NCBI GenBank assembly: GCA_963664815.2
Contig: CAXXHB010000003.1
Coordinates: 1,184,001 to 1,248,000, forward strand
Reading direction: 5' to 3'
Origin: Spirochaetota bacterium
GTDB taxonomy: Bacteria; Spirochaetota; UBA4802; UBA5550
Length of the DNA: 64,000 nt
Shown here: positions 1 to 64,000 of the stretch, piece after piece
Layout: every line of letters starts with the position of its first letter
Position numbering within the stretch: the stretch's first letter is position 1
Position numbers and translations under genes: made by a program
The notes under the pieces: model-generated
The model's database searches: none
What the model was told of the DNA's origin: nothing
Seen by the model: only the letters and a program-made list of their open reading frames with translations

Positions 1-2
1 TG

Positions 3-530
3 TTTTCTGTTTCAACTACTACCAGGAATATCCGGGAAGGTGAAGTGGATGGAGTAAATTATAATTTTGTTTCGAAAGATGATTTTTGCCAAATGATTAA
101 AGATAACGAATTTTTTGAGTGGGCAGAAGTTTATGGTAATTATTATGGTACAACAAAAAAAGAAGTTGACAGAATAAGAAACAGCGGAAAAATAACACTC
201 TTCGATGTTGATGTCCAGGGTAGCAAAAGTTTAAGAAAGCAGATTAAAGAAGGAATTTTTATATTTATAATACCTCCATCTCCTGATGTTTTGAAGAAAA
301 GGTTAATCGGAAGAAAAACTGAAACCAGTGAACAACTGGATCTGCGGTTAAAAAATGCATATAAAGAGATTTCTGAGTATGTAAACTTCGATTATGTAAT
401 AGTAAATTGTGACCTTGAAAGTGCTTTTCAGAGACTTATGTCTATTGTTATGGCGGAGAAGTGTAAGATAATGAATGTAAAAAAACAAATAGAAGGGATT
501 TTGGAGGGTTTTAATGATTATACCACTTGA
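3..530 (+). CDS. gmk: Guanylate kinase (5'-truncated by window edge)
   Basis: Frame is open from position 3 (FSVSTTTRNIREGEVDGVNYNFV), with motifs EWAEVYGNYYGT and DVDVQG; followed by rpoZ. Confidence 0.95.
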   Translation, partial: FSVSTTTRNIREGEVDGVNYNFVSKDDFCQMIKDNEFFEWAEVYGNYYGTTKKEVDRIRNSGKITLFDVDVQGSKSLRKQIKEGIFIFIIPPSPDVLKKRLIGRKTETSEQLDLRLKNAYKEISEYVNFDYVIVNCDLESAFQRLMSIVMAEKCKIMNVKKQIEGILEGFNDYTT

Positions 531-720
531 CAAACTGTTAACTTTAAATACAAATAAGTATATATTTACAAAAGGAGTAATGAAGGCTGTCGACCTTGTA
601 GGAAATATTGCAAATTATCCGGAAGATGATTTAAACTGGAAGGTTGTCCCCAATGTTTTAAGGTTAGCTCTTGAAGGTGAAGTCAAACTTGTTTACAATC
701 ATGAAGGCGAAATTATTTAA
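514..720 (+). CDS. rpoZ: RNA polymerase omega subunit, spirochaete-type
   Basis: 68 aa immediately after gmk (conserved gmk-rpoZ order); MIIPLDKLL..NKY N-terminus and C-terminal LALEGEVK resemble omega. Confidence 0.7.
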   Translation: MIIPLDKLLTLNTNKYIFTKGVMKAVDLVGNIANYPEDDLNWKVVPNVLRLALEGEVKLVYNHEGEII

Positions 721-731
721 TCGAAGGTTAA

Positions 732-1637
732 ATTATCAAAGTTGTTGTCATTGTAGGCCCTACTGCTTCAGGTAAAACAGAATTATCTATAAATATTGCA
801 GATGGTAATTTTGAAATAATATCTGCTGATTCTGTGCAGGTTTATAGGTTTATGGATATTGGCAGCAGTAAACCGTCTCAGTTACAAATGGAAGCAGTCA
901 GGCATTATCTGATTGATGTTGTAAACCCTGATTATAATTTTTCTGCCGGAGATTTTTGTGAAAGGGCGACAATAGCCATACATGATATTCATCGACGGGG
1001 GAAAATACCGCTTTTAGTCGGTGGTACAGGGTTTTATATTAATTCATTCTGCTTTGGAATTGATGATGTTCCGGAAATAAAGGAGACAACAAGAATAAAA
1101 GTAGCATCTGAGTATGATAGTGGAAATTCCGATTTGCTTTACGAAGAGTTAAATAGGGTGGATCCTGAATTTGCATTAAAGGTTCATAAAAACGACAAGC
1201 AGAGAGTAATCAGGGCAGTTTCTGTTTTTCGGGATACCGGAAGGGCATTATCAAGCTATTTTAACAATAAAAGGAGGAATGAATATTTAGAAACACTGTT
1301 TATCGGAATCTCGATCGAAAGGGAGTCTTTATTGAAAAGGATTGATGACAGAGTGGATTTAATGATTAAAAAAGGATTTGTTGATGAAGTGGAAAATTTA
1401 AGAAATATGGGATATGCCTCATCTTTAAATTCTATGCAGTCTATAGGCTATGCAGAGATTAATAAGTATATTGATGGTATAATATCTCTGAAAGATGCTG
1501 TTGAAGAGATAAAAAATAATACAAAAAGGTATTCAAAGAAACAGATGACATGGTTTAAAAAAAATAAAAATGTAATCTGGTTCAGTCCGGGAGATAATAA
1601 AAATGTTTCGGATTTAATAAAAAATTGGATAAATTAA
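732..1637 (+). CDS. miaA: tRNA dimethylallyltransferase; probable non-canonical ATT/ATC start upstream of the ORF-track start (834)
   Basis: In-frame extension IIKVVVIVGPTASGKTELS..EIISADSVQVYR restores the P-loop; also VGGTGFY, QSIGY and KRYSKKQMTWF. In-frame TAA at 729-731. Confidence 0.93.
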   Translation: MIKVVVIVGPTASGKTELSINIADGNFEIISADSVQVYRFMDIGSSKPSQLQMEAVRHYLIDVVNPDYNFSAGDFCERATIAIHDIHRRGKIPLLVGGTGFYINSFCFGIDDVPEIKETTRIKVASEYDSGNSDLLYEELNRVDPEFALKVHKNDKQRVIRAVSVFRDTGRALSSYFNNKRRNEYLETLFIGISIERESLLKRIDDRVDLMIKKGFVDEVENLRNMGYASSLNSMQSIGYAEINKYIDGIISLKDAVEEIKNNTKRYSKKQMTWFKKNKNVIWFSPGDNKNVSDLIKNWIN

Positions 1638-1656
1638 TATTGAGGGGTTTCTAACT

Positions 1657-1896
1657 ATGAGTAAGCCGTTGAATAATCTTCAGGATATTTTTTTAAATTA
1701 TACAAGGAAGAATAAAACAGAAATTACTCTTTTCCTCGTAAACGGAGTTCCTATAAAGGGGAGAGTACTGAGCTTTGACAATTTTACAATTCTTATCGAA
1801 GTTGATAAAAAACAAAATCTGATATATAAACATGCCATATCTACCATGGTACCAAGCAAAACTATCCCTTTCAGGGATGAAGAAGAAAATCAATAG
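1657..1896 (+). CDS. hfq: RNA chaperone Hfq
   Basis: LQDIFLN, LVNG, SFDNF and YKHAIST (Sm1/Sm2 motifs); miaA-hfq synteny; SD GAGGGG. Confidence 0.96.
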   Translation: MSKPLNNLQDIFLNYTRKNKTEITLFLVNGVPIKGRVLSFDNFTILIEVDKKQNLIYKHAISTMVPSKTIPFRDEEENQ

Positions 1897-1909
1897 ATGA
1901 AGGGAAGAT

Positions 1910-2803
1910 ATGAAATCTCTCATTAAGCTATTGATAAAATTTCTAATTTTCATATCGGTAATTTATGGATTAATCTTTTCAATTTATAAATCAGGTAATA
2001 ATGAAATAATAATACTGAAAGATATAAAAAAAGATAAGATAATGCAATCCTATTCCTCAACTTATAACTTTATTTGGCAGGGATTATTACAATGGAATTA
2101 TCTTGTTGTAAGAATACCAATTAAAAGTTCAGCAATATTTAATATACAGGTAAAAATACCTTCTCTTTCATCTTTGAATGATGATCTGTATATCATTAAA
2201 TTACCGGTTAATATAAGCTATCAGTTAGATAAAACAAACTTGCCGGATTCTACATATTTAACCAGTAAAAATAACATTGAAAGTTATATCATGGAAAAAT
2301 CTTCAATCATAAGTCAGACTGTTTTAATGGGGTATCTTGAACCAGTTTATGATAAAAAAACAATATTAAAAAATGAAAAAATCATTGAAGATTTAATAAT
2401 ATCAGAGTTGATCAAGAAACTTAGAGGTCTTGGTATAATTGTTGATAAAATTGAATTTATTTCATCAGCATATTTTCCGGATAACCGACTTTATGCTGAG
2501 GGTTTAATTCAAAATAAAGAGATGAGAGATCTTGATTTTTCCAATAGAAAACAGGAAATTCTACTTGGGAAAAAGCTGTTGAAGGAAAAATTTGAGAATG
2601 AACTCTATTTTGAGAAATTATTAAGAATTTCATCTTTATTGAAAGATAATCCTGAGATTTTAAAATTTATTTATATTGACAAAATGGGGGATGACATAAG
2701 AGTTATTATATCATCCGATAAGACAGGTTTGCCCGCAATGCTTGGTGATGTTGCGGATAGAACAAAACCCGGTGTAAAGGGAGATGTTGATAATCTACGA
2801 TGA
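1910..2803 (+). CDS. Membrane-anchored SPFH/band-7-like protein
   Basis: N-terminal TM; LRGLGIIVDKIEF and C-terminal NPEILKFIYIDKM..IRVII resemble prohibitin/HflKC-family tails. Confidence 0.5.
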   Translation: MKSLIKLLIKFLIFISVIYGLIFSIYKSGNNEIIILKDIKKDKIMQSYSSTYNFIWQGLLQWNYLVVRIPIKSSAIFNIQVKIPSLSSLNDDLYIIKLPVNISYQLDKTNLPDSTYLTSKNNIESYIMEKSSIISQTVLMGYLEPVYDKKTILKNEKIIEDLIISELIKKLRGLGIIVDKIEFISSAYFPDNRLYAEGLIQNKEMRDLDFSNRKQEILLGKKLLKEKFENELYFEKLLRISSLLKDNPEILKFIYIDKMGDDIRVIISSDKTGLPAMLGDVADRTKPGVKGDVDNLR

Positions 2804-2844
2804 AAAAGAAATGCTTGAAGTAATTTATAATAAGGAGTTTTTTT

Positions 2845-2934
2845 ATGCCCTGCGGTAAAAAAAAGAAAAGAAAGAAGATAGCGAACCATAAAAGGAAGAA
2901 AAGAAGAAGACAGAATCGTCATAAGAAAAAGTAA
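2845..2934 (+). CDS. 29-aa basic peptide, bS22 / AURKAIP1-COX24 (mS38-like) ribosomal protein family
   Basis: Not in ORF track. MPCGKKKKRKKIANHKRKKRRRQNRHKKK; SD AAGGAG at 2832-2837; terminator follows. Confidence 0.88.
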   Translation: MPCGKKKKRKKIANHKRKKRRRQNRHKKK

Positions 2935-2954
2935 ATTAATTTGGTCTTATAGAG

Positions 2955-2985
2955 AAGAGATTGGCAATTAAGGCCAATCTCTTTT
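2955..2985 (+). terminator. Intrinsic terminator
   Basis: AAGAGATTGGC-aattaag-GCCAATCTCTT-TT, 11-bp perfect stem. Confidence 0.8.
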
Positions 2986-3007
2986 AGTATTTAATGGTGG
3001 CAGGATA

Positions 3008-3709
3008 ATGGCTAACGGGAACAGAAAACTCATCTGGAAAAGAAGACCTTCTGAGATCAGAGGGTATGAAAGAGCTATGTATGCTAACCTTGATAATGGT
3101 GATTATATACGTGTTGATTATAATACCGGTGAAAAAAATGCACGTCTTTATACTGAGGTTAATGAAGATAAAGGAATGTCTTATTATGCAGTTATAAGTA
3201 AAGGCAGGGTAACTGTTGAAAAAAATGGCAATGGACGATCCGCAGGGGTTGCAGAAAGATTAAGTGAAAGAGCGCGGGAATTTTCCTCATTGCCGAACAA
3301 AGATGTTTTAAAAATCATTAATAATAATTATGGGATTTCAATGTCCATAACTCCTGAGGAGAGTAAAAAAAAGGAGCATTTTGAAACTGAACGTGAAGAA
3401 ATAAAGAGAAAATATTTTAAAGCAGAGGATAATCCATATGTTCCTGGCGATTATACTATTCAGAGAAAAAGAACAAAAATAGCATTAATTGATCTTTTTG
3501 ACGTTATAACGGGTATTTTGATATCAGCGTTATTCTTTTTTTTAGGGCAGTATGATTTAATATCTGCTGGTGCAGCAGCTGTGATTTGGGGTATGCTTCT
3601 TGGAGTTTTTGATATTCTTTTAAGAGAGCGGGAGCCCGTATTTATTAAAATATTTTTTTTTCTTATTACAGGAGTAGGACTTTATTTATATAGCTATATT
3701 TATCTTTAG
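3008..3709 (+). CDS. Hypothetical protein, soluble N-terminus plus about 3 C-terminal TM helices
   Basis: 233-aa ORF with hydrophobic C-terminal ~75 aa. Confidence 0.75.
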   Translation: MANGNRKLIWKRRPSEIRGYERAMYANLDNGDYIRVDYNTGEKNARLYTEVNEDKGMSYYAVISKGRVTVEKNGNGRSAGVAERLSERAREFSSLPNKDVLKIINNNYGISMSITPEESKKKEHFETEREEIKRKYFKAEDNPYVPGDYTIQRKRTKIALIDLFDVITGILISALFFFLGQYDLISAGAAAVIWGMLLGVFDILLREREPVFIKIFFFLITGVGLYLYSYIYL

Positions 3710-4037
3710 TTTGTGCTGGAGAATCGGAAAGTCGTATTTTTTAAGTGGAAAATGTTGAGAAGTTTTAAGAATGAAGAATATTTATATATTTTTTTTCTAA
3801 AATGCTGTAATGTATTTGTTTTATAAGGCTGTGCAATGATTAATCATATGTTGTTTAAGATGATTGAGAGAATTAAATATTTCATGTATTTTAAAATATA
3901 GGACAAAGTATTTATGGGAGAATATATATTAATGAATTATTTTTTTTACTTGAAATGTTTTTACAAAAAATGATATTATATATATAATAGTAAAATTTAA
4001 ACCCTTTTGTACTTTAATAAAAAACAGGAATTGTAAA

Positions 4038-4499
4038 ATGCATCAGAAAAAGACAGAATTAAACACTTCACTCCAAATAATTTGTTTTAAGATCGGAAAT
4101 GAAGAGTATGGAATAGATATACTTCAGGTTCAGGAAATATTAAAAGTTCCAAAAATAACAAAACTTCCTAAATCTCGCTCTCATATCATGGGAGTGATCG
4201 ATTTGAGAGGCAAGGTTATTCCAATTATTGATCTTGGCAAGAAATTTGGAATAATTGCAGATTTGACAAATTCAAGCAGAACAATTGTTGTCGATATAGA
4301 AGGAAAAAGAGTTGGGTTGGCAATTGATTCGGTAAGTCATGTTATAAAAGTTGATCTCAGCGAGATTGAACCGCCACCACCTGTAGTAAAAGGAATTTCA
4401 GGAAAATATATAGTAGGAATAGCAAAATTGAAAACAGGATTTGTAGTGATTCTTGATATAAACCAGATTTTTTCAGTAGAAGATCTGATGTCGCTTTAA
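4038..4499 (+). CDS. cheW: Chemotaxis coupling protein CheW
   Basis: F.IGNEEYGIDI..VQEI, GVIDLRGKVIPIIDL, VGLAIDSV. Confidence 0.95.
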   Translation: MHQKKTELNTSLQIICFKIGNEEYGIDILQVQEILKVPKITKLPKSRSHIMGVIDLRGKVIPIIDLGKKFGIIADLTNSSRTIVVDIEGKRVGLAIDSVSHVIKVDLSEIEPPPPVVKGISGKYIVGIAKLKTGFVVILDINQIFSVEDLMSL

Positions 4500-4500
4500 T

Positions 4501-5664
4501 TCAGAAAGCTGCAATTAGAATTGTTTCAATTTCACTTTTAGAGATTTTTCTTGGCGTATTATTTATAAACGGATAAGAATAAGCCTGATCTGCAATTTCT
4601 TTAAACTGATTCTGCTTGATTTTAAATGTTGATAACCTTTGGGGAATTTCAATATCAATTTCCAGTTTTCTAACTGCTTCTACTGCCTTAATTGCCGCTT
4701 CAATGACTGTAATGTCTTTTACATCCTCTCCCATAACCTTTGACATCTGAACATATTTTCCTGGTGAGGTTGTAAGGTTGAATTCCATAATATGGGGGAT
4801 TATTACTGATATTGCAGTTTCCATATCTATATCTGTTTTTGATGAAATGGCGAGTGCAAGAGCCAGCGAAACAGAAAGGAAAGCAACAGAAAATGCAATT
4901 CCCGACATAACTGAAGCTGTTGATAAATTAACTCTGGGGGCAATGTTTTTTGGTTCCTTATAAGCAACCGGGAGATTTCTGAAAATAAGATCTATTGATT
5001 TCAGGGCATATGTATTAATAATATCGTTATTCATTGTTGAAATTACAGATTCAGTTGCAATTGCCAGTGAGCTGGTTGAAGTTTTAAGAATTTTGTCTTC
5101 TGATATCAAAAGTGATAGTTCGGGATCTACTATTGAAGCTAAAGGATAAAGGTTAAGATTATAGTAAACCTGGTTTGTCAGTTTATGGATCTCTTTTATG
5201 TAAAACATTGGTGAGATCTCAAATCCGAAAGAGGGGTAAGCCGGCATTGTTATATACCTGGCTGGAGGATTTAAAGTTTCCTTGCTGTAAAGTGCATCAT
5301 AACAAAAAATATAATTATTAATAAGTAGAGCAATTGCCTTGGCAGAAGTTAAAGATTCTATACCTCCAAAACCTATTATAAGGTCACATTTGGTTTTTTT
5401 TATAAATGATACAGCAATATCAATATCTTCGGTGGTCGGATTACCGGGTAGTTCATCATAAATAATACATCCGAGATTTACATTTTTAAAAAACCTGTAA
5501 ATCTCTGAAAGAGTTTCATGGTATAATTCAAAATCTGTTGTAACAGTTACAATAACAACTCTGGAACCATATTTAGATGAAATTTCAGCAGCATTTTTAC
5601 TGATACCCTGCTTTATATATATTTCTGTTGGAAGATGAAATTCAGGTGATATAATATCGCTCAA
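4501..5664 (-). CDS. Iron-containing alcohol dehydrogenase-fold protein lacking the metal ligands (probable pseudoenzyme)
   Basis: F.LPTEIY, CDLIIGFGG, IVDPEL, IPHIMEFN and IPQRL mark the family; the Asp/His ligand positions are substituted. Confidence 0.85.
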   Translation of the reverse strand: MSDIISPEFHLPTEIYIKQGISKNAAEISSKYGSRVVIVTVTTDFELYHETLSEIYRFFKNVNLGCIIYDELPGNPTTEDIDIAVSFIKKTKCDLIIGFGGIESLTSAKAIALLINNYIFCYDALYSKETLNPPARYITMPAYPSFGFEISPMFYIKEIHKLTNQVYYNLNLYPLASIVDPELSLLISEDKILKTSTSSLAIATESVISTMNNDIINTYALKSIDLIFRNLPVAYKEPKNIAPRVNLSTASVMSGIAFSVAFLSVSLALALAISSKTDIDMETAISVIIPHIMEFNLTTSPGKYVQMSKVMGEDVKDITVIEAAIKAVEAVRKLEIDIEIPQRLSTFKIKQNQFKEIADQAYSYPFINNTPRKISKSEIETILIAAF

Positions 5665-5702
5665 TGTAATCCTTCCCTGGTAGAGCTTTTTATCGGATCA
5701 AT

Positions 5703-5735
5703 AAAAAAAGCGGACATATCATATATCCCCGCTTT
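5703..5735 (-). terminator. Intrinsic terminator downstream of flgM
   Basis: Minus strand AAAGCGG...CCGCTTTTTTT stem with U tract. Confidence 0.7.
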
Positions 5736-5763
5736 GTTGTTAACAAGACTGTTTTTTTAAAAT

Positions 5764-6054
5764 TTATCTTAAAAGAAAGTTCGCTATTTTATCGGCTACC
5801 ATTTCAAGCATTTTATTATCATCGAAATTGTATGTGCCATTATCGATTCTCATTTTAATATCTTTTACTCTTTCAATTCTTGTATCCGGGGAATCTTTTA
5901 CAACTTGTGCACTTCGGGCAATATCCGCCGCCTGTTTTCCCTCATTTGATATTTGTATTGAATCACTTTTATATTCCTCTTTCTTCCCTGAAACAGGTTT
6001 GCTCTTTTTTGTGTCTGTGATATTATTTATGTTACCAATTTTTTCTATTACCAT
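5764..6054 (-). CDS. flgM: Anti-sigma28 factor FlgM
   Basis: DSIQIS.EGK, PDTRIERVKDIK.RIDNGTY, VADKI; sigma28 promoter upstream. Confidence 0.92.
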   Translation of the reverse strand: MVIEKIGNINNITDTKKSKPVSGKKEEYKSDSIQISNEGKQAADIARSAQVVKDSPDTRIERVKDIKMRIDNGTYNFDDNKMLEMVADKIANFLLR

Positions 6055-6083
6055 TGTAATAACCCTTCTCTTTTCTCTTATAT

Positions 6084-6110
6084 ATATCGGCTGTTTTTGT
6101 CAAATCTTTA
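6084..6110 (-). promoter_or_regulatory. Sigma28 (FliA/SigD) promoter of flgM
   Basis: Minus strand TAAA-N15-GCCGATAT, 30 nt upstream of the flgM ATG. Confidence 0.9.
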
Positions 6111-6142
6111 ATCAAATAAATATTATTTCAGGTTACTTCTGA

Positions 6143-7216
6143 TTAAAAATTTACTCCAGCTCCTGCAAAACACACTCCGATATCCATCGATTCATTTTTT
6201 AAAAATATTCTTTTATAAAGAACCCCTGTTTTTAAGGTTAAGGAAGACAAATTATATATAATATATGTTGAAATATCAATATCTGGATCGGTAGATTTTT
6301 TTTCAGCCAGGGATGATACAAAAGGTTTCTCGGGATTTAATGTAATAGTTGTACTTGTCATTCCTCCTCCCGCTGAAATTGATATACCAATGAAAGTATT
6401 AAACATTCGGGTATAGCATAAGGATATGTCACCGCTTTTTATATGAATTTGAGAATAAGTACTTGTATGTTTGTTTTCTGAATCACTTTGAATTGAATTA
6501 TATTTTAAAGATAAAGAAAAATGTTCTGATAAATCAATATCAATAAATGGTGCAAAATATAAAGAATTGTTGTAAACTGACGCCCATTTCCCAAAAATAA
6601 AAACGTATCCTCCATCAACACCGGTTGTTATAATACTAAAAGGCCTATATAGAGACATGAATGGCGATTTTTTTAATTTTTTTTCATTTTGTATATCAAT
6701 ATTTTTAATATATTCGTTGATTTTTTGTGATACTAAATCTGTTGTTTCTGTAAATTGAACACCTAATTCACTACTTTCCTGATCAATTATTTTTATATCT
6801 TCTGAAGTGGCATTAAAAATAATAACTTGCAGTGTTAGTTTCATGTTGATAACGTTAAAAAAACCTGTTATTATATAATCAGATTTATGTTTAAAACTCA
6901 GATCCTTAAGTGTATTTATATACTTTTCCTTTTCTGTTTTATTCTTGAGATCCGTTTCAATAGAAAACGGACCAGCTTCTCGATGGATTTTATATTTTCC
7001 TGAGTTTTGAAGATTTTTAGTAATGCTTTCAGGTATTATTGTGGAGTAAAATTGATGATTTTCTTTATAGTCTTTAATGTCATTATAATTATCTGTTGTT
7101 AAAAAATTATATATAAGAAGATTGTTTTTGCCGGAATAATTTAAACTATTTGAATATAAATTAGTGTTTAAAACTATTATTGTCTGGATGAAGAATATTA
7201 ATTTTAGTAATTTCAT
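6143..7216 (-). CDS. Exported protein: TolB-N/CsgG-like N-domain plus probable outer-membrane beta-barrel
   Basis: Signal peptide; IPESITKNL..SDYIITGFF; alternating amphipathic strands ending AGAGVNF. Confidence 0.6.
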   Translation of the reverse strand: MKLLKLIFFIQTIIVLNTNLYSNSLNYSGKNNLLIYNFLTTDNYNDIKDYKENHQFYSTIIPESITKNLQNSGKYKIHREAGPFSIETDLKNKTEKEKYINTLKDLSFKHKSDYIITGFFNVINMKLTLQVIIFNATSEDIKIIDQESSELGVQFTETTDLVSQKINEYIKNIDIQNEKKLKKSPFMSLYRPFSIITTGVDGGYVFIFGKWASVYNNSLYFAPFIDIDLSEHFSLSLKYNSIQSDSENKHTSTYSQIHIKSGDISLCYTRMFNTFIGISISAGGGMTSTTITLNPEKPFVSSLAEKKSTDPDIDISTYIIYNLSSLTLKTGVLYKRIFLKNESMDIGVCFAGAGVNF

Positions 7217-7335
7217 TACGTGAGTTAAATATCTCCTTTCATTATAAATATCATTATATTCATTGTTGTCAATTTGTTTTTAAGTTGAACCTTGATCTTA
7301 ATGTCCAGATATTTAGTTTTAATAATACGGATACA

Positions 7336-8523
7336 TTATGTTGAGTATGAGGCGTTTATTTTGACATAATCGTATGATATGTCGGTAGTAAGCATAGATG
7401 CAGTACCAGCTCCAATCCCTACATCAACAGTGATAGTGTAATTTCGTTGTTTAAGTGTTTCTTCAAGATCTTTGTAATCGATATTGGTAGGTTTACCTTT
7501 TATAAATAATCCCTTATTATTTATAAAAATTGAGAGTTTTTTTTCATCTATTTCTCCACCGGAATAACCAGCCGCGCATGCAATTCTTCCCCAATTGGGG
7601 TCATTTCCAAAAAAGGCTGTTTTTACAAGCAGTGATTTGGATACCGATGCAGCGATTAATCCGGCTTCTTTATCATTTGCTGCATTTGTTACTTTTATTT
7701 TTACAGATTTAGTGGCTCCTTCCCCATCGAAAATGAGCAGTTCGGCAAGTCTGTTCATGACATGTTCTAGAGAAAGCTTAAATTCCAGCAATGAATCTCC
7801 CCTTAAGCAAGTTTCTGATTCGGGGGATAATAGAATAGCTGTATCATTTGTTGACATATCACCATCTATTGTTATAGCATTAAAAGTCCTTTTTACAATT
7901 TCTTTGAATATTTGATCCATATCAGATTTTGCTACAGGCGCATCAGTAATAATAAACGAGAGAAGAGTGGCCATATTTGGAGAGATCATGCCTGAACCTT
8001 TGGCAATACCTGCAACAGAATATGTTGTTCCATTATGTTCAAAAGATGCAGCCGCTTCCTTGGGAATTGTGTCAGTGGTCATTATCGCTTCTGCAATGGA
8101 ATGACCGTTGTTTTCTGATAAATTGCTGACAAGATGAGGATGTGCTAAAAGCATTTTATCTACAGGGAGTTGTCGCCCGATAATACCGGTGGATGCAGAG
8201 AGAATGTTTTTTTCGGAAACCTTAAGCTTTTTTGCTAAATCTTCCGTGAGTTTCAATACATTTTCATAACCTTCATCTCCTGTACATGCATTAGCATTTG
8301 TTGAATTAACAAGGATAGCATGAATTTTGTTGTTAATCCGGCTTCTGGATATTTTAACCGGAGCTGCGGTAATACTGTTTGTTGTAAAAACTCCAACAGC
8401 ATTGCATGGAATTTCTGAAAAGATTAACCCATAATCGAGCTTGTTTTCATATCTGATGCCGCATTTGATTGATGAAAACGAAAATCCTTTTACATTCTGA
8501 AATCCACCTTCTAAAATTTTCAT
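7336..8523 (-). CDS. argJ: Ornithine acetyltransferase / N-acetylglutamate synthase ArgJ
   Basis: NANACTG, STGIIG, IMTTDT, KGSGMISPNMATLL (autocleavage Thr), DGDMSTND, DPNWGR. Confidence 0.97.
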   Translation of the reverse strand: MKILEGGFQNVKGFSFSSIKCGIRYENKLDYGLIFSEIPCNAVGVFTTNSITAAPVKISRSRINNKIHAILVNSTNANACTGDEGYENVLKLTEDLAKKLKVSEKNILSASTGIIGRQLPVDKMLLAHPHLVSNLSENNGHSIAEAIMTTDTIPKEAAASFEHNGTTYSVAGIAKGSGMISPNMATLLSFIITDAPVAKSDMDQIFKEIVKRTFNAITIDGDMSTNDTAILLSPESETCLRGDSLLEFKLSLEHVMNRLAELLIFDGEGATKSVKIKVTNAANDKEAGLIAASVSKSLLVKTAFFGNDPNWGRIACAAGYSGGEIDEKKLSIFINNKGLFIKGKPTNIDYKDLEETLKQRNYTITVDVGIGAGTASMLTTDISYDYVKINASYST

Positions 8524-8602
8524 TGTAATCTCCTGAATTTGATTTAACCTGAAAATAAAATATCACTTTTATAGCATTTTACGATTGAAATAGAAGATAG
8601 CC

Positions 8603-8686
8603 TGTCATTCCGAGGAAGTGGTATAGACTGAGCAGTTCGTAAGGCTCACTGACCGTTATTAATGGTTGCTGAGCAGAGTCGAAGCA
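8603..8686. repeat. Degenerate REP-like palindromic element
   Basis: TTCG-taag-GCTCA-CTGACC...GGTTGC-TGAGC-agagt-CGAA imperfect hairpin (8636-8683), preceded by GTCATTCCGAGG; a GC-rich patch in an AT-rich intergenic region. Confidence 0.5.
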
Positions 8687-9062
8687 CTCACATATGTTCG
8701 AAAAGATAAGGCCAAATTATTTCGTAAAATGATATAACTACTGTTAAAAGTCTGTTCTTTGTGAAGCCGGTTAAAATACATAATAAATGTGATTAAAATT
8801 CATGTGTAATCTGCAATATTGATAATGATTTAACAATATTGAATGAATTATGTATCATTTGAGGCAAGAAATAAATATTTTTTATGATGAAATAATTAAA
8901 CGCTAATAATTTTAATCGGTTTTGCTGATAATTGTGTATATTATGATGAACCGGTAATAGAAAGATAGATATCGTGAGAATTATATTTACCAATAAAAAT
9001 TGAATTCCAAAAAAAAGATATTGAAAAAAAAAGAAATATTTTATAGAGAATAAAATAATAGT

Positions 9063-9419
9063 ATGGATAAATTCAGGTATATATCAGCAGTGGAAATAAA
9101 ACGAAAAGGAAATGTGATAGTTGTTTCACTGCCAAAGTATTTTTATATCGGCAATATCGCAGAAATTGAAGGTGTCTGGGAGAAAATATTAAATAACGAA
9201 GCATCAGTTATCGGTTTCGATTGTGATAAACTAGAATTTATTGATTCTTCGGCAATAGGCACACTTGTTAAGTTTTTTAACAGTTCTGTTAAAAATAATA
9301 TAGAAATGTTTGTTTTTGGACTTAAGACAGAATTACAGAAAATTTTTGATACAACAAAAATTAATCGTGTGATGTCTGTTATCTCTAAAGAAGAGTTCGA
9401 TCAGAGATTTTTAGAATAA
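9063..9419 (+). CDS. STAS-domain anti-sigma-factor antagonist
   Basis: LEFIDSSAIGTLV motif with phosphorylatable Ser; 118 aa. Confidence 0.88.
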   Translation: MDKFRYISAVEIKRKGNVIVVSLPKYFYIGNIAEIEGVWEKILNNEASVIGFDCDKLEFIDSSAIGTLVKFFNSSVKNNIEMFVFGLKTELQKIFDTTKINRVMSVISKEEFDQRFLE

Positions 9420-9443
9420 TATCATATATTCAGGTTTAATTTA

Positions 9444-9935
9444 TTGGATAATATCAAAAAATTAATAAAATATTTTCCTTCTGTTATACTGGTACTGATT
9501 GTCATTCAGTCTTTTTTTGCATGCAGTTCTTATCAAAACACAACTTGGCCTTATGTATTTCCCGGAACAAAGCGATATTCGGTAGTTAAAACCGCTGAAA
9601 AATTTTTAGGAGTCAGGTATAAATTTGGCGGGAGTGATCCTGCAGGTTTTGATTGTTCAGGTTATTCAAGTTATGTCTACAAAATGAACGGATTGCTTAT
9701 ACCTCATTCGGCGCAGCAGCAGTTTGCTAACGGAAAAAGAATTGGAATAAGAAAAGCCAGACCTGGTGATCTGGTTTTTTTCAGAATTTCAGGATGGAAA
9801 ATTTCTCATGTAGCAATTTATATGGGGAATTACAGGTTTATTCATGCTCCCAGCAGTGGTAAACATGTTTCTTTTGATGATATAAGAAAAGATTATTGGC
9901 GTAAAAGATACGCAGGTACTGTAACATATTTTTAA
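9444..9935 (+). CDS. NlpC/P60 (C40) peptidoglycan endopeptidase lipoprotein
   Basis: Lipobox FFAC; GVRYKFGG, FDCSG, PGDLVFF, HVAIY, FIHA. Confidence 0.93.
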   Translation: MDNIKKLIKYFPSVILVLIVIQSFFACSSYQNTTWPYVFPGTKRYSVVKTAEKFLGVRYKFGGSDPAGFDCSGYSSYVYKMNGLLIPHSAQQQFANGKRIGIRKARPGDLVFFRISGWKISHVAIYMGNYRFIHAPSSGKHVSFDDIRKDYWRKRYAGTVTYF

Positions 9936-10115
9936 GATTCTTTCCTCAACACTCTGTGTGAATGAAATAATTAAATAACTTTTTTTACTGAAAGCATAAA
10001 ACTGATCCTTTGTTATTGGTTTTAATGCAATTTTCAGTAATTTGGAATATTTTATATTATTTTTTTCTTTTTATCTACTTTTAATCAAAGACGAATGAGA
10101 AATATTTATTATTTC

Positions 10116-10144
10116 TTGACAGATTAGTATTTAAATATTAGTAT
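10116..10144 (+). promoter_or_regulatory. Sigma70 promoter of coaD
   Basis: TTGACA-N17-TAGTAT. Confidence 0.65.
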
Positions 10145-10169
10145 TAACGTGTATAAATTTTGGAGAATT

Positions 10170-10655
10170 ATGCGGGTTGGAATTTATCCTGGATCATTTG
10201 ATCCTTTAACATATGGTCATCTCGATATTATCGAGAGAGCAACAAAAATATGTGACAGGTTAGTAGTTGGTATACTTGTTAACAGTGCAAAAAAATCTTT
10301 GTTTACACACGAAGAGAGAGTTGATTTAGTAAAGCACTGTTGTAGTGACATTAACTCAAATATAGAGGTAGTATCGTTTGGTGGATTGCTTGTTGATTTT
10401 TGCAGAGATTACAATATATCCTGCATAATCAGGGGATTACGTGCAGTAAGTGATTTCGAATATGAAATTACAATAGCTTCTTTAAATAAAAGACTTGCCC
10501 CTGATGTAGAAACAATATTTCTTATGGGAAAAGATGAAAATCTTTTTGTTTCATCAACACTTGTAAAGGAAGTGGCAATCTATAATGGTGATATCTCAAC
10601 ACTTGTTCCTCCATATGTAGCCGAAAAAATTCGTCAAAAACTCTCCGCCGCGTAG
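10170..10655 (+). CDS. coaD: Phosphopantetheine adenylyltransferase
   Basis: YPGSFDPLTYGHLDII, RGLRAVSDFEYE, VSSTLVKE; ATG at 10170 with GGAG SD. Confidence 0.97.
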   Translation: MRVGIYPGSFDPLTYGHLDIIERATKICDRLVVGILVNSAKKSLFTHEERVDLVKHCCSDINSNIEVVSFGGLLVDFCRDYNISCIIRGLRAVSDFEYEITIASLNKRLAPDVETIFLMGKDENLFVSSTLVKEVAIYNGDISTLVPPYVAEKIRQKLSAA

Positions 10656-10773
10656 CTTAATTTATATACTTGCTGTATATTGTTACGTCAGGATTTATAC
10701 CGATTTAAAATTGCAGATTAAATGGGCTGTTCAATCAGTCTGAAAATTAAACATGCGGTAAGGGAGGTATGAA

Positions 10774-12303
10774 ATGACTGTTATTATTTTAGCTGCAGCA
10801 CTCCCTGTTGCTGGGATTCTGGGATATGCATTAAGATCATATTTTGGAAGAATAAAATTGAATTCAGCAGAGGCTAGATCTCACAGAATTATACAGGATG
10901 CATTAAAAGAGGCTGAGAATAAAAGAAAGGAACTTTTAATTGAAGCAAAGGATCAGTTGCTTAAAGAAAAGAATATTCTTGATAAGGAAATGAGAGAAAG
11001 GAGACAGGAGCTTTTAGTCACTGAAAAAAGATTTTTTCAGAAAGAGGAAGCTATCGATGCCAAGCTGGAAGAGATTCAGAAACAGGAAAAAAGCCTGGAA
11101 TTAAGAGATCAGGAAACCAAAGAGAAACAGGAAGAACTGAGGAAAGAATTTGAAAAACACAGGCAGGAGTTGGAAAGAATTGCCGGGATGAGTTCAGAAG
11201 AGGCAAAAAATCTTCTTTTGAAAAATGTTGAAAATGATGCCAGATTTGATGTGTCCAGATTGATTAATAAAATTGAAGAGGAGGCAAAAAGAACTGCTGA
11301 TAAAAAAGCCAAGGATATTATTGTTTCCGCTCTTCAGAGAAACGCATCAGAGTATACTTCAGAGAATACAGTTACAACGGTTTCCCTTCCTTCTGATGAA
11401 ATGAAGGGAAGAATTATAGGTAGAGAAGGGCGTAATATCAGAACTCTGGAAAATCTGACTGGAGTAGATATGATAATTGATGATACTCCAGAGGTTGTTG
11501 TAATATCAGGATTTGATCCTGTAAGAAGGGAAATCGCAAGATTGTCACTTGAGCGTCTTATTCAGAATGGACGTATACATCCTGCAAGAATTGAAGAGGT
11601 TGTAGAAAAGATAACCAAGGAAATAGAAGAGACAATGCTTGAAGAGGGGGAAAAAGCTGCATATTCGCTTGGAATACCGGGTCTTCATAAAGATGCTCTT
11701 TATAATGTCGGAAAGCTTAAATTCAGAACAAGTTATGGTCAGGATGTTCTTGCACATAGTATTGAAGTGGCTAATCTTGCAGGTATTATGGCTGGTGAGC
11801 TTGGACTTGATGTTCAGCTGGCGAAGAGGTCTGGACTCCTCCATGATGTTGGGAAGGGGAGCATAGTCGAGGGGGAGGGCGCTCATGCAATAGTCGGCGC
11901 CGAGATGGCGAAAAAGTTCGGTGAGTCTGATAAGTGTATAAACATTATTGCATCTCATCATAATGATCGTGAGCCCGAGTCATTTGAAGCGGTACTTGTG
12001 CAGGTGGCAGATGCCATTTCAGCTTCACGCCCTGGAGCAAGAAGAGAATCTCTTGATACTTATATTAAACGTCTTGAGAACCTCGAGAGAATTGCATCTG
12101 ATTTTAAAGGAGTTGAAAAGACTTTTGCGATACAGGCAGGAAGAGAACTGAGAGTAATGGTGGATAACTCATTAATCTCAGATGAAAGAGCTGAACAGAT
12201 GGCAAGAGACATTGCACAAAAAATTGAATCAGAACTTAAATACCCCGGTATAGTGAGGGTGACTGTAATACGGGAGACACGAGTCATAGATTACGCAAGA
12301 TAG
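10774..12303 (+). CDS. rny: Ribonuclease Y
   Basis: N-terminal TM, coiled coil, KH domain (KGRIIGREGRNIR), HD domain (LLHDVGK), C-terminal AIQAGRE. Confidence 0.97.
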   Translation: MTVIILAAALPVAGILGYALRSYFGRIKLNSAEARSHRIIQDALKEAENKRKELLIEAKDQLLKEKNILDKEMRERRQELLVTEKRFFQKEEAIDAKLEEIQKQEKSLELRDQETKEKQEELRKEFEKHRQELERIAGMSSEEAKNLLLKNVENDARFDVSRLINKIEEEAKRTADKKAKDIIVSALQRNASEYTSENTVTTVSLPSDEMKGRIIGREGRNIRTLENLTGVDMIIDDTPEVVVISGFDPVRREIARLSLERLIQNGRIHPARIEEVVEKITKEIEETMLEEGEKAAYSLGIPGLHKDALYNVGKLKFRTSYGQDVLAHSIEVANLAGIMAGELGLDVQLAKRSGLLHDVGKGSIVEGEGAHAIVGAEMAKKFGESDKCINIIASHHNDREPESFEAVLVQVADAISASRPGARRESLDTYIKRLENLERIASDFKGVEKTFAIQAGRELRVMVDNSLISDERAEQMARDIAQKIESELKYPGIVRVTVIRETRVIDYAR

Positions 12304-12324
12304 CACTTAATATTTTTTTCGATG

Positions 12325-12355
12325 AAAGAGGATTCCGCAGGGTATCCTCTTTTTA
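12325..12355 (+). terminator. Intrinsic terminator after rny
   Basis: AAAGAGGAT...ATCCTCTTT-TT. Confidence 0.75.
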
Positions 12356-12442
12356 TTTATATGGAATATTATTCTCAAAAAGGATTAGACAGTGTGAAGT
12401 AAAAAATATATCTGTTGTTTTATAATATAAATTGGAAGTGAC

Positions 12443-13219
12443 ATGAAAGAGATTCGAGTATTTGTTATTGGAGATATCGTTGGTAAGGCTGGAAGAAATA
12501 TATTAGCAAGTAAACTCCCGGGACTTATTGATCGAGAAAGAATTGATGTCGTTATTGCAAATGGCGAGAATTCTGCCGGAGGGATGGGTATGACTCCGGA
12601 AGTAACAAGAGAACTTTTTTCCAGAAGTATCAATGTTATCACATCCGGAAATCACATATGGAATAATAGTGATATTCTTGAGATAATAGATGCCGATCTG
12701 AATCTGCTTCGTCCTGCAAATTATCCTCCGGATGTTGTAGGCAAAGGGTACTGTATTATAAATTTTAAGGGAATAAATATCTGTGTCATCAATTTAATGG
12801 GGAGGATACTTATGACTGCGCTTGATTGCCCTTTCCGCAAGTTCGACGAAATTTATTCAAAAGTAAAAAATGAATCGAATATTATCATAGTTGATTTTCA
12901 TGCAGAGGCTACATCTGAAAAGCAGGCATTCGGGTGGTATGTTGATGGAAGGGCGTCTGCGGTGTTCGGGACTCATACTCATGTACAAACTGCTGATGAG
13001 AGAATTCTTCACCATGGAACTGGTTATATAACTGATATCGGGATGACGGGAGCTTTCGACTCAGTTATTGGAATGAAAACAGAAAAATCGATAAGGTTTT
13101 TTCTTTCACAGGCCAGAGTGAAATTTGAGGCTTCAGAGGAGAATCCTGGTATTAACGGTGCCATCTTTACAGTAACGGATTCCGGAAAAACCGTTGCAAT
13201 TAAAAGAATAAGGGAATAG
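12443..13219 (+). CDS. ymdB: YmdB-like (TIGR00282) metallophosphoesterase
   Basis: GDIVG, NGEN, TSGNH, DFHAEATSEK, GTHTHVQTAD; rny-ymdB synteny. Confidence 0.93.
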   Translation: MKEIRVFVIGDIVGKAGRNILASKLPGLIDRERIDVVIANGENSAGGMGMTPEVTRELFSRSINVITSGNHIWNNSDILEIIDADLNLLRPANYPPDVVGKGYCIINFKGINICVINLMGRILMTALDCPFRKFDEIYSKVKNESNIIIVDFHAEATSEKQAFGWYVDGRASAVFGTHTHVQTADERILHHGTGYITDIGMTGAFDSVIGMKTEKSIRFFLSQARVKFEASEENPGINGAIFTVTDSGKTVAIKRIRE

Positions 13220-13229
13220 AATATTATAA

Positions 13230-13862
13230 TTATTTTTTGTCTATATTATCAGTGATCTTTTTCACACGATCTTTGTCTGACTGGAATCTGAAATAATCAA
13301 ACAGAATATATTTATTTTTTTTATCAGTAACCTTCGGATAAACAACTTTTATAATATCAATAAGTTCATTGGTGTCTGTTTTTCTGAACTGGTTGAGTAG
13401 CTCTATAAGCTGGGAGAAAGAAAAATAATTATTTTCTGAAGCAATTTTTATTACTTCAACTTTTTCGCTGTTGAATTTTTTAACTTTAAGATTATTAACC
13501 AATAATTTAAAATCAGTATCAGTCATCTCTTTTATTTCTGTATCAAGTTGTTCTTTCTTTGTTTCATCATTTGTTATAACGGCATCAAGCGGTATTGCAG
13601 CGATCAGGATACGTATAGCTTTGAGTTCTTTAATCGCTTCAGCCCTTTCAAGACTTCCCAGTTTGGTGATGTACTCATATTCAAGTTTGTCAATTCTGGA
13701 TTTGATTATAGTGATGATCTGATCAGATTTTATTTTACCGCCTTTTGACTCGGTAATGTCAATGGGTAGTGATCCTTCATCTGTCTTAAGAATTATTTCT
13801 TTTGCGCTTATATTCAGGGAGAATGTAATTAAAATAGAAGTGATTATAATTTTAAATTTCAT
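13230..13862 (-). CDS. Exported protein with C-terminal DUF4476-like domain
   Basis: Signal peptide; MTDTDF..L, F.SEK, NYFSFSQL..LL, YPKVTDKKN..F.FQSDK pattern. Confidence 0.6.
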   Translation of the reverse strand: MKFKIIITSILITFSLNISAKEIILKTDEGSLPIDITESKGGKIKSDQIITIIKSRIDKLEYEYITKLGSLERAEAIKELKAIRILIAAIPLDAVITNDETKKEQLDTEIKEMTDTDFKLLVNNLKVKKFNSEKVEVIKIASENNYFSFSQLIELLNQFRKTDTNELIDIIKVVYPKVTDKKNKYILFDYFRFQSDKDRVKKITDNIDKK

Positions 13863-14061
13863 GGTAACGCCTCACATCGGGTATTTTAAGATTCCGGTAT
13901 TACAGAAAAATAACAATGATTGGGAATTATTTAGCTGTTATATGTAAAAGAGATATTTGTCAAATAATTAACTTTTTTATTTTTTAATAAATGATTTTAA
14001 ATTTCACTGAAAGTAGTTTTTTTTGTATTGGTCATTGACTTCATGCTAAAATCAGGTTTGT

Positions 14062-14928
14062 TTAAATCAGCGTTAAAAGTTCCTCTTTTTTAAAATTATA
14101 CTCTTTTGTGCAAAAAGTGCATGTAATGGAGGCTCCTCCATCTTTTTCGATCATATCTTTAATATCATCTTTGTTTATAGTTTTTAGCAGGTTGAACAGA
14201 GTTTCATGGGAACACCGGCATTTATGCAGCAGTGGCAGAGTACTCAAAATCTCTGTTTTCTTGTAATCAAACAATTCTTCAACAATAGCACAGATATTTT
14301 CTCCCTGTTGCAGCCTGTCTCCGAGGTGTCGGTTCATTTTTTTTATGTTGTCTTCAACCTTCTCTATTGCTGAGATGTCAGTATCCGGAAATGTCTGTAT
14401 GAGTATACCACCAGATGAAGTTATCTCACCTTCACGGTCAATGTTAAGTCCTATGATTACCGCAGAGGGAGTTTGTTCCGATGTCACAAGGTAATATGCA
14501 AGGTCGGATGCGACTTCTCCGTTCATTAGCGGAGTTACACTGCTGTATGGTTCATTCGCACCTGTATTCTTTATAACAGTGAGAAGACCGGCTCCGATTG
14601 ATTTTGAAAAACTGATTTGATGCATATCATCAGTGATATCAACCATGGGATTTGCAATATATCCGCGAAGATTTCCGAAAGCATCAACCTGAACGTGTAC
14701 CTCCCTGATCGGACCACTTCCGGAAAACTTCAGAATCAGACTTTGATTGGTTTGAGGCTTCAATGTAGCACTTAATAAGGCTCCTGCATTGACTGTTCTC
14801 CCAAGAGCTACGGTTGCATTGGGTGTTGTTTTATGCAGTTTTGTAATCTCCCTGACTATATCAAGAGATGTTACTGTATAAGCTCTGAGTTTTAATGATT
14901 CACAATAAATACGTGATATATGATCCAT
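14062..14928 (-). CDS. hslO: Hsp33 redox-regulated chaperone
   Basis: ALGRT, YYLVTSEQTPSAV, GGILIQ, C-terminal CRCS...CTFC zinc motif. Confidence 0.95.
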   Translation of the reverse strand: MDHISRIYCESLKLRAYTVTSLDIVREITKLHKTTPNATVALGRTVNAGALLSATLKPQTNQSLILKFSGSGPIREVHVQVDAFGNLRGYIANPMVDITDDMHQISFSKSIGAGLLTVIKNTGANEPYSSVTPLMNGEVASDLAYYLVTSEQTPSAVIIGLNIDREGEITSSGGILIQTFPDTDISAIEKVEDNIKKMNRHLGDRLQQGENICAIVEELFDYKKTEILSTLPLLHKCRCSHETLFNLLKTINKDDIKDMIEKDGGASITCTFCTKEYNFKKEELLTLI

Positions 14929-15128
14929 TTATTATCCTTTTAATAACTTTGTTCAGTTCCAAAGGCACCTCTTCTTTCAAGAGGAATTGAAGAGGAATGA
15001 AAGAAGAGTTTTTATATTCCCTTACGAGGGTTTTGGTAATTGTCTTCACAGTTTCAAGATTTGTTTTAACACCTTTCCCGATAAAATTTGATCCTGCGTT
15101 AACATAGTTAATTACTAAATTTTTATTT

Positions 15129-15692
15129 TTAATTCCATTTAATATCGTGACGAATTTTTGCCGAGAATAACTCCGTCAGCAGATTATTTAAGTTATCCTT
15201 TACAATGAGATTTGAAAGATGTGTTTCTTTCAGAAAACCCTCTATAACCATAAGCTCAAACTGTTTTATCAGGTTGTTGTAAAAACCTTTTATATTAAGA
15301 AGGAGTATCGGTTTTGAGTGATAACCAAGTTGAAGCCATGTAAATACTTCTAAGAGTTCTTCAAGAGATCCAATTCCTCCAGGGAGGCAGATGAATGCAT
15401 CGGACATGCTGTACATCATCGCCTTTCTTTCATGCATTGTTTTTACCACTATAAGTTCCGATATGTTTTTATGGGGAACATGTTTATTTATCATTTCGGG
15501 GATTATACCGGTAACGTGTCCCCCTCTGTTCATCATTGTAGATGAAAGAATTCCCATCAATCCGATATCACCCCCTCCGTATACAAGAGAAACAGAGTTG
15601 TCAACGAGGTAATCACCAAGTGCAGCAGCCATATTTGAATAGGTGGGATCATTTCCTGTACTTGATCCGCAAAAGACACAGATTTTTATCAT
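15129..15692 (-). CDS. LOG-family (TIGR00730) nucleotide phosphoribohydrolase
   Basis: ICVFCGSS, LVYGGG..GLMG, MHERKAMM, PGGIGSLEE; start trimmed to MIKIC. Confidence 0.92.
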   Translation of the reverse strand: MIKICVFCGSSTGNDPTYSNMAAALGDYLVDNSVSLVYGGGDIGLMGILSSTMMNRGGHVTGIIPEMINKHVPHKNISELIVVKTMHERKAMMYSMSDAFICLPGGIGSLEELLEVFTWLQLGYHSKPILLLNIKGFYNNLIKQFELMVIEGFLKETHLSNLIVKDNLNNLLTELFSAKIRHDIKWN

Positions 15693-15804
15693 ATTTTTTC
15701 TTACTATTAAATATAAAAGATTAAAATTAATGATTATATAGAATAATTTACCAAAAAAAGGCAATGATTTTCAGTGAAGATAGCTGTTTTTTATTGATAA
15801 AGTA

Positions 15805-15839
15805 TTGACAATTATATAACTAAATAGTTAGTTATATAA
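15805..15839 (+). promoter_or_regulatory. Sigma70 -35 box plus TetR-type operator palindrome
   Basis: TTGACA (15805-15810) followed by the perfect inverted repeat TTATATAACTA-N6-TAGTTATATAA (15812-15839), which covers the -10 region just upstream of the TetR gene. Confidence 0.8.
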
Positions 15840-15870
15840 AAAAAGTAAAAAATCAGGTTATATAGCAACT

Positions 15871-16503
15871 ATGAAGAAAAAAGGAGATATCAGCAGTGAG
15901 GAAAAAGTGATTGCTGCTGCAATTGATGAATTCGCCGAGAATGGATATGCTGGCGCAAGAGTGGACATTATAGCTGAGAAAGCAAAGGTTAATAAAGCGA
16001 TGATTTACTATCATTTCAAGAGTAAAGAATTACTTTATGAACGGATTTTGAAGGACATAACTGATGATATCTTCCGGCAGGTGCAGGATGCAGCTGTAAC
16101 AGAAGGGGATTCTGTTGAAGTATTTTATACTATAATAAAGCGATATATCAGCATGCTTAATTCATTCGACAGGAGTGTGTTTCAGATTATGCTGCGTGAG
16201 ATAGCAAGCGGAGCCAAACATTTTCGTAAAATTGCTATACCGAATCTTGCTGTTCCGATTATATCCCTGATACAACCGCTGATTCAGTCTGCAATAGACA
16301 AAAAGATGATGAGAGAAAATAATCCTTATTATACATTTCTTCAGATAATTGGAGGTATAATATTTTTCAATATAATAAAAATTCCCATGGAGGGATCAGT
16401 TCTCGAAAAAACAGTTTTCGGTGAAGGATATCTTGATGAATACACAGAAAATTTATTCAATATTCTGAAAAACGGAATAGAATTGAGGGATGGAAAATTA
16501 TGA
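15871..16503 (+). CDS. TetR/AcrR-family regulator (CecR-like)
   Basis: AAIDEFAENGY.GARVDIIAEKAKVNKAMIYYHFKSKE helix-turn-helix. Confidence 0.95.
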   Translation: MKKKGDISSEEKVIAAAIDEFAENGYAGARVDIIAEKAKVNKAMIYYHFKSKELLYERILKDITDDIFRQVQDAAVTEGDSVEVFYTIIKRYISMLNSFDRSVFQIMLREIASGAKHFRKIAIPNLAVPIISLIQPLIQSAIDKKMMRENNPYYTFLQIIGGIIFFNIIKIPMEGSVLEKTVFGEGYLDEYTENLFNILKNGIELRDGKL

Positions 16504-17894
16504 ATCAGAAATTATTTTTAATACTGAATATTTTTATTATTCTGATAATGTTTGAATTTCAGGCATTTTCTTCTGAGCCTGAAAGCATATCAGTAGACAA
16601 AGCGGTAAGCATTGCCCTCGCCAATAATCATGATTATAAAATAGCTGATCTCAGACTTAAAGAGGCTGGTGAAAGAATAAATACAGTTTGGGGGGAACTT
16701 TTTCCTGTTCTTGAATCTGAAGCTTCATTGATCCGTCAGGATGCCGAGAAGGGTTTTATGAGCCTTTCAGACGGGCAGATAGACGTTAAATTTATTCAGA
16801 TGAAATTTGGAATTAATCCTGGTTTTTTTTATAATTCGTTACAGTTGTCAAGAAAATCATATATTACTTCCAGTGAGGAAGTGAAAAGAATCAGAAACGA
16901 AACGGAACTGCAGGTAATTAAAAGTTATTTTTCACTTATTGTGGCTGAGGAGATGATTACTCTTAGGAAGGATTCAATAGATCTTCTTAAATTAAATCTG
17001 AAAGATGTTCAGAACATGTATTCAACAGGGAGCATACCAAAATATGATCTGCTCCAGGCAAAAGTTCAACTTAACAGCCAGCAACCTCTTCTTCTGGAAG
17101 CTGAGAATAATTATAGAACTTCGCTGGATTTTTTCAACTATACGCTGGGAAGCACAGGTTTATACAAAGCTGATCTTGACATACTTGAGAAAAATATACA
17201 GAAGATTAATCAGGAAGAAGCAGAACGAAAAATTGATATACTCATATCAGCCGCATTGAAAAACCGTCCGGAGCTGGTGCAGATAAAACAAAAAATGGAA
17301 GCTTCCGGATACAAAAGCAGTATGTATGATTCGTACTACATCTGGCCAACTTTTTCAGTTGGAGGGTACTATGGTATGACAAAAAATGACCCCAACAGTT
17401 TTAATCCGGGATTTCCTGCAACTTTTACGCCGGATTTTTCACAACTTACCGGTGATGACAAATGGCAAAATACATGGCAGGTAAAGGTCGCAGCAACATA
17501 TAGGTGGGGATCATTGTTCCGTCTGGATTCAAACGGTTCTCATTCAAGAGAAGAGGAGCTTACAGCGAAAGAAAGTGAACAAGAGCTTATGAAACTGAAA
17601 AAACTTATAACGATAAATATTAATTCCGGTTATTCAAAGCTTCTTACCTCGTATCTTACTATTTTATCACAGAAGGATAATGTTGATACTGCAGGTGAAG
17701 GTGTTAGAATTGCAAGGGAGAGTTTCAGGGAGGGAGTAATAAAAAATTCGGAGCTTCTTACTTCTGAACTGGCGTTAACTTCAGCACGGACCGGGTATAT
17801 TAATGCCATTAATTCATATTTCACAGCACTGGCTGAGCTTAAGAAAGAAACCGGTCTTGTTGACGATTCTATAATATTTGAAAAGGTTAAATGA
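16500..17894 (+). CDS. TolC-family outer-membrane efflux protein
   Basis: Signal peptide; ALANN, ALKNRPEL, two OEP repeats; ATGA overlap with tetR. Confidence 0.92.
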   Translation: MNQKLFLILNIFIILIMFEFQAFSSEPESISVDKAVSIALANNHDYKIADLRLKEAGERINTVWGELFPVLESEASLIRQDAEKGFMSLSDGQIDVKFIQMKFGINPGFFYNSLQLSRKSYITSSEEVKRIRNETELQVIKSYFSLIVAEEMITLRKDSIDLLKLNLKDVQNMYSTGSIPKYDLLQAKVQLNSQQPLLLEAENNYRTSLDFFNYTLGSTGLYKADLDILEKNIQKINQEEAERKIDILISAALKNRPELVQIKQKMEASGYKSSMYDSYYIWPTFSVGGYYGMTKNDPNSFNPGFPATFTPDFSQLTGDDKWQNTWQVKVAATYRWGSLFRLDSNGSHSREEELTAKESEQELMKLKKLITININSGYSKLLTSYLTILSQKDNVDTAGEGVRIARESFREGVIKNSELLTSELALTSARTGYINAINSYFTALAELKKETGLVDDSIIFEKVK

Positions 17895-18697
17895 TGAAAA
17901 AGAAAAAAATACCTCTGATAATATTTTCAGGAGTACTGATCGTTTTAACATTGTATTTTGAGTTCTTTAGAGACAAGGGGAAAATTTCCGGCATAATATC
18001 TGGTTCAGGCACAATCGAAGTGACAGAAATTGAAATAAGTTCAAGGATCTCCGGAAGGGTAGCCGAACTTCCCAAGCCTGAAGGATCTGATATCCGGCGG
18101 GGCGATCTTGCTGCAAGACTTGAGTATGAAGAGCTCTCGGCACAGCGTCTTTCTGCAAAAGCTAATTTTGTGAATGCAGAGAAAAACTATAATCGGGTCC
18201 GTGATCTTTATAAAACCGGTTCAATTTCACGCAAAGATCTTGATAACGCGGAGGCGGCATTCCGGATTGCAAAGGCCGGATACGATCAGGTCAGCGCAAC
18301 GATTGAAAACGCGGTACTGTATTCACCAATTGACGGGACTGTTCTTGATACAAATATTGAAGTAGGTGAAACTGCTTTTCCGGGGACACCTATTCTGACA
18401 ATTGCGGATATTACAAAGCCATGGATGTATATTTACATTAATGAAATTGAATTAGGTCGTGTCAAGATAGGGCAGGGAGTAAAAGTTTTTATAGATTCAT
18501 ATCCAGGTAAAGCATTCCCCGGAAAGGTTGTATCAATATCAAACAAGGCGGAATTTACCCCAAAGACGATTCAAACAAAAGATGAAAGAGTAAAACTTGT
18601 TTTTGCTGTTAAAGTAATGATAGAAAACAGTGACATGATTCTTAAACCGGGAATGCCTGCTGATGCCGAAATCATTATTTCAGGAAATGCAAAGTGA
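17891..18697 (+). CDS. HlyD-family periplasmic adaptor (YbhG-like)
   Basis: SGTIE..ISSRISGRV, SPIDG, AEFTPKTIQT..ER.KLVF, LKPGMPADA. Confidence 0.93.
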   Translation: MMKKKKIPLIIFSGVLIVLTLYFEFFRDKGKISGIISGSGTIEVTEIEISSRISGRVAELPKPEGSDIRRGDLAARLEYEELSAQRLSAKANFVNAEKNYNRVRDLYKTGSISRKDLDNAEAAFRIAKAGYDQVSATIENAVLYSPIDGTVLDTNIEVGETAFPGTPILTIADITKPWMYIYINEIELGRVKIGQGVKVFIDSYPGKAFPGKVVSISNKAEFTPKTIQTKDERVKLVFAVKVMIENSDMILKPGMPADAEIIISGNAK

Positions 18698-19608
18698 TCA
18701 AGGTTAAAAACCTGACAAAAAAATTCGGAGATATAAACGCGGTTGATAATCTCAGTTTTGATATTATGAAGGGTGAGATTTTTGGTATAGTTGGTCCTGA
18801 CGGTGCCGGAAAGAGTACTCTGCTGCGGATGATGTCGGGCATATTACTTCCGGAAAGCGGAACGGTTGAGATCAATGGTATGAATATGCAGGACAATTTG
18901 TTCCGCATAAAAGAGAGCCTTGCCTATATGCCGCAGAGATTCGGATTATATGAAGACCTTACTGTGGAGGAGAATATTATTTTTTTCGGCAGGCTTTTTG
19001 GAGTATCACGTCGTGATATCAGTAAAAGAATACCTGCTCTATATGAGTTCAGCAGGCTTGAACCTTTTAAAATGCGGCTTGCCGGAAAACTTTCCGGTGG
19101 AATGAAACAGAAGCTTGGTCTTGCATGCTCGCTTGTCCACAGCCCGGGCATTATACTGCTTGATGAACCGACGAATGGAGTTGATCCGGTTTCACGAAGA
19201 GAATTCTGGAAAATACTATATACTCTGCTTGGTGATGGTGTAACAATTGTTGTAAGTACCGCCTATCTTGACGAAGCCGAACGGTGCAATCGTGTGGCGA
19301 TGATGAACAGAGGTAAGTTTATGCGTAACAGCACCCCGGCAGAGATAAAAAGATCGATTGGCGGGATGATTCTTGAAATAATAACTGATAATGTCTGGCG
19401 TGCGGAGGAGATAATGATAAATAAGGGCTTGTACGGGAATGTTATCAGGGAGGGGAATTCACTTAAAGTATTCGTTTCATCCGGATTCGGTGATTTTGAA
19501 AAGATAAAATACCTTCTTGAACATGAGAAGCTTAGAGTATTATCGTTACGTAAAATGATTCCTACGCTTGAGAATTGTTTTATGGAGATCGTGAAAGATA
19601 ATGGCTGA
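18694..19608 (+). CDS. ABC transporter ATPase (equivalent to YbhF N-terminal half)
   Basis: GPDGAGKS, YMPQRFGLYEDL, LSGGMKQKL, LDEPTNGVDP, STAYLDEAE. Confidence 0.95.
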   Translation: MIKVKNLTKKFGDINAVDNLSFDIMKGEIFGIVGPDGAGKSTLLRMMSGILLPESGTVEINGMNMQDNLFRIKESLAYMPQRFGLYEDLTVEENIIFFGRLFGVSRRDISKRIPALYEFSRLEPFKMRLAGKLSGGMKQKLGLACSLVHSPGIILLDEPTNGVDPVSRREFWKILYTLLGDGVTIVVSTAYLDEAERCNRVAMMNRGKFMRNSTPAEIKRSIGGMILEIITDNVWRAEEIMINKGLYGNVIREGNSLKVFVSSGFGDFEKIKYLLEHEKLRVLSLRKMIPTLENCFMEIVKDNG

Positions 19609-20752
19609 TTTGAAATCGTTTGTAAGGATAGGTGCAGTAGCAGATAAAGAGTGGCTTCAGATAAGGAGAGATTTACGCAGTCTGATTTTGTCGCTTCTTA
19701 CTCCTGCTCTTCTCATTATTCTTTTCGGTTATGCTCTGACTGTTGATGTCAGGCATGTCAAGCTTCTGGTGTTTGATCAGGATAAAAGTACTGAATCAAC
19801 AAACCTTATCAGTGAGTTTGCCCATACGGAATATATTGATATTACGGGATACTGCGACAATTACCTGAGAATTGATGATGAGATTAATACCGGAAAATCA
19901 TCTCTTGCAATAGTAATTCCGCGAAACTTTGAAAATGATATGAAAACAGGGAGAAAAACAGATATACAGCTTATTGTGGATGGTTCAGATTCAACTTCGG
20001 CGACAGTCTCAACCGGATATATAAAAGCCATAGTAGCTAATTATAATATCAGTACTAAAATAAAAGAATTAAACAGGACTGGGGTGTCATCCATTGAATT
20101 GCCCCTTGATATAAGAAGCAGAATATGGTATAATCCGGAACTTCAAAGCAGAAATTTTATTATCCCGGGACTTATTGTGTTGATACTTGCGATAATATCC
20201 GCCCTTATTGCATCTCTTACCATATCCAGAGAGTGGGAACGGGGAACAATGGAAACTCTCATGACAACACCTCTTCGCCCATGGGAACTTATTGCCGGGA
20301 AGATGCTTCCCTATCTTTTTATCGGTCTGTTTGATGTATTGATGACCGCTTCAGTCGGGCATTTTCTTTTTAAAGTACCAATAAAAGGAAGCTTTGTGGA
20401 GTTTTACCTGCTCTCTCTGCTTTTCCTGACCGGTACTACCGGGTTAGGGATACTTATCTCCACAGCGACCAAAGTACAGGTACTGTCTGTTCAGGTTGCA
20501 ATGGTTGTGACATATCTGCCGACATTTATTCTTTCAGGCTTTATATTTCCGATACAGAATATGCCTGTTCTGCTTCAGGGGCTGACATACCTTATACCGG
20601 CAAAATATTTAATTATAATCGTGAAAGGTATAGCGCTTAAGGGGGTAGGTTTGACAATACTCTGGGTACAGATTGTATTTCTTTCTGGATTTACAACGCT
20701 GGTTTTGTTGATCTGTTCAAAAAAACTTAAGCTTCAGCTTGCTGATAGTTGA
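19601..20752 (+). CDS. ABC-2 permease (YbhS-like)
   Basis: KEWLQIRRD, WYNPEL, REWERGTME.L. Confidence 0.93.
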   Translation: MADLKSFVRIGAVADKEWLQIRRDLRSLILSLLTPALLIILFGYALTVDVRHVKLLVFDQDKSTESTNLISEFAHTEYIDITGYCDNYLRIDDEINTGKSSLAIVIPRNFENDMKTGRKTDIQLIVDGSDSTSATVSTGYIKAIVANYNISTKIKELNRTGVSSIELPLDIRSRIWYNPELQSRNFIIPGLIVLILAIISALIASLTISREWERGTMETLMTTPLRPWELIAGKMLPYLFIGLFDVLMTASVGHFLFKVPIKGSFVEFYLLSLLFLTGTTGLGILISTATKVQVLSVQVAMVVTYLPTFILSGFIFPIQNMPVLLQGLTYLIPAKYLIIIVKGIALKGVGLTILWVQIVFLSGFTTLVLLICSKKLKLQLADS

Positions 20753-20759
20753 GGAGAAG

Positions 20760-21923
20760 ATGAAAAATAATATTTTACGCCCTGCAATATTAAAATGTCT
20801 GATAAAAAAGGAATTTAAACAGTTATTGCGTGATAAGAGAATGAAGATGATGATTTTCGGGGCGCCGGTGCTTATGCTTATAATGTTTGGATATGCAGTC
20901 AATACTGACATTTCCGAAATTAAAATGGTAATTCTGGATAACGATAAATCCGGAGTGAGCAGGGAACTGGTGAGAAAGTTTACATCGAGTGGTTATTTTA
21001 TACATTGTGCATCTGTTGAATCATCAAAAGCAGCAGTACAATTTCTTGATAAAGGCGAAGCAGATCTTTTCATGCATATTCCGCCTGATTTTAAGGAGAA
21101 AATTTTATCCGGTAAAAAGACCGAAATGCAGATAATACTTGATGGAACAGATTCCAGCAGGGCATCAATTATTATGGCTTATATAAACCAGATATCTTCA
21201 GATTTTTCAGATGAATATCTTTCCAGGAAAATAAGGATGATGTTATTAGTAAGGAATAATGCCGGAGTAAGGTTAATGAAACCTGTATTTCTACGAGAGA
21301 GGGTGCTGTTTAATCCTGATCTTACAAGCAGAAATTTTTATCTCCCCGGTGTTCTCGGGCTTCTTGTTGCTCTGATTACAATAATGCTTACATCAATGTC
21401 TGTTGTAAAGGAGAGGGAGAGTGGTACGATGGAACAGATAATTGTATCTCCTCTTCGTCCCGCAGAGTTTGTTGCCGGCAAAACTCTACCTTTTGCAATA
21501 ATCGGTCTTGTGGAGATATGTATTATCACATTGATAACTATCACTTGGTTTAAAGTCCCGTTTAACGGAAATTTTATTTTTTTAATAATCTCCAGTCTGT
21601 TTTATATAATGTGTACATTATCGGTAGGACTTTTTATTTCAACAATTTCACAGACACAGCAGCAGGCTATGCTTTCAACTTTTCTTTTCTTTATCCCTGC
21701 AATTCTGCTGTCAGGATTCGTATTCCCTGTTTATGCCATGCCGGAAATTTTTCAGTACATTACAATTTTAAATCCCATGCGTTATTTTATGACCATAATA
21801 CGCGGAATATTTCTTAAAGGAGTCGGATTATCTGTTTTATGGACAGAACTTGCTGCTCTTACCGCTCTTGGTTCAATATTGATTTATCTCAGCATAAGAA
21901 GATTCAACAGGAGATTTGAATAA
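20760..21923 (+). CDS. ABC-2 permease (YbhR-like)
   Basis: KEFKQLLRD, FNPDL, KERESGTMEQ; ATG at 20760 with GAGGAG SD. Confidence 0.93.
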   Translation: MKNNILRPAILKCLIKKEFKQLLRDKRMKMMIFGAPVLMLIMFGYAVNTDISEIKMVILDNDKSGVSRELVRKFTSSGYFIHCASVESSKAAVQFLDKGEADLFMHIPPDFKEKILSGKKTEMQIILDGTDSSRASIIMAYINQISSDFSDEYLSRKIRMMLLVRNNAGVRLMKPVFLRERVLFNPDLTSRNFYLPGVLGLLVALITIMLTSMSVVKERESGTMEQIIVSPLRPAEFVAGKTLPFAIIGLVEICIITLITITWFKVPFNGNFIFLIISSLFYIMCTLSVGLFISTISQTQQQAMLSTFLFFIPAILLSGFVFPVYAMPEIFQYITILNPMRYFMTIIRGIFLKGVGLSVLWTELAALTALGSILIYLSIRRFNRRFE

Positions 21924-22849
21924 TGAAACTATCTGTTGAGGTGACGAATCTTACTAAACGGTTTGGTGATTTTACCGCTGTTGATAATGTCAGTTTTACT
22001 GTCAATAGAGGTGAGATATTCGGTTTTCTCGGTCCTAACGGAGCAGGGAAAAGCACAACGATCAAAATGCTCTGCGGAATCCTTTCTCCGACAGGTGGAT
22101 CCGGAATGGTTTCAGGATACGATATCGTATCCGAACAGACTTTGATAAAAAACAATATTGGGTACATGTCTCAGAAATTTTCTCTTTATCATGAATTAAC
22201 AGTCAGAGAAAATCTTGAGTTTTTCGGAAGTATATATGGACTTTCGTGGAAAATACTTATGGATCGCATTGAATATGTCAGAGAAATGGCTGGAATCGGG
22301 AACAGAATGGATTCAAAAGTTGACATTCTTCCAGGTGGAATTAAACAGAGGCTGGCACTGGGCGCAGCAATACTTCATGATCCGCCGGTACTGTTTCTTG
22401 ATGAACCGACATCCGGAGTTGATCCAGTAATGCGGAGGAATTTCTGGGAACTTATTTATGATTTTTCTCGTAAGGGTAAAACTATTTTTGTTACAACGCA
22501 TTACATGGATGAGGCAGAGCACTGCAATCGTATGGCGCTTGTTATTGCCGGAAGGATCATAGCGCTTGATACACCTGATAATCTTAAACAGGCACTTCCA
22601 TATAACGTCTATGCACTGCAGGTGGATAATTTTATAAATGTTTTTGATAAAATAACAAAGCTTGATTTCATTGAAGAGGCTGCAATATTCGGAAGCGATA
22701 TTCATATTCTCTGTAAAAAAAAATATAAATTAAAAAATGAACTTGGTAAAGCACTCAAACTAAACGGGATAACAGATTACAGACTGTATCAGATTCATGC
22801 CACGCTTGAAGATGTTTTTGTGACACATGCAAGAAGAATGGGAGTATGA
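21923..22849 (+). CDS. ABC transporter ATPase (equivalent to YbhF C-terminal half)
   Basis: GPNGAGKS, YMSQKFSLY, LPGGIKQRL, DEPTSGVDP, TTHYMDEAE. Confidence 0.95.
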   Translation: MKLSVEVTNLTKRFGDFTAVDNVSFTVNRGEIFGFLGPNGAGKSTTIKMLCGILSPTGGSGMVSGYDIVSEQTLIKNNIGYMSQKFSLYHELTVRENLEFFGSIYGLSWKILMDRIEYVREMAGIGNRMDSKVDILPGGIKQRLALGAAILHDPPVLFLDEPTSGVDPVMRRNFWELIYDFSRKGKTIFVTTHYMDEAEHCNRMALVIAGRIIALDTPDNLKQALPYNVYALQVDNFINVFDKITKLDFIEEAAIFGSDIHILCKKKYKLKNELGKALKLNGITDYRLYQIHATLEDVFVTHARRMGV

Positions 22850-23180
22850 TTAACGTTAAGAGCGGATACTGATGGTTAAATACAGGCTGTTTACTTGTTT
22901 TCGGTTTACATGATGAATCGGGAAAAATAATAACCTCCAGGACGAGCCATATGTTGTGATTTTATCCGCTACACGATGATTGGTATGAATATGTGACTCC
23001 TGAAGTAATATTTTATAAAAATAAAAATGAATTTTAATTGTCAAATAGTATATGTAAAATAATAAGATTACTAAAATGTAATTAATCTTCATGTTTAATA
23101 AAATATCAGAAGCATTGAAAAAGTTAATCTAAAGATATTTATTTGAGAATAATTGTGAAAATGTTGCAGGGAGAGGGAAT

Positions 23181-23543
23181 ATGTCGTACCATCTGTTGAA
23201 TGTTGAAAATTTGGATTACTATTATTGTGATGATCTTGTATGGATTACCGCATTGGATACTGCCCGGAAAAACGGCTGGAAACCTGATGGAACACTATTT
23301 GATTATGTATATGAGACAGATGATATTTGTTTCGATATAGATGATGAAATGTATTATATGTGGATGATGATTCTTTCTAAAATTGAGTTTCACGAGTGGG
23401 ATGGAAGTTATCATGAAAAGAGAAATCAGATTGTGATGTATGAGGATACAATATATTTTGCTGCCTGTCTTGAGGGAACCGGCACAGATGAAAACCTTAT
23501 AGAGTTTATTAAAAAGGGGAGTTTTCGTATCTGTTCAGAATGA
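23181..23543 (+). CDS. Hypothetical acidic protein
   Basis: 120-aa D/E/Y-rich ORF with strong SD GGGAGAGGG. Confidence 0.75.
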   Translation: MSYHLLNVENLDYYYCDDLVWITALDTARKNGWKPDGTLFDYVYETDDICFDIDDEMYYMWMMILSKIEFHEWDGSYHEKRNQIVMYEDTIYFAACLEGTGTDENLIEFIKKGSFRICSE

Positions 23544-23546
23544 GTG

Positions 23547-23882
23547 TTAATCATGTATGTTTTCCGGAAAGACATCAACAACTTTCCGGATTAGATTTGT
23601 ACACATCTCCCTCAGGCTTGCTGATCTTCTGTATAAAGTATCAAAGTAGCTGTTATCAGGATTTTTTGAATATATGGATAAAAGTTTTGTTTCATATTTA
23701 AAAAGATGGGCTTCAAGGTTTTTTATATGGAAAAGATCCTCATCACCTTCGTCAATTATTACAGCAGTAATTCTGTCCAGCAGATCATTTTCATGCATTA
23801 ATCCTTTAATATCTTCTACCTGGGAAAGAAAATCTCTGCACATGAAGGCTATGGTTTTCTGATAATCTGATCCTTCTTTCAT
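23547..23882 (-). CDS. Hypothetical helical protein
   Basis: Start trimmed to MKEGSDY (SD AAAAGG); the longer start lies inside a terminator hairpin. Confidence 0.65.
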   Translation of the reverse strand: MKEGSDYQKTIAFMCRDFLSQVEDIKGLMHENDLLDRITAVIIDEGDEDLFHIKNLEAHLFKYETKLLSIYSKNPDNSYFDTLYRRSASLREMCTNLIRKVVDVFPENIHD

Positions 23883-23900
23883 TGTATTGTGCCTTTTAAG

Positions 23901-23931
23901 TAAAATAAAATTGCCGCAATTATGCGGCAAT
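23901..23931 (-). terminator. Intrinsic terminator after the TPR gene
   Basis: ATTGCCGCA-N4-TGCGGCAAT then TTTATTTT on the minus strand. Confidence 0.7.
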
Positions 23932-23963
23932 ATGGATTTACAGTCAATTATTTGTTAAATGAA

Positions 23964-24827
23964 TTATTTTTTTTGTGAAAGCATATGTTTTTTATATTCT
24001 TTTACAATTTCCTCTGCTTTAACATTTTCACCTTTAAAAACGTAAAGCATACTCAATCTGGTAACATCTTTCAGGTGCATTGATTTTTTCATCATCAAAT
24101 CCTCAAGAACTCTAATAGCTGCATCTACATCGCCAATTTCTTTGATCTTATTTTCGTAAGTAAGACTTTCAAGATATGATCTGAACTTATCGTATTCAGG
24201 GTGCATAGAAACTGCATTTTTGAGATACTTTACTGCATCAGTATATCTCCCCAGATGGTAGCTGCAGAAACCATAATATTTGTTAATGAAGCTTTTATCA
24301 TCAGCTATATCTTTGATGGCATCGAGGCATTCAATTGATTTTAAATATTCTTTTTTCTCATAGTAAATATGTGAAAGCATATAATTGGCTTTAATATGTT
24401 TACTGTCAGTGGCGATAACATTCAGAAGATATTTTTCTGCTTTAATATATTTTCTCAGGTTGTAGAATGAGAGACCGGTATAATAATTTCCTTCATGAAA
24501 ATCCGGTTTTTGTTTTATTGAATCAAGAAAATATGTAAGAGCTGAATCGTAATTTCCATTATTATAGTATTCAACACCGAGGTTCAGAAGAACTTTGTAG
24601 TTTTTATCGATATTGAGTGCCTTATTATAGGTGGTTATGGCTAGTTCACTTTTACCCATAATTGAGTAAATTTCGCCCATGTTGTTGTATGCTTCGATAA
24701 AATAGGGATACATCTTTATTGCTCTCTGGTATTCAGAAATAGCTGTCGGCAGATCTCCTCTATGTGTCTTTTCGAGTGCATTGTTGTAAATTGTAATTGC
24801 TTCAGCAGGCATTGCGTTTGTATTCAT
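23964..24827 (-). CDS. Tetratricopeptide repeat protein
   Basis: Multiple TPR units (AYNNMGEIY..G..ELAI..Y.KAL; NLGVEYY). Confidence 0.9.
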   Translation of the reverse strand: MNTNAMPAEAITIYNNALEKTHRGDLPTAISEYQRAIKMYPYFIEAYNNMGEIYSIMGKSELAITTYNKALNIDKNYKVLLNLGVEYYNNGNYDSALTYFLDSIKQKPDFHEGNYYTGLSFYNLRKYIKAEKYLLNVIATDSKHIKANYMLSHIYYEKKEYLKSIECLDAIKDIADDKSFINKYYGFCSYHLGRYTDAVKYLKNAVSMHPEYDKFRSYLESLTYENKIKEIGDVDAAIRVLEDLMMKKSMHLKDVTRLSMLYVFKGENVKAEEIVKEYKKHMLSQKK

Positions 24828-24966
24828 AATTGTGTAACCTCTTCAAGAGAAATAATCAGTTTCCGGGTATCTGGTAAAATTATCGGTATTTGAATTTTTT
24901 TATAAAGATAAAATAATGAATGTTTTTCATCTTTTTTTCAGCTATTATACCACAATAGTACAAATG

Positions 24967-24996
24967 GCTTGACATTCGAAAAAGTATTGGTATTTT
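24967..24996 (+). promoter_or_regulatory. Sigma70 extended -10 promoter of the cyclase-1 operon
   Basis: GCTTGACAT-N12-TGGTATTTT. Confidence 0.65.
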
Positions 24997-25090
24997 ATAT
25001 TCAAAATATCTCTCTTTAGATAAATCTGAGTTATTTCTTTTATATCAGATATCATCTTCAAGTATAATAAAACTGCGGGGTAAAAGAAAA

Positions 25091-26782
25091 ATGTTTGGCA
25101 GGAAAGTAAATAATACAAGGGTAGTTAGAGTAACAACAAAGATTGTCCTTACTTTTACCCTTTTTATTCTTTTATCAAATCTCGCTTCTAATTATGTAAA
25201 TCTTCTTTTCAACCGCTCAGAACTTCTTCAGTTGATGAACCAGTTATTGATTAAGGATCTTAAAACTATGTATTCCTACTGTAATAATCAGTATGAGATA
25301 TATGTATTTGATCAGAAATTTGAAGAGTCAATGAAAAGCATAGAGAATAAGGGTCTGAATGAGATTAAAAACAAGAAAGCGGTTGTTCTTGGAATAAAAA
25401 AAGATGGAAAACTGCAGTTTCAGGCATCAAGAGTCCAGAGATATGAGAAATTCGGTGATCAGGCTGCAGTTAAGTTCATGGAATCAAATATTAAAAGTCA
25501 GGATGGAGAGGGTAGTGAAGGACATCTGAATTTTATGTTTAATAATGAGCAATATTTCGGAATGTTTAAATATAACCAGAAATGGGATATGTTTATTCTT
25601 CGTGGGGAAGAAAAGAACGAATTTTTCAGGGAATCAAGAGTTATATTTGTACAGATAAGCGCGATAATTGTTTTCATAACTCTTTTATCGGCATTGCTTG
25701 GAATATTCGTACTGAGAAGGATTCTCAGGTTTATTGATGTTATAACAAATTCAATTATGAATATGATTGAGACAAAGGAACTGACTCTTATTGATCTGAA
25801 AGGGGCGGTTAATGATGATATAACTTACATGGGCACGGCTTTTAACTCACTCTCAAATACTGTTGGAAATCTGGTTCATATTTTTGAAAAATTTGCAAAT
25901 CAGGATATAGTATCAAAAGCATATCAGGACAGAGAGGTTAAGCTTGAGGGAACAAGACGTGAATTGACGATACTGTTTTCAGATATAAAGAGTTTCACTT
26001 TTATCACAGAAGTTCTTGGAAATGATATTATCAAGCTTCTTAATATGCATTATGACAGGGCAATCAGGGAGATTATCAGATATGACGGAGTAATTGGATC
26101 GATTATCGGTGATGCTCTTCTTGCCGTTTATGGTGCTCTGGATGATTCTGAAGGCAATAAATCATATCAGGCAGTATTATCTGGATACAAACTTCACGAA
26201 GTAACAGAACTTCTCAGACTCAGAATGGAAAAAATTAAGAATGAACTTGAAGAGGAAAAAGGGAAACTCAATAAAGATGAGCTTCAGATATATAAAGCCG
26301 TACTCCTTGACATCGGAGTTGGAATAGACGGTGGGAGTGTTTTTTACGGAACTCTTGGTTCTTATGTGCGTATGACAAATACTGTAATTGGTGATAATGT
26401 CAATGCTGCTTCCAGAATGGAGGGACTTACAAGAATTTATAAAGTGCCTGTAATCTGCTCGGAATATGTAAAGAATGATATTGAATCAAATGTGGCGGAT
26501 CACGGAATATATTTTCTTGAGTTAGACCGTGTCATGGTTAAAGGTAAAACTAAAACACAGCAGGTATACTGGCCTATTCTTGAAACTGAAATGGATGAAA
26601 AATTGAAAAAGGATATTGCAGTTTTTGAATTGGCTCTTGAGCTTTATTATAAAGGAAAATGGGCTGATGCCCGAAAACAGTTTAGTAAATGCAGCCTGAG
26701 GCTTGCAGATATATTCAAAGAAAGGACTCAAGAAAAATGTCCGAGTAACTGGAACGGTGTATGGCAAATGACAACGAAGTAA
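25091..26782 (+). CDS. Membrane class III nucleotide cyclase (TM, periplasmic sensor, TM, HAMP-like, CYC) with atypical specificity residue
   Basis: LFSDIKSFT, GSIIGDA, GIDGG, TVIGDNVNAASRMEG, VMVKGK. Confidence 0.9.
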   Translation: MFGRKVNNTRVVRVTTKIVLTFTLFILLSNLASNYVNLLFNRSELLQLMNQLLIKDLKTMYSYCNNQYEIYVFDQKFEESMKSIENKGLNEIKNKKAVVLGIKKDGKLQFQASRVQRYEKFGDQAAVKFMESNIKSQDGEGSEGHLNFMFNNEQYFGMFKYNQKWDMFILRGEEKNEFFRESRVIFVQISAIIVFITLLSALLGIFVLRRILRFIDVITNSIMNMIETKELTLIDLKGAVNDDITYMGTAFNSLSNTVGNLVHIFEKFANQDIVSKAYQDREVKLEGTRRELTILFSDIKSFTFITEVLGNDIIKLLNMHYDRAIREIIRYDGVIGSIIGDALLAVYGALDDSEGNKSYQAVLSGYKLHEVTELLRLRMEKIKNELEEEKGKLNKDELQIYKAVLLDIGVGIDGGSVFYGTLGSYVRMTNTVIGDNVNAASRMEGLTRIYKVPVICSEYVKNDIESNVADHGIYFLELDRVMVKGKTKTQQVYWPILETEMDEKLKKDIAVFELALELYYKGKWADARKQFSKCSLRLADIFKERTQEKCPSNWNGVWQMTTK

Positions 26783-28083
26783 AAAAAGATTTAGCTCCTC
26801 TCGGTTCAAAATTTCTTCCGGCAGAAATAGCAAATATTGACGGCGGTAGAGAAGTTTATTCTCTTGAGAATGAATTTTCCACAACTAAAAAGAATAAAAA
26901 CTGGATGGTTTATATCATTGTATTGATATTTATATTGCTCATAGCAGCATTTACCTCTTTTTTTACATATTATGCAAGTGAAAAAGATAAAAATATTGAT
27001 ATCAGTATAAGTGAATTTAATGATCTGAGACTCAAGGAGATTCTGAATTCCTCCAGGCTGGCAGAAAACAATATTCAGATCAGAAATAATGAATTACAGG
27101 CCCTTATAGTTGAGATGAAAAATCAGATTCTGGAAATTAACAACAGGTATCTGATAAAAGAAAACTCCATCCTTGATAAAGGAATGGCAGTTGCTGCAAC
27201 AAATGAAAGAATCAGTGAGTTGAAAGGTGCTGAGCAGGGTGAAATAAACAAAGTAAAGGCTCAATATGAATCAAAGATCAATGAGAAGAGAAATCAGATC
27301 AGCAGAATACAGGCAGAGAAAAGGGCTGAAGAGATAAAGCTTGAGAAAGCGAGAAAGGGAATTGGTAATATTGGTGATGAAAGTAAAGTTTATGAGATGA
27401 ATATGAAAAATTTATCCGAAGCTTCTCAAAGCGGACTCACCATGATGGCTGATTATTACAACAGATATGTCAATTATATAATTCTTAAATACAATCCCGT
27501 CTTTTCAACAAATGATCTGAAGGTCAATCTTGAAAAGAACAGTAAAAAAAATGAGAGTAAAAATCTCAGAGATTTTGATGAACTGTTTCAGAAAGAGAAT
27601 GTGATCAGCAGAAAGCGTTTTGATGATCTTCGTGTAAAAATATCTGAACATGATCTGCTTCTCCAGAGGCTTATTGGAGTAGGATATGAAAACTCCATCC
27701 CACCTGCATTGAAAAGTATAGATAATCTTTCTTCATCGATTGTCAATGATTATGAAAATCTCTGGTTCGGTCTCGTGTCTACCGTTAAACAGAAAAATTC
27801 CCAGATAGAAGATTATAAAATAGCACTTGATGCAGTTTTAAAAGAGCGACCTGAAAGCGGATATATAATATCTTCTGAAAATTCTTCAAAAATATCTATA
27901 CATATTAACAGATTGCTGACTGTGAAGGAAGGGGATACAGGTCTTGTATTCCGTACTGATGATAAGTATATAGGAAAAATTGAGTTCTATAAAACTGCAG
28001 ATGGCATGAAAGCTAAAGTTGTAAGTCTTGCAGGATCAAATAAACTGAAACCATTTGACAGAATACTAATTAAGATTAAGTAG
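26761..28083 (+). CDS. Single-TM protein with long periplasmic coiled coil and C-terminal beta domain
   Basis: TM at about aa 49-70, heptad-rich middle, beta-rich end VKEGDTGLVFR..IGKIEF..AKVV; overlaps the cyclase stop. Confidence 0.8.
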   Translation: MANDNEVKKDLAPLGSKFLPAEIANIDGGREVYSLENEFSTTKKNKNWMVYIIVLIFILLIAAFTSFFTYYASEKDKNIDISISEFNDLRLKEILNSSRLAENNIQIRNNELQALIVEMKNQILEINNRYLIKENSILDKGMAVAATNERISELKGAEQGEINKVKAQYESKINEKRNQISRIQAEKRAEEIKLEKARKGIGNIGDESKVYEMNMKNLSEASQSGLTMMADYYNRYVNYIILKYNPVFSTNDLKVNLEKNSKKNESKNLRDFDELFQKENVISRKRFDDLRVKISEHDLLLQRLIGVGYENSIPPALKSIDNLSSSIVNDYENLWFGLVSTVKQKNSQIEDYKIALDAVLKERPESGYIISSENSSKISIHINRLLTVKEGDTGLVFRTDDKYIGKIEFYKTADGMKAKVVSLAGSNKLKPFDRILIKIK

Positions 28084-28090
28084 GTTTAAG

Positions 28091-28918
28091 ATGAAAAGAA
28101 AAGGATTTTGCATTTTAATATTTTTTATTATGTTCATTACTAATGCAGTGGCATATGATTGGAAATCTGCTGGTTTTGAAAAAACAGATTCAGGTGTAAC
28201 CGGCGATGAAAATTACTTAATGTTAAAAGACAGTAATTCTACAGTTTTAAAAATAAGATTCCAGGGTGAGCTGACAGATGCATGGGCTGTAAAGATTGTT
28301 GAGTTAAACAAGAAATTTTCTGAGTGGAAATATATGAAGCCTGATAATATAGATTATTTTATCACTGGTGAATCACTCGAAATTTTGATTATACCATCGG
28401 TTTTTAAATACCTCGAAAATGATTTTATACCATATATGCCCAGCGGCATGACATTTATATATGATTATGCGCTCAGGTATAATTTTCGCGTTACAAAAAA
28501 TGAAATATTTTTACGACTGAATGACAAGTTTATGGATGAGGAGTCACTCTGCAAAAGAATGAAAGAAGCGCTGGATGATCCAATTGCATATTTGAAAAAA
28601 AGAGAACCTGAATACTTTCTCCAGAAGTTAAATGAACTCGAAGAGAGTATGATTGAACTTAAAAATAATCACACTAAAAATAAGGATAGTCAGGATAAAC
28701 TTATCCAGTCAGTATTATATTTCCAGAACAAAGGATTTCTTGGTTTTGGTAATTCGCCGGTAAAAAGTAATGTCATTAAAAGGGTGATTGAGCTAAAAAC
28801 TGCTGATGCAAAAATCGATTTAAAAAAGATAAAAGAAACTCTTGATAAAGAAAAAATTGAAGCTACAAACAAGGAGGTAGAACTTATTTTAAATGTTTTC
28901 TATAATGAGTTTTACTGA
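28091..28918 (+). CDS. Exported hypothetical protein
   Basis: Signal peptide ending AVA; 275 aa; 7 nt downstream of the previous gene. Confidence 0.8.
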   Translation: MKRKGFCILIFFIMFITNAVAYDWKSAGFEKTDSGVTGDENYLMLKDSNSTVLKIRFQGELTDAWAVKIVELNKKFSEWKYMKPDNIDYFITGESLEILIIPSVFKYLENDFIPYMPSGMTFIYDYALRYNFRVTKNEIFLRLNDKFMDEESLCKRMKEALDDPIAYLKKREPEYFLQKLNELEESMIELKNNHTKNKDSQDKLIQSVLYFQNKGFLGFGNSPVKSNVIKRVIELKTADAKIDLKKIKETLDKEKIEATNKEVELILNVFYNEFY

Positions 28919-29691
28919 TGATTGTTGCCAGTTTTAATTGTAACTCAATAAGGGCGAGAATGCCTGTTCTTAAAAAATGGGTAAGCGATATTTCTCCTGA
29001 TGTTTTATCACTTCAGGAGACAAAGGTTTCTGATGAGGATTTTCCGAAAGATGAATTAACATCATTAGGGTATAATTCAGTTTTTAAGGGTGAAAAGTCT
29101 TATAATGGAGTAGCGATTCTTTCAAAGAAGAAAATTGATGAAGTATCCTACGGATTTGATGGTAAAGGTTTCGATGAAGGAACAAGGCTTATAACAGCAA
29201 AGATCGGTAAATTAAATATTGTAAATACTTATATCCCGCAGGGTGTTTCACCTGATTCTGAAAAATTTCAATATAAATTAAAGTGGTTCAGGAAGCTCGG
29301 GTTATTCTTTGACAGGGAATATAAACCGGGTGATTTTCTTATATGGCTTGGTGATTTCAATGTTGCGCCTGAACCCATTGATGTTCATAATCCTAAAAGA
29401 TTGATCGGGAATGTGGGTTATCATCCTGATGAGCATAAAGAGCTTTTATCTGTTAAAAGCTGGGGATTTACTGATCTTTACAGGAAGTTCAATCCGGAAA
29501 GTGGTAATTATACATTCTGGGATTACAGAGTCAAAGATGGCATTGCAAGGGGTCTTGGTTGGCGGGTGGATCATATATGGGGCACTGCTCCATTAGAAAA
29601 AAAGGTCACCAGATCATGGATTGATATTGCACCAAGGCTTATGGAAAAACCATCGGATCACACTCCGATTCTTGTGGATTTGAAGATTTGA
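28918..29691 (+). CDS. xth: Exodeoxyribonuclease III / AP endonuclease
   Basis: SFNCNSIRAR, LQETK, YNGVAILS, GDFNVAP, YTFWDYR, SDHTP. Confidence 0.96.
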   Translation: MIVASFNCNSIRARMPVLKKWVSDISPDVLSLQETKVSDEDFPKDELTSLGYNSVFKGEKSYNGVAILSKKKIDEVSYGFDGKGFDEGTRLITAKIGKLNIVNTYIPQGVSPDSEKFQYKLKWFRKLGLFFDREYKPGDFLIWLGDFNVAPEPIDVHNPKRLIGNVGYHPDEHKELLSVKSWGFTDLYRKFNPESGNYTFWDYRVKDGIARGLGWRVDHIWGTAPLEKKVTRSWIDIAPRLMEKPSDHTPILVDLKI

Positions 29692-30215
29692 AAAGAATTG
29701 TCTCTGCTTTAACTATTCTTATCTCGGGTCAATACCTGTTTCTTTTCAGTCAGGTTAAAGAACCTTTGACTCCAATAATCCCTTCAATAAATGATCAGAT
29801 TAATTTACAGATTTCCAAATTCAGGGTACGAGTAACCATTCAGGGGAGAAGTGATACAATTGAATGTGATGTTGAGTTAAACTCTGTTGCTTTGAAAACA
29901 CGGGATAATAGATCTCTCATGGTAAAAGACATCTCAAAGATTAATATTCTGACGTGGGAAAGATCGGGAAAATTAAAAAAAAGTATATTTTATCCATCAC
30001 GATATGAAATCCTTTTTCGCGATTACCGGAAAGAAATTATTAATGGCAATATTGAGTCAATTAACAGAATTAAAGCCGGTAATAAAAAATTTATCTATTT
30101 TTATTACTACGATTATTTTAAAAAGGGGAAATGGATCCACAGTGAATCTGCGGATATTAAAGTATCGGCAATAAAACCAGCAGATGGTTGTGCGGTAGCT
30201 ATAGAATTTCTTTGA
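29688..30215 (+). CDS. Exported hypothetical protein
   Basis: TTG start overlapping the xth stop; hydrophobic N-terminus. Confidence 0.6.
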   Translation: MKRIVSALTILISGQYLFLFSQVKEPLTPIIPSINDQINLQISKFRVRVTIQGRSDTIECDVELNSVALKTRDNRSLMVKDISKINILTWERSGKLKKSIFYPSRYEILFRDYRKEIINGNIESINRIKAGNKKFIYFYYYDYFKKGKWIHSESADIKVSAIKPADGCAVAIEFL

Positions 30216-30972
30216 TAAAAATTTCCAGCTCGTTATTAAAACCGTTACTGTTTTCAAAAAAAGGTACATGCCCTTCATCATCGAAAATAACGATTTTTGA
30301 ATTACTGATTTTTTCCTTCATACTCTTCGTTAAGGCAGCGGGTATCATCTGATCATACTTATTGGCAATTAAAAGAACCGGAGCTTCAATTTCTTTCAGT
30401 CTGGATTCATAATCTATTTTTGAGCAGAGTCTTAAATCCTGAATAATTGTATTTTTTTCCTCCTCAGTGATATTTTTTTGTGCTGCTAAAATAAAGATTC
30501 CGGCTTTTTTGTGAAATATTCTGGAAAGCATATTATTAAAAAAGCTATCAAAGTTGTTTATTGCAGCGTTGATCTGCATGCTGGTGACCGGTAATACCGG
30601 AGAAGTCGATATAAGAATTATTGCTTTGACTTTATCCCTATGCTTTAAATAATTTTCTAAACAAATTGCTCCCCCCATTGAATGACCTACAAGAATGTAT
30701 GAATCAATTTTTTCCTTTTTAACGATTGATTCAATGCTGCTGTTGTATACTTCAACTGATTGTTCGGCAACAAATGAAGATCGTCCATGTCCCGGGAGAT
30801 CAACTGCTATTGTTTTAAAGGATTTACCAAAATATTTAAGCTGATTGTGAAAAAACCGGGAATCTCCTGCAATGCCATGTATAAAAAAAACAGTAAATCC
30901 GTTTTTCACACCATTGACCCTGTAGAAAATGCCAGTTCCATTATTGTCAATATGATTCAATTCAAATCCCAT
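30199..30972 (-). CDS. Alpha/beta hydrolase
   Basis: FIHG, DLPGHG, GHSMGG nucleophile elbow, catalytic Asp (YDQM) and His (GHVP). Confidence 0.93.
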   Translation of the reverse strand: MGFELNHIDNNGTGIFYRVNGVKNGFTVFFIHGIAGDSRFFHNQLKYFGKSFKTIAVDLPGHGRSSFVAEQSVEVYNSSIESIVKKEKIDSYILVGHSMGGAICLENYLKHRDKVKAIILISTSPVLPVTSMQINAAINNFDSFFNNMLSRIFHKKAGIFILAAQKNITEEEKNTIIQDLRLCSKIDYESRLKEIEAPVLLIANKYDQMIPAALTKSMKEKISNSKIVIFDDEGHVPFFENSNGFNNELEIFIKEIL

Positions 30973-31335
30973 ATTTTATTATATTAAAATTATTGATCAG
31001 GAATCAATAATAATATAAAATTATTAACTATATTTTAAATTTTTATTAATAATCAGTTTGTGGATGTATTCTATTGATAGTATTATGACAGTAGCTAATT
31101 AAAATCTAAAAAAACTTTCATGTATAATTTATCTTCTATTATTCAATAATTTAACTTTAGTAACTGACAGTTACATATAAACAGGAGATAAACATATTTA
31201 ATTATTATCATGAGTCAGTTTAAAATAATCAGTGCATGGCAGGTGTTGTAGTGTTTAATTTTTTTACAATATACTGCTTATTAAAAAATTATAAAGCAAA
31301 GTAAAGCTGATTATGTATTCCGTAATAAGGTTTAT

Positions 31336-31365
31336 GCTTGACATATTTATTAATTATGGTATTTG
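31336..31365 (+). promoter_or_regulatory. Sigma70 extended -10 promoter of the cyclase-2/FecR operon
   Basis: GCTTGACAT-N12-TGGTATTTG. Confidence 0.6.
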
Positions 31366-31404
31366 ATTATACCTGATAAAATAACTACTGGATCGGTTTA
31401 ATTT

Positions 31405-33303
31405 ATGGCAGCTGAAGAAAATGATTTTATAAAACAATTTGGCTTTTTTTCAAAATTGAAGATACGTTCAAAATTGATTTCAATGATCTCAATTATAATT
31501 GTTACTTCTCTTGCGGTGATGATTTCTCTTGCTACAATATTTTTCAAGAAAGATAATGAAGTAAGGATTAAGGAGAGTAACCTGACGATATCGCAGGTAA
31601 TAGCATCTAAAACTGAATCCGATTTTACAGCAATTGCAGAAAAAATAAATATCATGGCTACCACAATGCTGCAGGAGTTTAAATCAGATCAACAGAAAAA
31701 ACTTTTTACAAATCTGTTTTTCTCAAATGATAAAGATTTTTTATATGTCGCAATTGGAAGAAAAGAGAATGAGAAGGTGGTTTTTTACAGATCTATTTAT
31801 AATGAAAAATACTTCAGTGAGAACAAGATTGATATAAAGACACTTGACCAGATTAATAGTGAAAATTCCTCTAAATATATTAAAACATTCAATGATGAAG
31901 CGGTAGTACATAATGTTTCAGGTAAAATGGGTATGCCTGTTGTTGCTGTTACGATCCCTTTTCAGAGAGATGCACTTGATAAAGTTAATTCCATTGCAAT
32001 TGGATATATTAAGCTGGATAAAATTTTAAAGTCTTTTACAAAAAATGGGATAACTGACACCTTTATGATAAATGGCGATGGTGAGGTAATAGCTCATCCC
32101 GATACAAATCTCGTATTGAATTATGCTAATTTTATAAAACTTCCCATTGTAGATATGATGATGAAGAGCAAGCTCAGCAATGGTCAGACAAGATATAAAA
32201 ATGAGTCCGGGGTATACCATTTAGGATCGTTCAAGAAAATTGGATTCAGTGGTATAGGAATCATCAGTTCGGTGCCGGAAGATCTTGCACTTCAGGAAGT
32301 TTATAACATTCAGAGAAGAAATATATATATCACAATTATTGTTCTTAATATCGCAATACTTATAGTTTATTATTTCAGTAAATCCCTTACAACTCCAATT
32401 ACTACTCTTGTCGGTGCGACGAAAGAAATCGAAAAAGGAAATTTTAAAGTAGATGTTAAGGCGACTACCGGTGATGAAATAGGTATTCTCACAGAATCAT
32501 TCGTTGAGATGGGACGGGGACTCGATGAAAGAGAGAGAATGAAGGATGCTTTTGGTAAATTTGTTAATAAAGAGATTGCTGAACAGGTTCTGAAAGGAAC
32601 GATCAAGCTTGGTGGTGAAAGAAAAAAAGCTACTGTTTTCTTTTCTGATATAAGAGGATTTACGGCCATCTCAGAAAAACTTGAACCGGAAGAAGTAGTT
32701 GAATTTCTCAATCAGTATATGACCAGGATGGTTAACTGCGTTAATGATACAAATGGTGTTGTTGATAAATATATAGGTGATGCGGTTATGGCTGTATGGG
32801 GAGCTCCTGTAACTCATGGAAATGATACAGAAAATGCCATAAACGGGGCTTTAATGATGAGGCGGGAGCTGATCGAGTTTAATAAGGGACGAGGCGGAGA
32901 TAAAAAGCCGATTATTAAAATCGGATGCGGGCTTAATACCGGTCCTGTACTTGCCGGTCAGATAGGTTCTAATGAAAGAATGGAGTATACTGTTATAGGC
33001 GATACTGTTAACCTTGCATCAAGGATTGAATCACTGAATAAACCTTTCGGTACAGATATTCTTGTTTCAACTGATACTTATTTTGAAATAAAGGATATAT
33101 TCAGAACTGAACCTATGCAGAAAATAAAAGTAAAAGGGAAAAGTGAACCTCAACAGATTTATGCCGTTCTTGGAAGGCTTGATGACCCCACTTCTCCTAA
33201 GACTCTTGAAGAAATGAGGAAACTGGTTGGTATTGAAATGAAAGGCAAACCGACTGAAGAAGCAGGCGAAGAGGGTGAAGTAAAATATGAAATTCTTGAC
33301 TAA
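31405..33303 (+). CDS. Class III adenylate cyclase (TM, Cache, TM, HAMP, CYC)
   Basis: FSDIRGFT, DKYIGDA, YTVIGDTVNLASRIE; Cache (GEVIAHPD) and HAMP (DEIGILT.SF) motifs. Confidence 0.95.
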   Translation: MAAEENDFIKQFGFFSKLKIRSKLISMISIIIVTSLAVMISLATIFFKKDNEVRIKESNLTISQVIASKTESDFTAIAEKINIMATTMLQEFKSDQQKKLFTNLFFSNDKDFLYVAIGRKENEKVVFYRSIYNEKYFSENKIDIKTLDQINSENSSKYIKTFNDEAVVHNVSGKMGMPVVAVTIPFQRDALDKVNSIAIGYIKLDKILKSFTKNGITDTFMINGDGEVIAHPDTNLVLNYANFIKLPIVDMMMKSKLSNGQTRYKNESGVYHLGSFKKIGFSGIGIISSVPEDLALQEVYNIQRRNIYITIIVLNIAILIVYYFSKSLTTPITTLVGATKEIEKGNFKVDVKATTGDEIGILTESFVEMGRGLDERERMKDAFGKFVNKEIAEQVLKGTIKLGGERKKATVFFSDIRGFTAISEKLEPEEVVEFLNQYMTRMVNCVNDTNGVVDKYIGDAVMAVWGAPVTHGNDTENAINGALMMRRELIEFNKGRGGDKKPIIKIGCGLNTGPVLAGQIGSNERMEYTVIGDTVNLASRIESLNKPFGTDILVSTDTYFEIKDIFRTEPMQKIKVKGKSEPQQIYAVLGRLDDPTSPKTLEEMRKLVGIEMKGKPTEEAGEEGEVKYEILD

Positions 33304-36289
33304 CGACATATTATTCTCTGGTATCAGCGCTTTATTAATTACAACTTTTTCAGTACTTCTATACGCGGATTTTAATAAAAAAATAGAAGTTGGAAATGTA
33401 AAACAGATAGGAAGTATTACCTTTAAGCGGGAAGTTGCCCAGAGAAAATATCAGTCACAGGTTGTATGGGAGGCAATTGATCAGAATTTTCCTGTTTATA
33501 ATAATGATTCAATAAGAACATCCGATTTGTCTGAAGCTGTAATACATTTGTCGGATGGAACGGACATCAATATTGAAGAGAATAGTATGATAATGCTGTC
33601 AACACAGGAAAATGCTATTAACATTAATTTTGAACAAGGTTCAATTTCTGCAAACAGAACAGGTGTTCAGGGTGCTGATATTGCAGCAATCAATATTAAA
33701 TCCCAGGATGCAACAGTTTCAATTGATAAGAGCAATATTCAGCTGACACAGCTTGAGAATAAAGAGCTGGATTTAACTGTATCTAACGGTACGGCAAAGG
33801 TCAAATCCGGATCAGAAGAGACACTTGTTAAGTCAAGTGAAAAAGCTATTATATCTTCAGATCGTAAAGATACCACTATCGTTAAGCTTAAATTTGACTT
33901 AAAGGAACCAGCATCAAACCAGTATTTTATTATTGAAGTACCTAGATCAGAGGTTTCTTTTGCCTGGGATTTGTCAGGGAATTTTAAAAATATAACATGG
34001 GAAATAAGTAGAGACAGATCCTTTTCAAAAATTTTATTTTCGCGAAAAGGTTTAATGCAGAATTTTACCAAGATTAATCTTGAGGCAGGAGTTTACTATT
34101 GGAGAATTTCAGCAATAAATGAAGATAATAAAAAAACAGAATTCAGTGAAACCGGAAAGTTAAATATTATAAACCGTAAACCTGTGAAACTGATTTCGCC
34201 AGTATCAGGTGAAATAGTAAAACATTCAGTTTCACAGAATTCAATTTCATTCAGATGGAGTGAGGATTCCCTTGCCGCTGATTATACCCTTGAAATAGCT
34301 CAGGATAAGGATTTTAATACTGTAATCAGCAAATTGAATACACCTTTAAAAAATATTACCATTGATAATCTCAATCAGGGGGATTTTTACTGGAGAATAA
34401 ACAGTAATATATCAATTGGAGGAAATCAGATTGTTAAAACAACACCCGCCTCAGTTTTTAAAATTGATAAGGTAAAAGTTATTACTCCACCAGTGTTGAT
34501 AAGTCCGGTCAAGGGTGAAAAAATTGATGCTGCACTTATAAAATCGAAAGGTTTACTCCTTAGCTGGAGCAATGATAATGCATTTTCTCTTTATAATGTT
34601 CAGATATCCAGAGAAATTGATTTTAAAGATAAAATTGTTGATCAGCAGAGAAAACTAAATTTTGCTGAAATAAAAAATGATCTTAAACCTGGTAAATATT
34701 TCTGGCGGGTTGATGGTCTGGTGAGTTCGGGTGAGGATGTCCCTTACTCTGATACAGGTGAATTTGAAATTGCAATAATTGGCAATCTTTCTACAGTGAC
34801 ACCTTCAGAAAATGAAGAAGTAAAGTTTCCTGCGGGTGCAAAAAAAGTTGATGTTCAATTCGGCTGGACAAAAATTGATTTAAGCGGAAATTATAGACTC
34901 CAGTTATCAAAAAAAGCCGATTTTTCAGATTCTAAAATAATAAATTTTAAAGATCAGAGTTCAGGATCAATACCTGTAGATAAACCGGGTGAATATTACT
35001 GGAGAGTCATTCTTACTGACGAAAAGAATAAAGAACTGATTAAAAGTAATGGTTCTAAATTTATTGTCTCAATTGAAGAAACTGCCCCTGAAACTAAAAC
35101 TTTTCTGATTGTTAAATCTCCGATAAGGGGTGGTAAGATTTATATCGATTCGAAGTTTAAAGGCTATACGGAGTATACACAGGAAGTACGACCTGATATG
35201 GATGTTTCTGTTAAAGTGACAGCCGAGGGTTATAAAGATTTTCAGACACAGCTGAAAGTAAAAGCAGGAGATACCTATACATTATCTGCCGCATTGGAAA
35301 AAAATAAAAAACTGGAGAGAGTGAAGTGGGTTAGCCCGTTAAAAACAGCGGTAAGTTCTGCTCCGTTATATTATAAAGACAGGATAATTCTTTGTTCCGA
35401 AAATGGTAATATAATAATCATGAACAATACCGGGAATGTTCTGGTTACAAAAAAAATAACAAAGAGGTTTGAGTCAAAACCGGTTGTTTATGAAAATAAT
35501 GTATATGCTGTGGATGTTGACGGAGTACTGTATTCAATAGATACGTCCAATGGAAACATTAATTGGCAGATTAAAGCCGGAGGTCCTCTGCTATTTAAGT
35601 CAGAGCTTGTAATTTTCAATAATAAAATTTATCTTGCTACAGGATTTGGTATTGTTGAAGCTTATGATTTAAAGGGTAAAAAGCTCTGGAGTAAAAATCT
35701 TGATGAAGCAATTTATAACTCGTTACTGATAGTGAAGAATAACCTGATCATAGCAACAGATGCTATGAGGCTTTACTCTCTTGATTCGAGTGACGGAGAC
35801 AAGAACTGGTCTGTTAAGATTGATGAAAAGGTTATAACGTTAACTCCGGTTGTTCATAATGACATAATTTACTTTGGATGTTATTCCGGAACATTCTATG
35901 CGATTTCTCTTGGCGGAGATATTATATGGACATTTAAATCTGGAGGTCCTATCTATTCAAGCCCGGTTGTTATTGATAAGAGTATATACTTCGGATCAGA
36001 AGATGGTTTTGTGTATTCATTGAATGACGTTAAAGGTACATTAAACTGGAAATTTAAAACATCAAATCCTGTGAAAAATAGTCCTCTTTATGCTTTCGAT
36101 AGTGTTATTATTGCCAGTGATAATACAGTTTTTTCTTTGAATCCTCTTAACGGGGATGTAATATGGCAGAACTCATTTGGAAGCAGAATTAAGACATCAC
36201 CAACATTCGCCGGCGATACAATAATTCTTGGTCTTGTTAATGGCGATATAGTTTCAGTAAGAAATAATCTTATTGAGTTGGTTCAGTAA
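33287..36289 (+). CDS. FecR-domain protein with four Ig/Fn3-like repeats, PEGA domain and PQQ (BamB-like) beta-propeller
   Basis: N-terminal TM; DSIRT..SEAVIHLSDGT.I.IEENS (FecR); four G.(Y/F)(Y/F)WR repeats; PEGA (IYID..KG..AEGYK); repeated G...W.F..SSPV propeller blades. Confidence 0.88.
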   Translation: MKFLTNDILFSGISALLITTFSVLLYADFNKKIEVGNVKQIGSITFKREVAQRKYQSQVVWEAIDQNFPVYNNDSIRTSDLSEAVIHLSDGTDINIEENSMIMLSTQENAININFEQGSISANRTGVQGADIAAINIKSQDATVSIDKSNIQLTQLENKELDLTVSNGTAKVKSGSEETLVKSSEKAIISSDRKDTTIVKLKFDLKEPASNQYFIIEVPRSEVSFAWDLSGNFKNITWEISRDRSFSKILFSRKGLMQNFTKINLEAGVYYWRISAINEDNKKTEFSETGKLNIINRKPVKLISPVSGEIVKHSVSQNSISFRWSEDSLAADYTLEIAQDKDFNTVISKLNTPLKNITIDNLNQGDFYWRINSNISIGGNQIVKTTPASVFKIDKVKVITPPVLISPVKGEKIDAALIKSKGLLLSWSNDNAFSLYNVQISREIDFKDKIVDQQRKLNFAEIKNDLKPGKYFWRVDGLVSSGEDVPYSDTGEFEIAIIGNLSTVTPSENEEVKFPAGAKKVDVQFGWTKIDLSGNYRLQLSKKADFSDSKIINFKDQSSGSIPVDKPGEYYWRVILTDEKNKELIKSNGSKFIVSIEETAPETKTFLIVKSPIRGGKIYIDSKFKGYTEYTQEVRPDMDVSVKVTAEGYKDFQTQLKVKAGDTYTLSAALEKNKKLERVKWVSPLKTAVSSAPLYYKDRIILCSENGNIIIMNNTGNVLVTKKITKRFESKPVVYENNVYAVDVDGVLYSIDTSNGNINWQIKAGGPLLFKSELVIFNNKIYLATGFGIVEAYDLKGKKLWSKNLDEAIYNSLLIVKNNLIIATDAMRLYSLDSSDGDKNWSVKIDEKVITLTPVVHNDIIYFGCYSGTFYAISLGGDIIWTFKSGGPIYSSPVVIDKSIYFGSEDGFVYSLNDVKGTLNWKFKTSNPVKNSPLYAFDSVIIASDNTVFSLNPLNGDVIWQNSFGSRIKTSPTFAGDTIILGLVNGDIVSVRNNLIELVQ

Positions 36290-36374
36290 CATGATATAAT
36301 TTTGATCTTAATTGTAATTTTTTATATAATTAATACTTGAAATTATGTCTCTTCTAAAAATAATACCTACATGA

Positions 36375-36400
36375 AAAAATCCCCATAAACGGGGATTTTT
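36375..36400. terminator. Hairpin, possible bidirectional terminator or dnaE leader structure
   Basis: AAAAATCCCC-ataaac-GGGGATTTTT. Confidence 0.6.
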
Positions 36401-36479
36401 GAGGGGTTATTTTATAATTCCTCAAAAATATCTTACATCTCTTTTATGGCGGGGAGCCTAATAATTTTCAGGTATTTAT

Positions 36480-39400
36480 ATGGATTTTGTACATTTACAT
36501 AATCATACAGACTATTCAATATTAGATGGAGCTATAACAGTAGATAAGCTTGTGGATAAAGCTGTCAGATTTGGTATGCCTGCTGTAGCTATTACTGATC
36601 ATGGTAATATGTTCGGAGCTATTGAATTTTATCAGAAGGCGCATAAGGCAGGAATTAAACCGATTATTGGTGAAGAATTTTATGTCGCTCCGGGATCAAG
36701 ATTTAAAAAGGAATCTGTTCGAGGTGATAAAGAGGATAATGCGCATCATCTTATTGTTCTTGCAAAAAATCTTACCGGATATATGAATTTAATGAAGCTG
36801 TCTTCGATCGGATATCTTGAGGGTTTTTATTACAAACCGAGAATAGATATGGAGGTTCTTGAAAAATATTCCGAAGGTCTTATTGTTTCTTCAGCCTGTA
36901 TTGCCGGAGAGATACCAAGGAATATTCTGCGAGGGAAGCTAAAGGAAGCCAGAGATCTTGCCGGACGATACAAGGAGTTGTTCAGTGCGGATAATTTTTA
37001 TCTTGAGCTTCAATATCATGGTATTAAAGAACAGGAGATAGTAAACAGCGAATTGATAAAGATTTCATCCGAGCTCAATATACCATTAATTGCGACAAAT
37101 GATGCACACTATGTAGACAAGGATGATGCCTATTCTCATGAAGTTTTATTATGTGTTCAGACAGGTAAAACGATGAATGATGAAAGCAGGATGAGATTTT
37201 CAACAGATCAATTCTATCTGAAGAGTTTTGATGAAATGAGGAAATTATTTTCTGATTATCCTGATGCGCTATTTAATACATGTAAAATTGCTGATATGAT
37301 AGATCTTGAATTGGATCTTGGTCATCCAATATTGCCGAATTTTAAAGTTCCGGAAGGATTCAATCTTGATTCATATTTGCGCCATCTTGTAGATGAGGGC
37401 GCATTAAAGATATATGGATCAAATATCCCTCAGGTAGTGACGGACAGGATAAATTATGAATTTTCTGTAATTACTAAAATGAAGTTTTCCGGTTATTTTT
37501 TAATAGTATGGGATTTCATAAATTATGCGCGGTCAGTAAATATTCCTGTCGGGCCGGGAAGGGGATCAGCTGCCGGTTCCATCATATCGTATTGTCTTGG
37601 TATTACGGCGCTTGACCCTCTCAGGTATAATCTTCTCTTTGAGAGGTTTTTAAATCCAGATAGAAACGAGATGCCTGATATGGATCTTGATTTTTGCGCG
37701 GATAGACGAGAAGAAGTTATAGATTATTGTAAGCGAAAATATGGAGAAGATCATGTAAGTCAGATAATCACAATTAATAAGATGAAATCAAAGGCTGTTG
37801 TAAAAGATGTAGCCAGAGCTCTTGATATCCCATTTGCAGACTCTAATGCAATAAGTAAGCTTATTGAAGGAGATTCCTTAACTAAATCAATTGAGATGTC
37901 TCCCGAGCTTAAAAAGTATACAGAAAGTGAAATCGGAAAAAAAGTATTTGATATATCACTAAGGCTTGAGGGGCTCACCCGATCTGCTGGTAAGCATGCA
38001 GCGGGAGTTGTAATTTCAAAGGGGCCTTTGACTGACTATGTTCCTCTTTATAAAGACAAAGATGGCAGTATATCATCTCAATATGAAAAGAATACTCTTG
38101 AACAGGCCGGACTGGTTAAAATGGATTTTCTTGGATTAAGAAATCTCACTATTATTGATCAATGCATAAAATTAATCAAGAAAACTACCGGTGACGATAT
38201 AACTGATATTAATAATATATCACTAGATGATAAAGAAACATATAAATTACTGCAGCGGGCTGACACGAAGGGTGTTTTTCAGCTTGAGAGTTCCGGGATG
38301 CAGAATATTCTCCGGAGGCTCGGGCCAACAGAATTTGAGGATATAATTGCTATTGTTGCATTATTCAGGCCGGGACCGTTAGGTTCGGGAATGGTTGATG
38401 ATTTTATTGAGAGAAAAAAGAAACCTGAACTTGTGAAGTATTCTCATCCGTCTCTTGAACCTGTATTAAAGGATACATTGGGAGTTGTAGTTTATCAGGA
38501 ACAGGTTATGCTTATTTCCCAGGTAATTGCCGGATTTACACTCCCTGAGGCGGATAAACTCCGTAAGGCGATGGGAAAGAAAAAAATGGATATCATTGAT
38601 GCTCTTGAGACTAAATTTCTGCAGGGAGCTGAGAAGAAAAATATAGATAAAAAAATTGCTGTAGAGCTTTATGATATGATAAAGAAGTTTGGTGAGTACG
38701 GATTTAACAAGTCGCATTCGGCTGCCTATGCCCTTGTTACTTATCAGACCGCATTTTTAAAAGCTCATTACCGGCTTCAATATATGACGGCCCTTCTTTC
38801 AGCTGCACCGGATAAACAGGATGATGTAATACAATATATCAATGATTCCAGGGAGTATGGAATAAAGGTGTTACCCCCATCTATTAATAACAGTTTTTAT
38901 GATTTTTCGATTGAAAATGAATCTCTGAGATTCGGATTTGGTGCAATAAAGGGACTTGGAGAGAAGGCAATTGAAAACATAATTGAATCCAGAAACAGGT
39001 GCGGATCATTTGAAACTCTTAAGCAATTCCTTGAGAATGTTGAATTGTCGGTTGTAAATAAAGGAGTGCTTGAATCGCTGATTAAGTCAGGTTCTTTTGA
39101 TGAGATTCATAAGAACAGGGCGCAGCTTTTCGAGTCAATTGATCTGATAATAGACCTGGCAAAAAAATATCAGCAGGATATAGCATCAGGACAGGGAGAT
39201 CTTTTTAGTCAGGATTCCTCCCGTGACAACAGCATGATATCGTCAGATCTTCCACCTGTGCAGGAATGGAATGATAATATGAAATTGAATTTTGAGAAAG
39301 AGATACTCGGTCTTTATTTGTCAGGACATCCATTGGCTAGATTTGAAAAGGAGATAAACTCATTTCCGTCATACACTCTTCCGGAACTTTGTGAAGAAAA

Positions 39401-39923
39401 CTGTTCCGGTGATGTTTCTATCGTTGGAATAATCAGTAACATATCGGTTAAGAGATCACAGAAAAACGGAAAACAATATGCGACTGGTCTATTTGAGGAT
39501 TTGAATGGATCTATAGAAATTCTGATTTTTTCAAAGGTTCTCGATAAATTTAACGAACTGATCAATTGCGGAGAGCCGGTTATGGTTACCGGGAAGATTG
39601 AAATGGAGGGTGGCAGACCGAAAAAGATACTGGCAAACAGCCTTAAATCTTTAAAAGAAGTGAGAAGGGATGCAGCAGCAGCAATTCATATAAAGCTCGA
39701 TTCACTTGGAGTTGATGATGACGTAATAGTTAAAATTAAAGAAGTAATTGAAAGACATAAAGGGAATTGCCCGTTATATTTTCATATCAGGGATCATAAT
39801 GAAACAAAAACAATCAGAGCGCATTCAACCTTTAATATTTTTCCTTCTGATGTCTTTATTGAAGACATAACCAGACTTGTTGGCCATGATTCTGTAAGAT
39901 ACTCTTTCACCAGATATAATTAA
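36480..39923 (+). CDS. dnaE: DNA polymerase III alpha subunit
   Basis: PHP domain HLHNHTDYS.LDG, GPGRGSAAGS, MPDMDLDF, YGFNKSHSAAY; 1147 aa, no intein. Confidence 0.98.
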   Translation: MDFVHLHNHTDYSILDGAITVDKLVDKAVRFGMPAVAITDHGNMFGAIEFYQKAHKAGIKPIIGEEFYVAPGSRFKKESVRGDKEDNAHHLIVLAKNLTGYMNLMKLSSIGYLEGFYYKPRIDMEVLEKYSEGLIVSSACIAGEIPRNILRGKLKEARDLAGRYKELFSADNFYLELQYHGIKEQEIVNSELIKISSELNIPLIATNDAHYVDKDDAYSHEVLLCVQTGKTMNDESRMRFSTDQFYLKSFDEMRKLFSDYPDALFNTCKIADMIDLELDLGHPILPNFKVPEGFNLDSYLRHLVDEGALKIYGSNIPQVVTDRINYEFSVITKMKFSGYFLIVWDFINYARSVNIPVGPGRGSAAGSIISYCLGITALDPLRYNLLFERFLNPDRNEMPDMDLDFCADRREEVIDYCKRKYGEDHVSQIITINKMKSKAVVKDVARALDIPFADSNAISKLIEGDSLTKSIEMSPELKKYTESEIGKKVFDISLRLEGLTRSAGKHAAGVVISKGPLTDYVPLYKDKDGSISSQYEKNTLEQAGLVKMDFLGLRNLTIIDQCIKLIKKTTGDDITDINNISLDDKETYKLLQRADTKGVFQLESSGMQNILRRLGPTEFEDIIAIVALFRPGPLGSGMVDDFIERKKKPELVKYSHPSLEPVLKDTLGVVVYQEQVMLISQVIAGFTLPEADKLRKAMGKKKMDIIDALETKFLQGAEKKNIDKKIAVELYDMIKKFGEYGFNKSHSAAYALVTYQTAFLKAHYRLQYMTALLSAAPDKQDDVIQYINDSREYGIKVLPPSINNSFYDFSIENESLRFGFGAIKGLGEKAIENIIESRNRCGSFETLKQFLENVELSVVNKGVLESLIKSGSFDEIHKNRAQLFESIDLIIDLAKKYQQDIASGQGDLFSQDSSRDNSMISSDLPPVQEWNDNMKLNFEKEILGLYLSGHPLARFEKEINSFPSYTLPELCEENCSGDVSIVGIISNISVKRSQKNGKQYATGLFEDLNGSIEILIFSKVLDKFNELINCGEPVMVTGKIEMEGGRPKKILANSLKSLKEVRRDAAAAIHIKLDSLGVDDDVIVKIKEVIERHKGNCPLYFHIRDHNETKTIRAHSTFNIFPSDVFIEDITRLVGHDSVRYSFTRYN

Positions 39924-39932
39924 CCATCACTA

Positions 39933-40997
39933 TCAGGATTCATAAATTGTTACATTTTTCTTAATCATGCTGAAACCTTGTGATTGTTGCATCAGCTGGA
40001 AATGCTCAGGAGTTGTTTTAATTCTTATATTTCCGTATTCCATAAGATCCTTTGAAATTAACTGGGCGAGAGTGATAGGTGTCGTTGTATCAATTATGCT
40101 TTGTTCCGGAATATTCAATGTCAGGTTCCCCCCCTTTTTTATAACAAGTTCATTGCCATATCTGGTCTTTATGAGACGTAAAACATTTTCAATTACATCA
40201 AGTCTGGTATAACTGGTGAAATTTCCGGTTATGTATATCTCTCCTTCAGCTAAGTTTAATTTTTCATCATAATCAACAGGAGGCTCGCCATTCTTAAAAA
40301 TTTTATCTCCGGAGCGTAATACAACATCAGCAGATTGTGCCGCAGTAATTTTCGGTCCGATAGATTTGACGGGCTTTTCTTTTAAAAGTTTGTTTTTAAG
40401 ATTTTCTTTTGCTCTTATCATGTTCATGAAAAGAACCAGTTCTGATTTTATTAGTGACTGATCCTGTTCTGCATCAGTGAGGAGTATATTAAAATTATTT
40501 TTGAATTTTTCATTATTCACAGTGTACTCATTGATAATACTATTAAGTCGGTCGTCATTAGTTTTTAAAATACCCAATATATTTTGAGGGTGTTTGTGTT
40601 TATATTTAAATTCGCTATATTCTTTATTATTCATAAGAATGATTATATTGCATGAAATATTTTTAAATTGTTCCCCCTGCATGATGATTATATATGAAAG
40701 GAGGAGTGTCTTGATAACTTTACTCTTATCGTGCTGATCATCAATGCCGATTGTGATATTCATGTCTGTTATTGTAATAAATGGATAACCATTTTGCTGT
40801 ATGAAAGAGAGTATATCCCTTTTTAAAAAAGATAAATTCCCGTCTGTATTAAATCTTTCTTTTAACCCAACTAAAGAAGAAAGAGAGGCATTTTCTGAGT
40901 ATTGATCTATGTTAATGCCTGTAAGAATCTCATTTATAAGTGGGAAGAGGTTTAAATAATCTGTAAGTATCAATGCCTTATTAGAAATAATATTCAT
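39933..40997 (-). CDS. Hypothetical protein, possible receiver-like N-domain plus C-terminal STAS-like domain
   Basis: KALILTD..L...L and PFITITDMNI (REC-like); IYITGNF...SIIDTTTPITLAQL..IRI (STAS-like). Confidence 0.6.
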   Translation of the reverse strand: MNIISNKALILTDYLNLFPLINEILTGINIDQYSENASLSSLVGLKERFNTDGNLSFLKRDILSFIQQNGYPFITITDMNITIGIDDQHDKSKVIKTLLLSYIIIMQGEQFKNISCNIIILMNNKEYSEFKYKHKHPQNILGILKTNDDRLNSIINEYTVNNEKFKNNFNILLTDAEQDQSLIKSELVLFMNMIRAKENLKNKLLKEKPVKSIGPKITAAQSADVVLRSGDKIFKNGEPPVDYDEKLNLAEGEIYITGNFTSYTRLDVIENVLRLIKTRYGNELVIKKGGNLTLNIPEQSIIDTTTPITLAQLISKDLMEYGNIRIKTTPEHFQLMQQSQGFSMIKKNVTIYES

Positions 40998-41462
40998 TAA
41001 TCATTCCTCTTTTATTAAAATACATATCCAATGTTTTAATATACTTTTGTTTTTCTGTAGCATATTATATCTTTTTCAGTGAATGTTTAAAATATAACTG
41101 TTATACAATATCAGTAAATCGAGCGAAATGAATTTTTGTCCGATAGACACTTAAGCTATTGTGTTTAAATTAAAAAAAAATACGTTTACTTTTTGTATCT
41201 GATTGATTTTATTCAAGGCACTTTTTAATTTTCATACAATCATTTTTTAATGATATTATAAAAATATCTTGAATAATAATAAATTCAGAAAATATAGTCA
41301 ATTAAATTAAATCACTGGAATAATGGAATCAATCAGTAACAGAAAGGAATAATTCTGGAAAATATCATTTCATAATCAATAAATGTAGTCATCGGATGTC
41401 GTCCTAATAAGGAAATTATTGGTAAAAAATTTCAAAAAGTAGTTTATAAAGAGAGTATACTT

Positions 41463-42332
41463 ATGAAAATTGTTCATAAAATAGAAGAAGTCAGATCAGA
41501 AGTTAAAGCTGCAAAGAAGGAATCGATGCTTGTTGGATTTATTCCGACGATGGGTTTTCTTCATAACGGTCACATCAGCCTTGTTGAAATTGCACGGAAG
41601 GAAACACAATTTATCGTTATGAGTATCTTTGTTAATAAGCTTCAGTTTAATGATCTTAATGATTTTGAAAATTATCCTAAGGACCTGGAAAGAGATATTA
41701 AAATGGCCGAACAGGGTGGAGTTGAACTTCTATTCATCCCTGATGATAAGGAAATATATCGTAACAATCTGACAACAGTTGATGTCGGATTGCTTACAGA
41801 TAATCTTTGTGGTGCTTCAAGACCGGGACATTTTAAAGGTGTCTTTACTATAGTAAGCAAATTGTTCAATATAATTCAGCCTGATATAGCTGTATTTGGT
41901 CAGAAAGACATTCAGCAAGTTGTAAGTATTGAGAAGATGGTTTCTGATCTGAATTTTCCATTAAAAATAATTATTGCACCAATTATCCGTGAAAATGACG
42001 GACTTGCTATGAGCTCAAGAAATAAACATCTGAGCGCCAGTCACAGAGAAGATGCTCTTGCGCTTAGTAAAGGACTTAAAGTTTGCAGAGAACTTATTGA
42101 TTCTGGTGAAAGGAACACAAAAAAAATTACTGAAAGAATACGATCGGAAATTATGAAGGGAGTACCTGATTGTATAGACTATATTTCAATTGTAAAATAC
42201 GAGGATCTGAGTTATATAGATCAGATCGAAGATAAAGCTGTTGTTGCCGTAGCCGCATTCTGGGGTGGTACAAGGCTTATAGATAATATGATTATTGATA
42301 AAACAGATAATGGATTTACATGCATTTTCTGA
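41463..42332 (+). CDS. panC: Pantoate-beta-alanine ligase
   Basis: PTMGFLHNGH, SIFVN..QF, RPGHFKGV, FGQKD, GLAMSSRN, RLIDN. Confidence 0.97.
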   Translation: MKIVHKIEEVRSEVKAAKKESMLVGFIPTMGFLHNGHISLVEIARKETQFIVMSIFVNKLQFNDLNDFENYPKDLERDIKMAEQGGVELLFIPDDKEIYRNNLTTVDVGLLTDNLCGASRPGHFKGVFTIVSKLFNIIQPDIAVFGQKDIQQVVSIEKMVSDLNFPLKIIIAPIIRENDGLAMSSRNKHLSASHREDALALSKGLKVCRELIDSGERNTKKITERIRSEIMKGVPDCIDYISIVKYEDLSYIDQIEDKAVVAVAAFWGGTRLIDNMIIDKTDNGFTCIF

Positions 42333-42778
42333 AACGATTTTTTTTAATTCTGTTTTTATTGCAATCAGGTTGCGGCAGCGGTGGACCACTTACTCCTGTA
42401 CAGTCATTTAATGATATAAAACATGCTGTAGAAAAAAACGATAGCGATGCTATTGCAGGTTTACTGACTGTATCAAGTCTTGAAAAAATGAATAAACTGA
42501 ATATGTTAATTAAAGAGATGCGGAAAGATCAGCTGGAATTGCTTTCAGTTAAATATGGATATTCACAGGAAAAATTAAAAAACCTGAGAGTTGCAGATTG
42601 TGTATATTTATATTTTTTTTCTGATGTTACTGGTGTAAGGTTGAACAGATTTTTTGAACATGGTATTATAACTGTTGATATCAAGGGGAACAGAGCTTCA
42701 GTAAAAACTGAAAATGGTGTTGATCTTTATTTCTTAAGGGAAGGACCATACTGGAAATTTGATCTAAGTGATCTTTAA
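42320..42778 (+). CDS. Hypothetical lipoprotein
   Basis: Lipobox LQSGC; NTF2-like ending (RASVK..F.REG.YWK). Confidence 0.7.
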   Translation: MHFLKRFFLILFLLQSGCGSGGPLTPVQSFNDIKHAVEKNDSDAIAGLLTVSSLEKMNKLNMLIKEMRKDQLELLSVKYGYSQEKLKNLRVADCVYLYFFSDVTGVRLNRFFEHGIITVDIKGNRASVKTENGVDLYFLREGPYWKFDLSDL

Positions 42779-43793
42779 GCTATATATGTCAAAAAAAAGG
42801 ATAACTATACCGGTTTTTATTCCACATTCAGGATGTCCTCATTTTTGCGTTTTCTGCAACCAGTGGAAAGTAACCGGTCTTACTGAAAAAGTCACATCTG
42901 AAAAAGTATATAAAATAATTGAAAAATATCTTTCAGCGCTTTCTGGTACTGTTGATAAGATTGAGATTGCTTTTTTCGGAGGAAGTTTTACGGCAATCCC
43001 GGTTGAAGAACAGATAAGATATCTGTCATCAGTAAAATCATACATACAAAATGGTATAATTGACTCTGTTAGATTATCTACCCGTCCTGATTGTATTGAT
43101 AAAGATAATTTAAATGTCCTTAAGCAATACCATGTTGAAACAGTTGAGTTGGGAGTTCAGTCTTTTTCTGATGAAGTCCTGCTTGCTTCAGGAAGGGGGC
43201 ATAATTCCGGACAGGTAATATCATCCGTTAAATTATTAAAGGAATATGGATTCAGGGTAGGGATTCAGCTTATGCCCGGACTTCCGGAAGATAATTCAGA
43301 AAGATCTATTTACTCAGCAAAAAAGACTGTCGAGTTGATGCCTCATGATGTGAGAATTTATCCCGCTGTAGTTCTGAAAAATACTGCAATGGAAATAATG
43401 TATAAAGAGGAAAAGTTTATTCCACTTACTATCGAAGAAGCAGTTGATGTATGCTCTGTTATGTATGGCATGTTTATTGAAAAAGGTATCAATGTTATAC
43501 GGATGGGACTTCATCCAATGGATCTCAGCGGAGGAAGCGTTGTTGCCGGACCATATCATGAAGCATTAGGATTTTTAATAAAATCAAGGCATAAACGGAA
43601 AATCCTTGAAGAGCTTATAAATAATGTAAATGAAGTAGATAAGAACCATTTTTCTTTAATATTGCCTGAAAAAATGAAAGAAGAATACATAGGCATGAAA
43701 AAAGAGAACATAAATTACCTGAAGCAGAAATTCTGTATTAACAGGCTTGATTATAAATTTGAAAATATAGAAAATCCTGAAATTTTATGCTGA
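42768..43793 (+). CDS. Radical SAM protein (Elp3/YhcC-like)
   Basis: CPHFCVFC, FFGGSFT, STRPD, ELGVQS, RIYP, GPYH. Confidence 0.9.
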   Translation: MIFKLYMSKKRITIPVFIPHSGCPHFCVFCNQWKVTGLTEKVTSEKVYKIIEKYLSALSGTVDKIEIAFFGGSFTAIPVEEQIRYLSSVKSYIQNGIIDSVRLSTRPDCIDKDNLNVLKQYHVETVELGVQSFSDEVLLASGRGHNSGQVISSVKLLKEYGFRVGIQLMPGLPEDNSERSIYSAKKTVELMPHDVRIYPAVVLKNTAMEIMYKEEKFIPLTIEEAVDVCSVMYGMFIEKGINVIRMGLHPMDLSGGSVVAGPYHEALGFLIKSRHKRKILEELINNVNEVDKNHFSLILPEKMKEEYIGMKKENINYLKQKFCINRLDYKFENIENPEILC

Positions 43794-43863
43794 TTTTTTT
43801 ATTGACTTAATCCATGCTATAAAGGTTTTGTTGTCTTGAGTTAAAAATTATTGAGGTGATATT

Positions 43864-44118
43864 ATGCCCACATATGAATACGAATGTCTTGAGTGCAAAA
43901 ACAGGTTTGAAGTTTTTCAGTCAATGAATGATGCGCCTGTTAAGGACTGTGCAAAGTGCGGCAAACCTGTCCGTAAAGTATTTAATTCTGCCGGTGTAAT
44001 TTTTAAAGGAGCCGGTTTTTATGTTAATGATTATAAAGCAAAAGGTGAGAAATCAGGTTCCGATACTCAGCCTGCTTGTCAGGGATGTTCCGGGTGTAGT
44101 ATGGGGGGAGGAGAATAA
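43864..44118 (+). CDS. FmdB-family zinc-ribbon protein
   Basis: MPTYEYECLEC..F..Q.M..CAKCG, FKGAGFY.NDY; SD GAGGTG. Confidence 0.92.
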   Translation: MPTYEYECLECKNRFEVFQSMNDAPVKDCAKCGKPVRKVFNSAGVIFKGAGFYVNDYKAKGEKSGSDTQPACQGCSGCSMGGGE

Positions 44119-44120
44119 TA

Positions 44121-45980
44121 CTATTTTTTTTCAGAGGTTTTTTTTAATTTTGCCCTGTTCTGTCTGTATATTGACATAAGATATTTTTCGATACTGAACA
44201 GGGCACTTCCTGCAATTACGTCCTCTTTCAGTTTATATCCCGCTATTGAGTCAACATAATCACGGATACTTTCGGGTGTAGAAGCAATTTTTGGATCCAG
44301 CATAAGGTATTCAACATCAGATAAAAGATATTTTTTACTTCTCTGTATGTAGAGTGTCTGTCTTGCATTATAAATCGGGATAACAATTTTTAAATTATTC
44401 TCCCGTATCTCAGATATCAGTTTTTCAATTTTATTTTCATTTTCAGGTTTAATCTCAATAAAATCGGAAATAGGAATAATCGGAGAGTTCTTCAATGATA
44501 TTTCTTTATATATGTCTTTTGTTTCATTTGAAATCTCTGTTTTTACCGATTTAACTTTTACCGATTCTTTTTTTTGGGGATTAAGAGCATAACTCTTCTC
44601 TTTTTTTGTAAACAGCATCATTATTGAATTGGCTATTTTCGTCAGAAATGATGATCCGATTTTATCATCAGAATCAACTCTGACAATATTTCTCATTGTG
44701 ATTAGAGATTTTTTATAACCCTGATATCCATCTATCAGCTGCTTGAGTTTAATCACATCTTCAGGATTAGGGAAGAATCTGATAACGGTTTGTTCTTTTT
44801 CTAATAGCCTGTTGGCTGTATCGGTCAATAAATCTGCGGTAAAAATTTTACTATCATGCTGGCTTTCGCCTGTTTGACTTCCATTTTCATTTTGTATTAT
44901 TGATTGCGTATATGTTTCATATTTAATCAGAAACTGTGAAGGATCAATAAGATATTTTGTGTTATTGTACATGTGGATGATTACTTTTCCGGAGGCATCT
45001 TTTTCCAGTTCCCATCTGATAATTGTTTCAGAAGTCATGTCCGCAAAAAGAGAAAGAATATCTTTTTCTGTGCTTATAAAATTTTGCTGAAGATGCTTCA
45101 TAATCTCAGCATCAAGTATAATTACAGGATCCATGAGTTTTTCTACCTTAATGAGACAATCACGAAGGTGTTTAAAATTCTTAATTGCTACTATATTATT
45201 TTTATCTAATGATGGAGCTAAATCACCCAGCAGAATGTTTAATATGTAATCCAGCTTATTATCTCTGTAATCGCTTATGGTCGAATTTAATATCCCAAAA
45301 TTTTTAAGACGGCGGTCAATAGCAGGTTCGTCTTTTTCTATTATTTTTTTTATAACATCTATATCAATTTTCATTTTAACAGAATCATAATTACTTTTAT
45401 GAAAACAGTAATCCTCAACTATTTCCATCCCGCTCTTATCCAGTGAAAAGTTCTTGAAGGTAAAGATTGTTGTTCCCAGTTGACTTTTTACAATTTGTGT
45501 GAGGTTATTTCTGTTTTTAGATTTTTTTATTAATTTTGTAAGATTAAAAAGTCTGAAACTTTCCAGTAATCCGATAAGATTTTTTACCGATTGTTCATCC
45601 CGGTCTGAAATGAGCATATTATAATCAGTTTCTCTCATCATTAGAGTAATTTCCATTTTTTCTTCAATGGAGAGATTTTTATTTTCAGGATTTATTATAA
45701 ATTTAAATGAATAAACAGGTTTAATTTCAGCAGGATGATCTTTCATAAGAAGATCAACAAGATATTGTATATTCATTAATCTTTTTTGTGTTATCGGCAG
45801 TTTTATATTTCTTGAATCATTAAGGTTCTCTATTGTAGAAAGCTCTCCGGAATGTTTTTTTAACCAGTTTCTTTGAGATATTTCAATTTCACTCAATATT
45901 TCTTCAATATGAGCTTCTCGTGCCAGCCGTTCATTCAGAAAGGGGAATTTTTCATTTTTAGTGATCACAAACAATGACAC
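44121..45980 (-). CDS. Hypothetical protein
   Basis: 619-aa uninterrupted ORF with no motif I recognise. Confidence 0.8.
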   Translation of the reverse strand: MSLFVITKNEKFPFLNERLAREAHIEEILSEIEISQRNWLKKHSGELSTIENLNDSRNIKLPITQKRLMNIQYLVDLLMKDHPAEIKPVYSFKFIINPENKNLSIEEKMEITLMMRETDYNMLISDRDEQSVKNLIGLLESFRLFNLTKLIKKSKNRNNLTQIVKSQLGTTIFTFKNFSLDKSGMEIVEDYCFHKSNYDSVKMKIDIDVIKKIIEKDEPAIDRRLKNFGILNSTISDYRDNKLDYILNILLGDLAPSLDKNNIVAIKNFKHLRDCLIKVEKLMDPVIILDAEIMKHLQQNFISTEKDILSLFADMTSETIIRWELEKDASGKVIIHMYNNTKYLIDPSQFLIKYETYTQSIIQNENGSQTGESQHDSKIFTADLLTDTANRLLEKEQTVIRFFPNPEDVIKLKQLIDGYQGYKKSLITMRNIVRVDSDDKIGSSFLTKIANSIMMLFTKKEKSYALNPQKKESVKVKSVKTEISNETKDIYKEISLKNSPIIPISDFIEIKPENENKIEKLISEIRENNLKIVIPIYNARQTLYIQRSKKYLLSDVEYLMLDPKIASTPESIRDYVDSIAGYKLKEDVIAGSALFSIEKYLMSIYRQNRAKLKKTSEKK

Positions 45981-46035
45981 CTGATTTTATATTAATACTT
46001 TATATATTAAGGCTGAAATTTAAATAATTTGTCAA

Positions 46036-46686
46036 TTATAAATTATAACCTTCAACCATTGGAACAAAACTTACATAGGTTATTGTTTCAGATGTAACTT
46101 CACCTTTATGTTTCCTCAATCTGATTAATTGCTGAATTGTATTGCCTACCGGGGCTACAAGCCTTCCATTTTCAGAGAGTTGTTCTATAAGTGCCTGGGG
46201 AATTTTTTCAGGAGCTGCAGTGAGAATTATTACATCAAAAGGAGCTTCACTTTCAAGCCCCTTGTAACCATCGTTATGAATGACTGTAACATTTTCACAT
46301 CCAAATTGCTTAAGAGTTTTTTCTGCATTCAAAGCCAGAGGTTTTATTCTTTCAATGCTGAATACTTTTCCTGCAAGTGTTGATAATATTGCTGCCTGAT
46401 AACCCGAACCGCATCCGATTTCAAGAACTTTTTCATCACTATTTAGTTCACAGAGTTCACTCATAAGCGCTACAATATATGGTTGAGATATTGTCTGATT
46501 ATGACCAATCGGAATAGGATGATCACCGTATGAGTCAATCAAATACTTATCGGGAACAAATTTTTCTCTGGGTAGATTGCTCATTACCTCCAGAATTCTT
46601 TTATCTGCAATGCCCCTTGCAATAAGATGTTCATTTACCATACGCTCGCGTTGATTTTTCATAATGCTTTCTTTATCTAGCTTCAT
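46036..46686 (-). CDS. pcm: Protein-L-isoaspartate O-methyltransferase
   Basis: PREKFV, QTISQPYIVA, LEIGCGSGYQAA, APFDVI, FVPM. Confidence 0.96.
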   Translation of the reverse strand: MKLDKESIMKNQRERMVNEHLIARGIADKRILEVMSNLPREKFVPDKYLIDSYGDHPIPIGHNQTISQPYIVALMSELCELNSDEKVLEIGCGSGYQAAILSTLAGKVFSIERIKPLALNAEKTLKQFGCENVTVIHNDGYKGLESEAPFDVIILTAAPEKIPQALIEQLSENGRLVAPVGNTIQQLIRLRKHKGEVTSETITYVSFVPMVEGYNL

Positions 46687-47050
46687 TATTCCTCATTTTA
46701 TATCATTCATTTTTTATTGAATGTATAACAACGGCATATTGATAATATTTTAAATACATAATAGTATAATCCTTAAAAAATTTTTTTATATCGTAAATAT
46801 ATTCACTTAAACCTTGCGACTTTACAATCATTAAGAAAGTAAAGACTTTCTTTTATGACAGTATAAGTATACTTCTTATTAATAAATAATATATTTTGGA
46901 TTTAATTTCAAGTTGTAATTGTTGTGAAATTGATACACCCAATGTGATTTTATTAATTAATGAACAATCAAGTATAGAACAATCTGGATTGATCTATTCA
47001 AATCCCTGATTTAATCAACAGTTATACTCATTCTGTTATTTATTAAACTA

Positions 47051-47065
47051 TGGCATGAATATTGC
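47051..47065 (+). promoter_or_regulatory. Sigma54 (-24/-12) promoter
   Basis: TGGCAT-N5-TTGC with exact GG-N10-GC spacing, 35 nt upstream of a small ORF. Confidence 0.75.
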
Positions 47066-47099
47066 GTTTAATATAAACTAAGTATGGGGGTCAGGAGAT

Positions 47100-47192
47100 A
47101 TGTCACAAATAATAAATATGTTCTGGATAGTTGTTATTTTCTGGCTTTTTATAGAAGTAATTAATATGAAGATTAATAAAAAAAAAAGTTAA
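47100..47192 (+). CDS. 30-aa single-TM small protein
   Basis: Not in ORF track. MSQIINMFWIVVIFWLFIEVINMKINKKKS; purine-rich RBS GGGGGTCAGGAG; sigma54 promoter upstream. Confidence 0.55.
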   Translation: MSQIINMFWIVVIFWLFIEVINMKINKKKS

Positions 47193-47381
47193 ACAATGAT
47201 AATGATAACTATGATAATGATAAATAAATGAACTTTCGGGAATAAAATGGAGTAAATTCACCTTATTTCAAGCCTTTGAAAGCCTGCAGTCGGTTAAAAT
47301 TATATGACCACGTCAAATATAATTGACATGATTTAGATTCAATATAATTTAATTTTAATTTCACAATAAAAGCTAAAGGTA

Positions 47382-47774
47382 ATGATGAAAAAATTTTTAG
47401 TAATTTTTATAGTCATGATTGCAGGTTCCTCTTTCCCTGGTGAAAATGAAAAAGTACTCCTTGCTGATATCATTTCCGACATTGATAATTACAAAAATAA
47501 AGTTGTTACGTTAAATTTGCGGCTGAAATATATAGACAGAGTTTTTGAAAAAATAGTGTTTTATGATTCTGAAAATAATGATATTGAATTTGATATAACC
47601 GGCATAACTAAGAAAAAGGTGCTGTCAGATAATATCATAAATATACATGAAGGAATGATGTACAGAATAAGGTTTACTGTAATAGGTGCCGGGAATCTTG
47701 GGGGACTAACTGGTGACTTACTTGAATTTACACCGGTTATCTTTGATAAAATTCCTGTTGAAGAGACAAAATAA
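47382..47774 (+). CDS. Exported hypothetical protein (OB-fold-like)
   Basis: Signal peptide; DIISDIDNYKNKVVTL and a beta-rich body. Confidence 0.7.
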   Translation: MMKKFLVIFIVMIAGSSFPGENEKVLLADIISDIDNYKNKVVTLNLRLKYIDRVFEKIVFYDSENNDIEFDITGITKKKVLSDNIINIHEGMMYRIRFTVIGAGNLGGLTGDLLEFTPVIFDKIPVEETK

Positions 47775-47875
47775 AGAAAGCAGAATAGCTGGGCGGCTAT
47801 CCTGCCTTCTTCTTTTGCAGTGTTAAGTTAATAATATGGTAAGAACGGGAGGGAATTACCATATCATCACTTATA
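47768..47875 (-). ncRNA. Candidate sigma28-dependent small regulatory RNA (~105 nt) with anti-SD loop
   Basis: Sigma28 promoter directly upstream; 18-bp stem (47824-47842 / 47856-47873) with loop UUCCCUCCCGUUC; terminator stem (47780-47805) plus U-rich tail. G-U pairs close both stems only on the minus strand. Confidence 0.75.
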
Positions 47876-47881
47876 CAAATT

Positions 47882-47909
47882 TTATCGGCTGGAGAGTTTA
47901 AAAACTTTA
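47882..47909 (-). promoter_or_regulatory. Sigma28 promoter with no downstream ORF
   Basis: Minus strand TAAAGTTT-N12-GCCGATAA; both boxes match consensus. Confidence 0.85.
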
Positions 47910-47924
47910 ATTTTTTTGAGGAAA

Positions 47925-48839
47925 ATGACAGGAATTATTATAAAAGTTTATGGAAGGTTTTATACGGTTTTATTTGATGGAGGAGAAATTAATTCGGTAC
48001 TCCGCGGAAAAATGAAAACCAGTCAGAGTAATTATTCCAACCCGGTAGCAGTGGGAGATGTAGTTGATTTTTCGATCAACAGAGAGGGTCTTGGGACTAT
48101 TGAACATGTAAAAGAGAGAAGTAATACATTTACTCGTAAGGATGGAGTGCGCTCGCGGGAGGATATAATTGCCTGTAATCTGGATCAGGTTGTTGCAGTT
48201 CAATCTTTCACAAATCCCCGGTTGAATCTCAGGTTTGTAGACAGAATTATCATTCGAAGTAAAAGAGGGAATATTCCTGTTCTTTTATGTGTAAATAAAT
48301 CTGATCTTATGGAAAAGGGTGAATCAGCCTATATTCGTTCATATTATAAAGGAGCTGATATTAATATTAAATTTGTAAGTGCACTGACCGGTAGAGGGAT
48401 GAGTGAATTTAAAAAAGAGATTACAGAAAAAAGATCTTTACTCATAGGCTATTCAGGAGTAGGAAAATCATCACTTTTTAACCGGATTTATCCGGGACTT
48501 GATTTGAAGATAAACGAAGTTTCAGAAAGTTCAGGCAAGGGTAAACATACTACAACAAACGTCAAAATGGTGAGAGCCGATGATGGCACTGAACTTATTG
48601 ATACACCCGGAGTCAGGGAATTCGGACTTGTTGATATAGAACCTGATGATCTTGGTAATTATTTTAATGATTTCAGGGAGGCAGCCTTAAGCTGTCGGTT
48701 CAGACCATGCACTCATGATCATGAGCCAGGATGTGAAGTTAAAAGGCTGGTTGAAGATGGCATAATACATGGGGAGAGGTATATATCTTATCTGAATATT
48801 TTGTACTCTATACAGGAAAATATTAAAAATCAATATTAG
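47925..48839 (+). CDS. rsgA: Ribosome small-subunit-dependent GTPase A
   Basis: Circularly permuted G motifs NKSD, GYSGVGKSS, GKHTTT, DTPG; zinc finger C.F..C.H.HEPGC. Confidence 0.96.
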   Translation: MTGIIIKVYGRFYTVLFDGGEINSVLRGKMKTSQSNYSNPVAVGDVVDFSINREGLGTIEHVKERSNTFTRKDGVRSREDIIACNLDQVVAVQSFTNPRLNLRFVDRIIIRSKRGNIPVLLCVNKSDLMEKGESAYIRSYYKGADINIKFVSALTGRGMSEFKKEITEKRSLLIGYSGVGKSSLFNRIYPGLDLKINEVSESSGKGKHTTTNVKMVRADDGTELIDTPGVREFGLVDIEPDDLGNYFNDFREAALSCRFRPCTHDHEPGCEVKRLVEDGIIHGERYISYLNILYSIQENIKNQY

Positions 48840-48873
48840 GTATATTTCCAGACTGCGTATGTAGCACTCAAAC

Positions 48874-48894
48874 AGCCGTGATGTGGCTTTTTTT
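48874..48894 (+). terminator. Weak intrinsic terminator after rsgA
   Basis: AGCC(G)...(T)GGCT followed by a T run. Confidence 0.45.
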
Positions 48895-48992
48895 AAAGGA
48901 GTGATTCACTGTACACTTTAAAATTAAAAATGAGACAAGTCTGCTGAAAGCAGTCTGGCTCTGGAATTTTACTGAATTAACATGGAATTGAA

Positions 48993-49751
48993 ATGATCAG
49001 CGTGAAAAACCTTACAGTATCTTTTCTTAACAGGATTATATTAGATGATCTTTCATTTGAGGTCAATAAGGGGGAGACTCTCGTAATTCTGGGAAAGAAC
49101 GGTGCAGGCAAATCTGTAATACTCAAATCGATAGCCGGGCTTATAGATAAATACAAAGGTGATATTCAGATTGACGGGAAAGAGATCAGAGAACTCTATA
49201 AAATGGGGGTTAAAGCTAAAAATGATGGAGTTTCTTATTGTGTAATGTCATATGTTTTTCAAAAGGGGGGATTGTTTGATTCAATCAATGTATTTGACAA
49301 TACAGCTTTCGGATTGAGAAGAATGGGAATACATGAAGATGAAATCTCTGAAAGAGTAAAAGGCGCAATTAAACGTGTGGGACTTAATGGTGCAGAAAGT
49401 AAGCTTCCTTCTGAACTTTCCGGTGGCATGCAGAAAAGAGTTGGAATTGCCCGGGCTATATGCATGAGACCGGAGGTAATTCTTTATGATGACCCAACAG
49501 CTGGTCTTGATCCTATTCTTTCCGATTCAATTGCCGATTTAATGCTTGAGATAAAGATCTCTTTAAATAGCGCTTCGATCATCGTCACAAATGATTTAAA
49601 GGTTGCAAAAAAGACCGCAGACAGAATTGCATTATTATATTCAGGAAGATTTGTCTGTTACATGGAATGTGAAGAATTTTTTAAAGAGATTGATCAATAT
49701 TCCAGGCAATTCATACATGGTGATATTGAAGGTCCTATAGATATTTTATGA
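48993..49751 (+). CDS. MlaF/Ttg2A-like ABC ATPase with degenerate catalytic motifs
   Basis: GKNGAGKS, FQKGGLFDS, PSELSGGMQKRVGIARA; Walker B LYDD, H-loop VTND. Confidence 0.85.
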   Translation: MISVKNLTVSFLNRIILDDLSFEVNKGETLVILGKNGAGKSVILKSIAGLIDKYKGDIQIDGKEIRELYKMGVKAKNDGVSYCVMSYVFQKGGLFDSINVFDNTAFGLRRMGIHEDEISERVKGAIKRVGLNGAESKLPSELSGGMQKRVGIARAICMRPEVILYDDPTAGLDPILSDSIADLMLEIKISLNSASIIVTNDLKVAKKTADRIALLYSGRFVCYMECEEFFKEIDQYSRQFIHGDIEGPIDIL

Positions 49752-49760
49752 GGTATAGTA

Positions 49761-50744
49761 ATGAATTTTAAAAAATCAGTTTATGATGTCACGGGTATTG
49801 GATCGGCACTTCTTGATTTTACTGTTGATGTTGATGATATTTTCCTTAGTTCATTAGGATTAAGGAAAGGAGAAATGCATCTTATTGATGCAGAACGAAG
49901 CAGAGAGATATTCTCTCTATTAAAAAACAGGAATACTCATATTGCACCCGGGGGTAGCTGCGCCAATACCATTGCCGGGATAGCCAGGATGGGGGGAAGA
50001 GGTTCTTTTCTCGGAAGGGTAGCTAGCGATGATTATGGTAAAACATATATAGATAAAACGGTTGAAGCTGGTGTTACTTCTTTTATAAGTAAAGGTAAAG
50101 GGATGACTGGTCATGCAATAACGTTAATAACACCGGATTCAGAAAGAACATTTGCAACTCATCTTGGTGCTGCAATTGACCTTTCAGCGGATGAAATAGA
50201 TTATTCTGTTATTGAAAACAGTTCAATTCTGCATATTGAGGGTTATTTATTTGAACCGGAAAATCTGAGAGAAGTTTGTTATAACTCTATGGATACAGCC
50301 AGAAAAAAAGGTGTACAGATTTCTATAGATCTTGCTGATTCCGCTCTGATAGAGAGGATAAGGGATGTTTTTAATGATGTTGTTAAGAACTATGCCGGAA
50401 TTATTTTTGCAAACGAAGAGGAGATCTTTGCTTTTACAGGTAAAAGAGATAAAGATGCACTTGATATATTATCAGATAATTGTCCAGTCTCTATAATGAA
50501 ACTCGGTTCAAAAGGGAGTATGATTAAGTCGGATAATATAATAACAAAAATTGATGCAATAAAAACGAATGTTGTTAATACCAATGGTGCGGGAGATATG
50601 TATGCCGCAGGATTTCTCTATGGGCTTACATCCGGATGTAGTATCGAAAATTCAGGGAAGATTGCAAGTTATTCGGCATCGCTTGTTGTCGCTTCTGCAG
50701 GAGCGAGAGTTGAAAGTAAAATTGATCTGAAGGGGATTATTTAA
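49761..50744 (+). CDS. PfkB-family sugar/adenosine kinase
   Basis: GSALLD, GGSCANT, ERTFAT.LGA, FANEEE, NTNGAGDMYAAGFL. Confidence 0.92.
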   Translation: MNFKKSVYDVTGIGSALLDFTVDVDDIFLSSLGLRKGEMHLIDAERSREIFSLLKNRNTHIAPGGSCANTIAGIARMGGRGSFLGRVASDDYGKTYIDKTVEAGVTSFISKGKGMTGHAITLITPDSERTFATHLGAAIDLSADEIDYSVIENSSILHIEGYLFEPENLREVCYNSMDTARKKGVQISIDLADSALIERIRDVFNDVVKNYAGIIFANEEEIFAFTGKRDKDALDILSDNCPVSIMKLGSKGSMIKSDNIITKIDAIKTNVVNTNGAGDMYAAGFLYGLTSGCSIENSGKIASYSASLVVASAGARVESKIDLKGII

Positions 50745-51726
50745 AGAACTCTTTCATATCTGTGACAGCTTTTTCATATGCTTCTTCAAAAGATAGTTTT
50801 GTTTTATAACCGGCTGCATTTTTATGACCGCCCCCTCCGTTTTTTATTGCCAGGGATGCAACATCAAGGTTTCCTTTAGTTCTCATGCTTATCTTTACAG
50901 GGCCGTCTATGTCCTGTTTTACCAGAAGACTTGCAATGACGCCTTTAACCGTAAATGGCGCGTTGATTGTTGATTCACCCTCTGAGAAAGAGCCATTTGT
51001 TTCAATAACCATCTGTGGTGTAAGCTTCATGGAAATCATTTTACCATTTTCCATAATTTCCATAGAAGATAAAATTCTACCCCTGAGCTGGAAGCTTGAA
51101 AGTGAATTACTTTCATAAAGGTTTTCATAAACCTTAAAGGGATCGACTCCAAGGCTGACAAGATGGGAAGCTATTTTAAATGTTTCTGATGTTGTTTTTG
51201 GAAACCTGAATGAACCTGTGTCAAATACGATACCGGTGAACAATGCCTGAGCAGTTTTAAAATTCAGTTCTTTGTTGTAATGCCTGATTATTGAGTAAAT
51301 TATCTCTGATGCTGAAGCTGAATCAACTTTGATAAAATTTATATCTATTTTACCCTGATCACTATCCTTGTGATGATCTATAATAAAATATTCTTTAACA
51401 CGCGGGCTTAAAATTTTATATGCTGAACCGATATTACTGTAATCATTTGTATCAAGAACAAACTGAGCATATTCATGGATATCAGCCGGAAGGTTTGACT
51501 CATTGTCAATAACAGTTAATTCATTGTCTATATCAAGAAATTGGCAGATTTCCGGTACAGGATCAGAGTTGAGGATTATTGCTGTTTTACCCATTTGCTT
51601 CAGGAAATCGAGAAAAGCAATTTCGCATCCAAGACCGTCTGCATCCGGGCTTTCATGTGTTGAAACAATGAATTTTTCATTTCTATTTAAAAATTCATCA
51701 AGCATTTTGACGGACTGACTCATCAA
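50737..51726 (-). CDS. nrnA: DHH/DHHA1 oligoribonuclease / pAp phosphatase NrnA
   Basis: [26 protein letters not shown]. Confidence 0.9.
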
Positions 51727-52619
51727 ACACCCCGTGTTATTTTAGTCTTTAATAATGGATAACCCATCTCTTCTCTTATTTCAACATATCTTTCAGCGCA
51801 TTTTCTAGCGATGTTCCTGACACGTGTGATGTATCCCACACGCTCTGTAACTGAGATAGCGCCTCTGGCATCTAACATATTAAAAGCATGTGAACATTTC
51901 AACACAAAATCGTATGCCGGGAGCACAATTCTACTGTCGGGGTAATCAAGTATTGACAGACATTCTTTTTCATACATATCAAACAGTTTAATATACATAT
52001 CTGTATCTGCAACATTAAAGTTGTAATGTGAAAATTCAAATTCACTTCGGTGGTGAATGTCTCTGTATGAAAATTTTTCATTCCATTCAATGTCGAAAAC
52101 ACTGTCAACTTCCTGGATATATGTACATATTCTCTCAAGTCCATATGTAAGTTCTGCCGAAACAGGATCAAGATCAATGCTTCCGCATTGCTGGAAATAG
52201 GTAAACTGGGTTACTTCCATCCCGTCCAGCCAAACTTCCCATCCCAATCCTGACGCGCCAAGGGTAGGTGATTCCCAGTCATCTTCTACAAAACGTACAT
52301 CATGATCTTTCAGGTTGATACCGAGATATTCTAGTGATTGAAGATATAAATCCTGTATATTAGAAGGTGATGGTTTCATTATAACCTGATACTGGTAATA
52401 ATGCTGAAGCCTGTTTGGATTATCGCCATATCTTCCATCTGTAGGTCTTCTGGATGGCTCAACGTAGGCAACATTCCATGGTTCAGGACCGAGAACTTTT
52501 AAAAATGTTACAGGATTAAATGTTCCAGCTCCTACTTCAAGATCATATCCCTGAAGAATTACACATCCCTGATTTGACCAGTATTCATTTAATTTCGCAA
52601 TTATATTCTGAAAAAACAT
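51723..52619 (-). CDS. glyQ: Glycyl-tRNA synthetase alpha subunit
   Basis: [44 protein letters not shown]. Confidence 0.98.
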
Positions 52620-52765
52620 TTTATATCCTCAATCTCTATAAGATCTAAAAGCTGCCCCATAGTTAATAAATACCTTCATAAACTGCGAAAAATCAATATT
52701 TAATAATCATATACAACTTATAAGTTTTAAATTTATTCGGACAGGTCTGTTTTAAGTCAAGTAAA

Positions 52766-54274
52766 TTAAAGGTTCTTTTTAGTGCTATAAATTTCTTTGA
52801 GAGACAAATGATATTCCTCGAATTTCTTTTTATTATTCAGCTTAAAATAATCAAGTACTTCGTCATCGGCAATCTCAAACCTGGATTTATTATTTTCAAT
52901 TTCAACCATAATATCTGCCAGATAAACTGTGTATACGGGGTTTTTATATTCACTTCCCGCTCTGTTTGGTCTATGGTGAAGCTCTATTGTCTTTGTGAGA
53001 GATTCGTTAAAATTCCATTTTTTACATATCAGCGCGCCCAGGGAACTATGACTTATCCCAAGGCTGATTTCTTCAATAAGTGTTGAATCGAGCATCCCTT
53101 TAAAGCCGTTTATTTTTTTTATTTTTTCAATAGTATCATTTTGCAGAGAGAGCATTACAATTTTACCTATATCTGCAAGAAGAGCGGAGAGATAGACCTG
53201 ATCTCCAAGTTTTGAATTTTCATTTATTCTTTTAGTAATTAATTGTGCGTAAAAAGCCCTTTTGTATGAGTCATTCCAGATTGCTTCATATCTTTTATAT
53301 CTTGTTTCAACTATTTTCTGTACTCCGGTTGCAACCAGCAGAGTATTAATTCCTTTCATCCCTATTATTTTAACAGCTTCATCGATGGTTTCAAGTTTAT
53401 TAATAGTAACATAACCTGCGGAATTTGCAAGTTTCATTATTGATGCAGTAAGCCCCGGATCACGGGAAATTGATTTTCCAATTTCTTTTATGTCGCTATC
53501 CGGATCCCTGATAAGCATCCTTATTTCTTTTATATTGTCCGGTAGAGCTGGGATATCATCTACCTCTTTAAGAATTTCTTCTGTTACTTTAATATGAATT
53601 TCCGGAGTAATTATTTTATGAGGTATGCTGAGATTTACCGATGTTAATGTGTCATTTCTGCTGATAGTAAATACATTTTGTGGAAACCCTGAATTTTTCA
53701 GCAGCATAAGGGCCATTATAAGTCCAAGTCCCGCCCCTTCGGAATCGTCAAGAACATCAATGAATGCCTCCGAGATATCCTGATACTTGTAGGCTTTTGA
53801 TACTCTTGATTTAATTTTATTCAGTTCGGATTCCAGAATTGGATTATTATTTATTACACTGATGGATAAATTATCATTGGTACTGCTGAAGCTAACCCTT
53901 ACCATATATTTTGATCCCTGAAGAGATTTTATCAGTTCACTTTCGTTGCTCTGAAAAACTTCATCTTTAAAGCTCTCCATCCCCTGCCGGTAGTTATTGA
54001 TGTCATTAATATTCAGTCCGGTTGATTCAAAATAGAGGCGTTTGAGATTTGCTTTAATTGCGTTATTTACCAGTTCTTTTATTATCGATATAATAGTGTC
54101 CTTGTGAAACAGAAGGTCATAATGCTCAAGAAATCTATGGATCATTTTAATTAACTGAGATTCAACATCCTGATTGAATCTTTGAAATTGAATAAAAAAA
54201 TCTTTTTCAGAACTCAGAGCATTCTGGTAATCTTCCGGTTTAAGAAAAAATTCTTTTGAAACAACTTGTGTCAA
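52766..54274 (-). CDS. HATPase-like plus HDOD domain protein
   Basis: KELVNNAIKAN and EGAGLGL (GHKL boxes); DPGLTASIMKLANSA, LLADIGK, H..LGA..C.KWNF (HDOD). Confidence 0.88.
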   Translation of the reverse strand: MTQVVSKEFFLKPEDYQNALSSEKDFFIQFQRFNQDVESQLIKMIHRFLEHYDLLFHKDTIISIIKELVNNAIKANLKRLYFESTGLNINDINNYRQGMESFKDEVFQSNESELIKSLQGSKYMVRVSFSSTNDNLSISVINNNPILESELNKIKSRVSKAYKYQDISEAFIDVLDDSEGAGLGLIMALMLLKNSGFPQNVFTISRNDTLTSVNLSIPHKIITPEIHIKVTEEILKEVDDIPALPDNIKEIRMLIRDPDSDIKEIGKSISRDPGLTASIMKLANSAGYVTINKLETIDEAVKIIGMKGINTLLVATGVQKIVETRYKRYEAIWNDSYKRAFYAQLITKRINENSKLGDQVYLSALLADIGKIVMLSLQNDTIEKIKKINGFKGMLDSTLIEEISLGISHSSLGALICKKWNFNESLTKTIELHHRPNRAGSEYKNPVYTVYLADIMVEIENNKSRFEIADDEVLDYFKLNNKKKFEEYHLSLKEIYSTKKNL

Positions 54275-54354
54275 GGTTTGACTCCATTCGTTAAATAATT
54301 ATCTGGTTAGCCAGCTCTGCATAAAATGCTTATTATTAATACAATAATACTTTA

Positions 54355-54381
54355 ATATCGGAGAAATTTGTAAAAACTCAG
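54355..54381 (-). promoter_or_regulatory. Possible sigma28 promoter of the HDOD gene
   Basis: Minus strand CTGAGTTT-N11-TCCGATAT: partial match with correct spacing. Confidence 0.4.
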
Positions 54382-54575
54382 TCATTTTTCTTTTTACAAA
54401 AAAGGTAGAGTAAAATCCCTGAATTCATTTATTATTAAAACAATAAATGTTGCTATTTTAATAATAATATATCAATTTTTTTTTATTCAACCATTTTTTA
54501 TTATACAAAAGATTTAGTTTTATATATCATAATAATTAGCATATCTGTAACTGGAATCTTTTAAAGAATTTGCTC

Positions 54576-54605
54576 TTGACAGTACGAAAATAGTCCCGAT
54601 AAAAT
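54576..54605 (+). promoter_or_regulatory. Sigma70 promoter of the CheY-like gene
   Basis: TTGACA-N18-TAAAAT. Confidence 0.6.
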
Positions 54606-54667
54606 GATCGGGTGATACATAGGCATTTTAAATTATATTGTCTAAGATTCAAATGGGGTATTAAAAA

Positions 54668-55114
54668 ATGACAGCGAAAGCAGATTTTCCAAATTTAAAC
54701 ACAAAAGAACCGGATGGTATAAAACCCAATGGATCATCCTATAAAATATTGGTAGTAGACAGCAGGGATTTTCATAAAAAACAGATCGCACAGATTTTTG
54801 AATCAGAGAGGTACCAGGTTGTTGATACTGCATCCAATGGAAAAGAGGCTCTTGAAAAAGTGGAAAAGCATAAGGGGAAAATTGATCTTATTACTACAGA
54901 GCTTGATATGCCTATTATTGACGGATACTCCATGCTATTTGAACTAAAAGAGAAAGGAGATATGCCTCTTGTAGTCTTTATCAGTGAAGATACAACCAAG
55001 GGTGTAATGCAGGATTTGATATCAATGGGTGCCAAGGATTTTATACTAAAACCGATCAATAGAAGGTTAATTCTTGAAAGAGTAAAAAATGTGTTGAACA
55101 AGTATTTATTATGA
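54668..55114 (+). CDS. CheY-like single-domain receiver with Asp-to-Glu at the phosphoacceptor
   Basis: Spirochaete CheY-type extension (KADFPNLN...KPNG..YKILVVD); DLITTELDMP; GAKDFILKP. Confidence 0.88.
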   Translation: MTAKADFPNLNTKEPDGIKPNGSSYKILVVDSRDFHKKQIAQIFESERYQVVDTASNGKEALEKVEKHKGKIDLITTELDMPIIDGYSMLFELKEKGDMPLVVFISEDTTKGVMQDLISMGAKDFILKPINRRLILERVKNVLNKYLL

Positions 55115-55164
55115 AAATATTAATATTCAATCTTGTGAGAATTTATTAAATAGAGGATTAGTTT

Positions 55165-56232
55165 ATGCCCAGCGACCTTGAGACAGCTGCAAATACTCTT
55201 TCCGAGCAGACAAAAAAACTTCAGATTGCTCTTTATTATACCTTTGGCGATGATGATAAAGCCAAGAAAATGGTTAATGGGACATATCTTGATCTTTATG
55301 TAATAAAGGGTAAATTCTCTTCATCCAGTTTATATGGCGCATTTATTGTGTTTTTAAATACTACCTATTTAAGAGTGGCCAGTTCATACGCTATGATATC
55401 AAAATCTTTTGATGTTTCAGATATTAAATCAAACCAGGACTGGCGTAATTTTGAAAAGCAGCTTGTTGAAATGTCAAAAAAAAGCGGCTATGATGAGTCA
55501 ATGACTTCCAAGATTAAGGATTCCATGAATAAGGCATTAACAATTCAGGAAATAACCAAATTTTCAAAACTTATAGAACAGGATGATGGGATTGCGGTAA
55601 ACCATTACTTTCAGAAGTTCATCTCCGATGTAATGGGATTCCAGAATGTTGAACTTTCTGTGGATTATGAAAAAATCAGTTCAATTTCCATGGAATTAAA
55701 TTCAATAACAAGTCAGAAAATGTCTTCTGCCCCTGAACCTGTGAAGGAAACTCCTTCCGAACAAAATATAATAGTAGAGAAACTGGAGGATCCGCTTGAG
55801 GGGAAAGAGGTAAAACTTGTTTTAAATGGGGCACTTATTTTATCTCCTATCAAGGGGAAGGAGATTGCCGAACTTGCAATCGGTGACAGAATAATGATTA
55901 GTATTATCGACAAGAGCCCCAAGGCAAATGATCTGCTTAAAGCATTTAACGCATTAAAGGAAGATGGTACCGCAAAACCGATTGCCGGCAGAATCGTTTC
56001 AATAAAACATACAACAGATTATAAGATTTTTGCCATTGTAGCGAAAGGGATATATTTGAAAATTGTTGAGGAAGAGGAATTTATCAAGGTCGCGATGGAT
56101 CCTGCCTATTATAATACGCAGAGTGGTACTGAGGAAGAAGATTCCAAAAAAAACAGAATAACGATGTTTATTCTTGCGGGGATTTTTTTTATACTTGTGG
56201 CAATCATTACTTTTTTTGTTTTTACGTTATAA
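55165..56232 (+). CDS. Hypothetical protein with C-terminal TM anchor
   Basis: 355 aa; SD GAGGA; hydrophobic last ~24 aa. Confidence 0.8.
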   Translation: MPSDLETAANTLSEQTKKLQIALYYTFGDDDKAKKMVNGTYLDLYVIKGKFSSSSLYGAFIVFLNTTYLRVASSYAMISKSFDVSDIKSNQDWRNFEKQLVEMSKKSGYDESMTSKIKDSMNKALTIQEITKFSKLIEQDDGIAVNHYFQKFISDVMGFQNVELSVDYEKISSISMELNSITSQKMSSAPEPVKETPSEQNIIVEKLEDPLEGKEVKLVLNGALILSPIKGKEIAELAIGDRIMISIIDKSPKANDLLKAFNALKEDGTAKPIAGRIVSIKHTTDYKIFAIVAKGIYLKIVEEEEFIKVAMDPAYYNTQSGTEEEDSKKNRITMFILAGIFFILVAIITFFVFTL

Positions 56233-56261
56233 TAACTTATGTAACAGTCAATTCGGAATTC

Positions 56262-57023
56262 TTAAACAGGACGAATCGGAATGCCCCGCAACTGTAGTTC
56301 TTTTTTAACTTCCTTAATACTTATTTCACGGAAGTGAAATATCGAAGCTGCAAGTACTGCATCAGCTTTTCCTTCGGTCAGACCACTGTAAAGATGTTCA
56401 ATTGTACCTGCTCCGCCAGATGCAATAACAGGAATTTTAACAGCTCCGGAAAGTGTTCTTGTAAGTTCAATGTCAAAACCATCTTTAGTCCCATCTTTGT
56501 CCATGCTTGTGAGAAGGATTTCCCCTGCACCGAGCTCCTGGGCTTTTATTGCCCATTCAACCGCGTCAAGTTCTGTTGGAGTTCTCCCGCCATGGAGAAA
56601 AACTGTCCATCCTCCACTGTTGTTTTTTTTCGCGTCTATTGCCACAAGAATACATTGAGAACCGAATTTTTCCGCAGATTCTGTAATAATGCGGGGATTT
56701 TCCACTGCTGCCGTATTGATTGATACTTTATCGGCTCCTTCGCTTAAAATCAATCTTACATCTTCCACACTGCGTATGCCGCCACCTACAGTAAACGGGA
56801 TATGAACAGTTTCAGCCACTTTTTTAACCATTTCCAGAATAATGTTTCTTCTGTCCGATGAAGCAGTAATATCCAGGAAACAGAGTTCATCAGCTCCCTC
56901 GCTGTCGTAGAACCTGCCATTTTCAACAGGATCACCGGCGTCTATCAGGTTAAGAAAGTTTACCCCTTTTACTACACGTCCGTCTTTTACATCGAGACAT
57001 GGAATTATTCTTTTAGCAAGCAT
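56262..57023 (-). CDS. hisF: Imidazole glycerol phosphate synthase cyclase subunit
   Basis: [45 protein letters not shown]. Confidence 0.98.
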
Positions 57024-57258
57024 ATGTTTTACCTTTCTAAAAACCTGATTTTCATATAAAAAAATTTATCGCAATCTATGCGTGGTTGATATAAATGTTA
57101 ACAATAGAAAGTATTTATGTTATTTTATAACTGTTAATACTGATAAAAAAGATATTAATAACTGTCAAGATTTTGTTTGCAATTAAACAGGGTACTATTA
57201 ATTTATTCTTTTTAGGATTATCATTTGATATTATAAAGCAGTTTATAAGGGAAATGGG

Positions 57259-58356
57259 ATGTTCAGAAAAAACAGAGATAATTACAGGGATATATTCAGA
57301 GATTTTTCAGGAGAAGTGATTCCGGAAATTGACTTATATATTAAAAGCTTTTTTGAAAGAAAAACTGAAGAATCAGATCCAGGTTTTATGCAGGAGATTC
57401 TGGGGTATCTTTGCGATTATTGTCTTCGCGATGGCAAAAGAATACGTCCGCTGCTTCTGATTAATGCTTATTATGGCTACAGAAAGGGAATTAAAAAAAG
57501 ACAGGAGATTATAAAACTCGGCGCAGTAGTTGAACTTATGCATTCATTGCTTTTAATACAGGATGACATAATTGATAAATCTGAACTCAGAAGAGGTGAT
57601 AAATCTCTTCATATACTGCTTGGTGACAGATATTCCAGTTTAACATCAAATCCATTAATAGGGCAGGACATTGCTTCTGTTACTGCCGATATACTTTTTT
57701 CATGTTCGATTGAGGTAATAAGCAGTACTGATATCAGGCATGATGTTAAAGACAGGTTTCTCGATATCTTCGCCAGAACATATGAAAAAACTGCATGGGG
57801 TCAAATCCTCGACTCACTGAATTCTATGCCGAAAAAAATTGATCCTGAAAGTGATGCTCCGATGCGTATAAGTCTGATGAAGACCGCATATTACACAATG
57901 GTTTATCCTTTTATGATGGGATATGTTTTAAGCGGAGAAAAAAATAAAAGTGAAATGGAGAATATTGAGTCTTTTGCATTGCCGCTTGGAATTGCATTTC
58001 AGATAAGGGATGACCTCCTCGGTGTTTTTGGAATAGAAAAGGATACCGGTAAACCGAGTGATTCTGATATAACAGAGGGTAAGCTGACGCTGCTTGTGCA
58101 GAAAACTATTTTAAAACTGGGTGAGTCCGACAGAAATAAATTTACCGGAATTTTTCTTAATAATAAAAAATCACCGGATGATTTTGAATTCATAAGGAAA
58201 TGTATAAAAGAGAGCGGGGCGCTTGATGAGACAATTCAGCGGCACAGGGAATTGATCAATGATTCATATAGCCTGCTCGAAGAACTTGTGATGAAAAAAT
58301 ATAACAGGGATGTTATGCGCGGCGTTATAGAATCTGTGGAAGATATACCTTTATAA
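57259..58356 (+). CDS. Polyprenyl diphosphate synthase
   Basis: GKRIRP, first Asp-rich motif LIQDDIID..RRG, GQ.LD, KTA, second motif FQIRDD. Confidence 0.93.
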   Translation: MFRKNRDNYRDIFRDFSGEVIPEIDLYIKSFFERKTEESDPGFMQEILGYLCDYCLRDGKRIRPLLLINAYYGYRKGIKKRQEIIKLGAVVELMHSLLLIQDDIIDKSELRRGDKSLHILLGDRYSSLTSNPLIGQDIASVTADILFSCSIEVISSTDIRHDVKDRFLDIFARTYEKTAWGQILDSLNSMPKKIDPESDAPMRISLMKTAYYTMVYPFMMGYVLSGEKNKSEMENIESFALPLGIAFQIRDDLLGVFGIEKDTGKPSDSDITEGKLTLLVQKTILKLGESDRNKFTGIFLNNKKSPDDFEFIRKCIKESGALDETIQRHRELINDSYSLLEELVMKKYNRDVMRGVIESVEDIPL

Positions 58357-58371
58357 TTATCCCGCTTTTAT

Positions 58372-60279
58372 TCAGAGTAAATTTAATATCTGTTCAAGTC
58401 TCGTCTGTTCAATAACTGTTTTATTTTTAAGTTCAACAATAAATGGATCTTCGCCGGTTGGACTGTAATGTTCAGCGTAATCGCTGATAATTTTATTTCC
58501 TCTGATATAGTCCCTGTCTTTAGATGAATATACGGATGAGAGGAAAACATTATTCTGATTCATCAGCTTTTCCAGGTTATCCTTTAATGATAAATCCTTT
58601 AATCCTTCATCATCAAGGAGAGACATGGCGTATGGCCAATTCTTAATATCCCCGTCATATTTATAAATGGCATCATTATTAATACCGTTATTTTCCGATA
58701 GAATTTTTCCAGCCCTGTGAGCCATAAGTTTTAATGCATAAAACTGTATGTAAAAGGTATAGGCGCTTATTCCGTTAATTCTGTTATTTTCGGTAATGTA
58801 GTTTTTGCCTGTGCCGTTTATTTCCTGTTCAGTGTAGATCGGTTTTACCTGTGGAGTTTTTTTAAGTCTTTCGCGTGCAGTTACCATCATATCAATTATT
58901 TCCGGTCTGAATATGCTGAATTCAATTTCATTTCTGCGTGACCGGTTACGCTTTCTGTATTTTGATTCATTGCGTACAACAGAGTAAATATTATCGTTCA
59001 AAATCCATGCCGGGATGAGTTCATTGTACGATGGAGGTATGTCATTCATATACAAAGAACTCTGAGTAATCAGCGAGAAGGGAAATTCCACTCTCTGCGG
59101 CATAGTAACCGTTCCCGTGGAGATTACTGTGTATGGTGATTTGCTGTATTCTGCAGGAAATTTTATGCTTGAACCAAGACCGAAGAACATCCCCTCTCCG
59201 GGAATTATTTCCTGGTCGGGCAGACGCGAAGTATGGTTTGAACCGACATTTGCCCCGTATCCGATGTTTCCTCTCCCTTCGGGCCAGATGCATGCGATAA
59301 GAAGTGAGTGATGATGCGCGGCAGTGAATGGCCCGGCAAACGATGAAGTTATCTCGGCCTCGCCGATTGCTGAGTTTGGCCCGGTAATACTGTCTGTGAT
59401 ATTGCAATGTTTTCCGGCATGTGAATACTCCATCAGAAGAGAGCTTTGAATTACAGACATTGAATCGACATGGCATCCACACTGTATGGTTGAGTCTTTT
59501 ATACTCACACCTGTCCCGGCAGACGTGCCGTCGTTTTCCGAACTAAGTATTGTGCTGTCTGATATCATTGAAGCACCGGAAATTACTGTTGTATCGTAAA
59601 GGAAAGAATCACATATTGATGTTGTGTTTATAATACGGCAGTTTTTGCCGATATAACCTGAGTTTAAAGAGCACTTTGATGTATATTCATTAACGAAATC
59701 ATTGTATGCTGTTTTATTTTCCCGGATGAGTAAATTCTTCGCAATATTCATGTCCATTTCAGAAAAAATCTTTATTCCCCGCTCCCCGGTCTCCGGGCCT
59801 ATTAGTATGTTATTTCCATTGCTGAAAGTATTTTCTCCTGATGCTGTAATTGTCCCGTTGTTGAAAAGCACCGTATATGATGATATAATGTAATTAGAAA
59901 TCAAACCGCATCTGCATATAAGAGACTCATCATTAATTTCTGAATTCTTTATTATACTGTCATATATACCTGATTGCAGGACAGTGTCATTTTCAACTTC
60001 AAGTGGGAAACCAGAAAATTTCCCGAGGTAGCATTTACCATAAAAACGGCTGTTGGAAATGAAAGAGGGAATAAAACCATCTGCAACAAAAATATTATCC
60101 CAGCTTTCAGCATGGTTATTCTGCTTTTTTAACTGTTCTGTCTCTATACCTGAGAGATTACGATATGTTGATACATTGGAATTTCCACGGTTACTTATTG
60201 ATAATTTTATTTTTGCTGTTTTCTGAAGAAATTCAGAATTTTGCAGTATTGATGAAAGTGTCTCTTTGAAATCTGTCAT
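58372..60279 (-). CDS. DUF4954-like protein with left-handed beta-helix region
   Basis: YRNL..IEQL..Q.N.AE.W; hexapeptide-like repeats; GPF..HH.SLLIA, GSNHTSR. Confidence 0.75.
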   Translation of the reverse strand: MTDFKETLSSILQNSEFLQKTAKIKLSISNRGNSNVSTYRNLSGIETEQLKKQNNHAESWDNIFVADGFIPSFISNSRFYGKCYLGKFSGFPLEVENDTVLQSGIYDSIIKNSEINDESLICRCGLISNYIISSYTVLFNNGTITASGENTFSNGNNILIGPETGERGIKIFSEMDMNIAKNLLIRENKTAYNDFVNEYTSKCSLNSGYIGKNCRIINTTSICDSFLYDTTVISGASMISDSTILSSENDGTSAGTGVSIKDSTIQCGCHVDSMSVIQSSLLMEYSHAGKHCNITDSITGPNSAIGEAEITSSFAGPFTAAHHHSLLIACIWPEGRGNIGYGANVGSNHTSRLPDQEIIPGEGMFFGLGSSIKFPAEYSKSPYTVISTGTVTMPQRVEFPFSLITQSSLYMNDIPPSYNELIPAWILNDNIYSVVRNESKYRKRNRSRRNEIEFSIFRPEIIDMMVTARERLKKTPQVKPIYTEQEINGTGKNYITENNRINGISAYTFYIQFYALKLMAHRAGKILSENNGINNDAIYKYDGDIKNWPYAMSLLDDEGLKDLSLKDNLEKLMNQNNVFLSSVYSSKDRDYIRGNKIISDYAEHYSPTGEDPFIVELKNKTVIEQTRLEQILNLL

Positions 60280-60386
60280 TTTCTCACCGGTTCCCAGTCA
60301 GAATTTAATTGTTCGTATAACAGGTATAAAAGTAATGTCTTACAGCGAATTGTAAAGAAGAAATTAATGAAGGAACAGGCTGTTTG

Positions 60387-60956
60387 TCAGATCATGGACA
60401 GAAAAAGCTGATGGATTCTTGTATCTTCTGTCAGTTCAGGGTGAAAGCTTGAAGCAAGTAGCCTGCCTTCCTTTAGCAGTACCGGTATCCCGTCAAGCTC
60501 GGCAAGCACTTCAACGTTGTTAGAGATTGAAGTTACTTTTGGAGACCTTATAAATATTCCCTGGAATACTTTGTCATTGAAACCTTTGACAGGGAATGAT
60601 GCTTCAAAGCTTTCTTTCTGCCTGCCGTAAGCGTTTCTTTTCACTGTAATATCCATAAGTCCGAGAATGGGTAGTTTATCTTCCTCAATATTTTTTGCCA
60701 TTAAAATCATCCCTGCGCAGGTACCATACAACCCCATACCGGATTTTACTTTTTCCAATATTGGATTCATAATTCCGTTATTGATGAGAAGTTTGGCAAT
60801 AACAGTACTTTCACCTCCGGGAATTATAAGACCATCTACTGTCTCGAGATCGTCAGACGCTCTTACCTGTATCCCCATGGCACCGATTGTCTCTAATACC
60901 TCCAGATGTTTCTGGAAAGCCCCCTGCATTGCAAGCACTCCAATTTTTTTAGACAT
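60387..60956 (-). CDS. pdxT: PLP synthase glutaminase subunit
   Basis: GVLAMQG, PGGEST, GTCAGMI, RNAYGRQ..SF, FHPE. Confidence 0.97.
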   Translation of the reverse strand: MSKKIGVLAMQGAFQKHLEVLETIGAMGIQVRASDDLETVDGLIIPGGESTVIAKLLINNGIMNPILEKVKSGMGLYGTCAGMILMAKNIEEDKLPILGLMDITVKRNAYGRQKESFEASFPVKGFNDKVFQGIFIRSPKVTSISNNVEVLAELDGIPVLLKEGRLLASSFHPELTEDTRIHQLFLSMI

Positions 60957-60964
60957 TTAATTCT

Positions 60965-61870
60965 TTACCAGCCTCTGCCTGCAAGTTTATCACTTTCCTT
61001 TAATTGTGACATTCCTATACCGGTCATAGGTTCACCCAGATTTCGCGATATCTCTGCAAGCTTTACGGGATCATTGTAGTATGTAACCGCCTGAACTATT
61101 GCCTTTGCCCTTTTTGCCGGATCGCCGGATTTGAATATTCCTGAACCGACAAATACAGACTCAGCGCCAAGATGCATCATAAGGGCGGCGTCTGCCGGAG
61201 TGGCAACACCACCTGCGGAAAAATTGGGAACTGGAAGCTTACCGGTTTCAGCAACTTCAAGAATAAGTTCATAGGGTGCACCCATCTCTTTTGCTGCTGT
61301 CATAAGCTCTTCTACGGGAATCCCCTTTATTCTTCTCATATCATCCTGCAGTGTCCGCATATGCCTCACTGCTTCAATGACATCACCTGTTCCTGCTTCA
61401 CCCTTTGTCCTTATCATTGCAGCTCCTTCACCAATTCTTCTGAGCGCTTCACCCAGATCGCGGCATCCGCATACAAATGGGACCTTGAAGTTAATTTTAT
61501 TAACATGAAATCTGTCGTCGGCAGGGGTAAGAACTTCGCTTTCATCAATGAAATCAACACCGAGAGCTTCAAGAATCTGAGCCTCGACAAAATGACCTAT
61601 ACGGCACTTGGCCATGACCGGGATAGTAACTGCTTCCTGTATCCGTATAATTACATCAGGATCTGACATCCTCGCCACGCCACCAGCCACTCGTATATCC
61701 GCAGGGACACGTTCAAGAGCCATTACGGCAGCTGCCCCTGCATCTTCGGCTATCTTTGCGTGTTCAGGAGTGACTACATCCATAATAACGCCACCCTTAA
61801 GCATTTCAGCAAGTCCGACTTTTATTTTCCAGTTTTGTTCCTGTTTTTCTGACCATTTTGATTTATTCAT
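60965..61870 (-). CDS. pdxS: PLP synthase lyase subunit
   Basis: [48 protein letters not shown]. Confidence 0.98.
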
Positions 61871-62222
61871 AATATAATCTCCAGAATCATTTTCCTTATG
61901 TGTATACGCAGTAAGCTATAATTGCTTATTCGTTAAACTGCAGTAACTGCTGTTAATCTGCAGAACAGTTATTAATAACCTAATTATTAGAATAGGCATA
62001 GTAAATAAAGGACTTTATTTTTCAATTTGTTTTTTTGTTACGAATATTCCGGAGAATAATATTTATCCTGGTTTTATAGAATGAAAACTGGTTGTATGTA
62101 TCTATTTAAAAAAATGGTTTATGTTGTCCTTTGAGAACAAAGTATAAGTTTTTTATAATAGATATAACCGGGATTTGTTAAATATAATGATTTTATAACA
62201 GACTTAAACCTGTTACATCTCT

Positions 62223-62586
62223 GATTCTGAACACGATTACAGGATTAAAAGATTGGCAGGATTTTCTGCTAATAAATGTATCGCACACGAACGTACTTAA
62301 TTTGTGCATCAATTGGATCAGAAGCAATAAAACGGCAGATCTATGATGAAAGTCCGACTCTCTTTATAGAAAAGTCAATTTTGATTCAATTCCGCCTCAA
62401 ACACCTTAACGACTGTTATAAACGCGCGTTTTCCTCTGTCAGTAACGATGTTGAAACGGTATTGAAACGGTTTTCAACAGTGTCTTCATACCGCTTAAGT
62501 CCCATTTTAACAGATTTACTCTTATCTTTTTCGTTAAATTATATTTATGTCTCTTATAACCAGTTATGAAAATCATGGTTCAGACA
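62223..62586. repeat. Possible MITE/REP-like remnant with imperfect inverted ends
   Basis: Left TCTGAACACGATT followed by GATT units at 8-9 nt spacing (62235-62263); right AATCATGGTTCAGA (62571-62584) is its near reverse complement; internal tandem TTGAAACGGT x2. Confidence 0.35.
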
Positions 62587-62644
62587 ACAGCAGCGAAGAA
62601 CGTATTATTCTGGAAGAGTGCGCTATCCGTGCGAGTTGGTATTT

Positions 62645-63811
62645 CTAATCCCTGGTAAATAGATCTCTTGTGAAAACCTTATCTTTAACATCATCAAGTT
62701 CATAGTGGTGCCTGTTTGTTACAATTATATCCGATTCTCTTTTGAATTCGTCGAGCGTTGTTATTTTTTTCGAACCGAAAAAGTGATCTTCTTTCAGAGA
62801 TGGTTCAAAAACAATGCATTCAATTCCCTTAGCTTTAATCCTTTTCATGATCCCCTGTATTGACGATGCCCTGAAGTTATCAGATCCCTCTTTCATGACA
62901 AGTCTGTAAATTCCTACTTTCCGCGGTTTTCTGGCAATTATCTGATCTGCAAGGAAATCTTTCCTTGTGCTGTTTGCATCAACAATGGCTCTGATTATGT
63001 TATTCGGTACATGTTCATAATTTGCCAGAAGCTGTTTTGTGTCCTTGGGGAGACAGTAACCACCATATCCGAATGAAGGATTATTATAATGAGATCCTAT
63101 TCTCGGATCAAGTCCCACTCCTTCAATAATCTGTCGTGTATCGAGATTATATTTAAGAGCATAAGAATCAAGCTCGTTGAAGTAGGCAACCCTGAGGGCC
63201 AGGTATGTATTTGAAAAAAGTTTGATCGCTTCAGCTTCCGTTGATGAAGTGAAGAGCACAGGAGTATTGCTGTCCAGAGAACCTTCTTTAAGAATGTTTG
63301 CAATTACCTCGGCTTCTTTTGACTGTTCACCGACTATTATCCGGGAGGGGTGAAGGTTGTCAAAAAGGGCTTTACCCTCCCGCAGGAATTCAGGGGAGAA
63401 GATAAGTTTCATGCCGGGGTATTTTTTTCTTGTATTGCTGGTATATCCCACGGGAATTGTCGATTTGATACATACTATAGCGGTTTTATTATATTTTGCG
63501 ATCGCATCAAATATTTTCTCTATTACAGATGTATCGAAGAAATTTCCTTCAGAGTTATAATCAGTCGGCCCGGCGACAAATATTAAATCTGCATCTTTGT
63601 AGGCCTCTTCGGCTTTCGTAGTTGCTCTAAGATTAAGGTTTTTATTAGCCAGAAAATCGGATATTTCATGGTCTTCGATCGGTGAAATTTTTTTATTAAT
63701 CAGATCTACTTTTTCCTGAATTATGTCAACCGCTGTGACTTCATGTCTTTGAGAAACAAGTACTGCTATGGACAATCCTACATAACCTGTTCCGGCTACC
63801 GTTATTTTCAT
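62645..63811 (-). CDS. ugd: UDP-glucose 6-dehydrogenase
   Basis: [39 protein letters not shown]; 388-aa short type. Confidence 0.96.
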
Positions 63812-64000
63812 AGTAAAACCTCTCTTAACTATACTTTTTCAGAATACTGTTCCTGAACAGTTAAAATCGCCTGATTATTTTGTTGAGGAGTGATAAATGA
63901 AAATAAAACAGCATTCAGTCAATCTCTTTTTACCATTATGATTACCTGAGTCAGACGATTTTTATAGATTATGATACAATAATATGAAACATATCTGTTT

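Follow-up and report, generated by a model that had tools for sequence, protein, structure and literature searches.

In E. coli, the UTR-derived small RNAs MotR, FliX, FlgO and UhpU are reported to depend on sigma28 and to control flagellar synthesis by base pairing (PMC10578931). C. jejuni CJnc170 (FlmR), which has the paralogue CJnc10, is described as a FliA-dependent, stand-alone and unprocessed RNA of 47 nt; its overexpression led to a shorter filament and less motility, and its targets were proposed among RpoN-dependent genes (PMC11187230, PMC4626219). Flagellin translation is controlled by CsrA-FliW in B. subtilis and B. burgdorferi, and the same control is proposed for T. denticola (PMC9481697). 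The periplasmic flagella of spirochaetes contain several flagellins in a defined ratio, and the post-transcriptional setting of this ratio is poorly understood beyond CsrA-FliW (PMC9481697).

The locus analysed here contains a predicted spirochaete RNA that resembles MotR, FliX, FlgO and UhpU in its presumed transcription within the sigma28 regulon and in the post-transcriptional flagellar control that we propose for it. It differs from these four, which are described as UTR-derived, in that its gene stands alone between others and has a promoter and a terminator to itself. They also belong to another phylum and follow another target logic, and no relation to them was shown (Rfam gave no match; the sequences were not aligned directly). 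With CJnc170 it shares the format of a short stand-alone sRNA of the FliA type and, as a proposal for the spirochaete RNA, a negative feedback that acts on the filament. Only the spirochaete RNA has the C-rich loop, proposed as anti-Shine-Dalgarno, and the invariant 3' domain; the phylum differs, and no shared sequence motif was shown. H. pylori RepG and S. aureus RNAIII and RsaE have exposed C-rich loop seeds which pair with G-rich Shine-Dalgarno regions. The likeness to them lies in the C-rich seed of a hairpin loop, and membership was checked by negative Rfam scans only. To our knowledge, none of the three is under sigma28 control, and they are unrelated in sequence. What would connect the RNA with CsrA-FliW is the Shine-Dalgarno region of a spirochaete flagellin mRNA and the coupling of synthesis to assembly; the effector of CsrA-FliW is a protein binding GGA motifs, whereas the candidate effector here is an RNA.

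The locus is very probably a genuine gene for a small regulatory RNA, one not described before and driven by the flagellar sigma factor; its transcription and FliA dependence are inferred. The sRNA family is new, and its kind, the sigma28-dependent flagellar sRNAs, is known. No sigma28-dependent or flagellar sRNA of a spirochaete was found in the literature searched; subscription journals and supplementary sRNA tables might have one. The initial annotation knew of no described family matching the RNA, and Rfam scans of the window, of homologues and of outgroup loci bore this out. With E values up to 10, Rfam release 15 gave only chance-level matches in this part of the window (the best one on the element, ctRNA_p42d, reached 18.4 bits against a threshold of 50), nothing on the RNA in seven diverse homologous loci at E up to 0.5, and only tRNAs in ten outgroup loci at the gathering score.

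Layout and promoter of the probable RNA gene

The window is the whole stretch of DNA that was analysed, 64 kb in length, and its genome is referred to as G000. The locus comprises the following features:

47382..47774, plus strand: 130-aa gene, convergent, with a signal-peptide-like N-terminus and without an assigned family
47768..47876, minus strand: predicted sRNA of ~105-109 nt (covariance model R1; ends not mapped)
to 47768, minus strand: U-rich tail after the terminator hairpin (from sequence)
47773..47812, minus strand: 3' hairpin, an intrinsic terminator of 17 pairs with the loop CGCCCA (MFE fold)
47813..47823, minus strand: single-stranded linker with the nearly invariant CACUGC (alignment A1)
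47824..47873, minus strand: hairpin 1, 18 pairs and one bulge, presenting the C-rich loop (MFE fold)
47843..47855, minus strand: apical loop UUCCCUCCCGUUC, 13 nt (MFE fold)
47853-47847, minus strand: loop core CCCUCCC, proposed anti-Shine-Dalgarno seed (invariance and complementarity to a flagellin RBS)
47882..47889, minus strand: -10 element GCCGATAA of a sigma28-type promoter (sequence motif)
47902..47909, minus strand: -35 element of a FliA-type (sigma28) promoter, TAAAGTTT (sequence motif)
47911..47917, minus strand: A-tract directly upstream of the -35 element, possibly UP-like (function inferred)
47925..48839, plus strand: rsgA, ribosome small-subunit GTPase, divergent (Pfam RsgA_GTPase, 161 bits)

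The 5' start of the sRNA is inferred at ~47876-47872 and its 3' end at the U-run at ~47770. A hairpin with a 13-nt C/U loop, a linker and a terminator had been proposed in the initial annotation, and each was found in its proposed place on the minus strand. Its description of the region as a gap without an ORF was not strictly correct: a 37-codon plus-strand ORF is present at 47713-47826, and on the minus strand the RNA contains a frame of 21 codons. The stop codon of the 130-aa gene falls within the sRNA terminator. The 130-aa protein matched no Pfam or NCBIfam family, and its comparison with the protein atlas gave OB-fold-like leads only, below 0.9.

The consensus flagellar promoter, also claimed earlier, is present on the minus strand as TAAAGTTT-N12-GCCGATAA at 47909-47882. 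The sigma28 consensus consists of a -35 element TAAA(G) and a -10 element (G)CCGATA(A) with ~15 bases between TAAA and GCCGATA. The pattern TAAA-N14-17-GCCGATA occurred three times in the 64-kb window, against 0.09 expected, and 29 times in the 5.2-Mb genome. In 84/88 homologous loci the promoter motif was conserved, with constant spacing to the hairpin; the -35 element was T[ACT]AAG in 84/88 and the -10 element CCGA in 84/88, three of the four exceptions being TCGA, and A- or T-rich runs preceded the -35 element in most of the 88 loci. One observation counts against the sigma28 reading: the spacer between TAAA and GCCGATA has 16 bases at the sRNA and 15 at flgM in the same genome. Among 30 relatives, 28 had a matching promoter motif at flgM, 29-34 nt ahead of its start codon, and the other two had TCGATA there.

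Both Hfq and FlgM, which had been claimed for this genome, are encoded in the window, hfq at 1678-1866 and flgM at 5764-6054 on the minus strand (PF04316, 41 bits). FliA is encoded at G000:C3:1177193-1177864 (TIGR02479, 285 bits), and CsrA is encoded in the same genome. The mapped sigma28 promoter of T. denticola flaB2 has the -10 element CCGATAA and the -35 element TTAA (PMC9481697). That FliA drives the sRNA promoter is inferred from sequence.

A discrete sRNA transcript is likewise inferred, without stranded RNA data. No RNA run is recorded for the locus, and three runs that contain it are DNA. One wastewater run bears the label RNA-Seq, though its being RNA is a guess; a 245-nt contig from it aligned to 47769-47875 with seven differences. 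It is only a weak hint of transcription and shows no strand, ends or level.

Structure, conservation and distribution

The minus strand folded at -40.2 kcal/mol (z -8.8), a value which none of 200 shuffles equalled. Among 95 distinct homologues, compensatory changes were found in 17 of the 18 pairs of hairpin 1, with 87.7% of cells paired; overall, 91.5% of cells were paired vs. 81.6% in shuffles. Double changes occurred in 27 pairs, a number reached by 0/500 shuffles, and slid-structure controls were 37-51% paired. RNAalifold on a plain MAFFT alignment recovered only the terminator, and hairpin 1 required a model-based alignment. Such an alignment leans towards the given structure, and the slid and shuffled controls serve as the check. 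The initial annotation had set the strand by four G-U pairs. This count was wrong, as the MFE structure has five (two in hairpin 1 and three in the terminator); the strand argument itself stood, G-U pairs being frequent family-wide (pair 102-129, for example, was GC in 55 cases and GU in 37).

The loop core CCCTCC was invariant in all 90 aligned homologues. By a strict test, with all six letters unpaired in the MFE structure, the loop was open in 21/90; in the other structures among those listed, the loop is narrowed to 8 nt by two additional pairs, with CCUCCC still unpaired. In the linker, C58 and G62 were invariant, and A59, C60, T61, and C63 were at least 90% conserved (alignment A1); CACUGC might serve as another seed or as a site of protein binding. 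The outer pairs of the 3' hairpin covaried, while its inner pairs and loop never varied among the 95 distinct homologues. A divergent homologue, G025, had a compensatory change in the 3' stem and retained the GCCCA loop. Part of the 3' hairpin invariance is a product of how the homologues were collected. Linker and terminator together form ~40 nt of near-invariant sequence. Few sRNAs that act by base pairing alone show this, and it suggests a different or further function. Homologous regions conserving neither promoter nor loop would have refuted the earlier proposal; with the promoter kept in 84/88 loci and CCCTCC in 90/90 homologues, the opposite was seen.

The covariance model R1 detected one copy in 113/122 genomes of the class, including all seven families, 77/78 high-quality genomes and 47/50 genera. 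In its own genome, the sole sense-strand match was G000:C3:1231761-1231879 (window 47761-47879, minus strand, 119 bits). Judged by these genome searches, the RNA gene is a class-wide core gene of an uncultured Spirochaetota class, a wider scope than initially supposed.

The family f21 is a large spirochaete family with many single-contig genomes. A second RNA family of like architecture, R2, with a predicted length of ~85 nt, was present in 143 of its 151 genomes, and the promoter was found in 19 of 20 sampled f21 loci. The R2 terminator is ordinary and variable but the C-rich loop is kept, which suggests that the loop is the shared functional part. When the f21 loop was searched as a 12-mer with one mismatch in five genomes, complements outside the RNA gene were no more frequent than in the controls. 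One flagellin leader of the outgroup genome G173 has an 11-nt match (-21.6 kcal/mol) to a divergent RNA of that genome which shares the promoter and the loop. Near the outgroup RNAs with this promoter and loop, neither the 130-aa gene nor rsgA was detected (0 tblastn hits, 15 loci), and RNAs of like architecture in unrelated gene neighbourhoods are an argument for action in trans. Neither R1 nor the strict promoter-loop pattern was found in the sampled genomes of families f15, f19, and f14 (strict pattern: 0/75, 0/38, and 0/17, respectively); R2 was absent from those of f19 and f14 and gave two weak matches among 18 in f15 (E ~0.002).

A FlaB-type flagellin as candidate target

By complementarity and conservation, the best candidate target is a paralogue of FlaB-type flagellin whose protein starts with MRINHN (G000:C3:3799818-3800627); its repression is inferred. 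The RBS of this flagellin reads AAGGGAGGG throughout the class, and its GGGAGGG is complementary to the loop core CCCUCCC. In the genome, this rare RBS stands before only ~10 likely gene starts, which include those of the flagellin and of a chemoreceptor. It was located 4-10 nt before the flagellin start codon in 69/70 orthologues (30/30 loci of the own family and 39/40 from six other families) and in 0/27 cases before the adjacent flagellin paralogue. The leader of the MRINHN flagellin has the hairpin loop CAUGAUG, and the paralogue has an AAGGA-type loop at this place. The sRNA and CsrA-FliW may divide the flagellin paralogues between them, which is an inference.

Strong Shine-Dalgarno sequences are all partial complements of CCUCC, and this weighs against the target claim. 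Since both flagellin leaders are highly conserved, the conservation of GGGAGGG alone is not specific. In this genus, flagellin and sRNA pair over no more than the 7-bp core (-15.7 kcal/mol), which is flanked by mismatches on either side. The flagellin leader was read in four genomes without an R1 match: GGGAGGG was still present in G094, G073, and G076 (76-89% complete) and was lost in G063. No canonical sigma28 motif was apparent by eye at the five FlaB-type flagellin genes, and no sigma28 promoter was found at a consistent position within 150 nt of the candidate-target flagellin (30 loci); a regular expression for the motif matched in 7 of the 30 loci, at implausible or inconsistent places.

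Two further candidates were rejected. The chemoreceptor at G000:C3:1135197 gave the best true 5' match, a 12-nt perfect complement, but the site is unconserved in the genus: among eight genomes, the exact string occurred in G000 only, with a similar one in G004. The RBS region of flgM, AAGGGUUA, was not complementary to the loop, as judged by eye. Many other top complementarity matches in the genome were internal to genes.

Alternative explanations and proposed function

We consider it somewhat probable (about 0.6) that the locus is a stand-alone, sigma28-driven gene for an sRNA of ~105 nt whose loop acts on G-rich Shine-Dalgarno sequences; that it is expressed, depends on FliA and represses a target are all inferences. 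Export of FlgM would free FliA, and the RNA would be made along with the late flagellar genes. Its loop would then pair with G-rich Shine-Dalgarno sequences and block ribosome entry. In this way the RNA would adjust the make-up of the filament or the amount of flagellin after hook completion. The invariant 3' domain probably has a protein partner as well, for which Hfq, encoded nearby, is one candidate, its involvement being inferred.

The RNA could instead be a protein-binding one which acts via the invariant linker, the 3' hairpin and/or the C-rich loops, with mRNA pairing secondary or absent. We regard this as unlikely, though not to be dismissed. The invariance of the inner pairs and loop of the 3' hairpin, the near invariance of CACUGC, and the GCCCA loop kept by G025 on a changed stem all fit it, such sequence constraint on a terminator being atypical for base-pairing sRNAs, and Hfq and CsrA are both encoded in the genome. 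However, the 3' invariance comes in part from the homologue collection, the 3' hairpin is under a further constraint because it terminates the convergent 130-aa gene too, and R2 keeps the C-rich loop with an ordinary, variable terminator. A CsrA sponge of the CsrB/RsmZ type, the signature of which is several GGA motifs in hairpin loops, was rejected: no loop contains GGA, both UUCCCUCCCGUUC and CGCCCA being C-rich, and the sole GGA lies inside the terminator stem. An action in cis was also weighed, in which the RNA would be antisense to an opposite transcript running from the 130-aa gene into rsgA (e.g., by duplex formation and RNase III cleavage) and tie the expression of rsgA or of the 130-aa gene to flagellar status. 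Synteny is indeed kept: the 130-aa gene follows the RNA immediately, in convergent orientation, in 83/89 loci, and rsgA is divergent upstream in 77/86 (it was not found there in the other nine). The rsgA RBS, GAGG (47918-47921), is only 9 nt from the sRNA -35 element, and a search of the plus strand from the 130-aa gene to rsgA revealed no sigma70-like site. Read on the plus strand, the terminator has 6 pairs vs. 17 on the minus strand, which makes read-through into rsgA plausible. We nevertheless think this explanation improbable, as a purely cis-antisense RNA would need no invariant loop, rsgA may be as close as 43 nt or as far as 1141 nt, many loci having other DNA in between, and the outgroup RNAs (15 loci) occur without either gene nearby.

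The unfixed distance to rsgA also speaks against a functional element of the plus strand, either an rsgA leader or the 3' UTR of the 130-aa gene, beside which the minus-strand promoter would be incidental. Two hairpins form on that strand as well (-29.1 kcal/mol, z -2.8, equalled by 4/200 shuffles), and a hairpin loop would show the Shine-Dalgarno-like GGGAGGG. The minus strand was, however, the more stable one in 75/90 homologues; on the plus strand, the frequent G-U pairs become A-C mismatches, and its tail is not U-rich outside this genus, whereas the U-tail on the minus strand is found family-wide. The sigma28 motif is also conserved in orientation and distance (84/88 loci), and we find a plus-strand element very hard to sustain. 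A cis-regulatory leader of rsgA as such was rejected, as structure and G-U pattern favour the other strand and the spacing to rsgA is not fixed. Hardly any weight is left for a tiny protein-coding gene, which in this genome would be a 21-codon frame opening at the ATG of the 5' arm in hairpin 1. This ATG occurs in 71/90 homologues, but it is missing from the other 19, no RBS precedes it, and its frame relative to CCCTCC varies (frame 0: 44, frame 2: 13, frame 1: 4, rest mixed). Linker indels are not multiples of three, substitutions are patterned as in paired RNA, and neither a start nor a frame is conserved among the 90 homologues.

Beyond the stand-alone sRNA acting through its C-rich loop, we offer a wider and tentative hypothesis, at present more doubtful than supported, of an ancient phylum-wide module. 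According to it, R1, R2 and the scattered look-alikes of other families would stem from one FliA-dependent ancestor silencing one FlaB paralogue, namely that with a GGAGGG-type RBS and the CAUGAUG leader hairpin. Silencing by the CCCUCCC loop would switch filament composition upon hook completion, and the R1 lineage would have gained the invariant 3' domain, which would recruit a dedicated protein.

The sRNA gene is single-copy, has a flagellar-sigma promoter and is conserved across the class in the manner of a housekeeping gene. The two covariance models, R1 and R2, add RNA families which are now missed by annotation pipelines. Together, the sRNA gene and its f21 counterpart represent a concrete candidate for the missing riboregulator, with a pairing, CCCUCCC vs. 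GGGAGGG, that can be mutated. Should the phylum-wide module prove true, the periplasmic flagellum of spirochaetes would have its first conserved riboregulator.

Anatomy of the locus and its promoter

A predicted sRNA gene occupies, on the minus strand, the gap between a 130-codon ORF and rsgA.

Elements of the gap and its borders (window positions)
47917-47911, minus strand: A-tract, first element of the gap in the minus-strand reading
47909-47902, minus strand: promoter -35 element TAAAGTTT, followed by a 12-base spacer
47889-47882, minus strand: promoter -10 element GCCGATAA, read from sequence
47873-47824, minus strand: hairpin 1, 18 bp with a 13-nt loop UUCCCUCCCGUUC, from sequence and fold
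Between hairpin 1 and the 3' hairpin, minus strand: 11-nt linker
47812-47773, minus strand: 3' hairpin (terminator), 17 bp, loop CGCCCA, then a U-rich tail
47382-47774, plus strand: 130-codon ORF, one border of the gap
Start codon at 47925: rsgA, the other border (Pfam RsgA_GTPase, 161 bits)

The minus-strand RNA folded at -40.2 kcal/mol (z -8.8, equalled by none of 200 shuffles) vs. -29.1 kcal/mol (z -2.8) for the plus strand. Five G-U pairs of the minus-strand fold would turn into A-C mismatches in an RNA of the opposite strand. For the terminator, the scan gave 17 pairs on the minus strand vs. only 6 on the plus strand, and TAAA-N14-17-GCCGATA occurred three times in the window vs. 0.09 expected. 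The elements described in the initial annotation are therefore correct, except that it had counted four G-U pairs.

FliA is encoded about 6 kb before the window (TIGR02479, 285 bits), and FlgM, which the initial annotation had placed in this genome, lies at 5764-6054 on the minus strand (PF04316, 41 bits). Upstream of flgM stands TAAAGATTTGAC-N8-GCCGATA. Relatives were sampled from every one of the seven families of the uncultured class to which this genome belongs, and 28 of their 30 flgM loci had the same motif 29-34 nt ahead of the start; the remaining two had TCGATA. Judged from sequence, what precedes flgM is its classical autoregulated promoter, a positive control for the sigma28 consensus of the lineage. 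The mapped sigma28 promoter of T. denticola flaB2 is similar, with -10 CCGATAA and -35 TTAA (PMC9481697). The sole difference between the sRNA and flgM promoters is one extra spacer base. Of the 88 homologous loci with enough upstream sequence, 84 had T[ACT]AAG-N14-17-CCGA at a constant distance from the hairpin; three of the misses had TCGA and the fourth was an extra copy in the relative G055. The promoter is thus of the sigma28 type that had been proposed.

Within the 3' end of flgM there is a second match, TAAA-N15-GCCGATA at 5790-5815 (minus strand), which faces a 387-codon ORF (4501-5664, minus strand). This could mark an internal sigma28 promoter or reflect chance, the latter because GCCGATAAA there encodes Ala-Asp-Lys of FlgM. 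Elsewhere in the genome, two nearly identical paralogous segments of about 140 nt with diverging flanks (G000:C2:309740-309880 and G000:C3:3208073-3208215) each combine a TAAAA-N14-GCCGATA match with a hairpin TTCCCGAAGA...TCTTCGGGA; a repeated element is one possibility, the terminus of a mobile element another.

Distribution and covariation of two RNA families

BLAST of the 171-nt region recovered the RNA part, without its flanks, from each of the seven genomes in the genus (83-89% identity) and from most of the family; in the remaining families of the order the match covered the 3' hairpin or more. An exact-pattern scan with GGCNGNATAGCCGCCCAGCTAT on one genome per species returned 85 stretches; the 80 records listed comprised 77 labelled as spirochaete or Leptospira-type metagenome-assembled genomes and three unlabelled, with no cultured isolate among them. 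From 90 distinct homologues (alignment A1) we built a covariance model, R1, of 126 positions and 35 pairs. In the window's genome it found one sense-strand locus (119 bits); a second match (34 bits) was the opposite strand of the palindromic terminator. R1 matched 113 of 122 genomes of the class, including 77 of 78 high-quality genomes, 47 of 50 genera and all seven families. Outside the class a single 48-bit match was obtained (G126), likewise with promoter and loop.

The loop letters CCCTCC were invariant in A1, and the T, C and G that flank them were conserved to at least 90%. CACTGC in the linker varied hardly or not at all. The 3' hairpin had an invariant core, a feature that is partly built in by how homologues were found. 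Loss of both promoter and loop in homologous regions would have refuted the initial annotation; the opposite was observed. A divergent member (G025, 66 bits) had a stem changed in a compensatory way and kept GCCCA in the loop.

In a model-based alignment of 95 distinct sequences, standard pairs filled 91.5% of cells vs. 81.6% in shuffles and 37-51% with slid partners. Double changes occurred in 27 of 35 pairs, equalled by none of 500 shuffles, and hairpin 1 covaried in 17 of 18 pairs. The strand was confirmed by G-U-rich pairs such as 102-129 (GC 55, GU 37) and 107-124 (AU 42, GU 38), and the sense strand was more stable in 75 of 90 homologues; the earlier G-U argument for orientation thus extends to the whole family. 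A protein-coding reading is unlikely, since the ATG in the 5' arm is absent from 19 of 90 homologues and its frame relative to the loop varies.

G055 contains a second copy (G055:C77:4145-4270, L060) on the contig that holds the first, at a distance of 31 kb, without a recognisable sigma28 motif and without the rsgA and 130-aa neighbours. In metagenome run X2, DNA contigs break exactly at the terminator hairpin (window 47780-47810), and their loose ends resemble the sRNA of another relative; assemblies fragment there through an identical stretch common to co-occurring relatives.

Rfam release 15 gave only chance-level matches for the window region at E up to 10, nothing on the RNA for seven diverse homologous loci at E up to 0.5, and only tRNAs at gathering score for ten outgroup loci; the absence from Rfam had been anticipated. 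No spirochaete sigma28-dependent sRNA was found in the full-text literature, as far as the sources were available; supplementary tables, outside this scope, could list an unnamed candidate. Just upstream of the sRNA in one relative with rsgA 485 nt away, a sub-threshold match to TD-2 RNA (RF03162) was seen (L029:1393-1478, minus strand; 33.5 bits vs. a threshold of 48.7, E 0.11).

A strict pattern, TAAAG-N15-17-CCGATA-N15-42-CCCTCCC, was present in 48 of the 401 genomes taken from across the phylum; its reversed control gave 2 matches. Of these 48, fourteen lay outside the class, seven of them among 50 genomes of another spirochaete family, f21. The f21 loci fold into an RNA of about 85 nt: behind the promoter follow a hairpin whose loop is (U)CCCCUCCCACCCA, a second, small hairpin GCCUGAUGGGC and a terminator. 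A model built from eight of them (R2, alignment A3) matched 143 of 151 f21 genomes (98 of 101 high-quality, 22 of 24 genera); a sigma28-type motif stood directly upstream in 19 of the 20 loci sampled from 19 genera, and the stem covaries there. Weaker R2 matches came from the families f23 (4 of 6), f11 (2 of 2) and others; within the window's class there was none but one weak match (G040, E 0.007). The f21 RNA is a second predicted sRNA family absent from Rfam (L199-L206, L411-L461), and homology vs. convergence with the first remains undecided. Since f21 is rich in single-contig genomes, cultured strains are probably available for experiments.

Candidate target and proposed mode of action

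The loop CCCUCCC is the complement of GGGAGGG, which occurs 343 times in the window's genome, 27 times before the start codon of an ORF of at least 80 codons; only about 10 of the 27 resemble true gene starts, and two belong to motility genes. One, a chemoreceptor (G000:C3:1135197; 4HB_MCP and MCPsignal) with a 12-nt perfect complement, was set aside because the site is not conserved within the genus. The other is a FlaB-type flagellin whose protein starts with MRINHN (G000:C3:3799818-3800627; Flagellin_N and Flagellin_C). Its orthologues are 71-96% identical, clearly apart from paralogues at about 62%. All 30 orthologous loci examined in the same family, and 39 of 40 from the six other families, have GGGAGGG 4-10 nt ahead of the start, a conserved site of predicted complementarity; the adjacent flagellin gene has AAAGGAGUG in 27 of 27 loci and GGGAGGG in none. 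The one exception, G063, has GGGGGGG and is also among the nine class genomes without an R1 match; three others lacking a match (G094, G073 and G076, 76-89% complete) nevertheless keep GGGAGGG, so this coincidence is an anecdote only.

In the window's genus the duplex consists of the 7-bp core alone (-15.7 kcal/mol); by our own reading of the sequences it reaches 8-10 bp in other families. The outgroup G173 has an RNA that shares this promoter and loop and differs in stem and terminator. It has an 11-nt match (-21.6 kcal/mol) in the leader of one flagellin, and the other two flagellins of G173 have ordinary AAGGAGGA sites.

The MRINHN leader is at least 130 nt long, conserved and apparently structured, with a hairpin loop CAUGAUG (G000:C3:3799818-3800780; L303-L332). 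The adjoining flagellin has a GGCAAGGAAGCC hairpin, which we take to be of the CsrA-site type; each of the two paralogues may answer to a translational regulator of its own.

The main rival to action through the loop is protein binding, a role to which the invariance of the linker and 3' hairpin points. Ranked after it is cis-antisense action on rsgA, which the conserved neighbourhood keeps alive: the 130-aa gene is convergent with the sRNA gene in 83 of 89 loci, its stop codon within a few bases of the terminator, and rsgA is divergent in 77 of 86 (43-1141 nt away), with only 9 nt between its ribosome-binding site and the sRNA -35 element in the window's genome. No sigma70-like site was found there on the plus strand of the gap and the plus-strand terminator is weaker, so rsgA may be read through, and the RNA would then be antisense to that transcript. 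This leaves the invariant loop unexplained, however, and in other lineages both genes are missing from the surroundings of RNAs built to this design (no tblastn match at 15 loci). The 130-aa protein itself has a signal-peptide-like N-terminus, is conserved across the class and shares the terminator with the sRNA; no Pfam or NCBIfam family was found for it, and the protein atlas gave only weak OB-fold-like leads.

We are highly confident that this is a real sRNA gene with a FliA-type promoter, even without RNA-level evidence. That anti-Shine-Dalgarno pairing is its main mode is inferred and only somewhat favoured, and the flagellin as direct target remains a tentative inference. For the combined reading of a FliA-type sRNA gene, its expression being inferred, with anti-Shine-Dalgarno action and a flagellin target, we estimate a probability of roughly 0.6. 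CJnc170 of C. jejuni is FliA-dependent, and its overexpression shortens filaments (PMC11187230). Release of FliA would lead to synthesis of the RNA, whose loop would block ribosome binding at G-rich Shine-Dalgarno sites, that of the MRINHN flagellin before others, and the block of flagellin translation may tune filament composition in the manner of CJnc170.
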